From UHGV virus genome UHGV-1560991: 11,913 nt of DNA; one strand, written 5' to 3'. Positions 1 through 11,913 of this stretch are shown piece after piece. Numbering within the stretch: position 1 is the first letter of the stretch; every line of letters starts with the position of its first letter. The DNA is from a virus. A program made the translations under genes and the position numbers. The notes under the pieces are model-generated. The model made no database searches. It saw only the letters and a list, made by a program, of their open reading frames with translations, and had not been told where the DNA came from.

Positions 1-579
1 ATTACCCAGCCCGGTGGTGTTCAGATATTCTTTGAGTTCAGGTGTCCCGAACTGGTCAAGCGCACGCTGTGCGGCGCTAAGGTTAGAAATCAACTTGTCG
101 CCACCGATTTCTTTGTCAGCTTTTACATCAGCAGCCCACTGCTCGGTTGTTTTCTGCCAGGCTTCTGCCTGGCGCTGCTGCACACCTGCCAGAATCTTCG
201 GATAAGCATCAACCAGCTTTTGCGCTTGCTCGTTGGTCAGGTTAAGTTCTCGCGCCACCGGCTCGAATTCCTTCAACGCTTCTGTATCCAGCTCTACGCC
301 TTCGGCAGCCTGAAACTCGTACTTCTCAGGCGCACCCTCTGGTTTATCGCCGTCCTTTTTTTCATCCTGCTTATCGTTTTCAGACTTTTTGTCATCAGCA
401 GGTTTATCGCCATCAGCAACAGGTTGTGGCTTATCACCTTCCTGTTGTGATGGATCACCAACTGGAGCAGGGTTATCACCTGCAGGCGCTGACGGTTCTG
501 ACGCAGCCGGAGCTGCTCCACCATCGACTGGTTGCTCATTGCAAAGACGGCGATACAGCAAACGCTCAAATAAACTCAT
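1..579 (-). CDS. Putative scaffolding-like head assembly protein, 3' end truncated by the window edge (193 codons visible)
   Basis: Minus-strand frame is open from the ATG at 579..577 to position 1, with no TTA/CTA/TCA triplets in that plus-strand phase. AGGAG lies 5 nt upstream of the ATG, which sits 2 nt after the stop of the 582..878 gene. The translation (MSLFERLLYRR...GDKPADDKKSENDKQDEKKDGDKPEG...LKEYLNTTGLGN) is acidic and low-complexity, as scaffold proteins typically are, and the gene follows the portal. Absent from the ORF track because no stop lies in the window. Confidence 0.45.
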   Translation of the reverse strand, partial: MSLFERLLYRRLCNEQPVDGGAAPAASEPSAPAGDNPAPVGDPSQQEGDKPQPVADGDKPADDKKSENDKQDEKKDGDKPEGAPEKYEFQAAEGVELDTEALKEFEPVARELNLTNEQAQKLVDAYPKILAGVQQRQAEAWQKTTEQWAADVKADKEIGGDKLISNLSAAQRALDQFGTPELKEYLNTTGLGN

Positions 580-581
580 GA

Positions 582-878
582 TCACTCCTGTTCACTGGCC
601 TCTTTGGCCATCTTCAAATACTGTTCAGGGCAATGCGCCATAACGCGCTGAAACAGTTCCAGCGCCAGATTGCGTTGCCCCTCATTAAATGCCATTGCCA
701 TAGCGTCCATCGGTGAGATAGCGGAAAACACACGGCCTTTCTCCAGCACCGACCAGACAACGCGACGCCCCTGTTCACTGCTCATGACAAAGCGAATGTC
801 ATCAATTTCACGCTGCGCCATGTCACGTTGCTTACGGGCGTTTTCTTCTTTCAGTTGATCGTCTTCGTAATCTGTCAT
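582..878 (-). CDS. Hypothetical small phage protein (98 aa) between portal and scaffold-like gene
   Basis: ORF with a start that overlaps the portal stop (875/878) and a stop 2 nt before the next ATG, a tightly coupled operon arrangement. No family recognised. Confidence 0.55.
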   Translation of the reverse strand: MTDYEDDQLKEENARKQRDMAQREIDDIRFVMSSEQGRRVVWSVLEKGRVFSAISPMDAMAMAFNEGQRNLALELFQRVMAHCPEQYLKMAKEASEQE

Positions 879-2554
879 TGTGATTGCCCACCCTGACCAC
901 TAACTGCATTCGCCATAGCTGACAACACACTCGGATCCGAAGTTTTAGCTTCGCTTAGCGTCTTGGCCCCCTGTGCCGCCGCCATCCCCATCGCCATCAT
1001 TTGTTGCTGCTGTTGTTGCTGTGCCCGTTGCTGGCGAGCCTGCTCAACCTGTTCCTGCGGAACAATGACGGTTGGAGACACTCCGGACATATCAGCGAAT
1101 GCATCGATCGCCTGATCAACGTTGAGTTTGTCGAGAGCTTCTGGTTTCGCTTGCGCAAGTTGACCAATGAAGTTAACCGTGGACGCCAGACTGGACAGGC
1201 CGATAGACTTCTGCGCCTGAGCCATGACGGAAATGTATTCGACCTTCAGGGGCATGCCTTCCATCGCGTCAGGCGGTGGCGGCAGCATGTTTTTACGCAC
1301 CATCATCGAGAAAGCGCGGTCAATGAGAGGATTAAGACATTCGTCGTTCAGACGCTCCAGAACCGGCCCCAACATCAGAAGTTTTTCTTCTTTCATTTCG
1401 ATCACCGCTTCAACAGGCATCGAGCGGGTATTGATGTTCTGCAACATCATGAACAGATCGACAAAGTAGGCGCTGTTAATGATTTGACGAGTGTCCTGAA
1501 TGTCTGCCACCAAATCTGCTGTACTGGGGTTAACCAGATAAGCAGGCCTGAAGCCATCCTGACCAGTAATCTGATCGATATACGTGATGTCGCCAGGAAG
1601 AAGGGAGGCGCGCTGATTCTTGAGGGAAGTCGGAGCAACCATCGGCGGATTGGTGGCTTTATCAATCAACTGCGACTTGCGCTTCTGGAGAAGCTGCAAT
1701 GCCTTAACAGGTCCAAGCGCCAGCATACCCGGGCATGATGATCCATAAACATCTTCGCCGTTAACTTCCCAGCGCGGAGCCATAATTGGAAACTCATCGA
1801 ATCCGGACTCACGCAACAACTTGTCGTTATCGCCACCAACCTCGTAATAAACCGATTTGAATGGCTTGTTCTTGCTATCCAGCTTCGATGTATCGCGGTC
1901 AATGTTCGGGTAAACCGAATGCATCACTTCAATCCACTTCTCGTAGGTACCGCTTTCCCACATGCTTTTTACGGATTCGCTGACGTTATTTAGCCCGAAC
2001 TCCTGAACAAGCTGACGAACAGTCATAGAGAACTTGCGAAAACAGGTGTCCACACTGCCACGAGGTGAGTTAGCCAGGTAGTAACTGCCTATCGGGAATG
2101 GCATTGTGCGAATGATGTCCTCGTCATCCTCCAGCACTGCCATTGCACCAGTGCTGTATGTGCCGAGGCTTCCGTATAACTGCGGCAGCGACTGATAGAG
2201 ATTCGACTTATTGAACATATCGTTCATGCGGTTCTGCACCGCCTCAAGCCACAACTTAACAGGGCCATAATCCATCATTTCAGGATCTGGCGTAGCCAGG
2301 CGAAACCACGGACGCGCGGGGCTTGTGATGCCTGACATCATGCCACTAGCGAGAGTGCGCGCCGCCATAGTCCCGGTCGAATCAATAATGCGTGTATTGC
2401 GTCGATCGTTACGGTTGACCTCAGAAGTCAGAAAGCGGGAACCACGCGGGTTGATGTAATCACTCAACTCGCGCCAGTGCGGCTCGAACGACTGACGCTC
2501 GCTTTCAAGTTGTGCGAACTGTTTGTTCAATCGCTCTTTAGTTGTTTCCGCCAT
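875..2554 (-). CDS. Phage portal (head-to-tail connector) protein, T7/epsilon15 type
   Basis: 559-aa ORF. The N-terminus (ERLNKQFAQLESERQSFEPHWRELSDYI) and the Gln/Met/Ala-rich C-terminal tail (QQQQQQQMMAMGMAAAQ) resemble the T7 gp8 connector as I recall it. It lies downstream of the terminase genes. Family call is from memory, not a search. Confidence 0.8.
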   Translation of the reverse strand: MAETTKERLNKQFAQLESERQSFEPHWRELSDYINPRGSRFLTSEVNRNDRRNTRIIDSTGTMAARTLASGMMSGITSPARPWFRLATPDPEMMDYGPVKLWLEAVQNRMNDMFNKSNLYQSLPQLYGSLGTYSTGAMAVLEDDEDIIRTMPFPIGSYYLANSPRGSVDTCFRKFSMTVRQLVQEFGLNNVSESVKSMWESGTYEKWIEVMHSVYPNIDRDTSKLDSKNKPFKSVYYEVGGDNDKLLRESGFDEFPIMAPRWEVNGEDVYGSSCPGMLALGPVKALQLLQKRKSQLIDKATNPPMVAPTSLKNQRASLLPGDITYIDQITGQDGFRPAYLVNPSTADLVADIQDTRQIINSAYFVDLFMMLQNINTRSMPVEAVIEMKEEKLLMLGPVLERLNDECLNPLIDRAFSMMVRKNMLPPPPDAMEGMPLKVEYISVMAQAQKSIGLSSLASTVNFIGQLAQAKPEALDKLNVDQAIDAFADMSGVSPTVIVPQEQVEQARQQRAQQQQQQQMMAMGMAAAQGAKTLSEAKTSDPSVLSAMANAVSGQGGQSQ

Positions 2555-2568
2555 TTCAATGACTCCGG

Positions 2569-2775
2569 TTACTGACCAAGTAGCGTTTTACCGCTGGTAT
2601 TAGCGGTTGATGTGTCGCCATGAGAACCGGTAAGCAGCGTAGAACTACGACCAGCAGCAGCGCGACGGCGACGTGTTTCTTCGTCGCGGGCATCAACAAC
2701 GGCGGCATCCTGCTCCTGTGGTGCTGCCTGAACTTCTGGTGTTGCAGGCACTGATGGTGAGCTACCCATGCACAT
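2569..2775 (-). CDS. Hypothetical small protein (68 aa) immediately upstream of portal
   Basis: ORF ending 14 nt before the portal ATG. GGAG lies 9 nt upstream of its ATG. The Pro/Ala/Thr/Arg-rich translation looks more protein-like than the overlapping 79-aa frame (2556..2795). Weak call. Confidence 0.3.
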   Translation of the reverse strand: MCMGSSPSVPATPEVQAAPQEQDAAVVDARDEETRRRRAAAGRSSTLLTGSHGDTSTANTSGKTLLGQ

Positions 2776-3202
2776 ATCAATGACTCCGTACGCAATTAAA
2801 TTATTACCAATTTAACCACATATGATTTATTTATCGTAGATAGTTGACATTTACCGCACAAATTATTACCTTTTGGGTAACCAAAGAGTTCATTCCGGTT
2901 ACTAACCTGACTGGCTTGTCGTTAAATTGAACAGGTGGAGTGAGCTTTTATTTTGAGCAGTACGGCGTATGGCACATGCGCCGATAGCGGTCTGGATACG
3001 TTTAAGGGGCACCCTCCCTTGCTCGGGAAAACGAACCAGGTAGCCGGAATGTGCAAGTCGAGCGGTTTTATTCCGCGCACGGGGATTCACCATCCCGGCG
3101 ATTCGGTGTGACGCCTCGGAAGAGACGAGGGTACAACGATGAGAGCATTTATGGAGCCGCGACAAAGTGTGGCGCCTTAACAGGCTAAGTGCTCTCAGCG
3201 TT

Positions 3203-3279
3203 GTGGCATTAGCTCAGCTGGACAGAGCAACTGCCTTCTAAGCGGTTGGTCGCAGGTTCGAATCCTGCATGCCACGCCA
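3203..3279 (+). tRNA. tRNA-Arg (anticodon UCU), argU-like
   Basis: 77-nt cloverleaf read by hand: acceptor GTGGCAT/ATGCCAC, D-stem GCTC/GAGC, anticodon stem ACTGC/GCGGT (one G-U pair), loop CTTCTAA giving anticodon TCT, T-arm GCAGG-TTCGAAT-CCTGC, discriminator G, encoded CCA. Close to E. coli argU as I remember it. Confidence 0.9.
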
Positions 3280-3322
3280 GAATCACGCCTAAGGACCGTG
3301 ATGCCAGAAGTTCCAGGTGCTT

Positions 3323-3365
3323 GGCGGTGATGGTTTCCCTTGAAGGACTATCACCGCCCTTTTTA
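3323..3365 (+). terminator. Hairpin plus T-tract downstream of the tRNA (candidate terminator)
   Basis: 9-bp stem GGCGGTGAT / ATCACCGCC around a long loop, followed by CTTTTT. Confidence 0.35.
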
Positions 3366-3442
3366 CAGCAGGACGCCATTGCGATGACTTCATGCTGTAA
3401 ACCCGTACAGCCACGGAAGGCATAACTCATTGCTTCCAGTTC

Positions 3443-3466
3443 GCCCGGTTCGCCGGGCATTTTTTT
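3443..3466 (+). terminator. Rho-independent terminator-like hairpin
   Basis: GCCCGG-TTCG-CCGGGC (6-bp GC stem, tetraloop), then A and a run of 7 T, ending 11 nt before the ATG of the 3478 gene. Confidence 0.5.
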
Positions 3467-3477
3467 AAGGTGAGATT

Positions 3478-3858
3478 ATGAACGACCAGCAAATCGAAAA
3501 AGAAATCGTTGAGAAAGGTAAAACCGCTCCGCGAATCACCCCGCAGCACATCGAAGACGTGATTAAAAGCGAGCATTACTTTACTGCTTATGATGGACGA
3601 AATGGTGCCATTTCCAGCAACGAATATTGTGGCAGGGAAAAACCAGAAGAAGGCGATCGTGATTTATCACCATTGAAGTTGCTCACTTTCTGCGTACTGG
3701 TGCTGAAGAATGGCTTCACCGTCACCGGAGAGAGTTCCTGTGCAAGCCCGGAAAACTTTGATGCAGAAATTGGTCGGAAGATTGCCCGGCAGAATGCTGT
3801 AAACAAAATCTGGATGCTTGAAGGTTACTTGCTGAAGCAGAAGTTAAGCGAGCAATAA
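3478..3858 (+). CDS. Small plus-strand phage accessory protein (126 aa), possibly Gp49-like family
   Basis: Clean ORF with AAGGTGAG 5 nt upstream of the ATG. It is transcribed opposite to the flanking terminase and portal genes and is followed by a hairpin terminator. The family guess is a weak recollection. Confidence 0.6.
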   Translation: MNDQQIEKEIVEKGKTAPRITPQHIEDVIKSEHYFTAYDGRNGAISSNEYCGREKPEEGDRDLSPLKLLTFCVLVLKNGFTVTGESSCASPENFDAEIGRKIARQNAVNKIWMLEGYLLKQKLSEQ

Positions 3859-3860
3859 CA

Positions 3861-3875
3861 CCGTGACATGTCACA
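3861..3875. repeat. 15-bp element CCGTGACATGTCACA containing the perfect palindrome GTGACATGTCAC (copy 1)
   Basis: Exact 15-mer shared with 6312..6326. Lies immediately 3' of the 3478..3858 gene and is followed by GCCAGCC. Confidence 0.5.
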
Positions 3876-3878
3876 AAC

Positions 3879-3905
3879 AGCCAGCCTATGAGCTGGCTTT
3901 GTTTT
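3879..3905 (+). terminator. Hairpin terminator between the convergent 3478 gene (+) and terminase large subunit (-)
   Basis: Stem AGCCAGC / GCTGGCT (7 bp) with loop CTATGA, followed by TTGTTTT on the plus strand. Confidence 0.45.
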
Positions 3906-3948
3906 ATCCTCACCAGAGGATATCAACGACATTATCCCCACCAGAGGA

Positions 3949-5424
3949 TTAAGCATAGGGATCGTAATCTGTGATGGCCTTGCCTTGCTGGTTCTGCTGC
4001 CCGGGAATTCGCAGACGCTTCGACACAGGGAACGCAAACGTCAGCAGTAGCGCATCGCCTTTACCCGGCGAACGCCCAAGCCGCTCCTTGATATCTTCCT
4101 TCGGTTCAATAACGATTTTACCGTCCACTCGAACTTTGTACTCTGCCGCCGACAGGTCGTCTGCTGTTTCCTGGTCATCAAGCATGCCGCCCAGCCTCAG
4201 CCATGTCTTACATGAGTTGAACATCTCCCCACGCTTGTTGAGCATCTGCGGGTCAGTAGACGCGCCACCGAATGGAACAAGTTGCCATGTACGTCCCCAG
4301 CCATCACCGATTGACTTCAAACCGGTTCCGTAACCGAAGTCGATGAACACCGCGTCAGCCTGGTACTGGTCTTCAAAGTCAGCGATACGCTTCGCCATAA
4401 TCAGATCGTCGGTGGTCTTGTTGCCGGTCCACAGCACCTTACTGTGCAGCCCCTGCCGCAGGTATATCACCGCTTCATCAACACCGGAGTATGCAGGGTC
4501 AACGCCGATTATCACCGGAGCATGTGCCACCTGCGCAGCAGTTACCACCCGTTTCATTGCCTCGTCAGTAAGACCGGTAGGGATAAACTGCAATTCAGAT
4601 GCATCAGGGAATATGCCGCGCACACGGATTTTAACGAAGTCGCTGTCTTCCCCGTAGTCATCAACCCATTTCTGCAACTGCTGTTTGTTAGTGCCTTCCA
4701 CCGTCCGGCTGTCAATCTGCGCAGTTTTCCAGCGGTGTTTATATTTGCGGAAACATTCGCGGAAACGACCGGTATTACGCGTCGGGTTTCCGAACGCCAC
4801 CCAGATGATTTCGGTGTCTTCGTCCGTCAGCGCACCCTCTGCTACCTCCCACACCAGATCGGCAATGTTGGATGCTTCGTCGAATACCACGATGATGCGT
4901 TTGCGCTCGTTGTGTAGTCCAGCGAATGCCTCAGTGTTGTGCTCAGACCAAGGGATTGCGTCAGCTCGCCACCGCTTGTCGTGCCCAGGATCATTGCTGT
5001 ACATCGCGGTAGCGGTACAGGTAAACCAGTCTTTCGTGATAGCAAGGTTCGACCACTTGATAATTTCCGGCCAGGTCTTCGTTCGTAGCTGGTTGTCGGT
5101 GTTGGCGGTCACCACGACCTTACAATCCTCGCAAGTGGACATGCCCCAGTTGATCAACATTGAGATGAATGCTGATTTACCAATACCGTGACCCGAAGCA
5201 CGTGCCAGCATAAGCGGCTGATAGCGCGTCTCGGGATTCTGCAGGTGATCACGTATCTCTCGGAACGCATCGGCCTGCCACTGACGTGGGCCGGTAGCAT
5301 GTGCCAGTTCAGTCCCCTCTTCCCCCCAAGGGAACGCATAGAGGGCATAGCCAAGCGGATCGTGAGTGAACCCTGCAATATCCTCGATCAACTGCTCTTC
5401 AGGAGATAACGCTGTATTTGTCAC
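3949..5424 (-). CDS. Terminase large subunit
   Basis: 491-aa ORF with a Walker-A-like ARASGHGIGKS motif near the N-terminus, acidic motifs consistent with an ATPase plus nuclease domain, and a start overlapping the stop of the upstream small-subunit gene (5421/5424). Confidence 0.85.
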   Translation of the reverse strand: MTNTALSPEEQLIEDIAGFTHDPLGYALYAFPWGEEGTELAHATGPRQWQADAFREIRDHLQNPETRYQPLMLARASGHGIGKSAFISMLINWGMSTCEDCKVVVTANTDNQLRTKTWPEIIKWSNLAITKDWFTCTATAMYSNDPGHDKRWRADAIPWSEHNTEAFAGLHNERKRIIVVFDEASNIADLVWEVAEGALTDEDTEIIWVAFGNPTRNTGRFRECFRKYKHRWKTAQIDSRTVEGTNKQQLQKWVDDYGEDSDFVKIRVRGIFPDASELQFIPTGLTDEAMKRVVTAAQVAHAPVIIGVDPAYSGVDEAVIYLRQGLHSKVLWTGNKTTDDLIMAKRIADFEDQYQADAVFIDFGYGTGLKSIGDGWGRTWQLVPFGGASTDPQMLNKRGEMFNSCKTWLRLGGMLDDQETADDLSAAEYKVRVDGKIVIEPKEDIKERLGRSPGKGDALLLTFAFPVSKRLRIPGQQNQQGKAITDYDPYA

Positions 5425-6017
5425 TGATTACCATCCTGACGTTCTTTGAGTCGCTTCCTGGCTGCTGCTATGCGATCAGCAATTGTCACATTCACATTAA
5501 CATCCAGACGTTCTTTGAACGCGTTGACATCAACATGCTTACCAATCAGCTCAAGGTTCTTCACCTTGTCAGGCCATTTAATTTTTTTGAGGATTGTCTC
5601 TATCGAATCCTCGTTCATGTTCATGATGGTCGATGACAGATCAAAGCCACTAAGCGTAGTGCGCCAGATTTTCGGCCACTCACGGATTGGTTTAAGGCTC
5701 CCATCGTCGTTGAGGATGTCGATCACGTCCATCTGGTCGATCTCCACCAGGCGCATGAGAACGTAATCAGCACTGACGCGCATTCGTTTGTTGCGCTCCT
5801 CCATCAACTCGGCAATCCGTTTTTGAATGCGTTCATCGCGCATCATGACACTGGCTTTAACTGCCGCTGTATTTGGGGAGAATCCTGCGTTAATCGCTGC
5901 CTGAGTCTGGTTCTCAGGCGTTTTGATGTATGACTGGCAATAAGCCTCCTGCATTGCTGTGAGCGGCTTAAATTGCGTTGATTTGCGTTTATAGGTTTTA
6001 GGTTCAGCAGGCATCAT
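5421..6017 (-). CDS. Terminase small subunit
   Basis: ORF directly upstream of and overlapping the large subunit, with a basic N-terminal region (MMPAEPKTYKRKSTQFKPLTAMQEAYCQSY) typical of terminase small subunits. Start set at the internal Met pair (6017/6014) because the longer track ORF (to 6095) would run through a terminator hairpin at 6061..6086. Confidence 0.75.
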   Translation of the reverse strand: MMPAEPKTYKRKSTQFKPLTAMQEAYCQSYIKTPENQTQAAINAGFSPNTAAVKASVMMRDERIQKRIAELMEERNKRMRVSADYVLMRLVEIDQMDVIDILNDDGSLKPIREWPKIWRTTLSGFDLSSTIMNMNEDSIETILKKIKWPDKVKNLELIGKHVDVNAFKERLDVNVNVTIADRIAAARKRLKERQDGNQ

Positions 6018-6060
6018 AACCACCGTGGTAATAGTTACCGTTGTGGTGATAGTACCATGC

Positions 6061-6086
6061 AAAATAAAGCCGCCATAGTTGGCGGC
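6061..6086 (-). terminator. Rho-independent terminator-like hairpin upstream of the packaging operon
   Basis: On the minus strand: GCCGCCA-ACTA-TGGCGGC (7-bp stem) followed by TTTATTTT, beginning 6 nt after the stop of the 6092..6325 gene. Confidence 0.45.
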
Positions 6087-6091
6087 AGTAT

Positions 6092-6325
6092 TCAAAGTCC
6101 ATCAAATTCATCGTAAAAACTCTCGTCAAGATACCCTTCCCATTTACCGCGAATGAAAATTACATCCTCGCCGCAAGGGTGCTGACTGTCGATAACTATA
6201 TCCCTCCTGGCGCAACCATACTTATGCATGAGAAATTTAACCTCTTTCGGAAAATTTGCTGAGTTATCTCTCATATCTTCAAGGTCGTAGCGTATTTTTG
6301 GCATAACACATCCGTGACATGTCAC
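6092..6325 (-). CDS. Hypothetical small protein (77 aa as in ORF track; alternative start MPKIRYD at 6304 gives 70 aa)
   Basis: ORF between the 113-aa gene and the terminator. No family recognised. The 6325 start lies inside a perfect 12-bp palindrome, so the internal Met may be the true start. Confidence 0.5.
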   Translation of the reverse strand: MTCHGCVMPKIRYDLEDMRDNSANFPKEVKFLMHKYGCARRDIVIDSQHPCGEDVIFIRGKWEGYLDESFYDEFDGL

Positions 6326-6326
6326 A
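6312..6326. repeat. 15-bp element CCGTGACATGTCACA containing the perfect palindrome GTGACATGTCAC (copy 2)
   Basis: Exact 15-mer shared with 3861..3875. Lies at the 3' end of the 113-aa gene and the 5' end of the 77-aa gene. Both copies are preceded by ATAACAC and followed within about 30 bp by GCCAGCC. Confidence 0.5.
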
Positions 6327-6663
6327 CTATTAATTTCGTTTCATGCCAGCCTTTGGTCACCCAGCATTGCGAGTCACCATTACACGGGCATGAATTCACA
6401 GGAACTCTCTCGCCGCACTTACCGCAACGTTTTCTGCTGATCGATTTTATACGCCCGCGCACGCGTGCATCATCCTGGCGGATCAGTAACGCTATATACT
6501 CACCAAATTCGTAAGGCGCACGCCCGGGGCGACGTGTGGCACAGTTACGCTCCAGCATTTCAATTTCCTGAGCATCAAGCACAATCTCCAGCTTACGTAC
6601 ACCGGATTCAGCTTGTCTGGCTCTCTGAGCGGCTTTGCGCTCTGCTGCTGATTTAGCCATCAA
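6322..6663 (-). CDS. Hypothetical protein with an N-terminal ribbon-helix-helix-like region and a C-terminal Cys-rich (zinc-ribbon-like) region
   Basis: The N-terminal segment (ERKAAQRARQAESGVRKLEIVLDAQEIEMLERNCATRR) resembles the small LexA-regulated CopG/RHH-type protein YbfE as I recall it. The C-terminus carries CGKCGERVPVNSCPCNGDSQC. Overlaps the upstream gene by about 11 nt. Confidence 0.5.
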   Translation of the reverse strand: MMAKSAAERKAAQRARQAESGVRKLEIVLDAQEIEMLERNCATRRPGRAPYEFGEYIALLIRQDDARVRGRIKSISRKRCGKCGERVPVNSCPCNGDSQCWVTKGWHETKLIV

Positions 6664-6934
6664 TATTTACCTTTATCGCGAACACCTTTACCGGTTTATC
6701 GCCGAAGTGCGGATGTGTGATTGTCTTGATTTCATATCCGTCATACGGAACATCAATTCTGCGACTGAAATCGTCGCGCTTCGGATATCCCTTTGTGATA
6801 ACCAGGCGGCCATACTCGCGGAACATAATTCGCTTATTCCAGTAGTCATTACACAGGCGATACTCTTCCGTTTTCTGCCCGCGAATCATGGCATCGAAGT
6901 ATTCACCTTTGACGGCAAGTTGCAGGTTAGCCAC
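6653..6934 (-). CDS. ASCH-domain protein (about 94 aa from a GTG start)
   Basis: Contains the ASCH-type GxKxxExR signature (IRGQKTEEYRL). Proposed GTG start at 6934..6932 has AGGAGG 6 nt upstream and removes most of the overlap with the upstream gene. The ORF track's ATG at 7015 would overlap that gene by about 88 nt. Confidence 0.6.
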   Translation of the reverse strand: MANLQLAVKGEYFDAMIRGQKTEEYRLCNDYWNKRIMFREYGRLVITKGYPKRDDFSRRIDVPYDGYEIKTITHPHFGDKPVKVFAIKVNIDG

Positions 6935-7577
6935 GGTTAACCTCCTGCGGCGGTTCCGGTAGCGGCATCCAGTGAGTTGCTTGCTCAATACCATTACCCG
7001 GCTTAATCGTTGCATCTCCGCGCCGAAAGGTGCTTCCGGTATAGCGTGCGGAGCATATTAGCGGTTCAACCAGAGAGCTATCGAAATTCACCGAAATAAG
7101 CACGTTCTGGCCCTTTTCCGGCATTCGCTCACTACAGCTTATCCAACCATCCGGAGTTACCGGATAGTTGCCGGGTTCTTTAATGTGCAAGCGAGGCTCA
7201 CCATCTTTTGGCTCAGGCCACTGGCGCTCCATGTTGATCTTCAATTTATCTTCCATAGCAGCGGTAATTTCAGCATCGCTGATGCCAGCACGGCGCTGTG
7301 CATCCCACAACAGAAACTGCATATCAGCCCACTCGCTAAGATCGTCTGGTTCGGCTGCGGCTTCCAGTGCCTCTTTTGAGAGATGTTTCAGCGGACCAAT
7401 GGGGCCAACGCAGCCAAATGTGGAGTCAGACCATTTGGCATGCTCGTGGCGAATCAGTTCGCGTTCCAGTGATGCCAGTGCAATTCGTGCCAGTTCCATT
7501 TGTTCGCCACGAGTAAGCCCGTTTTCAAGCGGATTTTTAATGAACAATTCAATACGTTCTTTGGTAATAGTGGTCAT
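6927..7577 (-). CDS. DUF550/DUF551-type phage protein (N-terminal region possibly of the dATP/dGTP pyrophosphohydrolase-associated family)
   Basis: 216-aa ORF with AAGGA upstream of the ATG. The C-terminal THWMPLPEPP motif is the characteristic DUF551 signature. The N-terminal half is assigned to DUF550 by recollection only. Confidence 0.7.
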   Translation of the reverse strand: MTTITKERIELFIKNPLENGLTRGEQMELARIALASLERELIRHEHAKWSDSTFGCVGPIGPLKHLSKEALEAAAEPDDLSEWADMQFLLWDAQRRAGISDAEITAAMEDKLKINMERQWPEPKDGEPRLHIKEPGNYPVTPDGWISCSERMPEKGQNVLISVNFDSSLVEPLICSARYTGSTFRRGDATIKPGNGIEQATHWMPLPEPPQEVNRG

Positions 7578-7587
7578 TTGTTAGTCC

Positions 7588-8343
7588 TTAAACTGCTAGT
7601 TGCAATTGCATTTCAAAGCGGTCGCGTTGTTCACAATACGCAAGAGAACCAGGGCTATTGTGTGCCTCAATCCGTTCTACCATTAATGCTGCGCGTGTCT
7701 CTTTACTTGCAGGTGCATAAGCCCCAGACCAGGCTTTATCAATACCGATGTTTCGAGCGACGTTCGTACTATCTGCGCTGGCTAAGGGTAATTTTGTGAA
7801 TATCAGCGGATTTAACATGCGCAATCCATGTAGTTTCGTAACCGGCTGACCATGCCCATCAACAATGTGACGAATCAGGTCTTTCATTCTGGCTACCGCA
7901 AGAGTTGGGCGCTTTACGTCATAGTCGCCACAACTACCGATAGCCACTCGCGGAAACTCATTGCACAAATGAATAAATCGCGCGTCACTTTCATTCATGT
8001 GCCACACTGGAACGCCAGCTAGTTTTCCGTGAGGCCACTCATTCAGAAGCGCATCATTTTCCTCCTCTCCGCCATCAATAATATCCGGGATAATGGCAAA
8101 ATCGAATCCTGGGTGATTCTTCCAGCGAGCAACAAACTCGTAGTAATCGCTCCAGTCGATTTTGTTTTTGCCAGCTGCTTTCCAGGCGGTGAATGCACCG
8201 TTGTCCAGCGCGAACGACTGACAGTATTCAGCCGCGAGATTGATCTGGCCTGAATGCGCAAAACTGATAAACGCATGTCGCCCTTTCCATGCTCTCATTG
8301 CGCACGTATCAGGAGTAATAGGCCCACCGTGGTAGTGAATCAT
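7588..8343 (-). CDS. tRNA-guanine transglycosylase (TGT) superfamily protein, DpdA-like (candidate DNA 7-deazaguanine transglycosylase)
   Basis: By-eye alignment to E. coli Tgt motifs as I remember them: LDNGAF vs TDSGGFQ, FAIIPDIID vs IVMIFDECT, AIGSCGDY vs AVGGLAVGE, LHGLRML vs LMGVGKP, ASADSTNVARN vs FDCVMPTRNARN (nucleophile Asp region). No C-terminal CxCxxC...H zinc motif. Start placed at MIHYHGG (8343), which has AAGGAGAG upstream and sits 1 nt after the Ea22-like stop. The track's longer ORF starts at 8376. Confidence 0.55.
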   Translation of the reverse strand: MIHYHGGPITPDTCAMRAWKGRHAFISFAHSGQINLAAEYCQSFALDNGAFTAWKAAGKNKIDWSDYYEFVARWKNHPGFDFAIIPDIIDGGEEENDALLNEWPHGKLAGVPVWHMNESDARFIHLCNEFPRVAIGSCGDYDVKRPTLAVARMKDLIRHIVDGHGQPVTKLHGLRMLNPLIFTKLPLASADSTNVARNIGIDKAWSGAYAPASKETRAALMVERIEAHNSPGSLAYCEQRDRFEMQLQLAV

Positions 8344-8344
8344 C

Positions 8345-8896
8345 TCACTCTCCTTTGATGCGAATGCCTGTTGCAATGCTGTTTATGATGCTGTCAGTGC
8401 ATGGGGTAGAAAGCTGGGCATCTCCAGCAATTCTCATGACCTCAACATCTGCATATCGAATACCGAGGTGTATCAGACCGGCTATACCTGACTTAAGCCG
8501 AGCATTTTCCATAAACAGATCCTTTGCACGCTGTTTTTCTGCCTCAAGCTCAACGCGCAACTTCCCTACCGTTAACGCAATATCCTCGTTCTCTTGGTCG
8601 CGGCGTTTGATGTATTGCTGGTTTCTTTCCCGTTCATCCAGCAGTGCCAGCACGGTAGCCGGATTGGCTGCGGCGATGAATTCAGCATTGGCCTGCTGTT
8701 CTATTTGGAAATCTTCATCGAAACCGCTTTCAGGATGCGCTCCTTCAATTCTGCAAATGGGAATATATCCAGCAGCCTCGCGATGAATTAGCGCATCATC
8801 ACCATCAAATCGGCCCTCTCCATATTCGAGCGACCACTCGCCACACGTTGCTTTTTCTGCCTTAGCACGCAGTGCCTGATAATCAATCTTGCTCAC
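8345..8896 (-). CDS. Ead/Ea22-like family protein
   Basis: The N-terminus MSKIDYQALRAKAEKATCGEWSL is the characteristic Ea22-like opening, followed by a coiled-coil-like central region. Start overlaps the upstream stop (8893/8896). Confidence 0.75.
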   Translation of the reverse strand: MSKIDYQALRAKAEKATCGEWSLEYGEGRFDGDDALIHREAAGYIPICRIEGAHPESGFDEDFQIEQQANAEFIAAANPATVLALLDERERNQQYIKRRDQENEDIALTVGKLRVELEAEKQRAKDLFMENARLKSGIAGLIHLGIRYADVEVMRIAGDAQLSTPCTDSIINSIATGIRIKGE

Positions 8897-9588
8897 TGGA
8901 TGACTCCTTTACGAAGCTGTTCAGCGATATCTTCGAGAACGCCATCAGAGAATGAGCGGTCAAAATCGCCTTCCGGCGCATTAGCCATAAACTCAGTAGA
9001 GGTAAGAATCATCCGGGCAATATCAGCGGCGTTCTTCGCAGTATCATCAATAAAACCAGCTTCCCAGGCAGCCAGCATTCTGTTCGCCACAAAGTAAGCG
9101 CCCTCCTTGCGTGCTTCAGTCTTCACTTCAGCCAGGAAATCATCGGTGGCTGGGTGTTCTGTCTGGCTATGCATTACCCATTCAGATAAGTACTCGAAGC
9201 AACGGCGAAACTCCTGCCAATCACTGCACATGTTTAGGTTTCCGCCTTCACACTCGAACTGGTAATTCTCTAAACGGTCTGCAAACGCTCTGCCATTCTC
9301 GATGGCACCAAGTGGAGCTTCAGACTTCAGCCCAGCATTCTCCGCCGCCAACGCCGAAAACTTCTCGTGTGCCAACTTAACAGCCGCATCAGCCTGCTTA
9401 ATTGACTCAATCGCTTTCTGGTGGTCTTCGGACAGCGCATTAGCACGCACCAGTTGCACTTCCAGTTGCGTTGCCAAATCGCTGATCAGCTTTGCCACAC
9501 TGCGCATATCAACGGCACCACATTCAGCTTTCAGTTCCGAAGCCATCTCATGCCCGGCGGCAACTAACTCTTTGATATTACTTTCCAT
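8893..9588 (-). CDS. Hypothetical phage protein (231 aa) with an N-terminal coiled-coil-like region
   Basis: Long clean ORF, translationally coupled to the Ea22-like gene. No family recognised. Confidence 0.65.
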   Translation of the reverse strand: MESNIKELVAAGHEMASELKAECGAVDMRSVAKLISDLATQLEVQLVRANALSEDHQKAIESIKQADAAVKLAHEKFSALAAENAGLKSEAPLGAIENGRAFADRLENYQFECEGGNLNMCSDWQEFRRCFEYLSEWVMHSQTEHPATDDFLAEVKTEARKEGAYFVANRMLAAWEAGFIDDTAKNAADIARMILTSTEFMANAPEGDFDRSFSDGVLEDIAEQLRKGVIQ

Positions 9589-9649
9589 CTTTACCCTCGC
9601 TTATCCACATAACTTATTGATTACATTGATAACTAAAAAGATCGTCGAT

Positions 9650-9994
9650 TCAGAACTCTTCGATGTTCCAGCCACCACCTGCTTTCTTTGGTTTAACCGT
9701 TACCCCGATGATTCGGAACGGATACTGATCTGCGGCGACTTTGGTTTTCACTCTGGCGTCGTCGGTCCAGAAACCTTTCACTTCGTGCAGTTCCATCTCG
9801 CCGGTGGCGAGCATCACAGCAAAATCGGGCGTATAGAACGTGTTGTCAGCTAACCGAAGCTTGATACCCTCAAATCGATACCAGACGATTTCTCCTGCAC
9901 GTTTACGCAGCTCAAGGTGCTGGCAATACGCAGATTCTGTTTTGTTCATCTGGCCTGTTTTGAGTCGACCAAGAGCCTGTATCTGTTTTCTCAT
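9650..9994 (-). CDS. DUF1064-family protein (small PD-(D/E)XK-like phage protein)
   Basis: 114-aa ORF with YTPDF...ELHEVKG spacing reminiscent of a D...E-x-K nuclease-like core. This family is common in lambdoid nin-type regions. GAGGGA lies upstream of the ATG. Confidence 0.75.
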   Translation of the reverse strand: MRKQIQALGRLKTGQMNKTESAYCQHLELRKRAGEIVWYRFEGIKLRLADNTFYTPDFAVMLATGEMELHEVKGFWTDDARVKTKVAADQYPFRIIGVTVKPKKAGGGWNIEEF

Positions 9995-10011
9995 GATTTC
10001 CCTCTGAGGTA

Positions 10012-10040
10012 ATTAAAAACCACATAAGACATGAAATCAA
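10012..10040 (-). promoter_or_regulatory. Candidate sigma70-type promoter for the DUF1064 operon
   Basis: On the minus strand: TTGATT, a 17-nt spacer, then TTTAAT, about 17 nt upstream of the DUF1064 start. A short GCGC-GATA-GCGC hairpin plus T7 run lies downstream of the P-like gene in the same gap. Confidence 0.3.
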
Positions 10041-10111
10041 TAGAAATTAGAACATTTTATTACCTAAAAGGTAATCATGTAGGCGTAAAAAAATGCGCTA
10101 TCGCGCTGGTA

Positions 10112-10912
10112 TTACTTGATAAATCCTGCCGCCTTTCCCCGCCTGTATTCCTCCATCAGCCACTGCGCCGGTGTTATTCCCCCCAGGGTGGCGGCGTTAG
10201 GCATGCACCCGAAACTTCGCCCTGGCGGGTGGTAAACGTCTCTCCCTGTGTCCGGAGGCGTACTCATGGGTTCTGGCTTTGCCTGTATGCTGATCACCGG
10301 ATCGGGTATCTGCTGTCCGGAAGCCACCTTTTTCGCCCAATCATCGAGCAGCCTGCGCGCGTGTTTCTCAACCTCAATCTCGCTAAGCTGGCGCTGATAC
10401 ATTGCACGGCGGGTGTCACATACAACCCAGTACATAACCGGATGCCGCCACGGGAATCTTTCGGGACCACCAGGATATAAACTTTTTTCCTTGCTGTACC
10501 GGTGAAACTCCGCCATCACATCGTCAATGGTGACGCCAAGAACCATCTTGCTGTCTTTACACCACTTGATGAATTGCCCTGGCGACGGCCAGAACGGAGA
10601 TTCACTGGCGCGGGCGTGGCGCATACCAGCAGAAACCTGTTCACGGGTTCGGATCCCCCCTTCGGCAAACGCAGCAATCCACTGCTGTTTTGCAGCAGCT
10701 TCCTGCTCTGGCGTCTTCAGGTTGGTTACCACTGCCGCTGGAAACAGTTGTTTCAGCTGTTTGAAAAGGGCATCAACAAGCCTCTCTGCTGACATGTTCA
10801 CCACGTTGTCATTGTTGGTGTACTGATGCTCATAACCTGACATGCGAGAAAGGGCTTCTCCGTCACGGTTTTGTATCGCGGTAAAAACGTTGTTCACAAG
10901 AAATCCTCCCAT
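10112..10912 (-). CDS. Replication protein P-like (DnaB helicase loader, lambda P family)
   Basis: Collinear similarity to lambda P as I recall it: GIRTREQVSAGMRHARASESPFWPSPGQFIKWC vs GITTMEQVNAGMRVARRQNRPFLPSPGQFVAWC, plus an earlier LFPA vs TFPA match. Alternative GTG start at 10897 has GGAGGA 6 nt upstream and forms a GTGA overlap with the O-like stop. Confidence 0.85.
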   Translation of the reverse strand: MGGFLVNNVFTAIQNRDGEALSRMSGYEHQYTNNDNVVNMSAERLVDALFKQLKQLFPAAVVTNLKTPEQEAAAKQQWIAAFAEGGIRTREQVSAGMRHARASESPFWPSPGQFIKWCKDSKMVLGVTIDDVMAEFHRYSKEKSLYPGGPERFPWRHPVMYWVVCDTRRAMYQRQLSEIEVEKHARRLLDDWAKKVASGQQIPDPVISIQAKPEPMSTPPDTGRDVYHPPGRSFGCMPNAATLGGITPAQWLMEEYRRGKAAGFIK

Positions 10913-11733
10913 GCTTCAGGGCTGTTCCAGTGCGGAACGTTGTTATCAGGTAATGTTGATTGCTTCTGTCTGCTAATCTGCAGCCGCCTTGCCAGCTTCT
11001 GCTCCCACTGTGCCTGATGGTATGCCTTACCCTCAGCCATCCAGTAAATTCTGAACTCTGCAAGTTCCTGTGCCGTTGGCAGACTGTCCAGGTAGATCCC
11101 CTGCAATGAGCTTTTCCGAAGAAAGTCATCTGATGGCTGCCATTGTTCATGCATGACAAATTTGCCTAATTGCCCTGGCCCACCAGGAGGAACAAAGTTA
11201 TTCATCACGGCGTTGTTTGCGCCGGGGTCATGAGGCACAGAATCCCCGGTTTTTGTCCTGCTCTCCCTCTCTTGGTTAAATGACTGGTTATATGACTGGT
11301 TCTGGATCCCGTTTTTGGGATCATTCAACATCCCGTTTTTGGGATCATTCAACATCCCGTTTTTGGGATCATTCAACATCTCGTTTTTGGGTATATTCCC
11401 GTTTTCGGGAACATTACCGTTTTCGGGTTCATTACACCCATCTAGGTTGCCTTTAATGTTCCCTTTTTTGGTTATATTAAGAGAGAAAACCCGCACTCTT
11501 TTCGTCGCTCCCTTTCTCTCTCCGGTATCTGAAATAAGCCCCATTTTCATGAGCGATATAAGCCCGGCCTGTACGGTTTTTTTATTCAGGCAAGTGTCTT
11601 TAACGAGGCGTTCTATGCTGGGGTAGCAGAGGTTATATTCATCGGCTCTGTCAGCCATCGAGAGCAGTATGAGCTTTAATGACGAGCTACCTGGATCTGT
11701 CTCCCAGGCCCAATCTGTTGCATGTCTGCTCAT
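10894..11733 (-). CDS. Replication initiator O-like protein (N-terminal HTH DNA-binding domain, internal iteron-encoded repeats)
   Basis: 279-aa ORF immediately upstream of the P-like gene. The coding sequence contains tandem iteron-like DNA repeats that translate to PKNGMLND three times. The N-terminal region looks like a helix-turn-helix domain. Confidence 0.8.
   Translation of the reverse strand: MSRHATDWAWETDPGSSSLKLILLSMADRADEYNLCYPSIERLVKDTCLNKKTVQAGLISLMKMGLISDTGERKGATKRVRVFSLNITKKGNIKGNLDGCNEPENGNVPENGNIPKNEMLNDPKNGMLNDPKNGMLNDPKNGIQNQSYNQSFNQERESRTKTGDSVPHDPGANNAVMNNFVPPGGPGQLGKFVMHEQWQPSDDFLRKSSLQGIYLDSLPTAQELAEFRIYWMAEGKAYHQAQWEQKLARRLQISRQKQSTLPDNNVPHWNSPEAWEDFL
11303..11435. repeat. 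Iteron array (putative phage origin of replication) inside the O-like gene
   Basis: Two exact 24-bp tandem units CATCCCGTTTTTGGGATCATTCAA (11329..11352, 11353..11376), a near-copy ending at 11328 and a degenerate fourth unit at 11377..11400, then two CCGTTTTCGGG units about 19 bp apart. Each unit has TCCC...GGGA dyad symmetry, like the lambda ori iteron TCCCTCAAAACGAGGGA. Confidence 0.75.
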
Positions 11734-11748
11734 GATTAATCTCCGCTA

Positions 11749-11913
11749 TCAGCTTGAATGTTGTGGGGAGGAATTAATCATGATCTGCTTAATCTCTGCC
11801 CTGATGCGACGGTTTGATTCCATGGTGCACTCAACACAGTGTCCGTTGTAAACCCAGCGTTCACTGTCATGTCCGTGCTTACCCAGATCGGGCGATGTGA
11901 TGAGACAGAGATC
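11749..11913 (-). CDS. Partial ORF (C-terminal 54 codons) of the gene upstream of O, possible Cys/His-containing regulator
   Basis: Minus-strand frame open from the window edge to a TGA at 11751..11749. Translation is ...CLITSPDLGKHGHDSERWVYNGHCVECTMESNRRIRAEIKQIM.... No family recognised. The overlapping plus-strand ORF (11669..11851) looks less protein-like. Confidence 0.3.
   Translation of the reverse strand, partial: DLCLITSPDLGKHGHDSERWVYNGHCVECTMESNRRIRAEIKQIMINSSPQHSS

Follow-up and report, generated by a model that had tools for sequence, protein, structure and literature searches.

A conserved structured RNA in the plus-strand island between the terminase and portal genes of Uetakevirus phages

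Organization of the island

The window analyzed here, the whole 11,913-nt stretch of the virus genome UHGV-1560991, is about 97% identical to phage phiV10. Between positions 2776 and 3948, an island oriented on the plus strand, with a tRNA gene, three terminator-like hairpins and an open reading frame (ORF) of 126 amino acids, lies between the minus-strand genes for TerL and gp3/portal. A first-pass annotation had described an oppositely oriented island splitting TerL from the portal operon and containing a tRNA-Arg(UCU), three hairpin terminators and a small gene. The ORF coordinates, tRNA searches, terminator scan and protein family matches bear out each of these items, while the stretch from about 2884 to 3202, which the annotation left unexplained, contains a structured RNA that is the most conserved element of the island. 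The features are as follows, with the evidence in parentheses.

875-2554, minus strand: portal/head-tail adaptor (ORF list, PHROG search)
2569-2775, minus strand: small gp3-like ORF, 68 amino acids, homologue of phiV10p06 and epsilon15 gp3 (ORF list; PHROG 831, E 9e-35)
2798-2808, no strand: direct repeat AAATTATTACC, copy 1, operator-like half-site (repeat search; region conserved in Uetakevirus)
2844-2872, plus strand: putative promoter, -35 TTGACA at 2844-2849, 17-nt spacer, -10 TACCTT at 2867-2872 (conservation)
2860-2870, no strand: direct repeat AAATTATTACC, copy 2 (repeat search)
2866-2880, no strand: palindrome TTACC-N5-GGTAA, overlapping the -10 (repeat search, coordinates read from the sequence)
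2884-2955, plus strand: X1 module, a degenerate P5-like leader hairpin (upstream alignment)
About 2963-3202, plus strand: conserved structured RNA of a new family, about 240 nt, five helices and a pseudoknot (nhmmer, alignments, RNAalifold, pair counts, covariance model R1)
2963-2983, plus strand: helix P1 of the RNA
2988-2995 with 3036-3046, plus strand: helix P2 and a variable distal stem
3046-3057, plus strand: invariant GGAAUGUGCAAG
3057-3059 with 3097-3099, plus strand: helix P3
3082-3096, plus strand: hairpin P3b
CACC 3088-3091 with GGUG 3105-3108, plus strand: pseudoknot
3114-3130, plus strand: helix P4
3133-3151 with 3186-3204, plus strand: helix P5, enclosing a variable insert
3203-3279, plus strand: tRNA-Arg(UCU) with encoded CCA end (ARAGORN, as the sole tRNA in the window; Rfam RF00005, 67.5 bits against a gathering score of 29)
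3282-3302, plus strand: post-tRNA hairpin AUCACG...CGUGAU (alignment of 27 tRNA-bearing loci, compensatory variants)
3323-3364, plus strand: terminator T1, a 14-bp stem followed by CUUUUU (terminator scan; the stem covaries between loci)
3365-3398 and 3415-3437, plus strand: two conserved hairpins between T1 and T2 (alignment of tRNA-bearing loci)
3443-3466, plus strand: terminator T2, GCCCGG-UUCG-CCGGGC followed by A and U7 (terminator scan)
3467-3858, plus strand: ribosome-binding site AAGGUGA and cargo ORF of 126 amino acids at 3478-3858 (Pfam PF13876, PHROG 322)
3879-3907, plus strand: terminator T3 at the end of the plus-strand unit, facing the end of TerL (terminator scan; rho-independent terminator in the phiV10 annotation)
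3949-5424, minus strand: TerL, right border of the island (ORF list; PHROG 2, E 5.5e-52)
5421-6095, minus strand: TerS (ORF list, PHROG search)

The gp3-like ORF heads the portal/head operon and forms the left border of the island. The divergent control region upstream of it (2776-2880) is conserved across Uetakevirus loci, which makes plausible the earlier suggestion that the portal operon needs its own promoter. On the plus strand, the -35 and the spacing of the putative promoter are kept in most Uetakevirus loci in the upstream alignment, and the palindrome homologous to the one over its -10 is annotated by the depositors of epsilon15 (L006, 2282-2298) as a repressor-binding site. A consensus promoter scan of 2500-4200 returned no site, the -10 matching the consensus at just three of six positions, and the plus-strand promoter therefore rests on conservation and the epsilon15 annotation. 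Its overlap with the annotated repressor site argues for expression of the island on induction rather than in the lysogen. The X1 module that follows is well preserved in other Uetakeviruses (ACAAC..GAAAGCGCAC...GUGCGCUUCC..GGUGUG), and its hairpin is labeled an 'RNaseIII' site in the epsilon15 record.

The tRNA-Arg(UCU) gene, in which A20, C35, G73 and the encoded CCA can be read from the sequence, starts 3 nt past the GUU that trails the P5 helix, its first two bases overlapping the base of P5. Beyond it, the terminator scan of 2500-4200 found five sites, four of them on the plus strand, compared with 2.0 +/- 1.5 in shuffled sequences; three are strong (3323-3358, 3443-3458 followed by U7, and 3879-3898). 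Rfam searches of 3390-3466 gave only weak RyhB/sRNA-like matches, far below threshold. T2 stands immediately before the ribosome-binding site of the cargo gene in the aligned tRNA-bearing loci and in the three tRNA-less Uetakeviruses scanned, and the cargo ORF of the window begins 12 nt past the U-tract. No promoter-like site was found between the RNA and the cargo gene in the window, Tyrion or BUCT554. The cargo protein, the equivalent of phiV10p03, belongs to the N4 gp49/Sf6 gp66 family (Pfam PF13876, Phage_gp49_66, 118.5 bits against a cut-off of 27, E 1.8e-34), and its gene is 97% identical to those of Sf6, IME10 and others. Between close relatives, sequences diverge exactly past the U-tract of T2, and the cargo ORF alone is swapped.

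Plus-strand islands lie between TerL and gp3/portal in phiV10, O157 typing phages 9 and 10, epsilon15, SPN1S, 66FD, Tyrion, BUCT554, BUCT711 and ST11-OXA245phi3.2, with position and orientation kept in every Uetakevirus examined, including members that infect Klebsiella and Enterobacter. The island is a genus-wide plus-strand transcription unit of Uetakevirus phages and not a recent insert. Its order, 5' to 3', is an operator-overlapped promoter, X1, the structured RNA, tRNA-Arg(UCU), a hairpin, T1, two hairpins, T2, a swappable cargo ORF and T3. There is nothing unusual about the tRNA, the terminators or the small gene, and annotations of a tRNA, a terminator and a gp66-like gene already exist in some Uetakevirus records. 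On the minus strand, the phiV10p04 ORF (3209-3460 of the window) runs across the tRNA and terminators and was probably annotated in error.

A structured RNA family with covariation support

Covariance model R1 matches the window at 2950-3153 with 162 bits (E 1e-47). In the RNA core, 97.3% of the cells of 32 pairs are paired, compared with 31-44% in slid controls; 13 of the 32 pairs have changed on both sides, and none of 500 shuffles reached the observed values. Helix P5 adds 19 pairs (91% paired, versus 30-63% in controls), nine of them with compensatory changes, and a C:G pair of the pseudoknot becomes A:U in cdtI-type sequences. Roughly 12% of the cells in the tally of pair types are G-U pairs, which would become A-C mismatches on the opposite strand, and hence the plus strand is the RNA strand. 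The alignments also contain numerous invariant unpaired nucleotides. Over the RNA there is no conserved reading frame, no frame being open in more than six of 29 representatives. Among relatives the core measures 163 to 186 nt, so that length differences are not limited to multiples of three. Compensatory changes above controls, strand-specific G-U pairing and the lack of a conserved ORF identify this stretch as a structured non-coding RNA.

Rfam 15, whose families take in put-like elements, C4, ROOL, GOLLD, Y RNA, riboswitches and ribozymes, yielded no match over 2884-3202 at gathering thresholds or at E<=10, and at gathering thresholds the tRNA was its only match in the island. An origin of the core from decayed tRNAs was considered and rejected: ARAGORN finds no tRNA there, and T-arm-like hairpins are confined to some P5 inserts. 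Searches of the literature with exact sequence strings and by topic, in a coverage that takes in few subscription journals, found no description of the RNA. It thus represents a large RNA family with strong covariation support that is absent from Rfam 15.

Distribution and genomic contexts

The RNA was found in 1,840 of 5,426 complete E. coli genomes, or about one third, and its taxonomic range in our searches is Enterobacterales only. Carriers include Stx-converting and cdt-converting prophages and the model phage P1, and none of the RefSeq and phage-record matches listed has an RNA annotation at this element. Its occurrence among unrelated phage types and at different positions shows that it is a discrete, horizontally exchanged module. 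The contexts fall into several types.

1. Lambdoid prophages with the RNA behind a repressor gene. In 60 of 140 loci the gene directly upstream, co-oriented with the RNA, is a repressor gene (cI) encoding HTH and Peptidase_S24 domains. In lambda-like prophages an operator-controlled promoter follows cI, with the RNA some 40-50 nt further on; in cdtI, mEp390 and 733R5, helix P1 begins about 47-52 nt past the -10 of the promoter flanked by OL. The lambdoid loci scanned have a strong promoter ahead of the RNA, and two of the three have an intrinsic terminator after cI. In the five immunity types inspected in detail, the OR operator motifs of the cI-cro region recur at the promoter ahead of the RNA, which is therefore the PL/OL equivalent. 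Downstream gene families include DUF2303/YfdQ, YfbR-like and others of no named family, and no N-like gene was seen in its usual position in lambdoid loci; in Stx2a_WGPS2, for instance, the operon begins with the RNA and extends to xis and int with no N-like gene. Searches with nhmmer and model R1 found no second copy near PR, each lambdoid locus having one copy on the PL side.

2. RNA associated with tRNA genes. A tRNA-Arg(UCU) follows the RNA by 3 nt in 29 of the 140 loci, and a tRNA(CAU) lies within 100 nt upstream in another 18. P1-like phages carry the RNA between tRNA3 and ban; in P1 it comes 9 nt after the tRNA and about 1 kb into its operon.

3. RNA without an adjacent tRNA. This is the situation in 93 of the 140 loci. 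At the tRNA spot, tRNA-less variants retain GUGGUGAAU and a D-arm-like hairpin. 

4. Variants L089 and L037. Here the genes after the RNA are oriented in reverse and have hairpins resembling bidirectional terminators; the plus-strand early genes come next. A terminator-like hairpin stands directly 3' of the core in L089, and L037 has two copies of the RNA.

5. Loss of the RNA. Epsilon15 lacks both the RNA core and the tRNA through deletion, retains T2 and the cargo gene, and is viable.

Possible roles of the RNA

The function is inferred, and our best guess, which we offer tentatively, is that the RNA is a cis-acting leader that lets RNA polymerase read through terminators. The RNA would fold during transcription at the front of an early, repressor-controlled transcript and act in cis on the transcribing polymerase, alone or together with host Nus factors. 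Polymerase thus made resistant to termination would pass T1 and T2 into the promoter-less cargo gene, and in lambdoid phages would continue through the early-left operon. The 3' end of the RNA would then be set where RNase P cuts, at the 5' end of the tRNA. Such an element would be functionally similar to HK022 put or lambda N/nutL by way of an unrelated, larger RNA.

Several features of the sequences support this interpretation. The compensatory pairing, the strand bias of G-U pairs and the absent reading frame are consistent with action as RNA. In lambdoid loci the RNA comes right after a repressor-controlled promoter, with no N-like gene downstream, and in Uetakevirus the putative -10 lies inside the palindrome that is annotated as a repressor site in epsilon15. 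A need for read-through is suggested by T2 and its U7 abutting the promoter-less cargo gene, and likewise by the bidirectional-terminator-like hairpins ahead of early genes in L089 and L037. Other observations count against it. There is no second copy near PR, whereas HK022 has both putL and putR, and no strong plus-strand intrinsic terminators were convincingly predicted in the lambdoid early-left operons. Epsilon15 is viable without the core even though T2 and the cargo gene are kept, and the P1 copy is far from the start of its operon. Because the tRNA begins 3 nt downstream, RNase P cleavage is implied, and such a cut would detach the RNA from the transcript being made. In its size and its many invariant unpaired bases the RNA would also suit action in trans, and the Uetakevirus promoter, deduced from conservation, failed the consensus scan.

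If the RNA acts in cis, it would be a further kind of RNA-only antiterminator. It fills the slot of lambda nutL-N and HK022 putL, and could therefore explain early-left control in N-less lambdoid prophages.

A trans-acting, processed RNA is nearly as likely as the cis-acting leader. It is possible that the RNA is a stable non-coding species which is excised from the early transcript and which, at an early stage of lytic growth, binds some conserved component of the host. RNase P would cut at the tRNA or tRNA-like hairpin next to the RNA, and RNase III or E within the long helices of X1 and P5; candidate targets are the translation/tRNA machinery, an RNase or a tRNA-targeting defence nuclease. 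In this it would be comparable to ROOL and GOLLD, as an RNA that phages carry and that is linked to tRNAs. Adjacency to tRNA genes (29 loci with tRNA-Arg, 18 with tRNA(CAU)) fits this proposal, as do the retention of GUGGUGAAU and the D-arm-like hairpin in tRNA-less variants, the T-arm-like hairpins in some P5 inserts, and the long near-perfect helices flanking the core, including the X1 'RNaseIII' site of the epsilon15 depositors. So do the many invariant unpaired nucleotides, the movement of the RNA as one discrete module among unrelated types of phage and among positions, the terminator-like hairpin directly trailing the L089 core and the two copies in L037. However, this proposal leaves unexplained both the consistent place after an early promoter, co-oriented with the operon, and the layout of terminator then cargo; neighbouring genes vary, and there is no co-occurring partner protein. 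With action in trans, the RNA would give the unexplained phage RNAs that are linked to tRNAs an enterobacterial counterpart, in hosts where genetics is easy.

It seems rather unlikely, on present evidence, that the RNA represents a new tRNA-linked class which RNase P and RNase III excise from the immediate-early transcript and which acts against some conserved system of the host, whether as decoy, as inhibitor or as catalyst. Candidate targets of such a class are tRNA-cleaving or tRNA-sensing defence, translation and the RNA-decay machinery. If true, this would be an RNA-based early counter-defence of P1, N-less lambdoid prophages and epsilon15-like phages.

Some other kind of cis-acting leader also appears unlikely. 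One form would be a sensor of a ligand or tRNA that works like a riboswitch; a second, protection from Rho or RNase E; and a third, a platform for processing and folding through which more of the adjacent tRNA is made and the downstream mRNA becomes more stable. Its 5' leader position, pseudoknot and invariant junction bases are aptamer-like, the very long untranslated leader would otherwise invite Rho, and the linkage to tRNAs also speaks for such a role. Yet the core has no coupled expression platform, since no U-run follows P5 and T1 is located past the tRNA; the genes downstream in one context have no relation to those in another, and two thirds of the loci (93 of 140) have no adjacent tRNA.

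The first-pass annotation had regarded the island as an uncommon moron-type insertion, and we consider it very improbable that such an acquisition recently split the terminase-portal operon, bringing a tRNA for the rare codon AGA and an accessory gene expressed in the lysogen. Exchange of the cargo ORF precisely after T2, the sharing of this gp49/66-family gene with Sf6, IME10 and others at 97% identity, and the frequency of AGA in part of the genome (22 codons in nine genes at 6322-11733) speak for it. Comparison with relatives, however, reveals the same arrangement throughout the genus, from epsilon15, SPN1S and Tyrion to the Klebsiella and Enterobacter members, the very pattern that the annotation had named as incompatible with its reading; what differs in presence among relatives is the cargo ORF, the island being universal in the genus. 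The promoter overlaps an annotated repressor site, and the cargo ORF does not have the form of a classic moron, having no promoter of its own and standing directly behind T2, although T3 is present. Nor does the tRNA serve the late genes in the window, for AGA is absent from the 1,440 codons of gp5, portal, gp3, TerL and TerS. The comparative data already largely refute the insertion model.

Finally, it is barely conceivable that the conserved stretch encodes a small protein or acts at the level of DNA, for example as a signal for recombination or packaging, as the short hypothetical ORFs annotated over it in BUCT554, Tyrion, mEp390 and KpF5 and an 87-amino-acid minus-strand ORF in the window might suggest, given the lack of a conserved frame, the core lengths that do not vary in threes, and the abundant compensatory changes and strand-specific G-U pairs.

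Comparison with known phage RNAs

Antitermination systems. The RNA resembles HK022 put in being a structured RNA in the first part of a repressor-controlled early transcript of N-less lambdoid phages, located just downstream of PL and co-oriented with the operon; this leader position is seen in cdtI, mEp390 and 733R5. HK022 put measures about 70 nt and has two stem-loops (PMC9378689). Our RNA, which has five helices and a pseudoknot in about 240 nt or more, is much larger, and it is found on the PL side only, whereas put occurs at both PL and PR. Homology was rejected, as the whole HK022 genome gave no nhmmer match and no R1 match above noise, and its put regions were also read directly. The same PL-leader position is shared with lambda N/nutL, although there is no N-like gene, and a partial boxA-like string in the RNA lies paired in a covarying helix. 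The rrn boxA reads UGCUCUUUAACAA. In many variants the 3' strand of P5 and its tail read GUGCUCUUUCC-GUUGUGG, similar to rrn boxA followed by a GU-rich, boxC-like run; this is a lead only, and the variant in the window, GUGCUCUCAGC, is a poorer match to boxA.

Other non-coding RNAs of phages. ROOL and GOLLD are ornate non-coding RNAs of phages and prophages that often adjoin tRNA genes. The present RNA is likewise carried by (pro)phages and often found beside tRNA genes, but it is much smaller, occurs in our searches only in Enterobacterales, and has no Rfam match to either at E<=10. The c4 RNAs of P1 and P7 and the CI RNA of P4 are structured phage RNAs cut from longer early transcripts, with RNase P defining an end. 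These are antisense or immunity RNAs of about 77 nt, whereas the RNA described here has no Rfam C4 match and no identified complementarity to a target.

Phage tRNA operons. The ileZ-argN-argO tRNAs of Stx phages lie downstream of PR' in the late, Q-dependent operon. As in the island, a rare-codon tRNA-Arg(UCU) is there part of a phage transcript that must pass terminators, but that operon has no structured RNA of this family. The nearest matches to the island tRNA in Stx phages are the argO-type tRNAs.

The island and its relatives

The window shares about 97% identity with Escherichia phage phiV10 and related phages of the genus Uetakevirus (epsilon15-like podoviruses), and its coding sense reverses in the gap between TerL and gp3 (the island, 2776-3948). 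The first-pass annotation had placed a tRNA-Arg, three plus-strand hairpins and an opposite-sense small gene between TerL and the portal operon, and all of these are confirmed (T1, T2 and T3 denote the three terminators).

Features of the window around the island
875-2554, minus strand, portal/head-tail adaptor
2569-2775, minus strand, gp3-like small ORF
3203-3279, plus strand, tRNA-Arg(tct) (ARAGORN; Rfam score 67.5 bits)
3323-3358, plus strand, strong terminator-like hairpin (T1)
3443-3458, plus strand, strong terminator-like hairpin, then U7 (T2)
3478-3858, plus strand, ORF with Pfam Phage_gp49_66 (cargo ORF)
3879-3898, plus strand, strong terminator-like hairpin (T3)
3949-5424, minus strand, TerL
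5421-6095, minus strand, TerS

The island had also been taken for a moron-type insertion uncommon at this position, a view that does not survive comparison with related phages. A plus-strand island occupies the TerL-gp3/portal gap in phiV10, O157 typing phages 9 and 10, epsilon15 and SPN1S, and also in 66FD, Tyrion, BUCT554, BUCT711 and ST11-OXA245phi3.2; the arrangement is ancestral. The gp66-like gene, the tRNA and one terminator are already annotated in several relatives' records. Hence, we rate the island itself as ordinary and already known, and the novelty resides in an RNA inside it. In an alignment of 27 tRNA-bearing loci, variation is confined to the last gene of the island: conservation runs to the U-tract of T2, and differing ORFs, most of which have the ribosome-binding site AAGGUGA in common, start directly beyond. 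The idea that the tRNA serves the late genes is weakened by codon counts, as AGA occurs in 0/1,440 codons of gp5, portal, gp3, TerL and TerS and the nine genes at 6322-11733 contain 22 AGA codons (about 12 per 1,000 codons), making rare-arginine codon usage sharply unlike in the two halves of the window (582-6095 and 6322-11733).

The phiV10 record contains an 83-aa hypothetical protein, PhiV10p04 (window 3209-3460, minus strand; phiV10 locus 3710-3961), which runs antisense to tRNA-Arg, T1 and T2; most likely it is not a genuine gene. Two conserved hairpins (ACAGCA...UGCUGU and GGAAGG...CUUCC) occupy the T1-T2 interval at 3365-3437 and covary across loci; they may represent an independent small RNA or act as an attenuator of the cargo gene.

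A conserved structured RNA upstream of the tRNA

The intergenic region alone, used as query for a distant DNA search, returned unexpected matches to about 245 nt immediately 5' of the tRNA. These were found in P1, P7, D6, SJ46, cdtI, Stx2c and Stx2a prophages and mEp390, as well as in Klebsiella, Enterobacter and "Stenotrophomonas" phages, and almost all copies are unannotated. The element is present in 1,840 of 5,426 complete E. coli genomes (1,920 chromosomal and 554 plasmid places), with no annotated feature under it among the 40 matches listed, and at least 120 IMG/VR contigs carry it as well. A strict motif, searched for in a collection with one genome per species, matched Enterobacterales genera (e.g., Kosakonia, Citrobacter, Klebsiella, Enterobacter, Kluyvera, Phytobacter, and Buttiauxella), and its sole match elsewhere was a 1.7-kb MAG contig labelled Bacillota.

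The 135 copies extracted gave 99 distinct cores and 29 clusters at 92% identity. The RNAalifold prediction from 14 sequences contained 31 pairs, and 13 showed compensatory changes. Written out on an alignment of 29 representatives, the structure comprises helices P1, P2, P3, P3b and P4 and a pseudoknot that joins CACC in the P3b loop to GGUG further downstream, one of its pairs changing from C:G to A:U in cdtI-type sequences. Paired cells amount to 97.3% in this alignment, compared with 31-44% when partners are slid by 1-3 columns; two-sided changes affect 13 of 32 pairs, compared with 2-7 in the slid controls, and none of 500 shuffles matched any observed measure. A fifth, long helix, P5, contains a variable insert of about 40-300 nt, and with the insert excised it is 91% paired (controls 30-63%), with 9/19 compensatory pairs; its central 7 bp are almost invariant and do not covary. 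By our own tally of pair types, G-U makes up about 12% of paired cells, and because such pairs would read A-C on the opposite strand, the plus strand is the one that forms the RNA. Reading frames are not conserved, each being open in at most 6 of the 29 representatives. At the level of comparative sequence analysis, the existence of this RNA and its specificity for the transcribed (plus) strand are demonstrated.

Elements of the RNA in the window (plus strand)
2963-2983, P1
2988-2995 with 3036-3046, P2
3046-3057, invariant GGAAUGUGCAAG
3082-3096, P3b
3088-3091 with 3105-3108, pseudoknot
3114-3130, P4
3133-3151 with 3186-3204, P5

Since the tRNA starts at 3203, its first two bases are shared with the base of P5. 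A covariance model built from the alignment finds one copy per locus; its match in the window (2950-3153) reaches 162 bits, with E about 1e-47. Rfam 15 has no match to the RNA even at E<=10, and the RNA lies outside all Rfam families, including put-like, C4, ROOL and GOLLD. Searches by exact sequence string and by topic, with most subscription-journal papers outside their scope, found no published description. The RNA constitutes a new family and most likely represents a variant of the early-leader or antitermination RNAs of phages; its closest systems are putL and nutL by position and tRNA-linked phage RNAs by lifestyle.

At 2891-2902 the window also carries CAUUCCGGUUAC, complementary (12 bp, one G-U) to conserved GUAGCCGGAAUG at 3040-3051, which covers the 3' strand of P2 as well as the invariant junction; a single-sequence fold pairs the two, a candidate alternative pairing.

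Position of the RNA in early transcription units

In 60 of 140 oriented loci, a cI-type repressor gene (HTH and Peptidase_S24) lies directly 5' in the same orientation. An intrinsic terminator stands 3' of this gene in cdtI and 733R5, and the scan reported none in mEp390. Strong sigma-70 promoters were located by scanning in three lambdoid loci, with about 47-52 nt from the -10 to the start of P1.

Sigma-70 promoters ahead of the RNA
cdtI, TTGACA-16-CATAAT
mEp390, TTGACA-18-TACATT
733R5, TTGACC-17-TACATT

Motifs of the cI-cro operators reappear around this promoter in five immunity types; it is therefore equivalent to PL/OL, and the RNA forms the leader of the early-left transcript. The genes downstream in lambdoid loci are DUF2303/YfdQ, YfbR-like, Ea22-like, xis and int; no N-like gene was seen among them. 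The 18 loci of P1-like phages have the RNA shortly 3' of a CAU-anticodon tRNA (9 nt in P1) and 5' of ban, in an operon that in P1 is under C1 control. The position of the RNA is at the front of early units controlled by operators.

Uetakevirus loci share a conserved TTGACA-17-TACCYT some 90 nt 5' of P1, its -10 within the palindrome TTACC-N5-GGTAA, labelled a repressor-binding site in the epsilon15 record. As the consensus scan did not pick it up, this promoter is a putative one. In many Uetakeviruses a P5-like hairpin, X1, is located between the promoter and P1 (degenerate in the window), and the depositors of epsilon15 marked this hairpin as a site for RNase III. A tRNA-Arg(UCU) follows the RNA in 29 loci (in the window, 3 nt past the GUU after P5), and many tRNA-less loci retain GUGGUGAAU and a D-arm-like hairpin at its position. 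The cargo ORF of Uetakevirus stands behind two intrinsic terminators, T2 adjoining it in 66FD too, and scans of the window, Tyrion and BUCT554 found no promoter-like site between the RNA and this ORF.

Epsilon15 (2497-2580, against window 2963-3360) is a deletion derivative in which neither the RNA core nor the tRNA remains and T1 has lost its 5' arm. Its junction falls in the 13-nt TTCCCTTGATGCT; in SPN1S-type phages this string occurs in both the apical loop of P2 and the loop of T1, suggesting that recombination at a short homology caused the deletion. Having been lost from epsilon15, both the RNA and the tRNA are dispensable for viability.

Prophage loci L037 (copies 6651-6813 and 7456-7618) and L089 (7620-7776) present another arrangement, in which a gene of about 160 aa in reverse orientation comes after each RNA. 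A hairpin resembling a bidirectional terminator separates the RNA from the plus-strand early genes in both loci, and in L037 two such units stand in tandem.

Possible modes of action

We tentatively propose that the RNA may work in cis on elongating polymerase, where it would permit read-through in the manner of put or N/nut, a possibility to which we give somewhat less than even weight. Four findings argue against it: a PR-side copy was not found, the lambdoid early-left operons are without predicted intrinsic terminators, epsilon15 lacks the RNA yet still has both the cargo gene and T2, and the abutting tRNA implies cleavage by RNase P. These arguments favor the main rival, a processed RNA acting in trans on a conserved host target, which is also consistent with the RNase III-type helices flanking the RNA, the mobility of the element as a module, the terminator-like hairpin directly after the core in L089 and the tandem copies in L037, and to which we give only slightly less weight than to the cis reading. 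A riboswitch-like or stabilizing leader is a weaker third option.

Variants of the 3' part

In 1720a-02, SPN1S, Kp4866-6 and BUCT554, the P5 insert includes one hairpin or two whose loops resemble that of a tRNA T-arm (GGUUCAAUUCC, GUUCGAUUC). ARAGORN called no tRNA within these inserts, and the hairpins may be what is left of tRNAs or may serve as T-loop tertiary modules. Elsewhere (66FD, mEp390, and loci L105, L048, L046, and L073) P5 is replaced by another conserved 3' domain (CAGCCAUUCACGCUAAGCAU...GGUGCUUAGCGGGACUGGAAGAGUUACCACUUGGAGACGGUCC...), about 150 nt past P4; mEp390 also has a second, weak match to the covariance model (2180-2327, 11 bits). The P5 3' strand and tail read GUGCUCUUUCC-GUUGUGG in many loci and GUGCUCUCAGC-GUUGUGG in the window (3186-3204), resembling the boxA of rrn operons (UGCUCUUU...) followed by a GU-rich, boxC-like run.

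What the first reader, a model, noticed from the sequence alone, without database searches (positions are those of the whole stretch)
3861..3875. Exact 15-bp palindrome-containing element present twice, each at the 3' end of a gene (copy 1 of 2)
CCGTGACATGTCACA occurs at 3861..3875 and again at 6312..6326, with the same ATAACAC upstream and GCCAGCC downstream context. An exact 15-mer recurring by chance in 12 kb is unlikely, and the core GTGACATGTCAC is a perfect 12-bp palindrome, typical of a dimeric DNA-binding protein site (operator, or a recombination or modification target). None of the annotated genes explains it.
Basis: seen in the sequence. Interest (0 to 1): 0.5.

Follow-up and report, generated by a model that had tools for sequence, protein, structure and literature searches.

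The report
Phage regulator's conserved 12-bp DNA site
The repeated palindrome is real and is one of about three copies per phage genome of a site, GTGAC-NN-GTCAC, that always travels with one small uncharacterised phage DNA-binding protein whose own stop codon lies inside one copy; it is most likely that protein's binding site, and neither appears to have been described.

Summary
CCGTGACATGTCACA is exact at 3861-3875 and 6312-6326, and no shuffle reaches this.

The window is an epsilon15/phiV10-like (Uetakevirus) prophage. The conserved unit is Y-GTGAC-NN-GTCAC-R, with the centre usually AT. Uetakeviruses carry three copies:
- (a) on the stop codon of gp49/p55 (window 6322-6660, minus strand);
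- (b) between terL and a reversed moron, next to a terminator (window copy 1);
- (c) at the end of the structural operon, outside the window.

In an independent sample of 52 p55-homologue loci from many genera, 48 hold an exact site and 32 have it at the gene's end. Chance predicts about 0.02 sites per locus. The 2-nt spacer is specific: 78 hits, against 0-3 for other spacers. p55 is the only gene shared by all site-bearing phages examined (podo-, sipho- and P2-like). Lambda and P2 have neither the protein nor the site.

The p55 model is a ribbon-helix-helix fold plus a Cys4 knuckle. The half-sites equal those of E. coli matS (MatP site), but the spacing differs and no sequence homology is detectable.

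Best reading: this is the cognate DNA site of p55 (about 0.8). It probably acts as a boundary or roadblock element between transcription units (about 0.4). Binding and function are untested.

The parts
3861..3875 (.). Copy 1 of the 15-mer. The core palindrome GTGACATGTCAC is at 3863-3874. This is site (b), between the end of terL (minus strand) and the end of the reversed PF13876 gene (plus strand).
   Evidence: The same position is occupied in phiV10, eps15, Tyrion, Klebsiella phage L182 and GTDB loci L127/128/130/132/134.
6312..6326 (.). Copy 2 of the 15-mer. The core palindrome is at 6314-6325. This is site (a), which contains the TGA stop codon of the p55 gene.
   Evidence: The same overlap is seen in about 45 IMG/VR loci and in 18 of 52 GTDB loci.
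6322..6660 (-). p55 gene (eps15 gp49 / phiV10 p55 / N15 gp46 family; phrog_536), 112 aa. It has an N-terminal basic helix, a ribbon-helix-helix core and a C-terminal Cys4 zinc-ribbon-like knuckle. It is the presumed protein that binds the palindrome.
3478..3858 (+). Reversed accessory gene (moron) of the N4 gp49 / Sf6 gp66 family. Its TAA stop lies 4 nt before the core palindrome of copy 1.
   Evidence: PF13876, E = 1.8e-34; the central part is mosaic, while the C-terminus, stop, palindrome and terminator are conserved.
3876..3905 (+). Intrinsic terminator directly after copy 1: stem AGCCAGC/GCTGGCT at 3879-3898, followed by TTGTTTT. It is functional in the + direction and has only a poor U-tract in the terL direction.
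6092..6304 (-). 70-aa ORF (phrog_1541) inserted between the p55 stop/palindrome and the terminator that precedes terS. Its ATG lies 9 nt after the palindrome.
   Evidence: Relatives keep only an 8-codon remnant.
6061..6086 (-). Intrinsic terminator at the end of the early-right operon: GCCGCCaactatGGCGGC followed by TTTATTTT. In relatives without the ORF70 insertion it lies 22-45 nt after site (a).
6017..6049 (.). Two TTACC-N5-GGTAA-like palindromes just upstream of the terS start. They match the sites annotated as 'repressor' sites in the eps15 record. They mark the start of the next transcription unit and are a different motif from the finding.
3949..6017 (-). terS (5421-6017) and terL (3949-5424). 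This is the transcription unit bracketed by site (a) and site (b).

Best explanation
The palindrome is the DNA recognition site of the phage's own small ribbon-helix-helix plus zinc-ribbon protein, p55 (eps15 gp49 / N15 gp46 family). Its full form is Y-GTGAC-NN-GTCAC-R.

A p55 dimer is proposed to sit on the dyad, with each subunit reading one YGTGAC half-site and the two central bases tolerated. One site is welded to the regulator's own gene, because the TGA stop is bases 2-4 of the site. Protein and site are therefore inherited together in these mosaic phages. Further sites lie in the short non-coding gaps at ends of genes and operons. In Uetakeviruses these are after terL, next to a converging moron and its terminator (window copy 1), and at the end of the structural operon.

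The most likely action is that bound p55 works as a symmetric, bidirectional boundary element. It would be a protein roadblock or insulator that limits read-through between adjacent or converging transcription units, supplementing terminators that work in one direction only. It would also feed back on its own transcript.

Shown: the sites exist, their sequence, spacing and positions are conserved, they co-occur exclusively with p55, and p55 is predicted to have an RHH fold. Inferred: that p55 binds the site (probability about 0.8). More weakly inferred: the roadblock or boundary function (about 0.4, conditional on binding).
For: 1. Chance is excluded. There are 2 exact 15-mers in the window. 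There are 2-3 exact 12-mers per genome in eps15, phiV10, Tyrion and N15, against 0.02-0.055 in shuffles.

2. Linkage to p55. The stop codon lies inside the site in about 45 IMG/VR loci, even at 46-55% protein identity and with unrelated downstream DNA. The last sense codon varies (GTG, ATG, TTG, CCG, GCG, CTG). The DNA base is therefore conserved, not the amino acid.

3. Independent sample. 52 loci were found through the protein's N-terminus. Of these, 48 hold at least one exact site and 32 have it at or within 20 nt of the gene's end.

4. Spacer specificity. N2 occurs 78 times, against 0-3 for N0, N1 and N3-N6 and for the everted control, in 1.17 Mb.

5. p55 is the only phiV10 ORF with homologues in all of N15, a P2-like Yersinia phage, Vibrio K303, and the Proteus, Providencia and Xenorhabdus prophages. 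All of these carry the site. Lambda and P2 have neither the protein nor the site.

7. A DNA site is favoured over an RNA element. The hairpin is worth -1.2 kcal/mol and no RNA structure is consistent across copies. Flanks prefer Y on each half-site but are complementary in only 26 of 81 sites, against 0.47 expected. N15 copies occur in both orientations relative to transcription.

8. Boundary positions. Sites lie at ends of the early-right, terS-terL and structural units, next to terminators. They lie in intercistronic gaps in Morganellaceae prophages. In N15 and phiKO2 one lies between the repA operon and the antirepressor-operon promoter.
Against: There is no binding data of any kind.

The beta-strand residues that normally read bases in RHH proteins are variable in the family. 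The conserved residues are instead in the N-terminal basic helix and an RRPGR-PY loop. The reading head is therefore unclear.

The roadblock role is inferred from position only. Compact phage genomes leave few non-coding gaps other than gene ends, so position may simply reflect where a 12-bp palindrome can be accommodated. A few sites lie inside coding regions: a cII-position gene, N15 repA and the start of some Q genes. Some sites sit 6-24 nt upstream of promoter-like hexamers, which would also fit activation.

p55 is encoded in the early lytic operon, so it is probably absent in lysogens. Three or four p55 loci show no exact site within 10 kb, and none was found in 6 kb of an Aeromonas phage.
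Confidence: 0.45

Rival explanations
1. p55 and the site form a late-gene switch of the antitermination type. p55 bound next to terminators (a), (b) and (c) would let RNA polymerase coming from the early-right operon read through into terS-terL, the structural genes and beyond. This resembles the Q/qut layout: regulator gene, then site, then terminator, then late genes.
For: In Uetakeviruses p55 is the last early-right gene, directly upstream of the terminase genes. The site is followed 0-45 nt later by a terminator hairpin. terS is the commonest downstream neighbour of p55. A Vibrio phage has a site 19 nt upstream of terS. No Q-like gene is annotated in eps15 or phiV10.
Against: N15 and phiKO2 have their own Q, and the P2-like Yersinia phage has an Ogr-type regulator, yet all keep p55 and its sites. 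Many sites have no terminator nearby. At (b) the terminator is oriented for the converging moron, not for late transcription. No promoter or pause element lies between site and terminator. The late units have their own operator-bearing starts.
Confidence: 0.12
2. The pair is an architectural system that works like MatP/matS. p55 dimers bound to a few dispersed matS-like sites would bridge or mark phage DNA. The purpose could be replication, packaging or segregation, or interference with host MukBEF/SMC-type machinery. Transcription would not be the target.
Against: No sequence homology to MatP is detectable (hhalign probability 0.08%) and there is no MatP Pfam hit. The spacer differs (N2, not N3). 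The model has no four-helix bundle or coiled coil. A genome holds only 1-4 sites. Nothing links p55 to MukB or ZapB.
Confidence: 0.12
3. The element acts in RNA. It would be a small hairpin or protein-binding motif at the stop codon and ribosome-binding region, controlling translational coupling, mRNA 3'-end stability or processing.
For: The site contains TGA and ATG (G-TGA-C-ATG-TCAC). The TGA serves as the stop of p55, eps15 gp18 and others. In Proteus and Providencia prophages the ATG serves as the start of a head-module gene. Many sites lie 9-20 nt upstream of a start codon, next to a Shine-Dalgarno sequence.
Against: The hairpin is only 4 bp and -1.2 kcal/mol, no better than shuffles. Predicted folds differ between copies. 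The flanks do not covary to extend a stem. The non-palindromic N15 variant occurs in both orientations relative to the mRNA. The RHH fold is a double-stranded-DNA reader. There is no Rfam match.
Confidence: 0.07
4. The sequence has no trans-acting partner. It would be a passive conserved linker or recombination anchor at module boundaries of mosaic phages, or a duplicated piece of flanking sequence.
For: Copy 1 sits at the edge of a mosaic moron. Copy 2 sits at the edge of an insertion/deletion involving ORF70. The two window copies share a few flanking bases.
Against: Only the 12-14 bp are shared between copies, and the flanks are unrelated. The site is conserved from Vibrio to Escherichia phages with strict spacing. 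It follows p55 into unrelated phage types. Passive linkers would not keep a perfect dyad.
Confidence: 0.04
5. The site is read by a host factor (MatP itself or another conserved enterobacterial protein), or it is a target of a restriction-modification enzyme or methyltransferase.
For: The half-sites match matS. eps15 and phiV10 encode methyltransferases.
Against: The spacer is 2 nt, not 3, and only one 13-bp matS-type sequence occurs in 1.17 Mb. Sites track p55 rather than the host: lambda and P2 from the same host have none. The methyltransferases are not shared by all site-bearing phages.
Confidence: 0.04

Closest known systems
MatP / matS of E. coli (Ter macrodomain organiser)
   Same: The inverted half-sites GTGAC...GTCAC are the same. 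Several copies are dispersed over the replicon, some of them inside genes.
   Different: matS is 13 bp with a 3-nt spacer (RNY), whereas the phage site is 12 bp with a strict 2-nt spacer. No sequence homology is detectable. p55 has a short basic helix in place of the four-helix bundle and a Cys4 knuckle in place of the coiled coil. It is phage-borne, with 1-4 sites per 35-50 kb, and one site is fused to the gene's stop codon.
Stoperators of mycobacteriophage L5 and cluster A phages (from my own knowledge: Brown et al. 1997, EMBO J)
   Same: Short specific protein-binding sites are repeated along the phage genome. They sit in small gaps at gene ends inside transcribed regions, not at promoters. 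Their proposed action is to block elongation.
   Different: Stoperators are asymmetric, orientation-dependent and number 20-30 per genome. They are bound by the HTH immunity repressor in lysogens. Here the site is a perfect dyad with few copies, and the presumed binder is an early lytic RHH protein.
Lambda Q / qut and other lambdoid late antiterminators
   Same: The layout in Uetakeviruses is similar: the regulator gene is last in the early-right operon, its site comes immediately after, then a terminator, then the packaging and late genes.
   Different: No promoter or sigma-dependent pause lies between site and terminator. Extra sites occur at other junctions. The protein is unrelated to Q. 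N15 and phiKO2 carry both a Q and a p55.
RHH repressors with palindromic operators (Arc, Mnt, CopG, MetJ, type II antitoxins)
   Different: Their operators overlap the promoters of their own operons. The p55 site overlaps the 3' end of its own gene, and the other copies lie at ends of other units. The added Cys4 domain and the conserved RRPGR-PY loop are not features of those families.

Membership tests
MatP/matS system | Protein homologous to MatP (Pfam MatP family) | tested here: not met
   hhalign of the 149-sequence p55 alignment against E. coli MatP gave probability 0.08%. There is no MatP family among the Pfam hits of any member, and the PDB profile search finds nothing.
MatP/matS system | 13-bp site GTGACRNYGTCAC (3-nt spacer) | tested here: not met
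   The half-sites are identical but the spacer is 2 nt. N2 occurs 78 times and N3 once in 1.17 Mb. The matS consensus is taken from PMC6907758.
MatP/matS system | Domain plan: four-helix bundle, then RHH, then C-terminal coiled coil | tested here: not met
   The AF2 model has one basic helix, an RHH core with a long second helix, and a Cys-rich knuckle. The MatP domain plan is taken from PMC12756933.
Ribbon-helix-helix (CopG/Arc/MetJ) DNA-binding superfamily | Strand-helix-helix topology that matches solved RHH domains | tested here: met
Ribbon-helix-helix (CopG/Arc/MetJ) DNA-binding superfamily | Dimer that inserts a two-stranded sheet into the major groove of a symmetric or repeated site | not testable with these tools
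   Only a monomer could be modelled and there is no DNA docking. A symmetric site with per-half-site flank preference fits this feature.
Classical operator (repressor site overlapping a promoter) | Site overlaps the -35/-10 elements or the transcription start of the regulated promoter | tested here: not met
   There is no promoter-like match at either window copy. Sites lie at gene 3' ends and in intercistronic gaps. In some relatives a promoter lies 6-24 nt downstream, not overlapping.
Intrinsic terminator (as the explanation of the palindrome itself) | G+C-rich hairpin followed by a U-tract | tested here: not met
   The palindrome folds to only -1.2 kcal/mol and has no U-tract. A separate genuine terminator lies next to copy 1 at 3879-3905.
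Q/qut-type antitermination module | Promoter with a Q-binding element and a promoter-proximal pause, upstream of the terminator | tested here: not met
   There is no promoter between site and terminator. p55 is unrelated to Q families. It coexists with Q in N15 and phiKO2.
Stoperator-like elongation blocks | Multiple sites in transcribed intergenic gaps, bound by a phage protein that stops elongation | tested here: inconclusive
   The positions fit. Binding and blocking are untested. Unlike true stoperators, the site is symmetric and the presumed binder is not the immunity repressor.
Known RNA families (Rfam) | Match to a curated covariance model | tested here: not met
   The only Rfam hit in the window is a tRNA at 3203-3276. 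Nothing matches at either copy.

The most novel reading that the evidence does not exclude
p55 and its sites are a phage-borne counterpart of MatP/matS. A small RHH protein would mark the phage chromosome at a few matS-like sites that are offset by one base pair, so that host MatP and p55 do not cross-talk. The purpose would be to bridge phage DNA or to unload or block host SMC-type machines (MukBEF, or Wadjet-like defences). This would be a genome-organisation or counter-defence function rather than gene regulation.
Probability: 0.1. Interest if true: 0.85.

Novelty: new variant of a known kind. Interest (0 to 1): 0.6.

Why it matters
This gives an uncharacterised but widespread phage protein family a concrete, testable DNA target. 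The family includes eps15 gp49, phiV10 p55 and N15 gp46 (phrog_536). It comprises about 224 clusters at 50% identity and is found in podo-, sipho- and myovirus prophages of Enterobacterales and Vibrio.

The arrangement is unusual in three ways. The regulator's stop codon is built into its own site. The remaining sites punctuate the ends of transcription units rather than promoters. The half-sites are those of the host's matS.

If the boundary or roadblock reading is right, it would be a Gram-negative analogue of stoperator-type control and would explain how these mosaic phages insulate converging morons from late operons. If the MatP-like reading is right, it would be a new way for phages to organise or protect their DNA. 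Either way, a one-day EMSA and a reporter assay would settle the first step.

Tried and rejected
- **Literature.** Full-text searches for GTGACATGTCAC and TGACATGTCA found nothing relevant. The eps15 genome paper is not held. Searches on eps15/phiV10/Uetakevirus and on N15 gp46 gave nothing on this site or protein.
- **False lead.** 'gp46' detected in lysogens of telomere phage NAR688 is that phage's cB-like repressor, not the N15 gp46 family.
- **Protein annotation.** Pfam, NCBIfam and PADLOC give no family for p55. PDB sequence and profile searches are empty. hhalign against MatP is negative.
- **Promoter idea.** GTGACA resembles a -35 element. An eps15-type -10 sequence (TAAATT) lies at 17 nt, but it is not conserved in phiV10-type or other contexts, and the scan finds no promoter at either copy.
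- **RNA hairpin or Rfam element.** Rejected.
- **CRP/FNR-, LacI- and LexA-type host sites.** Considered from memory and rejected on spacing and sequence. The LexA boxes found nearby are separate elements.
- **Shared flanks (ATAACAC, GCCAGCC).** They have a different register and unrelated functions.
- **Collection scan with IUPAC flanks.** The plain 14-mer scan returns many chance or coding hits, such as tail-fibre-like genes and Q gene starts, which were set aside.
- **Plasmid search.** It only returned N15/phiKO2-like phage-plasmids.

Full report
**Observation.** The 15-mer CCGTGACATGTCACA occurs exactly at 3861-3875 and 6312-6326. Allowing 3 mismatches, 5 matches are found against 0.28 expected, and none of 200 shuffles reaches this. 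The core GTGACATGTCAC is a perfect palindrome.

Copy 1 begins 2 nt after the TAA of the + strand gene 3478-3858 (PF13876, the N4 gp49/Sf6 gp66 family). It is followed after 4 nt by an intrinsic terminator at 3879-3905. Copy 2 contains the TGA stop of the minus-strand gene 6322-6660.

**What the window is.** It is an epsilon15/phiV10-like podophage prophage (Uetakevirus) with its late genes on the minus strand. In that direction the order is:
- p55 (6660 to 6322), with site (a) on its stop;
- a 70-aa inserted ORF (6304 to 6092);
- a terminator (6086 to 6061);
- two TTACC-N5-GGTAA palindromes;
- terS (6017 to 5421) and terL (5424 to 3949);
- a hairpin;
- site (b), followed by the reversed PF13876 gene.

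**The palindrome is a conserved element with about three copies per genome.** eps15 has it at 2142, 19517 and 39612. phiV10 has it at 2262 and 19493, plus a one-mismatch copy across the record junction. Tyrion, Klebsiella phage ST11-OXA245phi3.2 and PAS61 have it at the same three places. The three places are:
- (a) on the stop codon of gp49/p55, ahead of the terminator that precedes terS;
- (b) between the end of terL and the end of a reversed moron, with the terminator oriented for the moron;
- (c) right after the last structural-operon gene, abutting its terminator and converging with an antirepressor or moron gene.

Shuffled genomes give 0.02-0.055 copies. The window therefore holds (a) and (b). 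By analogy with PAS61, (c) should lie outside it.

**Link to one protein.** A scan of IMG/VR for the 14-mer returned 120 loci. In about 45 of them a p55 homologue ends in the site. This holds at 46-55% identity and with entirely different downstream DNA: a terminator, a LexA-box promoter, or the SD and ATG of another gene. N15 gp46 (35% identity) ends in GTGAC-TG-GTCAC.

To avoid circularity I collected 52 loci from GTDB genomes through the protein's N-terminal peptide only. They include Citrobacter, Klebsiella, Pantoea, Xenorhabdus, Providencia, Proteus, Rahnella and Brenneria. Results:
- 48 of 52 carry at least one exact GTGAC-NN-GTCAC within 10 kb, against about 0.02 expected per locus;
- in 18 the TGA stop is inside the site;
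- in 12 the site starts 5-7 nt after the stop;
- in 2 it lies in the last codons.

The last sense codon varies (GTG, ATG, TTG, CCG, GCG, CTG), so the DNA is constrained rather than the residue.

In 1.17 Mb of p55-bearing sequence the 2-nt spacer occurs 78 times. Spacers of 0, 1 and 3-6 nt, and the everted arrangement, occur 0-3 times each.

A logo of 81 non-redundant sites gives Y-GTGAC-(A)(T)-GTCAC-R. The centre is AT in 62 of them, and AC, CT, GT, TG or others in the rest.

p55 is the only phiV10 ORF with homologues in all of N15, a P2-like Yersinia phage, Vibrio phage K303, and the Proteus, Providencia and Xenorhabdus prophages. Each of these has the site. N15 and phiKO2 share three sites at homologous positions. 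Lambda and P2 have neither protein nor site.

**The protein.** p55 has no Pfam, NCBIfam or PADLOC family. It is phrog_536, labelled 'transcriptional regulator'. All homologues are annotated as hypothetical, with 718 and 959 hits in the two searches. The family spans 224 clusters at 50% identity among 1.84 billion representatives.

**matS resemblance.** matS is GTGACRNYGTCAC (PMC6907758), and MatP reads it with a central RHH (PMC12756933). The phage site has the same half-sites but is one base pair shorter. Sequence homology to MatP is not detectable and the domain plans differ. The phage pair therefore resembles MatP/matS in how the DNA is recognised, but it is not a member of that family.

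**DNA or RNA?** The palindrome alone folds to -1.2 kcal/mol, no better than shuffles, and predicted folds differ among copies. The flanks prefer a pyrimidine 5' of each half-site but are Watson-Crick complementary in only 26 of 81 sites, against 0.47 expected if independent. They therefore do not extend a stem. The non-palindromic N15 variant occurs in both orientations relative to transcription. There is no Rfam match. A duplex-DNA site for a symmetric dimer is the simplest reading.

**What it does.** This part is inference. Sites lie in the short gaps at gene and operon ends, often 0-4 nt from a stop codon. Examples:
- next to terminators in Uetakeviruses;
- between cistrons of early and head operons in Morganellaceae prophages;
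- between the repA operon and a promoter-like TTGACG-N17-TAGAGT in the antirepressor leader of N15 and phiKO2;
- 19 nt before terS in a Vibrio phage.

In eps15-type phages each late unit starts with a TTACC-N5-GGTAA palindrome (annotated 'repressor' in the eps15 record) and ends with the GTGAC palindrome.

A symmetric protein roadblock or insulator at unit boundaries fits sites both with and without terminators, and it fits converging junctions. A site on the regulator's own stop codon would also give feedback and would guarantee co-inheritance of protein and site.

The alternatives are Q-like antitermination, a MatP-like architectural role and an RNA-level role. They are weighed in the rival section, and none is excluded by data.

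My estimates are about 0.8 that p55 binds the site and about 0.4 that, given binding, the main effect is boundary or roadblock control.

**Novelty.** I found no description of the motif or of the protein's function. An RHH protein with a palindromic target is a known kind. The stop-codon-embedded site, the end-of-unit placement and the matS-type half-sites make this a new variant worth a bench test.

Noticed in passing
window 3203-3279 (+): A tRNA-Arg (anticodon TCT) gene lies on the same strand as the reversed PF13876 moron. It overlaps the 3' part of the ORF 3209-3460 (-), which is annotated as a hypothetical protein in phiV10 (p04). That ORF may therefore be a mis-call.
   Followed up: partly
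window 11273-11435: Iteron-like tandem repeats lie inside the DnaT-like replication gene (10894-11733, minus strand): 24 bp x 3.6 at 11306-11391, 18 bp x 3 at 11382-11435 and 12 bp x 2.4 at 11273-11301. This is probably the replication origin.
   Followed up: no
window 2866-2880, 6017-6049, 9998-10012, 10060-10074: There are five TTACC-N5-GGTAA palindromes, and 0 of 200 shuffles reach five. They equal the sites annotated 'repressor' in the eps15 record and sit at the starts of the late units and after the replication genes. Each late unit thus starts with this motif and ends with GTGACATGTCAC.
   Followed up: partly
window 6092-6304 (-): A 70-aa ORF (phrog_1541) is inserted between the p55 stop/palindrome and the terS terminator. 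phiV10-type relatives keep only an 8-codon remnant, M-x-DEFDGF*, ending 7 nt before the terminator.
   Followed up: partly
L008, L026, L127; L182 25770-25840: In several relatives a LexA-box promoter (TTGACT ... TACTGT-N8-ACAGTA) starts 6 nt after site (a). In the Klebsiella phage L182 the gene it precedes is an annotated UmuD-like moron between p55 and terS.
   Followed up: partly
L006 (N15) 28550, 33237, 39269; L185 (phiKO2) 6784, 11664, 17541: The telomere phages N15 and phiKO2 share three GTGAC-TG-GTCAC sites at homologous positions. One is on the gp46 stop and one is inside repA. The third is about 24 nt upstream of a promoter-like TTGACG-N17-TAGAGT in the leader of the icd/antA/antB antirepressor operon.
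   Followed up: partly
L013, L018, L023, L116, L125; L164 position 256: Some lambdoid Q antiterminator genes begin ATG-CGTGACATGTCAC-AG (MRDMSQ...), which places the palindrome on the Q start. I did not resolve whether this is a coding coincidence or a real site.
   Followed up: no
L141, L151, L162, L166, L167, L169, L170, L176, L178 (for example L170 6138): In Morganellaceae prophages an exact site lies inside the 3' part of a 151-153-aa gene in the cII position (...LLEGRDMSH...), 3.6-6.4 kb upstream of p55. It is conserved at the nucleotide level while the flanking codons vary.
   Followed up: partly
L025, L044, L054, L073, L111: Unrelated IMG/VR loci contain arrays of GTGAC/GTCAC half-sites at roughly helical spacing around one full palindrome. 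They look like iterons for some other GTGAC-reading protein.
   Followed up: no
L181 8073-11728: In the P2-like Yersinia phage vB_YenM_42.18 the p55 homologue sits in the accessory hotspot, directly upstream of an 872-aa Ppl-like defence ATPase. The phage's single site lies at the 3' end of that block, at 11708.
   Followed up: partly

Follow-up and report, generated by a model that had tools for sequence, protein, structure and literature searches.

Independently shuffling accessory genes, including a member of the "DpdA-only" phage family, in a temperate enterobacterial phage

The locus described here raises the question of whether three neighboring genes act together. The window, that is, the whole stretch of 11,913 nucleotides of the virus genome UHGV-1560991 that was analyzed, carries on its minus strand, at 6653–8343, three tightly packed co-directional genes encoding an ASCH-fold protein, a DUF550/DUF551 protein and a TGT-like transglycosylase, which a sequence-only reading had put forward as one nucleic-acid modification or anti-defense module. 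That reading was exact in its coordinates and correct in describing the genes as adjacent and translationally close, with spacings of 1–10 nt or 8-nt overlaps, and its three domain assignments were also right, namely a DpdA (phrog_887), a protein carrying PF04447 and PF04448, and an ASCH protein at the level of fold, with a sub-threshold Pfam match. Rather than making up a dedicated module, the three are accessory genes of a temperate enterobacterial phage that shuffle independently of one another, and the DpdA is the only one of them with a credible role in DNA modification.

Tight packing is not peculiar to the trio; it extends across the entire block of minus-strand genes that reaches from replication to terminase. 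Immediately upstream lies an Ead/Ea22-like gene (8345–8896, minus strand; PF13935, E = 1.4e-34), a generic gene of ea regions, whose stop codon is separated by 1 nt from the ATG of the TGT-like gene (7588–8343, minus strand, 251 aa). The stop codon of the latter is 10 nt from the ATG of the DUF550 + DUF551 (EaA-like) gene (6927–7577, minus strand, 216 aa), whose own stop codon shares an 8-nt overlap with the GTG of the ASCH gene (6653–6934, minus strand, 93 aa), and the ASCH stop codon in turn overlaps by 8 nt with the next ATG, at 6660, which begins a gene matching phrog_536, "transcriptional regulator" (6322–6660, minus strand; E = 1.6e-54). No sigma-70-like sites were seen in 5300–10200, where 6.4 ± 2.8 were expected, no intergenic terminator was found inside the trio, repeats in and around it were only short ones at chance level, and an Rfam scan in and around it gave a tRNA-Arg as sole match. 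The block would form one long minus-strand transcription unit, running from the replication genes (O-like, P-like and DUF1064) to the terminase genes.

Gene-neighborhood analysis, which had been suggested as the check on the proposed module, revealed that the three genes assort independently across prophages. Among 5426 complete E. coli genomes, the DpdA occurs in 204 (∼4%), 188 copies being at least 99% identical, and it is also present in many other Enterobacterales, roughly 7700 homologs having been seen; the whole trio, covered to at least 80%, is found in only 7 of these E. coli genomes. DNA homologous to the DUF550, DUF551 or ASCH sequences was found at 7271 places in 3218 E. coli genomes, and across diverged genomes the trio shows no co-occurrence beyond the individual frequencies of its genes. 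In viral loci centered on the nearest relatives of the window's ASCH protein (n = 66), DUF551 is present in 59, Ea22 in 56, DUF550 in 5, DpdA in 3 and all three genes in none; in loci centered likewise on DUF550, an ASCH gene lies downstream in 4 of 65 and all three genes occur in 0 of 64 (neighbors in these sets, as in the 33 loci from other genera and the 14 viral contigs described below, were detected by single-sequence phmmer, so that very distant ASCH or DUF550 relatives could be missed). The consistent partner of ASCH is a DUF551 gene, not DpdA; no other domain precedes ASCH relatives directly as often as DUF551 does. Upstream of the DUF550 relatives lies an Ea22-like gene in 63 of 79 loci and a DpdA in 15 of 79, the latter being above the naive base rate.

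Further from E. coli, the neighborhood of DpdA dissolves. Of 33 DpdA loci from other genera (42–90% identity), just two have DUF550 within 6 kb and none has it adjacent, ASCH is absent from all of them, and no neighbor is conserved across the set; all-against-all clustering of DpdA neighbors across genera gave no cluster in more than 9 of 32 loci, a lambda-P-like helicase loader being near DpdA in 6 of these. A Pfam census restricted to the first gene downstream of DpdA, at 112 loci from many genera, returned DUF551 at 18, DUF550 at 11 (the window itself included), RusA at 10, MT-A70 at 8, Dam at 3 and NinB at 3, along with others, and 13 of the 112 downstream genes encode DNA methyltransferases. 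The phrog_536 gene follows DpdA directly, with neither DUF550 nor ASCH, in Pantoea and others (loci L010, L013, L074, L075, L081 and L085), and E. coli EBJ003 has DpdA and DUF550 with a 40-codon ORF in place of ASCH. PADLOC defense models matched neither the trio nor its neighbors, and NCBIfam had no match for the trio.

Within E. coli, a DUF550-domain gene is directly downstream of DpdA in 138 of the 204 genomes (68%), a count uncorrected for shared ancestry. This adjacency was considered as a sign of function and rejected as the main reading, as the linkage is lost outside Escherichia/Salmonella and breakpoints fall inside the downstream gene. The linkage is confined to one lineage and has faded by a few hundred bases past the end of the DpdA gene, which is as expected for physical hitch-hiking, though the pair may be selectively linked to some extent in Escherichia/Salmonella. 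The breakpoints were observed in 14 viral contigs whose DpdA genes have 98% identity or more, where the gene after DpdA, at +11 nt, consists of a leader with DUF550 and DUF551 in five, the leader with DUF551 in four, the leader only in three and DUF551 only in two. The leader, comprising the N-terminal 37 aa of the gene downstream of DpdA (7467–7577, minus strand in the window), has matches to separate PHROGs (3323, 10451 and 660) that cover residues 1–48 only. In 12 of these 14 near-identical loci it is present at this +11-nt position despite their differing downstream domains, and the DpdA–leader junction is kept in 187 of the 204 E. coli genomes. The leader is likely a recombination linker of ea-region genes.

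These arrangements are, with good confidence, best explained by a mosaic ea region that has received a DpdA insertion and acquired its neighbors by recombination. The segment would be part of the accessory ("ea"/moron) region of a phiV10/epsilon15-like temperate phage, with Ea22, EaA (leader plus DUF550/DUF551) and ASCH as generic ea-region genes and the strongly conserved DpdA inserted after Ea22 and ahead of the EaA-type gene, so that the adjacency of the trio would come from recombinational assembly of the region, not from joint action. Mosaicism here is extreme: by megablast, none of 531 phage and 3981 E. coli records covers at least 80% of 6300–8950. The ea region of P22/lambda (EaA, which is DUF550, Ead/Ea22, DUF551 and ASCH) contains the same families in the same adjoining order, as seen in phage ev017, where DUF550 and ASCH lie beside xis/int without DpdA, and in BTP1, where Ea22, DpdA, EaA and ASCH lie beside xis/int. 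The P22/lambda block adjoins int/xis, whereas that of the window is upstream of the terminase genes.

The grouping had been regarded as uncharacterized, yet the order Ea22–DpdA–EaA(DUF550)–ASCH is the same in the published genome of Salmonella phage BTP1. The EaA of BTP1 has 321 aa, as against 216 aa for the DUF550 + DUF551 protein of the window, and in phage SPN3UB, with a DpdA 92% identical, the downstream "Eaa" gene has no detectable DUF550. Both are temperate DpdA-only phages that, like the window, have no preQ0 genes nearby and carry DpdA among their early accessory genes, although the sites differ, being between replication and terminase genes in the window, next to xis/int in BTP1 and in the nin region in SPN3UB.

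The TGT-like gene had been viewed as a plausible DNA-modification or anti-restriction gene, and this view is borne out to the extent that its product is a phage DpdA family member. Its start is placed at the ATG at 8343, although the mechanical ORF extends to a TTG at 8376, on account of the N-terminus typical of the family, MIHYHGG, and of the homologs in RefSeq. The protein matches phrog_887, "queuine tRNA-ribosyltransferase" (E = 5.6e-102), and shares 92.4% full-length amino acid identity with proteins of BTP1 (SIU02687) and SPN3UB (YP_007011024), both listed as DpdA of DpdA-only phages, group 3 (Hutinet et al., 2019, PMC6884629, Supplementary Data 1). The window DpdA is thus a member of an already published "DpdA-only" phage family, and a singleton candidate for a DNA 7-deazaguanine transglycosylase. 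Homology to the experimentally validated DpdA of Escherichia phage CAjan was detected by hhalign with family profile A1 (94% probability, E = 1.4e-7, 149 columns), and the MED16 DpdA is 39% identical (BLASTP, E = 2e-43). The motifs LD(N/S)GAF, xxH, KLH and (A/C)DS(T/S) are common to the window and CAjan proteins, and D47, G49, A50, H115, H172, D191 and S192 are invariant, with F51 nearly so, in an alignment of 20 sequences (19–93% identity, including CAjan). The motif pattern suggests that the conserved pair of Asp residues, a putative acid/base in D-x-G-x-F and a putative nucleophile, together with the Phe of that motif, are equivalents of D95/F99/D256 in bacterial DpdA.

The protein is neither a canonical TGT nor a bacterial DpdA, identities that were rejected for want of Pfam and PDB matches and of a zinc site, and for its length of 251 aa, compared with 375 aa for E. 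coli Tgt and 413 for the bacterial DpdA chain 7ui4_A. The Pfam TGT family (PF01702) gave no match even at E ≤ 10; this says little, since the validated CAjan DpdA also has no such match, as is the case for the validated DpdAs of MED16 and PEAT2. A sequence search of the PDB, by phmmer with the single sequence and with two profiles, returned nothing relevant, and E. coli Tgt scored only 0.9% probability against DpdA profile A4 in hhalign. The singleton family has no invariant Cys and no CxCxxC...H zinc site, and the Zn-binding insertion of bacterial DpdA (Ins8, ∼30% of the protein) is absent from that of the window. The window also differs from the bacterial Dpd system (DpdA/DpdB/DpdC; PDB 7UI4) in having no DpdB ATPase and no DpdC, with no match at sequence level or in PADLOC.

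With regard to function, the CAjan DpdA (DpdA1) is established by deletion of dpdA, which loses dPreQ0; its cluster places FolE, QueD, QueE, QueC and the YhhQ preQ0 transporter beside dpdA, without DUF550 or ASCH, and the phage modifies about 32% of its G. The window protein is predicted to perform the same chemistry, an exchange of guanine for preQ0 in DNA, but it has no que or transporter genes of the CAjan type and its C-terminal 50–100 residues are unrelated to CAjan. No window protein scanned against Pfam and PHROGs matched the que, folE or yhhQ families; the visible prophage is 11.9 kb only, and partner genes could sit beyond it. The complete pathway to preQ0 is present in both E. coli and Salmonella (Hutinet et al., 2019, PMC6884629), and a PEAT2 homolog of DpdA adjoins a gene for a YhhQ/VUT preQ0 transporter. 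Among DpdA-only phages, dADG accounts for 0.02% of G in phage 7-11 and 0.13% in MED16, both more distant relatives than the BTP1/SPN3UB clade, for which a DNA-modifying role is predicted from homology as it is for the window; the DNA of Orion, another DpdA-only phage, is without modification. Insertion of 7-deazaguanine into DNA is post-replicative, by base exchange. Judging from its sequence relatives and its conserved catalytic residues, the window DpdA would act on replicated DNA, putting preQ0 made by the host in place of guanine at specific sites, and such a low-level exchange is its likely role. Since preQ0 would come from the host only, with no que genes in the window, a low level of modification is to be expected, and the resulting dPreQ0/dADG may blunt some restriction or other DNA-targeting defenses.

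The second gene encodes a protein whose DUF550 domain (7167–7454, minus strand) matches PF04447, "dATP/dGTP pyrophosphohydrolase," at residues 42–137 (E = 5.2e-42; 142.5 bits, gathering cut-off 23), covering positions 1–96 of the 97 in the model, followed by DUF551 in its C-terminal half (6945–7148, minus strand; PF04448, residues 144–211, E = 2.8e-22). DUF550 is an all-alpha, MazG-like NTP pyrophosphohydrolase domain, and the MazG-type metal-binding motif EXXE...EXXD is kept as E69-A-L-E72 and E82-W-A-D85, which align with EEIGE and LEVAD of S-2L MazZ (7ody), the pairwise match itself being non-significant (E = 0.59). The link of DUF550 to dATP/dGTP pyrophosphohydrolase activity made in the sequence-only reading was correct and could be traced to the DUF5664–DUF550 fusion of Acinetobacter phage SH-Ab 15497; because a similar activity is seen with DUF5664 by itself, the dGTP/dATP activity is not cleanly attributable to DUF550. 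Like the window protein, the Z-genome enzymes (the SH-Ab 15497 fusion and MazZ of cyanophage S-2L) contain PF04447 and the EXXE...EXXD motif; the window has no PurZ, DatZ or DpoZ, and its DUF550 is fused to DUF551, not to DUF5664. In Z-genome (2-aminoadenine) phages, the enzyme supplies or depletes the dNTP pools that serve incorporation during replication, a requirement that a post-replicative DpdA does not share, and a dGTP hydrolase is mechanistically unneeded because DpdA exchanges bases in DNA that has already been replicated. The Pfam match and the conserved motif are consistent with DUF550 being a MazG-like (d)NTP pyrophosphohydrolase that would act on nucleotide pools independently of DpdA.

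The third gene has a GTG start preceded by AGGAGG; a 120-aa ORF from 7015 is an over-extension, as the PHROG match (phrog_625, E = 6e-48) begins at residue 28 of it. The ASCH label is partly verified, through support at fold level only. The Pfam ASCH match (PF04266) is sub-threshold (E = 0.066, 14.3 bits against 21.2), aligning residues 6–28 to model positions 1–23, and RefSeq homologs bear the name "ASCH domain-containing protein." An AlphaFold model (pLDDT 86.8) has as its best Foldseek matches in the PDB only ASCH structures (3iuw, 2z0t, 1wk2, 5gus and YqfB 9kyh), although scores are weak (E = 6e-3 and probability 1.00 for 3iuw; TM 0.43–0.58 over the best matches). ASCH/PUA-like folds are associated with the binding of modified bases, and YTH and YqfB are among the fold matches. 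From its modeled fold, the protein may be a small PUA-like binder of nucleic acid or modified bases, or an amidohydrolase.

It is against these individual roles that more cooperative explanations have to be weighed. That all three genes together serve as a dedicated module for nucleic-acid modification or anti-defense is highly improbable and has been largely refuted by the neighborhood analysis: they adjoin one another with coupled translation, but tight packing marks the entire operon, and although their order is found again in BTP1, only 7 of the 204 DpdA-bearing E. coli genomes have the trio, and it is absent from all 66 ASCH-centered and 64 DUF550-centered loci. The tie of ASCH/PUA-like folds to modified bases would suit such a module, yet ASCH is missing from all 33 loci of other genera and has its stable partner in DUF551, and PADLOC recognizes none of the three proteins. 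A smaller unit, in which DpdA and DUF550 work as a true pair in Escherichia/Salmonella phages with ASCH incidental, is also unlikely, although it fares somewhat better. The DUF550 protein would favor or complement deazaguanine modification by cutting back dGTP/dATP, or else some related nucleotide of guanine, an action on dGTP in a base-replacement pathway that has precedent in Z-genome phages. A DUF550-domain gene often follows DpdA directly in E. coli, the pair recurs in the different context of the BTP1 ea region, and a DpdA lies upstream of 15 of the 79 nearest DUF550 relatives. Against this, adjacency falls to 0 of 33 in other genera and to 11 of 112 immediate downstream genes with the window counted, DUF550 is kept in only 5 of the 14 loci with near-identical DpdA, where breakpoints fall inside the downstream gene, and it is undetectable in the SPN3UB "Eaa" gene and absent from validated DpdA clusters. 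The dNTP pool is moreover not an input to post-replicative base exchange, and the reference activity comes from a fusion whose DUF5664 part is active alone.

The remaining alternatives concern the DpdA itself. In type IV CBASS, the TGT-like Cap10 works on the N-terminus of a protein modified with 7-deazaguanine, and the singleton DpdA-like protein might similarly have diverged to another substrate, such as host tRNA or a protein, with little or no DNA modification. The weak (0.02–0.13% of G) or absent (Orion) modification of DpdA-only phage DNA is in keeping with this, as are the 251-aa length, the lack of an invariant Cys and the missing zinc-site insertion of TGT and bacterial DpdA, and functional divergence of singleton clusters was explicitly left open previously (Hutinet et al., 2019, PMC6884629). 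It is nevertheless improbable, given that the catalytic motifs are common to the DNA-acting CAjan DpdA, that no Cap9/QueC-like or CD-NTase partner was found in about 110 neighborhoods, and that the frequent DNA-methyltransferase neighbors and the YhhQ neighbor fit a DNA/preQ0 role. A more specific version, drawn from the short length, the missing zinc insertion and the lack of que partners, holds that the enterobacterial singleton clade is a diverged Cap10-like deazaguanine transferase and not a plain DNA modifier of low efficiency. With preQ0 from the host, a temperate phage would use it to tag host tRNA, a protein or a very small number of regulatory DNA sites, for counter-defense or lysogeny control, with DUF550 perhaps as an occasional helper in Escherichia/Salmonella; this is quite unlikely. 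The mosaic ea region with its DpdA insertion is the preferred explanation for the locus.

The analysis thus removes a plausible-looking but false "module," and it illustrates how little the proximity of genes in lambdoid ea/nin regions says about whether they are functionally linked. How DpdA-only temperate phages use the preQ0 of their host, the question raised in 2019, concerns the known DpdA-singleton family, not the trio.

Three contiguous, tightly spaced genes are encoded on the minus strand at 6653-8343, exactly from the stop codon of an ASCH-like gene to the ATG of a TGT-like gene; here the sequence-only reading holds, as coordinates, domain matches and spacing all agree. The TGT-like gene (7588-8343, 251 aa) matches phrog_887, 'queuine tRNA-ribosyltransferase' (E=5.6e-102), the DUF550-DUF551 gene (6927-7577, 216 aa) matches PF04447, 'dATP/dGTP pyrophosphohydrolase' (E=5.2e-42), and PF04448 (E=2.8e-22), and the ASCH-like gene (6653-6934, 93 aa) starts with a GTG at 6934 behind AGGAGG. 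A 120-aa version of this last ORF is an over-extension. Ten nucleotides separate the TGT-like gene from the DUF550 gene, and the next two junctions overlap by 8 nt each.

The window comes from a temperate enterobacterial phage of the phiV10/epsilon15 type, of which it covers a minus-strand block; the same backbone is found in closely related prophages of E. coli EBJ003 and 20KM2222. All on the minus strand, an O-like replication initiator (10894-11733, phrog_1032), a lambda-P-like helicase loader (10112-10912, PF06992), a DUF1064 resolvase-like gene (9650-9994), an Ea-type gene (8893-9588) and the Ead/Ea22 gene, also Ea-type (8345-8896, PF13935), precede the trio, which is followed by a 'transcriptional regulator' (6322-6660, phrog_536) and a phrog_1541 gene, then by the small and large terminase subunits and, last in the block, the portal gene. 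Tandem repeats inside the initiator gene at 11273-11435 (24 bp x 3.6 at 98% identity, 18 bp x 3 and 12 bp x 2.4), which encode the repeated peptide NDPKNGML, are probably internal origin iterons. Against the direction of the genes around them, a tRNA-Arg (anticodon TCT, 3203-3279) and a 126-aa ORF (3478-3858, phrog_322) occupy the plus strand between the genes for the large terminase and the portal; in related E. coli prophages the tRNA is retained and the ORF slot holds other genes (296 aa in locus L002, 140 aa in L003).

No sigma-70-like promoter match was found on either strand of 5300-10200 (4.9 kb), against 6.4 +/- 2.8 expected from shuffles, which is consistent with a long transcript dependent on antitermination and possibly with selection against internal promoters. 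There is likewise no intergenic terminator within the trio. Tight gene packing extends to both sides of the trio, and the close coupling belongs to the whole operon and not to these three genes.

On sequence grounds, the TGT-like protein is filed with the singleton phage DpdAs (DNA 7-deazaguanine transglycosylases of the TGT superfamily), a published family, and neither with the canonical TGTs nor with bacterial DpdA. Its identity to the proteins of Salmonella phage BTP1 and of SPN3UB is 92.4%; both are listed as DpdA-only phages by Hutinet et al. (PMC6884629), who note 'singleton' DpdAs of this kind as a gamma-proteobacterial cluster and leave their function open. It shares 39% identity (E=2e-43) with the DpdA of MED16, a Pantoea phage in whose DNA dADG amounts to ~0.13% of G, and the family profile matches DpdA of phage CAjan (94% probability, E=1.4e-7), where deletion of the DpdA gene abolishes dPreQ0. 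Across 20 aligned sequences, CAjan among them, residues H5, D47, G49, A50, H115, E118, G136, H172, P186, D191 and S192 are invariant, and D47-x-x-x-F51 with D191 parallels, as a pattern only, Asp95 (general acid/base), Phe99 (stacking) and Asp256 (nucleophile) of bacterial DpdA. Support from structure is weaker: the protein lacks the insertion that forms the zinc site in TGT and bacterial DpdA, Foldseek returned generic barrels only, and sequence searches gave no link to any solved structure of TGT or bacterial DpdA. Record OR850331.1, 1719 bp long and labelled 'Staphylococcus phage SA 1298 Kay', encodes a DpdA with the same 92.4% identity as the Salmonella phage hits; mislabelling of an enterobacterial fragment, or contamination by one, is the probable explanation.

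The DUF550 domain can be assigned with confidence to PF04447 from its profile match, and it keeps the MazG-type motif (E69xxE72 ... E82xxD85). The family owes its name to Acinetobacter phage SH-Ab 15497, where a DUF5664-DUF550 fusion turns dGTP and dATP into monophosphates in Z-genome synthesis; as DUF5664 alone has the same kind of activity, assignment of the reference activity to DUF550 is not clean. The Pfam ASCH match of the 93-aa protein is below threshold (E=0.066), and its ASCH identity is supported at fold level by an AlphaFold model (pLDDT 86.8) whose best Foldseek matches are the ASCH structures 3iuw, 2z0t, 5gus and YqfB. The source annotation agrees with this label, and the protein has no match in PADLOC or NCBIfam.

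The DpdA gene is present in 204 of 5426 complete E. coli genomes. At least 99% nucleotide identity is retained in 188 of the 204 despite mosaic flanks, with five copies plasmid-borne, which suggests that one allele spread recently across different prophage backbones. The full 1.69-kb trio is covered to at least 80% in only seven of the 5426 genomes, although DUF550/DUF551/ASCH-like DNA occurs at 7271 places in 3218 of them, and by megablast no phage or E. coli record covers 80% of 6300-8950, so the region is highly mosaic. Among 33 cross-genus DpdA loci (one genome per species, 42-90% identity, from Dryocola, Erwinia, Pantoea, Yersinia, Proteus, Rahnella, Aeromonas and MAGs at greater distance), DUF550 comes within 6 kb of DpdA in two and is adjacent to it in none, ASCH is near it in none, and no neighbouring gene is conserved. 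In the viral set (80 contigs, DpdA 67-100% identical), the 14 contigs with DpdA at least 98% identical were examined; in all 14 a gene starts 11 nt past the DpdA stop, composed of a leader with DUF550 and DUF551 (5), leader with DUF551 (4), leader alone (3) or DUF551 without the leader (2), and none of the three with ASCH nearby has DUF550. Centred on DUF550 (79 nearest relatives), DpdA was upstream in 15/79, ASCH downstream in 4/65 and all three genes together in 0/64. The sequence-only reading had proposed a nucleic-acid modification or anti-defence module; this is refuted by the neighbourhood analysis, in which the genes assort independently.

Looking outward from ASCH (nearest 80 relatives, 66 with sufficient upstream sequence), DUF551 was upstream in 59, Ea22 in 56, DUF550 in 5 and DpdA in 3, with DUF550 and DpdA together in none. 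Linkage of ASCH to DUF551 and Ea22 is far stronger than to DUF550 or DpdA, and if any pair in the region is functional, ASCH with DUF551 is the candidate. The gene directly downstream of DpdA, by a Pfam census of 112 loci, is DUF551 in 18, DUF550 in 11 (window counted), RusA in 10, MT-A70 in 8, Dam, NinB and GPA in 3 each, and others. Adding one C5 and one N6/N4 enzyme to MT-A70 and Dam, DNA methyltransferases fill this position in 13 loci, about as often as DUF550 (see also KO-TP1, L040:4760-6504). A homologue from PEAT2 lies beside a YhhQ/VUT preQ0-transporter gene (L123:4531-4998), and both kinds of neighbour are consistent with a role in DNA modification.

Published genomes already contain the components and even this gene order. 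Lambda-like phage ev017 lacks DpdA and carries DUF550 and ASCH beside xis/int, Ea22 being a few genes further upstream; BTP1 has the order Ea22-DpdA-EaA(DUF550)-ASCH, also beside xis/int; SPN3UB has DpdA in the nin region, then a different 'Eaa' gene; and in Eeyore and KO-TP1 a 68% identical DpdA neighbours an exonuclease, or a PD-(D/E)XK protein and two methyltransferases. These arrangements indicate that Ea22, the EaA-type gene and ASCH are generic accessory background, and that DpdA has been inserted between Ea22 and the EaA-type gene. Codons 1-37 of the gene that follows DpdA (7467-7577, minus strand) make up the leader, which opens 12 of the 14 such genes, has PHROG matches of its own (3323, 10451, 660) and in near-identical loci is followed by DUF550 and DUF551, DUF551 alone or neither; it resembles a recombination linker joining gene modules of the ea region.

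By raw genome counts that ignore shared ancestry, the DpdA-leader junction is intact in 187/204 E. coli copies and DUF550 follows DpdA in 138/204, so the DpdA-DUF550 linkage is real and lineage-restricted. A lineage-specific functional pair could be read from these counts, but the linkage fades over a few hundred bases, its breakpoints fall within the downstream gene, and it is gone outside Escherichia/Salmonella, as physical hitch-hiking predicts, and such a pair is improbable; the full trio as a module is extremely so. Moreover, 7-deazaguanines enter DNA by base exchange and not through the dNTP pool, which makes a dGTP/dATP pyrophosphohydrolase unnecessary for DpdA, and validated clusters such as that of CAjan (FolE, QueD, QueE, QueC, YhhQ) are without DUF550 or ASCH. 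It is best to regard DUF550-DUF551 and ASCH as accessory proteins with separate functions.

Most likely, the long early transcript would express DpdA in lytic growth or after induction, and DpdA, acting after replication, would exchange guanine for host-made preQ0 at particular positions in DNA; the dPreQ0/dADG so formed would be sparse and may blunt some restriction systems. A top match to Cap10, together with the very low DNA modification of DpdA-only phages, raises the alternative that singleton DpdAs are diverged, Cap10-like enzymes with a non-DNA substrate, yet the catalytic motifs are shared with CAjan DpdA and Cap9 or CD-NTase partners are absent from about 110 neighbourhoods, and we consider it unlikely.

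Follow-up and report, generated by a model that had tools for sequence, protein, structure and literature searches.

The 11,913 nucleotide stretch of UHGV virus genome UHGV-1560991 analysed here, referred to throughout as the window, carries at 7588..8343 on the minus strand a gene for a 251 aa DpdA-like protein of the tRNA-guanine transglycosylase (TGT) superfamily. The protein belongs to the phage DpdA-only enzymes, a group that has already been catalogued. Its product is probably a phage DpdA-type DNA guanine transglycosylase of this singleton group, modifying DNA with a 7-deazaguanine made by the host. Low-level exchange of guanine in DNA, using host precursors, would be its most likely function.

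The coding sequence ends in a TAA stop codon at 7590-7588. The longest reading of the frame is 7588-8376 (minus strand) from a TTG codon; the biological start is assigned to the ATG at 8343-8341. A Shine-Dalgarno sequence, AAGGAG, can be read 6 nt 5' of this ATG (8350..8355, minus strand), all homologues have the N-terminus MIHYHG, and RefSeq calls the same 756 nt CDS and 251 aa product in E. coli prophages. The gene immediately upstream in the same operon is Ead/Ea22-like (8345..8896, minus strand; PF13935, E=1.4e-34). Its TGA stop codon at 8347-8345 is one base short of the DpdA-like ATG and lies between the Shine-Dalgarno sequence and that ATG, which indicates translational coupling. There is no evidence for a functional link between the Ead/Ea22-like gene and the DpdA-like gene.

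The assignment to the TGT superfamily, originally predicted from the DNA sequence, is borne out by a profile match to the DpdA of phage CAjan, by BLASTP matches to the DpdA proteins of phages 7-11 and MED16, and by invariant Asp residues. In hhalign comparisons with CAjan DpdA, the family profile scored 97.4% (E=1.3e-11) and a broader family profile 98.6% (E=8.4e-16, with 25% identity over 169 columns). BLASTP identity is 35% to phage 7-11 DpdA (E=8e-32) and 39% to Pantoea phage MED16 DpdA (E=2e-43). The protein also matches PHROG 887, "queuine tRNA-ribosyltransferase" (E=2.6e-101). Single-protein searches of Pfam and NCBIfam (no TGT PF01702 match, and none at E<=10), PADLOC and the PDB sequences gave no relevant match, and neither did a 47-sequence profile against PDB and Pfam. 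These results are not evidence against the family, since Pfam and PDB sequence searches miss the validated CAjan DpdA just as completely. Against the PADLOC DpdA model, CAjan DpdA has a marginal match (E=1.3e-3) and the window protein has none. A scan of viral contigs with CAjan DpdA recovered near-identical copies only and did not widen the profile. Comparisons by hhalign of the family profile with E. coli Tgt alone, and with an 80-sequence gamma-proteobacterial Tgt alignment, were not significant, both profiles being of low diversity (Neff 2.2-4.7). The link to TGT therefore rests on the fold, the order of the motifs, and published HHpred results on relatives, in which MED16 DpdA matched T. 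maritima TGT at 99.2%.

As had been predicted, the core TGT motifs LDNGAF, IIPDII, VWHM, AIGSCG, KLHGLRML and ASADSTNVARN are present in this order in the window protein; in E. coli Tgt the nucleophile region reads GIDMFDCVMPTRNARN. Pairs of the window family and CAjan motifs aligned by hhalign are LDNGAF/LDSGAF, VWH/CFH, AIGS/TIGG, KLHGL/KLHAF and SADS/SCDS. All three candidate catalytic Asp residues, D47, D87 and D191, are conserved. These, together with H115, G136 and H172, are invariant in 146 homologues with identities down to 45%, and are 97-99% conserved in 336 sequences with identities down to about 34%. The 27 invariant columns of the 146-homologue alignment include every candidate active-site residue. 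In a MAFFT alignment of the window protein with the SPN3UB, Epa33, DMCA, 7-11 and CAjan homologues, residues D47, G49, A50, F51, D87, H115, G136, H172, S189, D191 and S192 are invariant. The pairing of D47 and D191 with Asp residues of CAjan DpdA is also made by hhalign; that of D87 comes from the MAFFT alignment.

Each of the conserved positions has a candidate role. Asp47 of LDNGAF (codon 8203..8205, minus strand) pairs with the Asp of CAjan FLDSGAF and is the candidate general acid/base, the putative counterpart of Asp95 of Salmonella DpdA and of the Asp in TDSGGFQ of Tgt. Asp87 of IIPDII (8083..8085, minus strand), just after model strand E80-84, is the candidate base-recognition Asp, which from motif order would correspond to Asp130 of Salmonella DpdA. 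His115 of VWHM (7999..8001, minus strand), at the C-terminal end of a barrel strand, is aligned to the His of CAjan CFHF and is the candidate counterpart of His181 of Salmonella DpdA. Asp191 of ASADSTN (7771..7773, minus strand), in strand E189-192, is aligned to the Asp of CAjan SCDSS and is the candidate nucleophile, the predicted counterpart of Asp256 of Salmonella DpdA and of the Asp of the E. coli Tgt MFDCVMPTRNARN motif. His172 of KLHGLRML (7828..7830, minus strand) is aligned to the His of CAjan KLHAFG; by analogy with the catalytic H226/D248 pair of Cap10 (preprint 10.1101/2025.04.06.647259), it may be the hydrogen-bond partner of the nucleophile. The proposed residue equivalences with TGT and with bacterial DpdA (bDpdA, 7UI4) are drawn from the order of the motifs and from the CAjan DpdA alignment. 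A clade-specific feature is formed by three further residues on barrel strands one and two, His3, His5 and His23 (codons in 8275-8337). Across the 146 aligned sequences their conservation is 99-100%; CAjan DpdA does not have them, and neither does the phage 7-11 homologue, which reads VRVWGG.

A first structure model, made from 26 close homologues, had a pLDDT of 54.6 and was discarded. The AF2 model made from 146 sequences (pLDDT 89.7, pTM 0.87) is an (alpha/beta) barrel; the protein has the TGT-like (beta/alpha)8 barrel fold. In BFVD it matches phage proteins that carry the name queuine tRNA-ribosyltransferase, among them the Dinoroseobacter phage R5C DpdA, at E values of 1e-9 to 1e-7. Foldseek against the PDB is not discriminating: it returned generic TIM barrels at E>=3e-3, and TGT appeared there side by side with tryptophan synthase and pyruvate kinase. 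The best structural match of the window protein is Cap10 of type IV CBASS, and the invariant H172/D191 pair resembles the Cap10 catalytic pair. This raises a reading in which, as for Cap10, the deazaguanine is linked to protein or to another substrate that is not a nucleic acid, for example in a phage counter-measure that would intercept deazaguanylated defence proteins. Such a role is highly improbable, as the Z margin of Cap10 over DpdA 7UI4 is only 0.6, neither the window nor the related prophage has a Cap9/QueC-like or CD-NTase gene, PADLOC gives no match, and the homologues with direct experimental data are modifiers of DNA.

The C-terminal zinc motif is missing from the window protein, in agreement with the original prediction. 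CxCxxC is lacking, and beyond D191 neither Cys nor His is conserved at any position; E. coli Tgt has CDCYTC at 302-307. The motif is also absent from CAjan, MED16 and 7-11 DpdA, and judging from these proteins its absence is normal for phage DpdA. In TGT the zinc subdomain helps to hold the tRNA. The name of the database family, "queuine tRNA-ribosyltransferase", and the presence of a tRNA gene in the phage itself would suit an RNA substrate. The protein would then be a minimal tRNA-guanine transglycosylase, active during infection and changing how much queuosine the tRNAs of host or phage contain. This is very unlikely given the missing zinc subdomain, the lack of a Pfam TGT (PF01702) match, and a sequence similarity that is to the DNA-acting CAjan DpdA and not to Tgt. 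Moreover, the tRNA carried by the phage, Arg(UCU), lacks a G34 target, and the activity of phage 9g DpdA is independent of the host Tgt (PMC6884629). Compared with Tgt (PF01702), to which it has no significant match, the window protein lacks CxCxxC and is about 125 residues shorter. Unlike it too is the bDpdA of Salmonella Montevideo (7UI4), which has 413 aa, an Ins8 of 128 residues, a structural zinc, a DpdB ATPase and a dpdA-K island (PMC10164549). None of these features is present here; there are 60 residues after the nucleophile, and no DpdB or dpdC-K genes are among the neighbours in the window.

In TGT and bacterial DpdA, exchange is a double displacement, with an Asp nucleophile forming a covalent ribosyl intermediate and a second Asp acting as acid/base (PMC10164549). 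A third Asp and a His read the base, and Ala at either catalytic Asp abolishes exchange (PMC10164549). As the window protein has invariant counterparts for all of the DpdA/TGT catalytic positions, an active transglycosylase would be the natural reading of its sequence. By analogy, Asp191 would attack C1' of the target deoxyguanosine and displace guanine, with Asp47 as general acid/base. The base would be read by Asp87 and His115, with Phe51 stacking on it and His172 positioning the nucleophile. The covalent intermediate would then be resolved by a 7-deazaguanine base of the host queuosine pathway (FolE-QueD-QueE-QueC), which may be preQ0 or its ADG intermediate. Only a little of the G, probably well under 1%, would end up modified, in sequence contexts that the enzyme prefers, and this modified G could blunt some restriction or other DNA-sensing defences.

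No preQ0-synthesis gene had been recognised in the window and this holds on Pfam analysis of every sizeable ORF, none of which is FolE-, QueC-, QueD- or QueE-like. One option left by the original prediction was that the precursor genes lie outside the window. This is unlikely, since the annotation of a complete, closely related prophage located between guaA and yfgI contains no que or folE gene. The gene thus has the singleton configuration, with no folE, queD, queE, queC or amidotransferase genes. Host pools are the explanation that has been proposed for the DpdA-only group, and E. coli has the full queuosine pathway (PMC6884629). When 9g DpdA alone was expressed in E. coli, plasmid DNA contained dPreQ0 at 790 per 1e6 nt, without host Tgt or a DpdB-like partner (PMC6884629). 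Host pools therefore suffice, and a DpdB partner is unnecessary.

The configuration itself has been published. Hutinet et al. described in 2019 a "third group" of 76 phages encoding DpdA only (PMC6884629). Supplementary Data 1 of that paper fills only the DpdA column for Salmonella phage SPN3UB gp54 (YP_007011024), and the homologues of SfI, HK106, BTP1, SEN1, PEAT2, SE131 and 7-11 are likewise DpdA-only there. The singleton DpdAs from phages of gamma-proteobacteria cluster by themselves (PMC6884629). The novelty implied by the original prediction was therefore overstated, a protein of 92% identity being explicitly listed in 2019. By tblastn against phage genomes, homologues were found in SPN3UB (92.4%), Pantoea phage AH07 (88%), Shigella phage SfI (67%), a set of Vibrio phages (60%) and Pseudomonas phage Epa33 (46%). 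Those of Salmonella phages SW9 and 7-11 and of Pantoea phage MED16 have 35-39% identity. Clustered at 90% sequence identity, the family as a whole has over 7,000 clusters; at 50% it has 784.

The closest described proteins are singletons of the SPN3UB gp54 type, which share with the window protein a length of about 250 aa, the absence of preQ0 genes and, in SPN3UB, a position after the replication genes. They differ in nothing essential; they are carried by lambda-like or P22-like phages, whereas the gene here is in a prophage at guaA that we take to be epsilon15/phiV10-like. The 7-11 and MED16 DpdAs have all of the motifs, no phage preQ0 genes, and enterobacterial hosts with the full Q pathway. 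These phages are, however, virulent and of other lineages, and the 7-11 protein is without the N-terminal His residues of the window clade. The Queuovirinae DpdA1 proteins of CAjan and 9g have detectable homology and share the D, D, H, H, D positions, and that of CAjan also has no zinc motif. CAjan DpdA differs in its length of 306 aa, its longer C-terminus, and its location beside folE, queD, queC and queE, with about 32% of G converted to dPreQ0.

Several features were seen around distant homologues in other genomes. In Caulobacter phage DMCA a small QueD/PTPS-like gene (L004 6705-7001) abuts the homologue, with no other preQ0 gene nearby. A QueD/PTPS-like gene is also found in a Pseudomonas prophage contig (L092 13607-13963), 5 kb from the homologue and beside an AlpA-like gene. 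There is no other preQ0 gene near that homologue, and the QueD/PTPS-like gene may belong to the host. In Pseudomonas phage Epa33 (L005 7001-9830) the homologue is followed at once by a 696 aa C5 cytosine DNA methylase, making this a DNA-modification neighbourhood. For the phage 7-11 homologue, the start that has been annotated (MIKALY...) may lie too far into the gene. There is another ATG in frame, 11 codons upstream (MEVRVWGGEG...; L096 2914-3060), and starting there restores the first barrel strand, which is aligned by tblastn in the sister phage SE131.

The chemistry of the group is known from a few phages. Dependence of the base on the gene is shown in CAjan, where deletion of dpdA abolishes dPreQ0 (PMC6884629). 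The DNA of phage 7-11 contains dADG at 50 per 1e6 nt, which is 0.02% of G (PMC6884629). MED16, which has DpdA only, contains dADG at 354 per 1e6 nt, or 0.13% of G. The restriction enzymes tried on MED16 DNA still cut it, with no visible influence of the modification. Mycobacteriophage Orion, also DpdA-only, has no modification (PMC6884629). In the literature, no later paper testing a temperate member was found, and no chemistry was found for the lambdoid, P22-like or epsilon15-like clade. Given the low levels, the dADG base and the continued cutting of MED16 DNA, we infer the base inserted here, its amount and its benefit to the phage, as we do DNA as the substrate.

The presence of dADG rather than dPreQ0 in 7-11 and MED16 is not explained by simple insertion of preQ0. 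It is possible, if unlikely, that the DpdA-only clade does not simply insert host preQ0, and that its enzymes are either specific for ADG/CDG or convert the base, or else act on a substrate other than DNA. ADG/CDG specificity or base conversion would explain dADG in both of the enterobacterial phages analysed without a DpdC-like gene, while the suggestion of a non-DNA substrate comes from Cap10 being the best structural match. If either were the case, H3, H5 and H23, at the mouth of the barrel, would contribute to a distinct substrate pocket.

The window is part of a temperate phage of the E. coli type. The best matches to the window as a whole are E. coli prophages inserted in the chromosome beside guaA, with 97-98% identity across 83-86% of its length. 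One related complete prophage, running from integrase to lysis genes in the guaA-yfgI interval, matches 84% of the window at 97.8% identity. From its head genes and gene order, this prophage is presumably epsilon15/phiV10-like. On the minus strand of the window are an O-like replication gene with HTH_36 and DnaT domains (10894-11733), a lambda P-like gene (10112-10912) and a DUF1064 gene (9650-9994), all identified by Pfam, followed by a 231 aa ORF with no significant Pfam family (8893-9588). Downstream of the DpdA-like gene is a fusion of dATP/dGTP pyrophosphohydrolase (PF04447) and DUF551 (6927..7577, minus strand; Pfam). Beyond this, the minus-strand order is three small ORFs, the terminase small and large subunits, and a T7-type portal. 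The ORF for the terminase large subunit has no Pfam match and is named from the RefSeq annotation of related prophages. The other Pfam families among sizeable ORFs of the window are Bbp19 and the N4 gp49 family.

Several other features of the window were seen. A tRNA-Arg gene (anticodon UCU) is at 3203-3279 (plus strand), between the terminase large subunit and the portal and on the opposite strand to both, and the next gene after it is of the N4 gp49 / Sf6 gp66 family (3478-3858, plus strand). Tandem repeats are present within the O-like gene, 24 bp x 3.6 with 98% matches at 11306-11391 and 18 bp x 3 at 11382-11435. They encode a repeated peptide, GMLNDPKN, and are probably an iteron array of the phage origin. 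A 120 aa ORF without a Pfam match (6653-7015, minus strand) has an 89 nt out-of-frame overlap with the 3' end of the pyrophosphohydrolase/DUF551 gene, and probably begins at a codon further downstream.

From 5400 to 11913 (6.5 kb) both strands are free of sigma-70-like promoter matches, where shuffled sequence gives 7.7 ± 2.5. This places the DpdA-like gene in a long early operon with its start outside the window; the replication, accessory and terminase genes appear to form a single operon transcribed by read-through. Transcription from the replication genes into the terminase genes would mean that the enzyme is made during replication of the phage DNA. Early-operon expression just after the replication genes fits a post-replicative modification.

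The accessory genes next to the DpdA-like gene are mosaic. The pyrophosphohydrolase/DUF551 gene was rejected as a functional partner, the module being present in hundreds of lambdoid phages without a DpdA-like gene. As it is far commoner in these phages than the DpdA-like gene, the linkage of the two is probably mosaic. In two related E. coli prophages, a truncated DUF550 pseudogene (L001 19871-19990 and L002 26473-26592) abuts the DpdA-like gene and is followed by a second, intact copy; the pair marks a recombination junction of the mosaic. A P22-like prophage has a 99.9%-identical copy of the DpdA-like gene in its early-left ea region. The gene is found in two unrelated prophage types, in highly mosaic accessory regions beside Ead/Ea22 and DUF550 genes.

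Of 5,426 complete E. coli genomes, 405 carry the DpdA-like gene, for which RefSeq gives the name "hypothetical protein" in the E. coli records listed. Among these complete genomes, 30 of the 448 matching places are on plasmids. The gene is matched by 415 records, of which 201 reach a coverage of 80% or more, so that copies which are truncated or recombined appear to be common. With about half of the matching records covering less than 80% of the gene, and with its mosaic surroundings in two unrelated prophage types, the gene could be a passenger, keeping its fold and catalytic residues with little or no consequence in the host, any trace modification bringing no measurable protection. The modification of only 0.02-0.13% of G in the tested DpdA-only phages, its lack of effect on the restriction enzymes tested on MED16 DNA, and its absence from Orion are all in keeping with such a gene. 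Yet the protein is under strong purifying selection, with every candidate active-site residue among the 27 invariant columns of 146 homologues. The large number of clusters in the family and a gene that is intact and translationally coupled in the window are also contrary to it, and we consider that a passenger role is unlikely. A DNA guanine transglycosylase drawing on host precursors is the reading that we prefer.

As a discovery this adds little, since the family, its missing precursor genes and the host-pool hypothesis have been in print since 2019 and were taken up again in 2021 and 2023. It does identify an annotation gap, in that the Pfam, NCBIfam and PADLOC models all miss the gene. 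The relevance of DpdA-only chemistry is raised by the existence of defences against 7-deazaguanine DNA, such as GrwAB, a described system that specifically attacks such DNA. An inducible E. coli prophage would be a tractable system in which to establish the base inserted by DpdA-only temperate phages, the motifs at which it is inserted, and the defences that it counters.

What the first reader, a model, noticed from the sequence alone, without database searches (positions are those of the whole stretch)
11303..11435. Iteron origin embedded in the O-like gene, each iteron carrying a GATC site
Four GATC sites fall at the same phase of successive iterons (11305, 11319, 11343, 11367), spaced 14, 24 and 24 bp. 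That is two helical turns apart and on the same face, the arrangement associated with Dam methylation and SeqA binding at oriC and P1 ori. Each iteron also has TCCC...GGGA dyad symmetry like lambda ori iterons. This suggests methylation-sensitive control of phage origin firing. The same DNA encodes the PKNGMLND x3 repeat linker of the initiator.
Basis: partly seen in the sequence, partly recalled or inferred. Interest (0 to 1): 0.55.

Follow-up and report, generated by a model that had tools for sequence, protein, structure and literature searches.

The report
Phage replication origin with GATC-flanked iterons
This is very probably the lambda-style replication origin of a phiV10-like E. coli phage, sitting inside its own initiator gene; the GATC sites are real, but they come mostly from one duplicated repeat unit, and a role in methylation control is plausible but unproven.

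Summary
GATC lies at 11305, 11319, 11343 and 11367. Three of these sit in three identical 24-bp tandem units, so they are one site copied. Only 3 of 7 iterons carry GATC. The 14 and 24 bp spacings are off helical phase, not "two turns, same face". The cluster alone is not significant (P=0.28 in a 39-kb genome).

The window is a phiV10-like (Uetakevirus) phage. The array lies in the linker of a 279-aa initiator (HTH_36 N-terminal domain, DnaT-like C-terminal domain), upstream of a lambda-P-type helicase loader. The anatomy matches a lambda-type origin: seven TCCC-N6-GGGA iterons followed by three 12-mers. Both elements recur in distant homologues from Enterobacterales to Acinetobacter and Desulfovibrionaceae. 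Rare codons and repeats read in different frames show the constraint is on DNA.

The methylation idea gains some comparative support. Iteron GATCs occur in 16 of 25 loci from Dam-positive host orders, against 2 of 45 elsewhere. They sit at the 12-mer-proximal end of the array. Host and phylogeny are confounded.

Verdict: new member of a known kind. The origin call is about 0.78 likely; a Dam/SeqA effect about 0.4.

The parts
10894..11733 (-). Initiator (O-like) gene, 279 aa; equivalent of phiV10 gp43
   Evidence: ORF and translation. Pfam HTH_36 at aa 18-67 (E 1.9e-10) and DnaT domain at aa 192-260 (E 1.2e-15). PHROG 1032 'replication initiation protein', E 8e-112. 96% identical DNA in phiV10, annotated as replication initiation protein.
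11470..11733 (-). N-terminal winged-helix-type domain (about aa 1-88), inferred iteron-binding module
   Evidence: HTH_36 hit. It matches PHROG profiles 678 and 345 ('replication initiation O-like'), which lambda O's N-terminal domain also matches. It is the part conserved in all homologues that share the iteron core.
11460..11473 (.). Iteron 0 (degenerate, TCCCTTTTTTGGTT on the + strand); no GATC
   Evidence: Member of repeat family D2 at 74% identity. It lies in the least stable 30-mer of 10900-11880, at 11452-11481.
11415..11428 (.). Iteron 1 (TACCGTTTTCGGGT), 18-bp unit; no GATC
11397..11410 (.). Iteron 2 (TCCCGTTTTCGGGA), 18-bp unit; no GATC
11379..11392 (.). Iteron 3 (TCTCGTTTTTGGGT), diverged 24-bp unit; no GATC
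11355..11370 (.). Iteron 4 (TCCCGTTTTTGGGA) with overlapping GATC at 11367-11370
   Evidence: Identical 24-bp unit; GATC position.
11331..11346 (.). Iteron 5 (TCCCGTTTTTGGGA) with overlapping GATC at 11343-11346
11305..11322 (.). Iteron 6, the terminal iteron: an 18-bp unit with 6-bp perfect inverted arms (GATCCC-N6-GGGATC) and a GATC on both flanks (11305, 11319)
   Evidence: This double-GATC terminal iteron is present in every close relative examined, including those with the fewest 24-bp units.
11273..11308 (.). Three 12-mers (TGGTTAAATGAC, TGGTTATATGAC, TGGTTCTGGATC on the + strand; CAGAACCAGTCA-type on the coding strand): candidate unwinding or helicase-loading element. The third 12-mer contains the GATC at 11305.
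   Evidence: TRF period 12. 11268-11297 is the third least stable 30-mer of the region. A (G/T)AAYC repeat follows the last iteron in 44 of 48 homologous loci, and in 34 of them the spacing is not a multiple of 3.
10954..11160 (-). C-terminal DnaT-like domain (aa 192-260) of the initiator
   Evidence: Pfam PF17948. E. coli DnaT C-terminal domain structures 4ou6, 6aep and 9zbt, E 4e-20 to 7e-21.
10112..10912 (-). Lambda-P-type helicase loader gene, overlapping the initiator stop
   Evidence: Pfam Phage_lambda_P, E 5.1e-57. PHROG 109 'P-like helicase loader', E 9e-93.

Best explanation
Bases 11273-11473 are the vegetative replication origin of a phiV10-like temperate phage. It is built on the lambda plan and lies inside the linker-coding part of the initiator gene.

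INFERRED MECHANISM. Dimers of the initiator's N-terminal winged-helix domain bind the seven TCCC-N6-GGGA iterons, whose spacings of 24, 24, 24, 18, 18 and 45 bp resemble lambda's 20-24 bp. The resulting nucleoprotein complex stresses the adjacent three 12-mers, which open. The DnaT-like C-terminal domain, together with the lambda-P-type loader encoded next door, brings in host DnaB.

THE GATC SITES. They belong to the iteron subclass nearest the 12-mers. Their regular phase follows from recent tandem duplication of one 24-bp unit whose Asp-Pro codons read GAT-CCC. I put about 0.4 on the GATCs being functionally used in Dam-positive hosts. The likelier routes are methylation easing opening at the iteron/12-mer junction, or methylation altering initiator affinity, with SeqA occupancy of hemimethylated daughters possible. 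I put about 0.55 on their being tolerated passengers.

SHOWN: the anatomy, the homologies, the DNA-level conservation and the host association. INFERRED: binding, opening, loading and any methylation effect.
For: GENE CONTEXT.
- O-like initiator plus P-type loader in the early-right position.
- The window's N-terminal domain and lambda O's N-terminal domain hit the same PHROG profiles, 678 and 345.
- The C-terminal domain matches DnaT structures.

ORIGIN ANATOMY.
- Dyad iterons lie mid-gene, like lambda's annotated iterons ATCCCTCAAAACGAGGGA.
- The array is flanked by two of the three least stable 30-mers in 1 kb.

DNA-LEVEL CONSTRAINT.
- All 6 Pro codons in the linker are CCC, which is 11% of Pro codons in the other window genes. 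All 7 Lys codons are AAA.
- The core CCCAAAAACGGGA recurs in homologues from Enterobacterales, Vibrio, Pseudoalteromonas, Acinetobacter, Marinomonas, Halodesulfovibrio, Burkholderiaceae and Sphingomonadales, while the encoded residues vary.
- A second (G/T)AAYC repeat follows the last iteron in 44 of 48 loci, and in 34 its spacing is not a multiple of 3.

MODULARITY.
- Edwardsiella phage GF-2 combines this N-terminal domain and these iterons with a lambda-O-type C-terminal domain. The iterons therefore travel with the N-terminal domain.

COPY NUMBER.
- Across the 89 copies examined (the window and 88 relatives), the 24-bp unit occurs 1 to 5 times; 2 is the mode.

GATC.
- Iteron GATCs occur in 16 of 25 loci from Dam-positive orders against 2 of 45 others. 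Array density is 8.5 against 1.45 per kb, with backgrounds of 3.5 and 4.6 per kb.
- Among unique iterons, 21 of 98 against 2 of 110 carry GATC. The control tetramer GTAC is equally common in both groups, 20 of 98 and 31 of 110.
- GATC iterons cluster at the 12-mer end: mean normalised rank 0.78, with none of 5000 permutations reaching it.
- GATC occurs within 60 nt after the last iteron in 14 of 25 against 2 of 45 loci.
Against: - No experiment here or in the searched literature maps this origin.
- BLASTP finds no similarity to lambda O, and the Pfam family is HTH_36, not lambda O's.
- The 12-mer region is only about 60% A+T, much less A+T-rich than lambda's unwinding region.

AGAINST GATC FUNCTION.
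- Four of the seven iterons lack GATC.
- Lambda's origin has none.
- Vibrio members of the family have none in their iterons, although Vibrio is Dam-positive and one of the phages encodes a Dam-family methylase.
- The spacings are off-phase for SeqA.
- The cluster is not significant genome-wide.
- The host association is confounded with initiator phylogeny: Fisher P rises from 2e-5 for 80%-identity clusters to 0.17 for 50%-identity clusters.
Confidence: 0.78

Rival explanations
1. The origin is real, but the GATCs are passengers. GAT-CCC (Asp-Pro) happens to abut the TCCC arm in one iteron unit, and slippage or unequal exchange copied that unit. Methylation has no measurable effect on firing.
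For: - The three GATC-bearing units are 100% identical.
- Unit copy number varies from 1 to 5 among near-identical phages.
- Four of seven iterons lack GATC.
- The lambda origin works with no GATC.
- Vibrio relatives have no GATC in their iterons.
- The cluster is not significant: P=0.28.
- The spacings are off-phase.
Against: - Enrichment is confined to Dam-positive host lineages, while GTAC and the background GATC density do not differ.
- GATC appears at three different offsets: GATCCC, GGGATC and CGGATC. It also appears separately in the 12-mer region, which suggests repeated gain or maintenance.
- The GATCs have a positional bias toward the 12-mer end.
Confidence: 0.55
2. One reading: the iteron GATCs make origin firing methylation-sensitive. 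SeqA would sequester hemimethylated daughter origins as at oriC and P1 oriR. Alternatively the initiator would need methylated sites, as RctB does at V. cholerae chromosome II.
For: - The comparative association with Dam-positive hosts and the location next to the putative unwinding element.
- Precedents: chromosome II iterons carry an internal GATC that must be methylated for RctB to bind (PMC3401445).
- The oriC 13-mers carry methylation sites, and SeqA binds the unwinding element (PMC5043065).
- The GATC overlaps the TCCC/GGGA arm. The N6-methyl group would therefore lie next to bases that are probably contacted (inference).
Against: - The geometry claim is wrong: 14 and 24 bp are 120 and 103 degrees off the same face, whereas SeqA favours about 10 or 20 bp.
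- Not every iteron has a site.
- Sequestration would be counter-productive for a burst-replicating phage (inference).
- No experimental data exist.
- The phylogenetic confound remains.
Confidence: 0.4
3. The repeats exist only because the protein needs a repetitive flexible linker (PKNGMLND). The DNA has no cis function, and the origin lies elsewhere.
For: The repeats are in frame and encode a low-complexity Asn/Pro/Gly/Lys linker between two folded domains.
Against: - The linker uses the rare CCC Pro codon exclusively and AAA exclusively for Lys.
- Across the family the DNA core is kept while residues change, for example P to T or S through ACC or TCC.
- The downstream 12-13-mer repeats fall in different reading frames in 34 of 48 loci.
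- The iterons co-vary with the N-terminal domain, not the C-terminal domain.
Confidence: 0.04

Closest known systems
Bacteriophage lambda ori-lambda (four iterons inside gene O, with the O and P proteins)
   Same: - Dyad iterons lie in the middle of the initiator gene, in the inter-domain linker.
- The half-sites are very similar: lambda ATCCCTC-AAAACG-AGGGA against ATCCC-AAAAAC-GGGAT here.
- Unit spacing is similar: 20-24 bp against 18-24 bp.
- A P-type helicase loader follows immediately downstream, in the early-right operon position.
- The literature reports the same plan for P22 and L (PMC8022706).
   Different: - The initiator is not detectably similar to O by BLASTP and falls in Pfam HTH_36, with a DnaT-like C-terminal domain in place of the O C-terminal domain. 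Only shared PHROG profiles link the two N-terminal domains.
- The arms are 4 nt rather than 6 nt, and there are seven iterons rather than four.
- Three 12-mers stand in place of a strongly A+T-rich tract.
- Lambda's origin contains no GATC.
Vibrio cholerae chromosome II origin (RctB 11/12-mer iterons with an internal GATC)
   Same: GATC is physically part of initiator-binding repeats in a Dam-positive host. Methylation could therefore gate initiator binding (PMC3401445).
   Different: - There, every iteron carries the GATC internally and methylation is shown to be required.
- Here only the 3 iterons nearest the 12-mers carry it, at the edge of the dyad, and nothing has been tested.
- The initiators are unrelated.
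E. coli oriC 13-mers and P1 oriR (GATC-rich unwinding elements, SeqA sequestration)
   Same: - A short repeat of about 12-13 bp lies next to the initiator sites.
- In this family's Dam-positive members, GATCs concentrate at that junction.
- Methylated GATC is thought to ease opening, and SeqA binds there (PMC5043065).
- The P1 details rest on my own knowledge.
   Different: - The 12-mer consensus (AGAAYCnnnCA) is not the oriC 13-mer (GATCTnTTnTTTT).
- GATC density is far lower: 4 sites against 11 in oriC (the oriC count is from my own knowledge).
- The spacing is not on one helical face.
phiV10 gp43/gp44 and the epsilon15-like (Uetakevirus) replication modules
   Same: 96% DNA identity and the same array; annotated as replication initiation protein plus replication protein P.
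   Different: - phiV10 has two 24-bp units (3 GATC) and three full 12-mers, whereas the window has three units (4 GATC).
- No origin is annotated in the record.
- SPN1S, an epsilon15-like phage, shares only the C-terminal domain and lacks these iterons.

Membership tests
Lambda-type origin embedded in the initiator gene | An array of four or more dyad-symmetric repeats in the mid-gene linker between the DNA-binding domain and the C-terminal domain | tested here: met
   Seven TCCC-N6-GGGA-type repeats at 11307-11473, falling between HTH_36 (aa 18-67) and the DnaT domain (aa 192-260).
Lambda-type origin embedded in the initiator gene | Initiator homologous to lambda O | tested here: inconclusive
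   BLASTP finds nothing, and Pfam assigns HTH_36, not the lambda O family. Both N-terminal domains do hit PHROG 678 and 345, 'replication initiation O-like'.
Lambda-type origin embedded in the initiator gene | An easily melted region directly downstream of the iterons | tested here: inconclusive
   The three 12-mers at 11273-11308 are about 60% A+T, and 11268-11297 is the third least stable 30-mer in 1 kb. The element is conserved family-wide, but it is not strongly A+T-rich as lambda's is.
Lambda-type origin embedded in the initiator gene | A P-type helicase loader encoded immediately downstream | tested here: met
   10112-10912 matches Phage_lambda_P with E 5.1e-57.
Lambda-type origin embedded in the initiator gene | The initiator binds the repeats, and the fragment confers origin activity | not testable with these tools
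   Needs EMSA or footprinting and an origin-plasmid or marker-frequency assay.
Dam/SeqA-controlled origins (oriC, P1 oriR, V. cholerae oriII) | GATC density at the origin clearly above genome expectation | tested here: not met
   Four in 66 bp, but P(at least 4 in 70 bp)=0.28 for a 39-kb genome of the same density. Three of the four are copies of one unit.
Dam/SeqA-controlled origins (oriC, P1 oriR, V. cholerae oriII) | GATC sites conserved in relatives living in Dam-positive hosts | tested here: met
   They are kept in all 88 close relatives. They occur in 16 of 25 distant loci from Dam-positive orders against 2 of 45 others. Caveat: confounded with phylogeny, and absent from Vibrio members.
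Dam/SeqA-controlled origins (oriC, P1 oriR, V. cholerae oriII) | Neighbouring GATCs on about the same helical face (about 10 or 20 bp apart), suited to SeqA | tested here: not met
   The spacings of 14 and 24 bp give 120 and 103 degree offsets. The preferred spacings come from PMC2912659 and PMC2691817.
Dam/SeqA-controlled origins (oriC, P1 oriR, V. cholerae oriII) | Every initiator site contains the GATC (chromosome II type) | tested here: not met
   Three of seven iterons.
Dam/SeqA-controlled origins (oriC, P1 oriR, V. cholerae oriII) | Replication depends on dam or seqA | not testable with these tools
   Needs genetics in dam and seqA hosts.

The most novel reading that the evidence does not exclude
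This widespread initiator family (HTH_36 N-terminal domain, CCCAAAAACGGGA iterons, AGAAYC 12-13-mers) may have repeatedly recruited GATC into the iterons nearest the unwinding element, and into that element itself, specifically in hosts that have Dam. Methylation state (full, hemi or none) would then gate assembly of the initiator complex or strand opening. That could, for example, limit re-initiation on freshly replicated phage DNA and contribute to the switch from theta to rolling-circle replication. It would be a phage counterpart of oriC and chromosome II control.
Probability: 0.2. Interest if true: 0.65.

Novelty: new member of a known kind. Interest (0 to 1): 0.4.

Why it matters
Origins of temperate phages outside the classic lambda and P22 models are rarely mapped. 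This one can be read from the sequence, and the same two-part design (iterons plus 12-13-mers) recurs in prophages from Enterobacterales to Acinetobacter and Desulfovibrionaceae. That gives a ready handle for annotating origins and for building origin plasmids from phiV10-type phages, which are used as E. coli O157 reporter and delivery vectors.

If the association between host Dam and GATC holds up, it would be a natural comparative case of a mobile replicon tuning its origin to the host's methylation system. It is testable with simple dam and seqA genetics. If it does not hold up, the finding is an ordinary lambda-style origin.

Tried and rejected
- BLASTP of the initiator against lambda O: no similarity. 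I therefore did not file it as an O homologue on sequence alone.
- Full-text search for the iteron string in either orientation: only unrelated primer hits. Searches on phiV10/epsilon15 plus origin found no description of this origin.
- Rfam over the whole window: nothing in the region. An RNA explanation was dropped.
- Promoter scan of 10800-11913: none found. The two 'terminator-like' hits at 11316 and 11340 are simply iteron dyads followed by the T5 run on the non-coding strand.
- GATC cluster significance: not significant genome-wide.
- A phage-encoded Dam as support. None of the window ORFs scanned against Pfam or PHROGs matched a DNA methyltransferase family. The phiV10 methyltransferase lies outside the window's equivalent region and is MT-A70 family, not Dam family. 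Vibrio phage H20 has a Dam-family enzyme beside its initiator yet GATC-free iterons. This line therefore gives no support.
- Single-linkage clustering of N-terminal domains with local identity merged everything. I replaced it with average linkage on global identity.
- The antisense ORFs over the array (11280-11456 and 11315-11626, + strand) were treated as artefacts of the repeat. The 'membrane protein' annotated there in YDC107_2 accompanies a disrupted initiator gene.
Full report
WHAT THE WINDOW IS

All long ORFs run on the minus strand. The 840-nt gene at 10894-11733 is 93-97% identical at the DNA level to the gp43 gene of Escherichia phage phiV10 and its relatives in the genus Uetakevirus. 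The array region is found in 422 of 5426 complete E. coli genomes.

The 279-aa product has a Pfam HTH_36 domain at aa 18-67 and a DnaT DNA-binding domain at aa 192-260. It matches PHROG 1032, 'replication initiation protein', with E 8e-112. Its C-terminal part matches solved E. coli DnaT C-terminal domains with E about 1e-20. The next gene, 10112-10912, is a lambda-P-type helicase loader (PF06992, E 5e-57). Further downstream lie nin-like genes, terminase and a PHROG 'head-tail adaptor' gene. The finding therefore sits in the replication module of a temperate podovirus.

CHECKING THE OBSERVATION

The four GATC sites and their 14, 24 and 24 bp spacings are correct.

The array is real. Three 100% identical 24-bp units occupy 11306-11377. 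They are followed by a diverged unit at 11379, two 18-bp units at 11397 and 11415, and an outlier at 11460. That makes seven iteron cores of the form TCCC-N6-GGGA.

Only the three identical units carry GATC. The fourth site, at 11305, is the mirror flank of the last iteron, which reads GATCCCAAAAACGGGATC on the coding strand. 'Each iteron carrying a GATC' is therefore wrong, and the shared phase is a direct consequence of tandem duplication.

At 10.5 bp per turn, 24 bp is 2.29 turns and 14 bp is 1.33 turns. Neighbouring sites are thus 100-120 degrees apart around the helix, not on one face. SeqA binding in vivo peaks at spacings near 10 and 20 nt, and in vitro it needs roughly the same face (PMC2912659, PMC2691817). 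The 24-bp step equals the iteron step, and lambda's own iterons start 20, 24 and 23 bp apart.

The statistics give no support on their own. The window holds 46 GATC against 45.9 expected, and phiV10 holds 153 against 151.8. A run of at least 4 sites in 70 bp occurs by chance somewhere in such a genome with P=0.28.

IS IT AN ORIGIN?

Four lines of evidence say the constraint is on the DNA, not on the peptide.

1. Codons. All six Pro codons in the linker are CCC, which makes up 11% of Pro codons in the other window genes. All seven Lys codons are AAA.

2. Deep conservation. A scan of one genome per species returned 80 loci with a related N-terminal domain. The core CCCAAAAACGGGA, at up to three mismatches, recurs two to eleven times just after that domain. 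The hosts include Enterobacterales, Vibrio, Pseudoalteromonas, Acinetobacter, Marinomonas, Neptuniibacter, Sulfuricella, Burkholderiaceae, Halodesulfovibrio and Sphingomonadales. The encoded residues drift while the DNA core is kept.

3. A second element. Directly after the last iteron come two or three copies of a (G/T)AAYC-containing 12-13-mer. In the window these are three 12-mers at 11273-11308. At least two copies are present in 44 of 48 loci where the junction could be located automatically. In 34 of those the spacing is not a multiple of three, so the repeat is read in different frames. The array is bracketed by the first and third least stable 30-mers of the surrounding 1 kb.

4. Modularity. 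Edwardsiella phage GF-2 joins this N-terminal domain and these iterons to a lambda-O-type C-terminal domain. That is the classic argument that the iterons belong to the N-terminal domain.

The window's N-terminal domain and lambda O's N-terminal domain also both match PHROG profiles 678 and 345, although BLASTP sees no similarity between them. Lambda's iterons, ATCCCTCAAAACGAGGGA, look like a longer-armed version of ATCCCAAAAACGGGAT.

The literature records the same gene-internal iteron plan for lambda, P22 and L (PMC8022706). It describes lambda iterons as binding O dimers next to an A+T-rich region (PMC5043065, PMC7466680). I found no paper describing this particular iteron.

I conclude, with confidence of about 0.8, that 11273-11473 is the phage origin. 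Binding, opening and DnaB loading are inferred by analogy.

VARIATION AMONG CLOSE RELATIVES

I compared the window with 88 related copies: four phage records, 80 IMG/VR contigs, lambda as an outgroup, and three divergent E. coli prophages. The 24-bp GATC unit occurs once (BP9, M9682-C1), twice (the mode; 72 of the 85 initiator genes read are 271 aa, the size that goes with two units), three times (the window and six others), four times (L008) or five times (L016). The 18-bp and 12-bp units also vary in number. The terminal double-GATC iteron is always present. The identity of the units and their copy-number variation point to slippage or unequal exchange.

DOES THE GATC MEAN ANYTHING?

Against a role:
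- The points above on phase, spacing and statistics.
- Lambda's origin has no GATC between positions 316 and 1078 of the fetched locus.
- Vibrio members of the family have GATC-free iterons (CCCGAAAACGGTAC), even though one of them encodes a Dam-family methylase two genes upstream.

For a role, the comparative picture is stronger than I expected:
- I classed Enterobacterales, Vibrionales and Alteromonadales as Dam-positive. This fits the report that GATC appears in oriC motifs only for taxa that have Dam (PMC7174414).
- On that classification, 16 of 25 loci have at least one GATC overlapping an iteron, against 2 of 45 loci from other hosts.
- Array density is 8.5 against 1.45 GATC per kb. The flanking DNA has 3.5 and 4.6 per kb.
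- Among unique iteron sequences, 21 of 98 against 2 of 110 carry GATC (Fisher P=7e-6). The control palindrome GTAC is equally common in both groups, at 20 of 98 and 31 of 110.
- The GATC occurs at three different offsets: GATCCC, GGGATC and CGGATC.
- It is concentrated in the iterons nearest the 12-mers. The mean normalised rank is 0.78, and none of 5000 permutations reached it.
- GATC also appears within 60 nt after the last iteron in 14 of 25 Dam-positive loci against 2 of 45 others. It often takes the form AAAGATCT, where Acinetobacter relatives have AGAATCTAAAAAT.

Caveats:
- Host type and initiator phylogeny are confounded. The cluster-level Fisher P is 2e-5 at 80% identity, 0.008 at 60% and 0.17 at 50%.
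- My iteron caller is ad hoc.
- The Dam status of a few genera (Marinomonas, Wohlfahrtiimonas and others) was assumed.

Precedents exist. Chromosome II iterons of V. cholerae need a methylated internal GATC for RctB binding (PMC3401445). The oriC 13-mers carry methylation sites thought to ease opening and are bound by SeqA (PMC5043065).

I put about 0.4 on a measurable Dam or SeqA effect.

VERDICT

In kind, this is a new member of the well-known lambda-type class of origins embedded in the initiator gene. The family-wide two-part architecture and the association between host Dam and GATC are the parts worth following up. They are cheap to test with an origin plasmid in dam and seqA hosts.

Noticed in passing
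window 3203-3279 (+): A tRNA-Arg(TCT) gene lies on the strand opposite all the phage genes, between the terminase and the 'head-tail adaptor' gene (Rfam 67.5 bits; ARAGORN). It presumably supplies the rare AGA codon.
   Followed up: partly
window 7588-8376 (-): This 262-aa ORF has no Pfam hit but matches PHROG 887, 'queuine tRNA-ribosyltransferase', with E 5.6e-102. It is DpdA-like, which suggests 7-deazaguanine modification of phage DNA (my own knowledge). Such a modification could interact with GATC methylation or restriction.
   Followed up: no
L087 901-1743 (Edwardsiella phage GF-2): The initiator is a natural chimera. It has the window-type N-terminal domain and GATC-bearing iterons (AATGATCCCAAAATTGGGA, three copies) fused to a lambda-O-type C-terminal domain, followed by a P gene.
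   Followed up: yes
L088 61-624 and 901-1869 (Vibrio phage H20): A Dam-family methyltransferase (PF05869, E 5e-40) is encoded two genes upstream of a homologous initiator. That initiator's five 24-bp iterons (CCCGAAAACGGTAC) contain GTAC but no GATC.
   Followed up: partly
L094, L099, L100, L123, L141, L166, L086, L107, L088, L104 (about 30-45 nt after the last iteron): AAAGATCT recurs at the third 12-13-mer position in several Enterobacterales and Vibrio lineages. Acinetobacter relatives have AGAATCTAAAAATAAAAA at the same place. The window itself lacks this motif.
   Followed up: partly
L003 (PP488543.1, phage BP9, 134937-135728 of 138295); also PP350014.1 (PH444, 114913 bp): A phiV10-type replication module sits near the end of a record classed as a 138-kb Vequintavirus, and another sits in a 115-kb unannotated record. 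Both look like chimeric assemblies or contamination with a Uetakevirus.
   Followed up: no
L171 28372-29022 (phiV10p33; outside the window's equivalent region): The DNA methyltransferase annotated in phiV10 belongs to the MT-A70 family (PF05063, E 2.6e-21), not the Dam family. Its target sequence is unknown.
   Followed up: partly
L004 (CP025713.1, YDC107_2): The initiator gene is annotated as truncated (510 nt), with a 'putative membrane protein' called antisense across the iteron array. This is probably a frameshift or an annotation artefact of the repeats.
   Followed up: no
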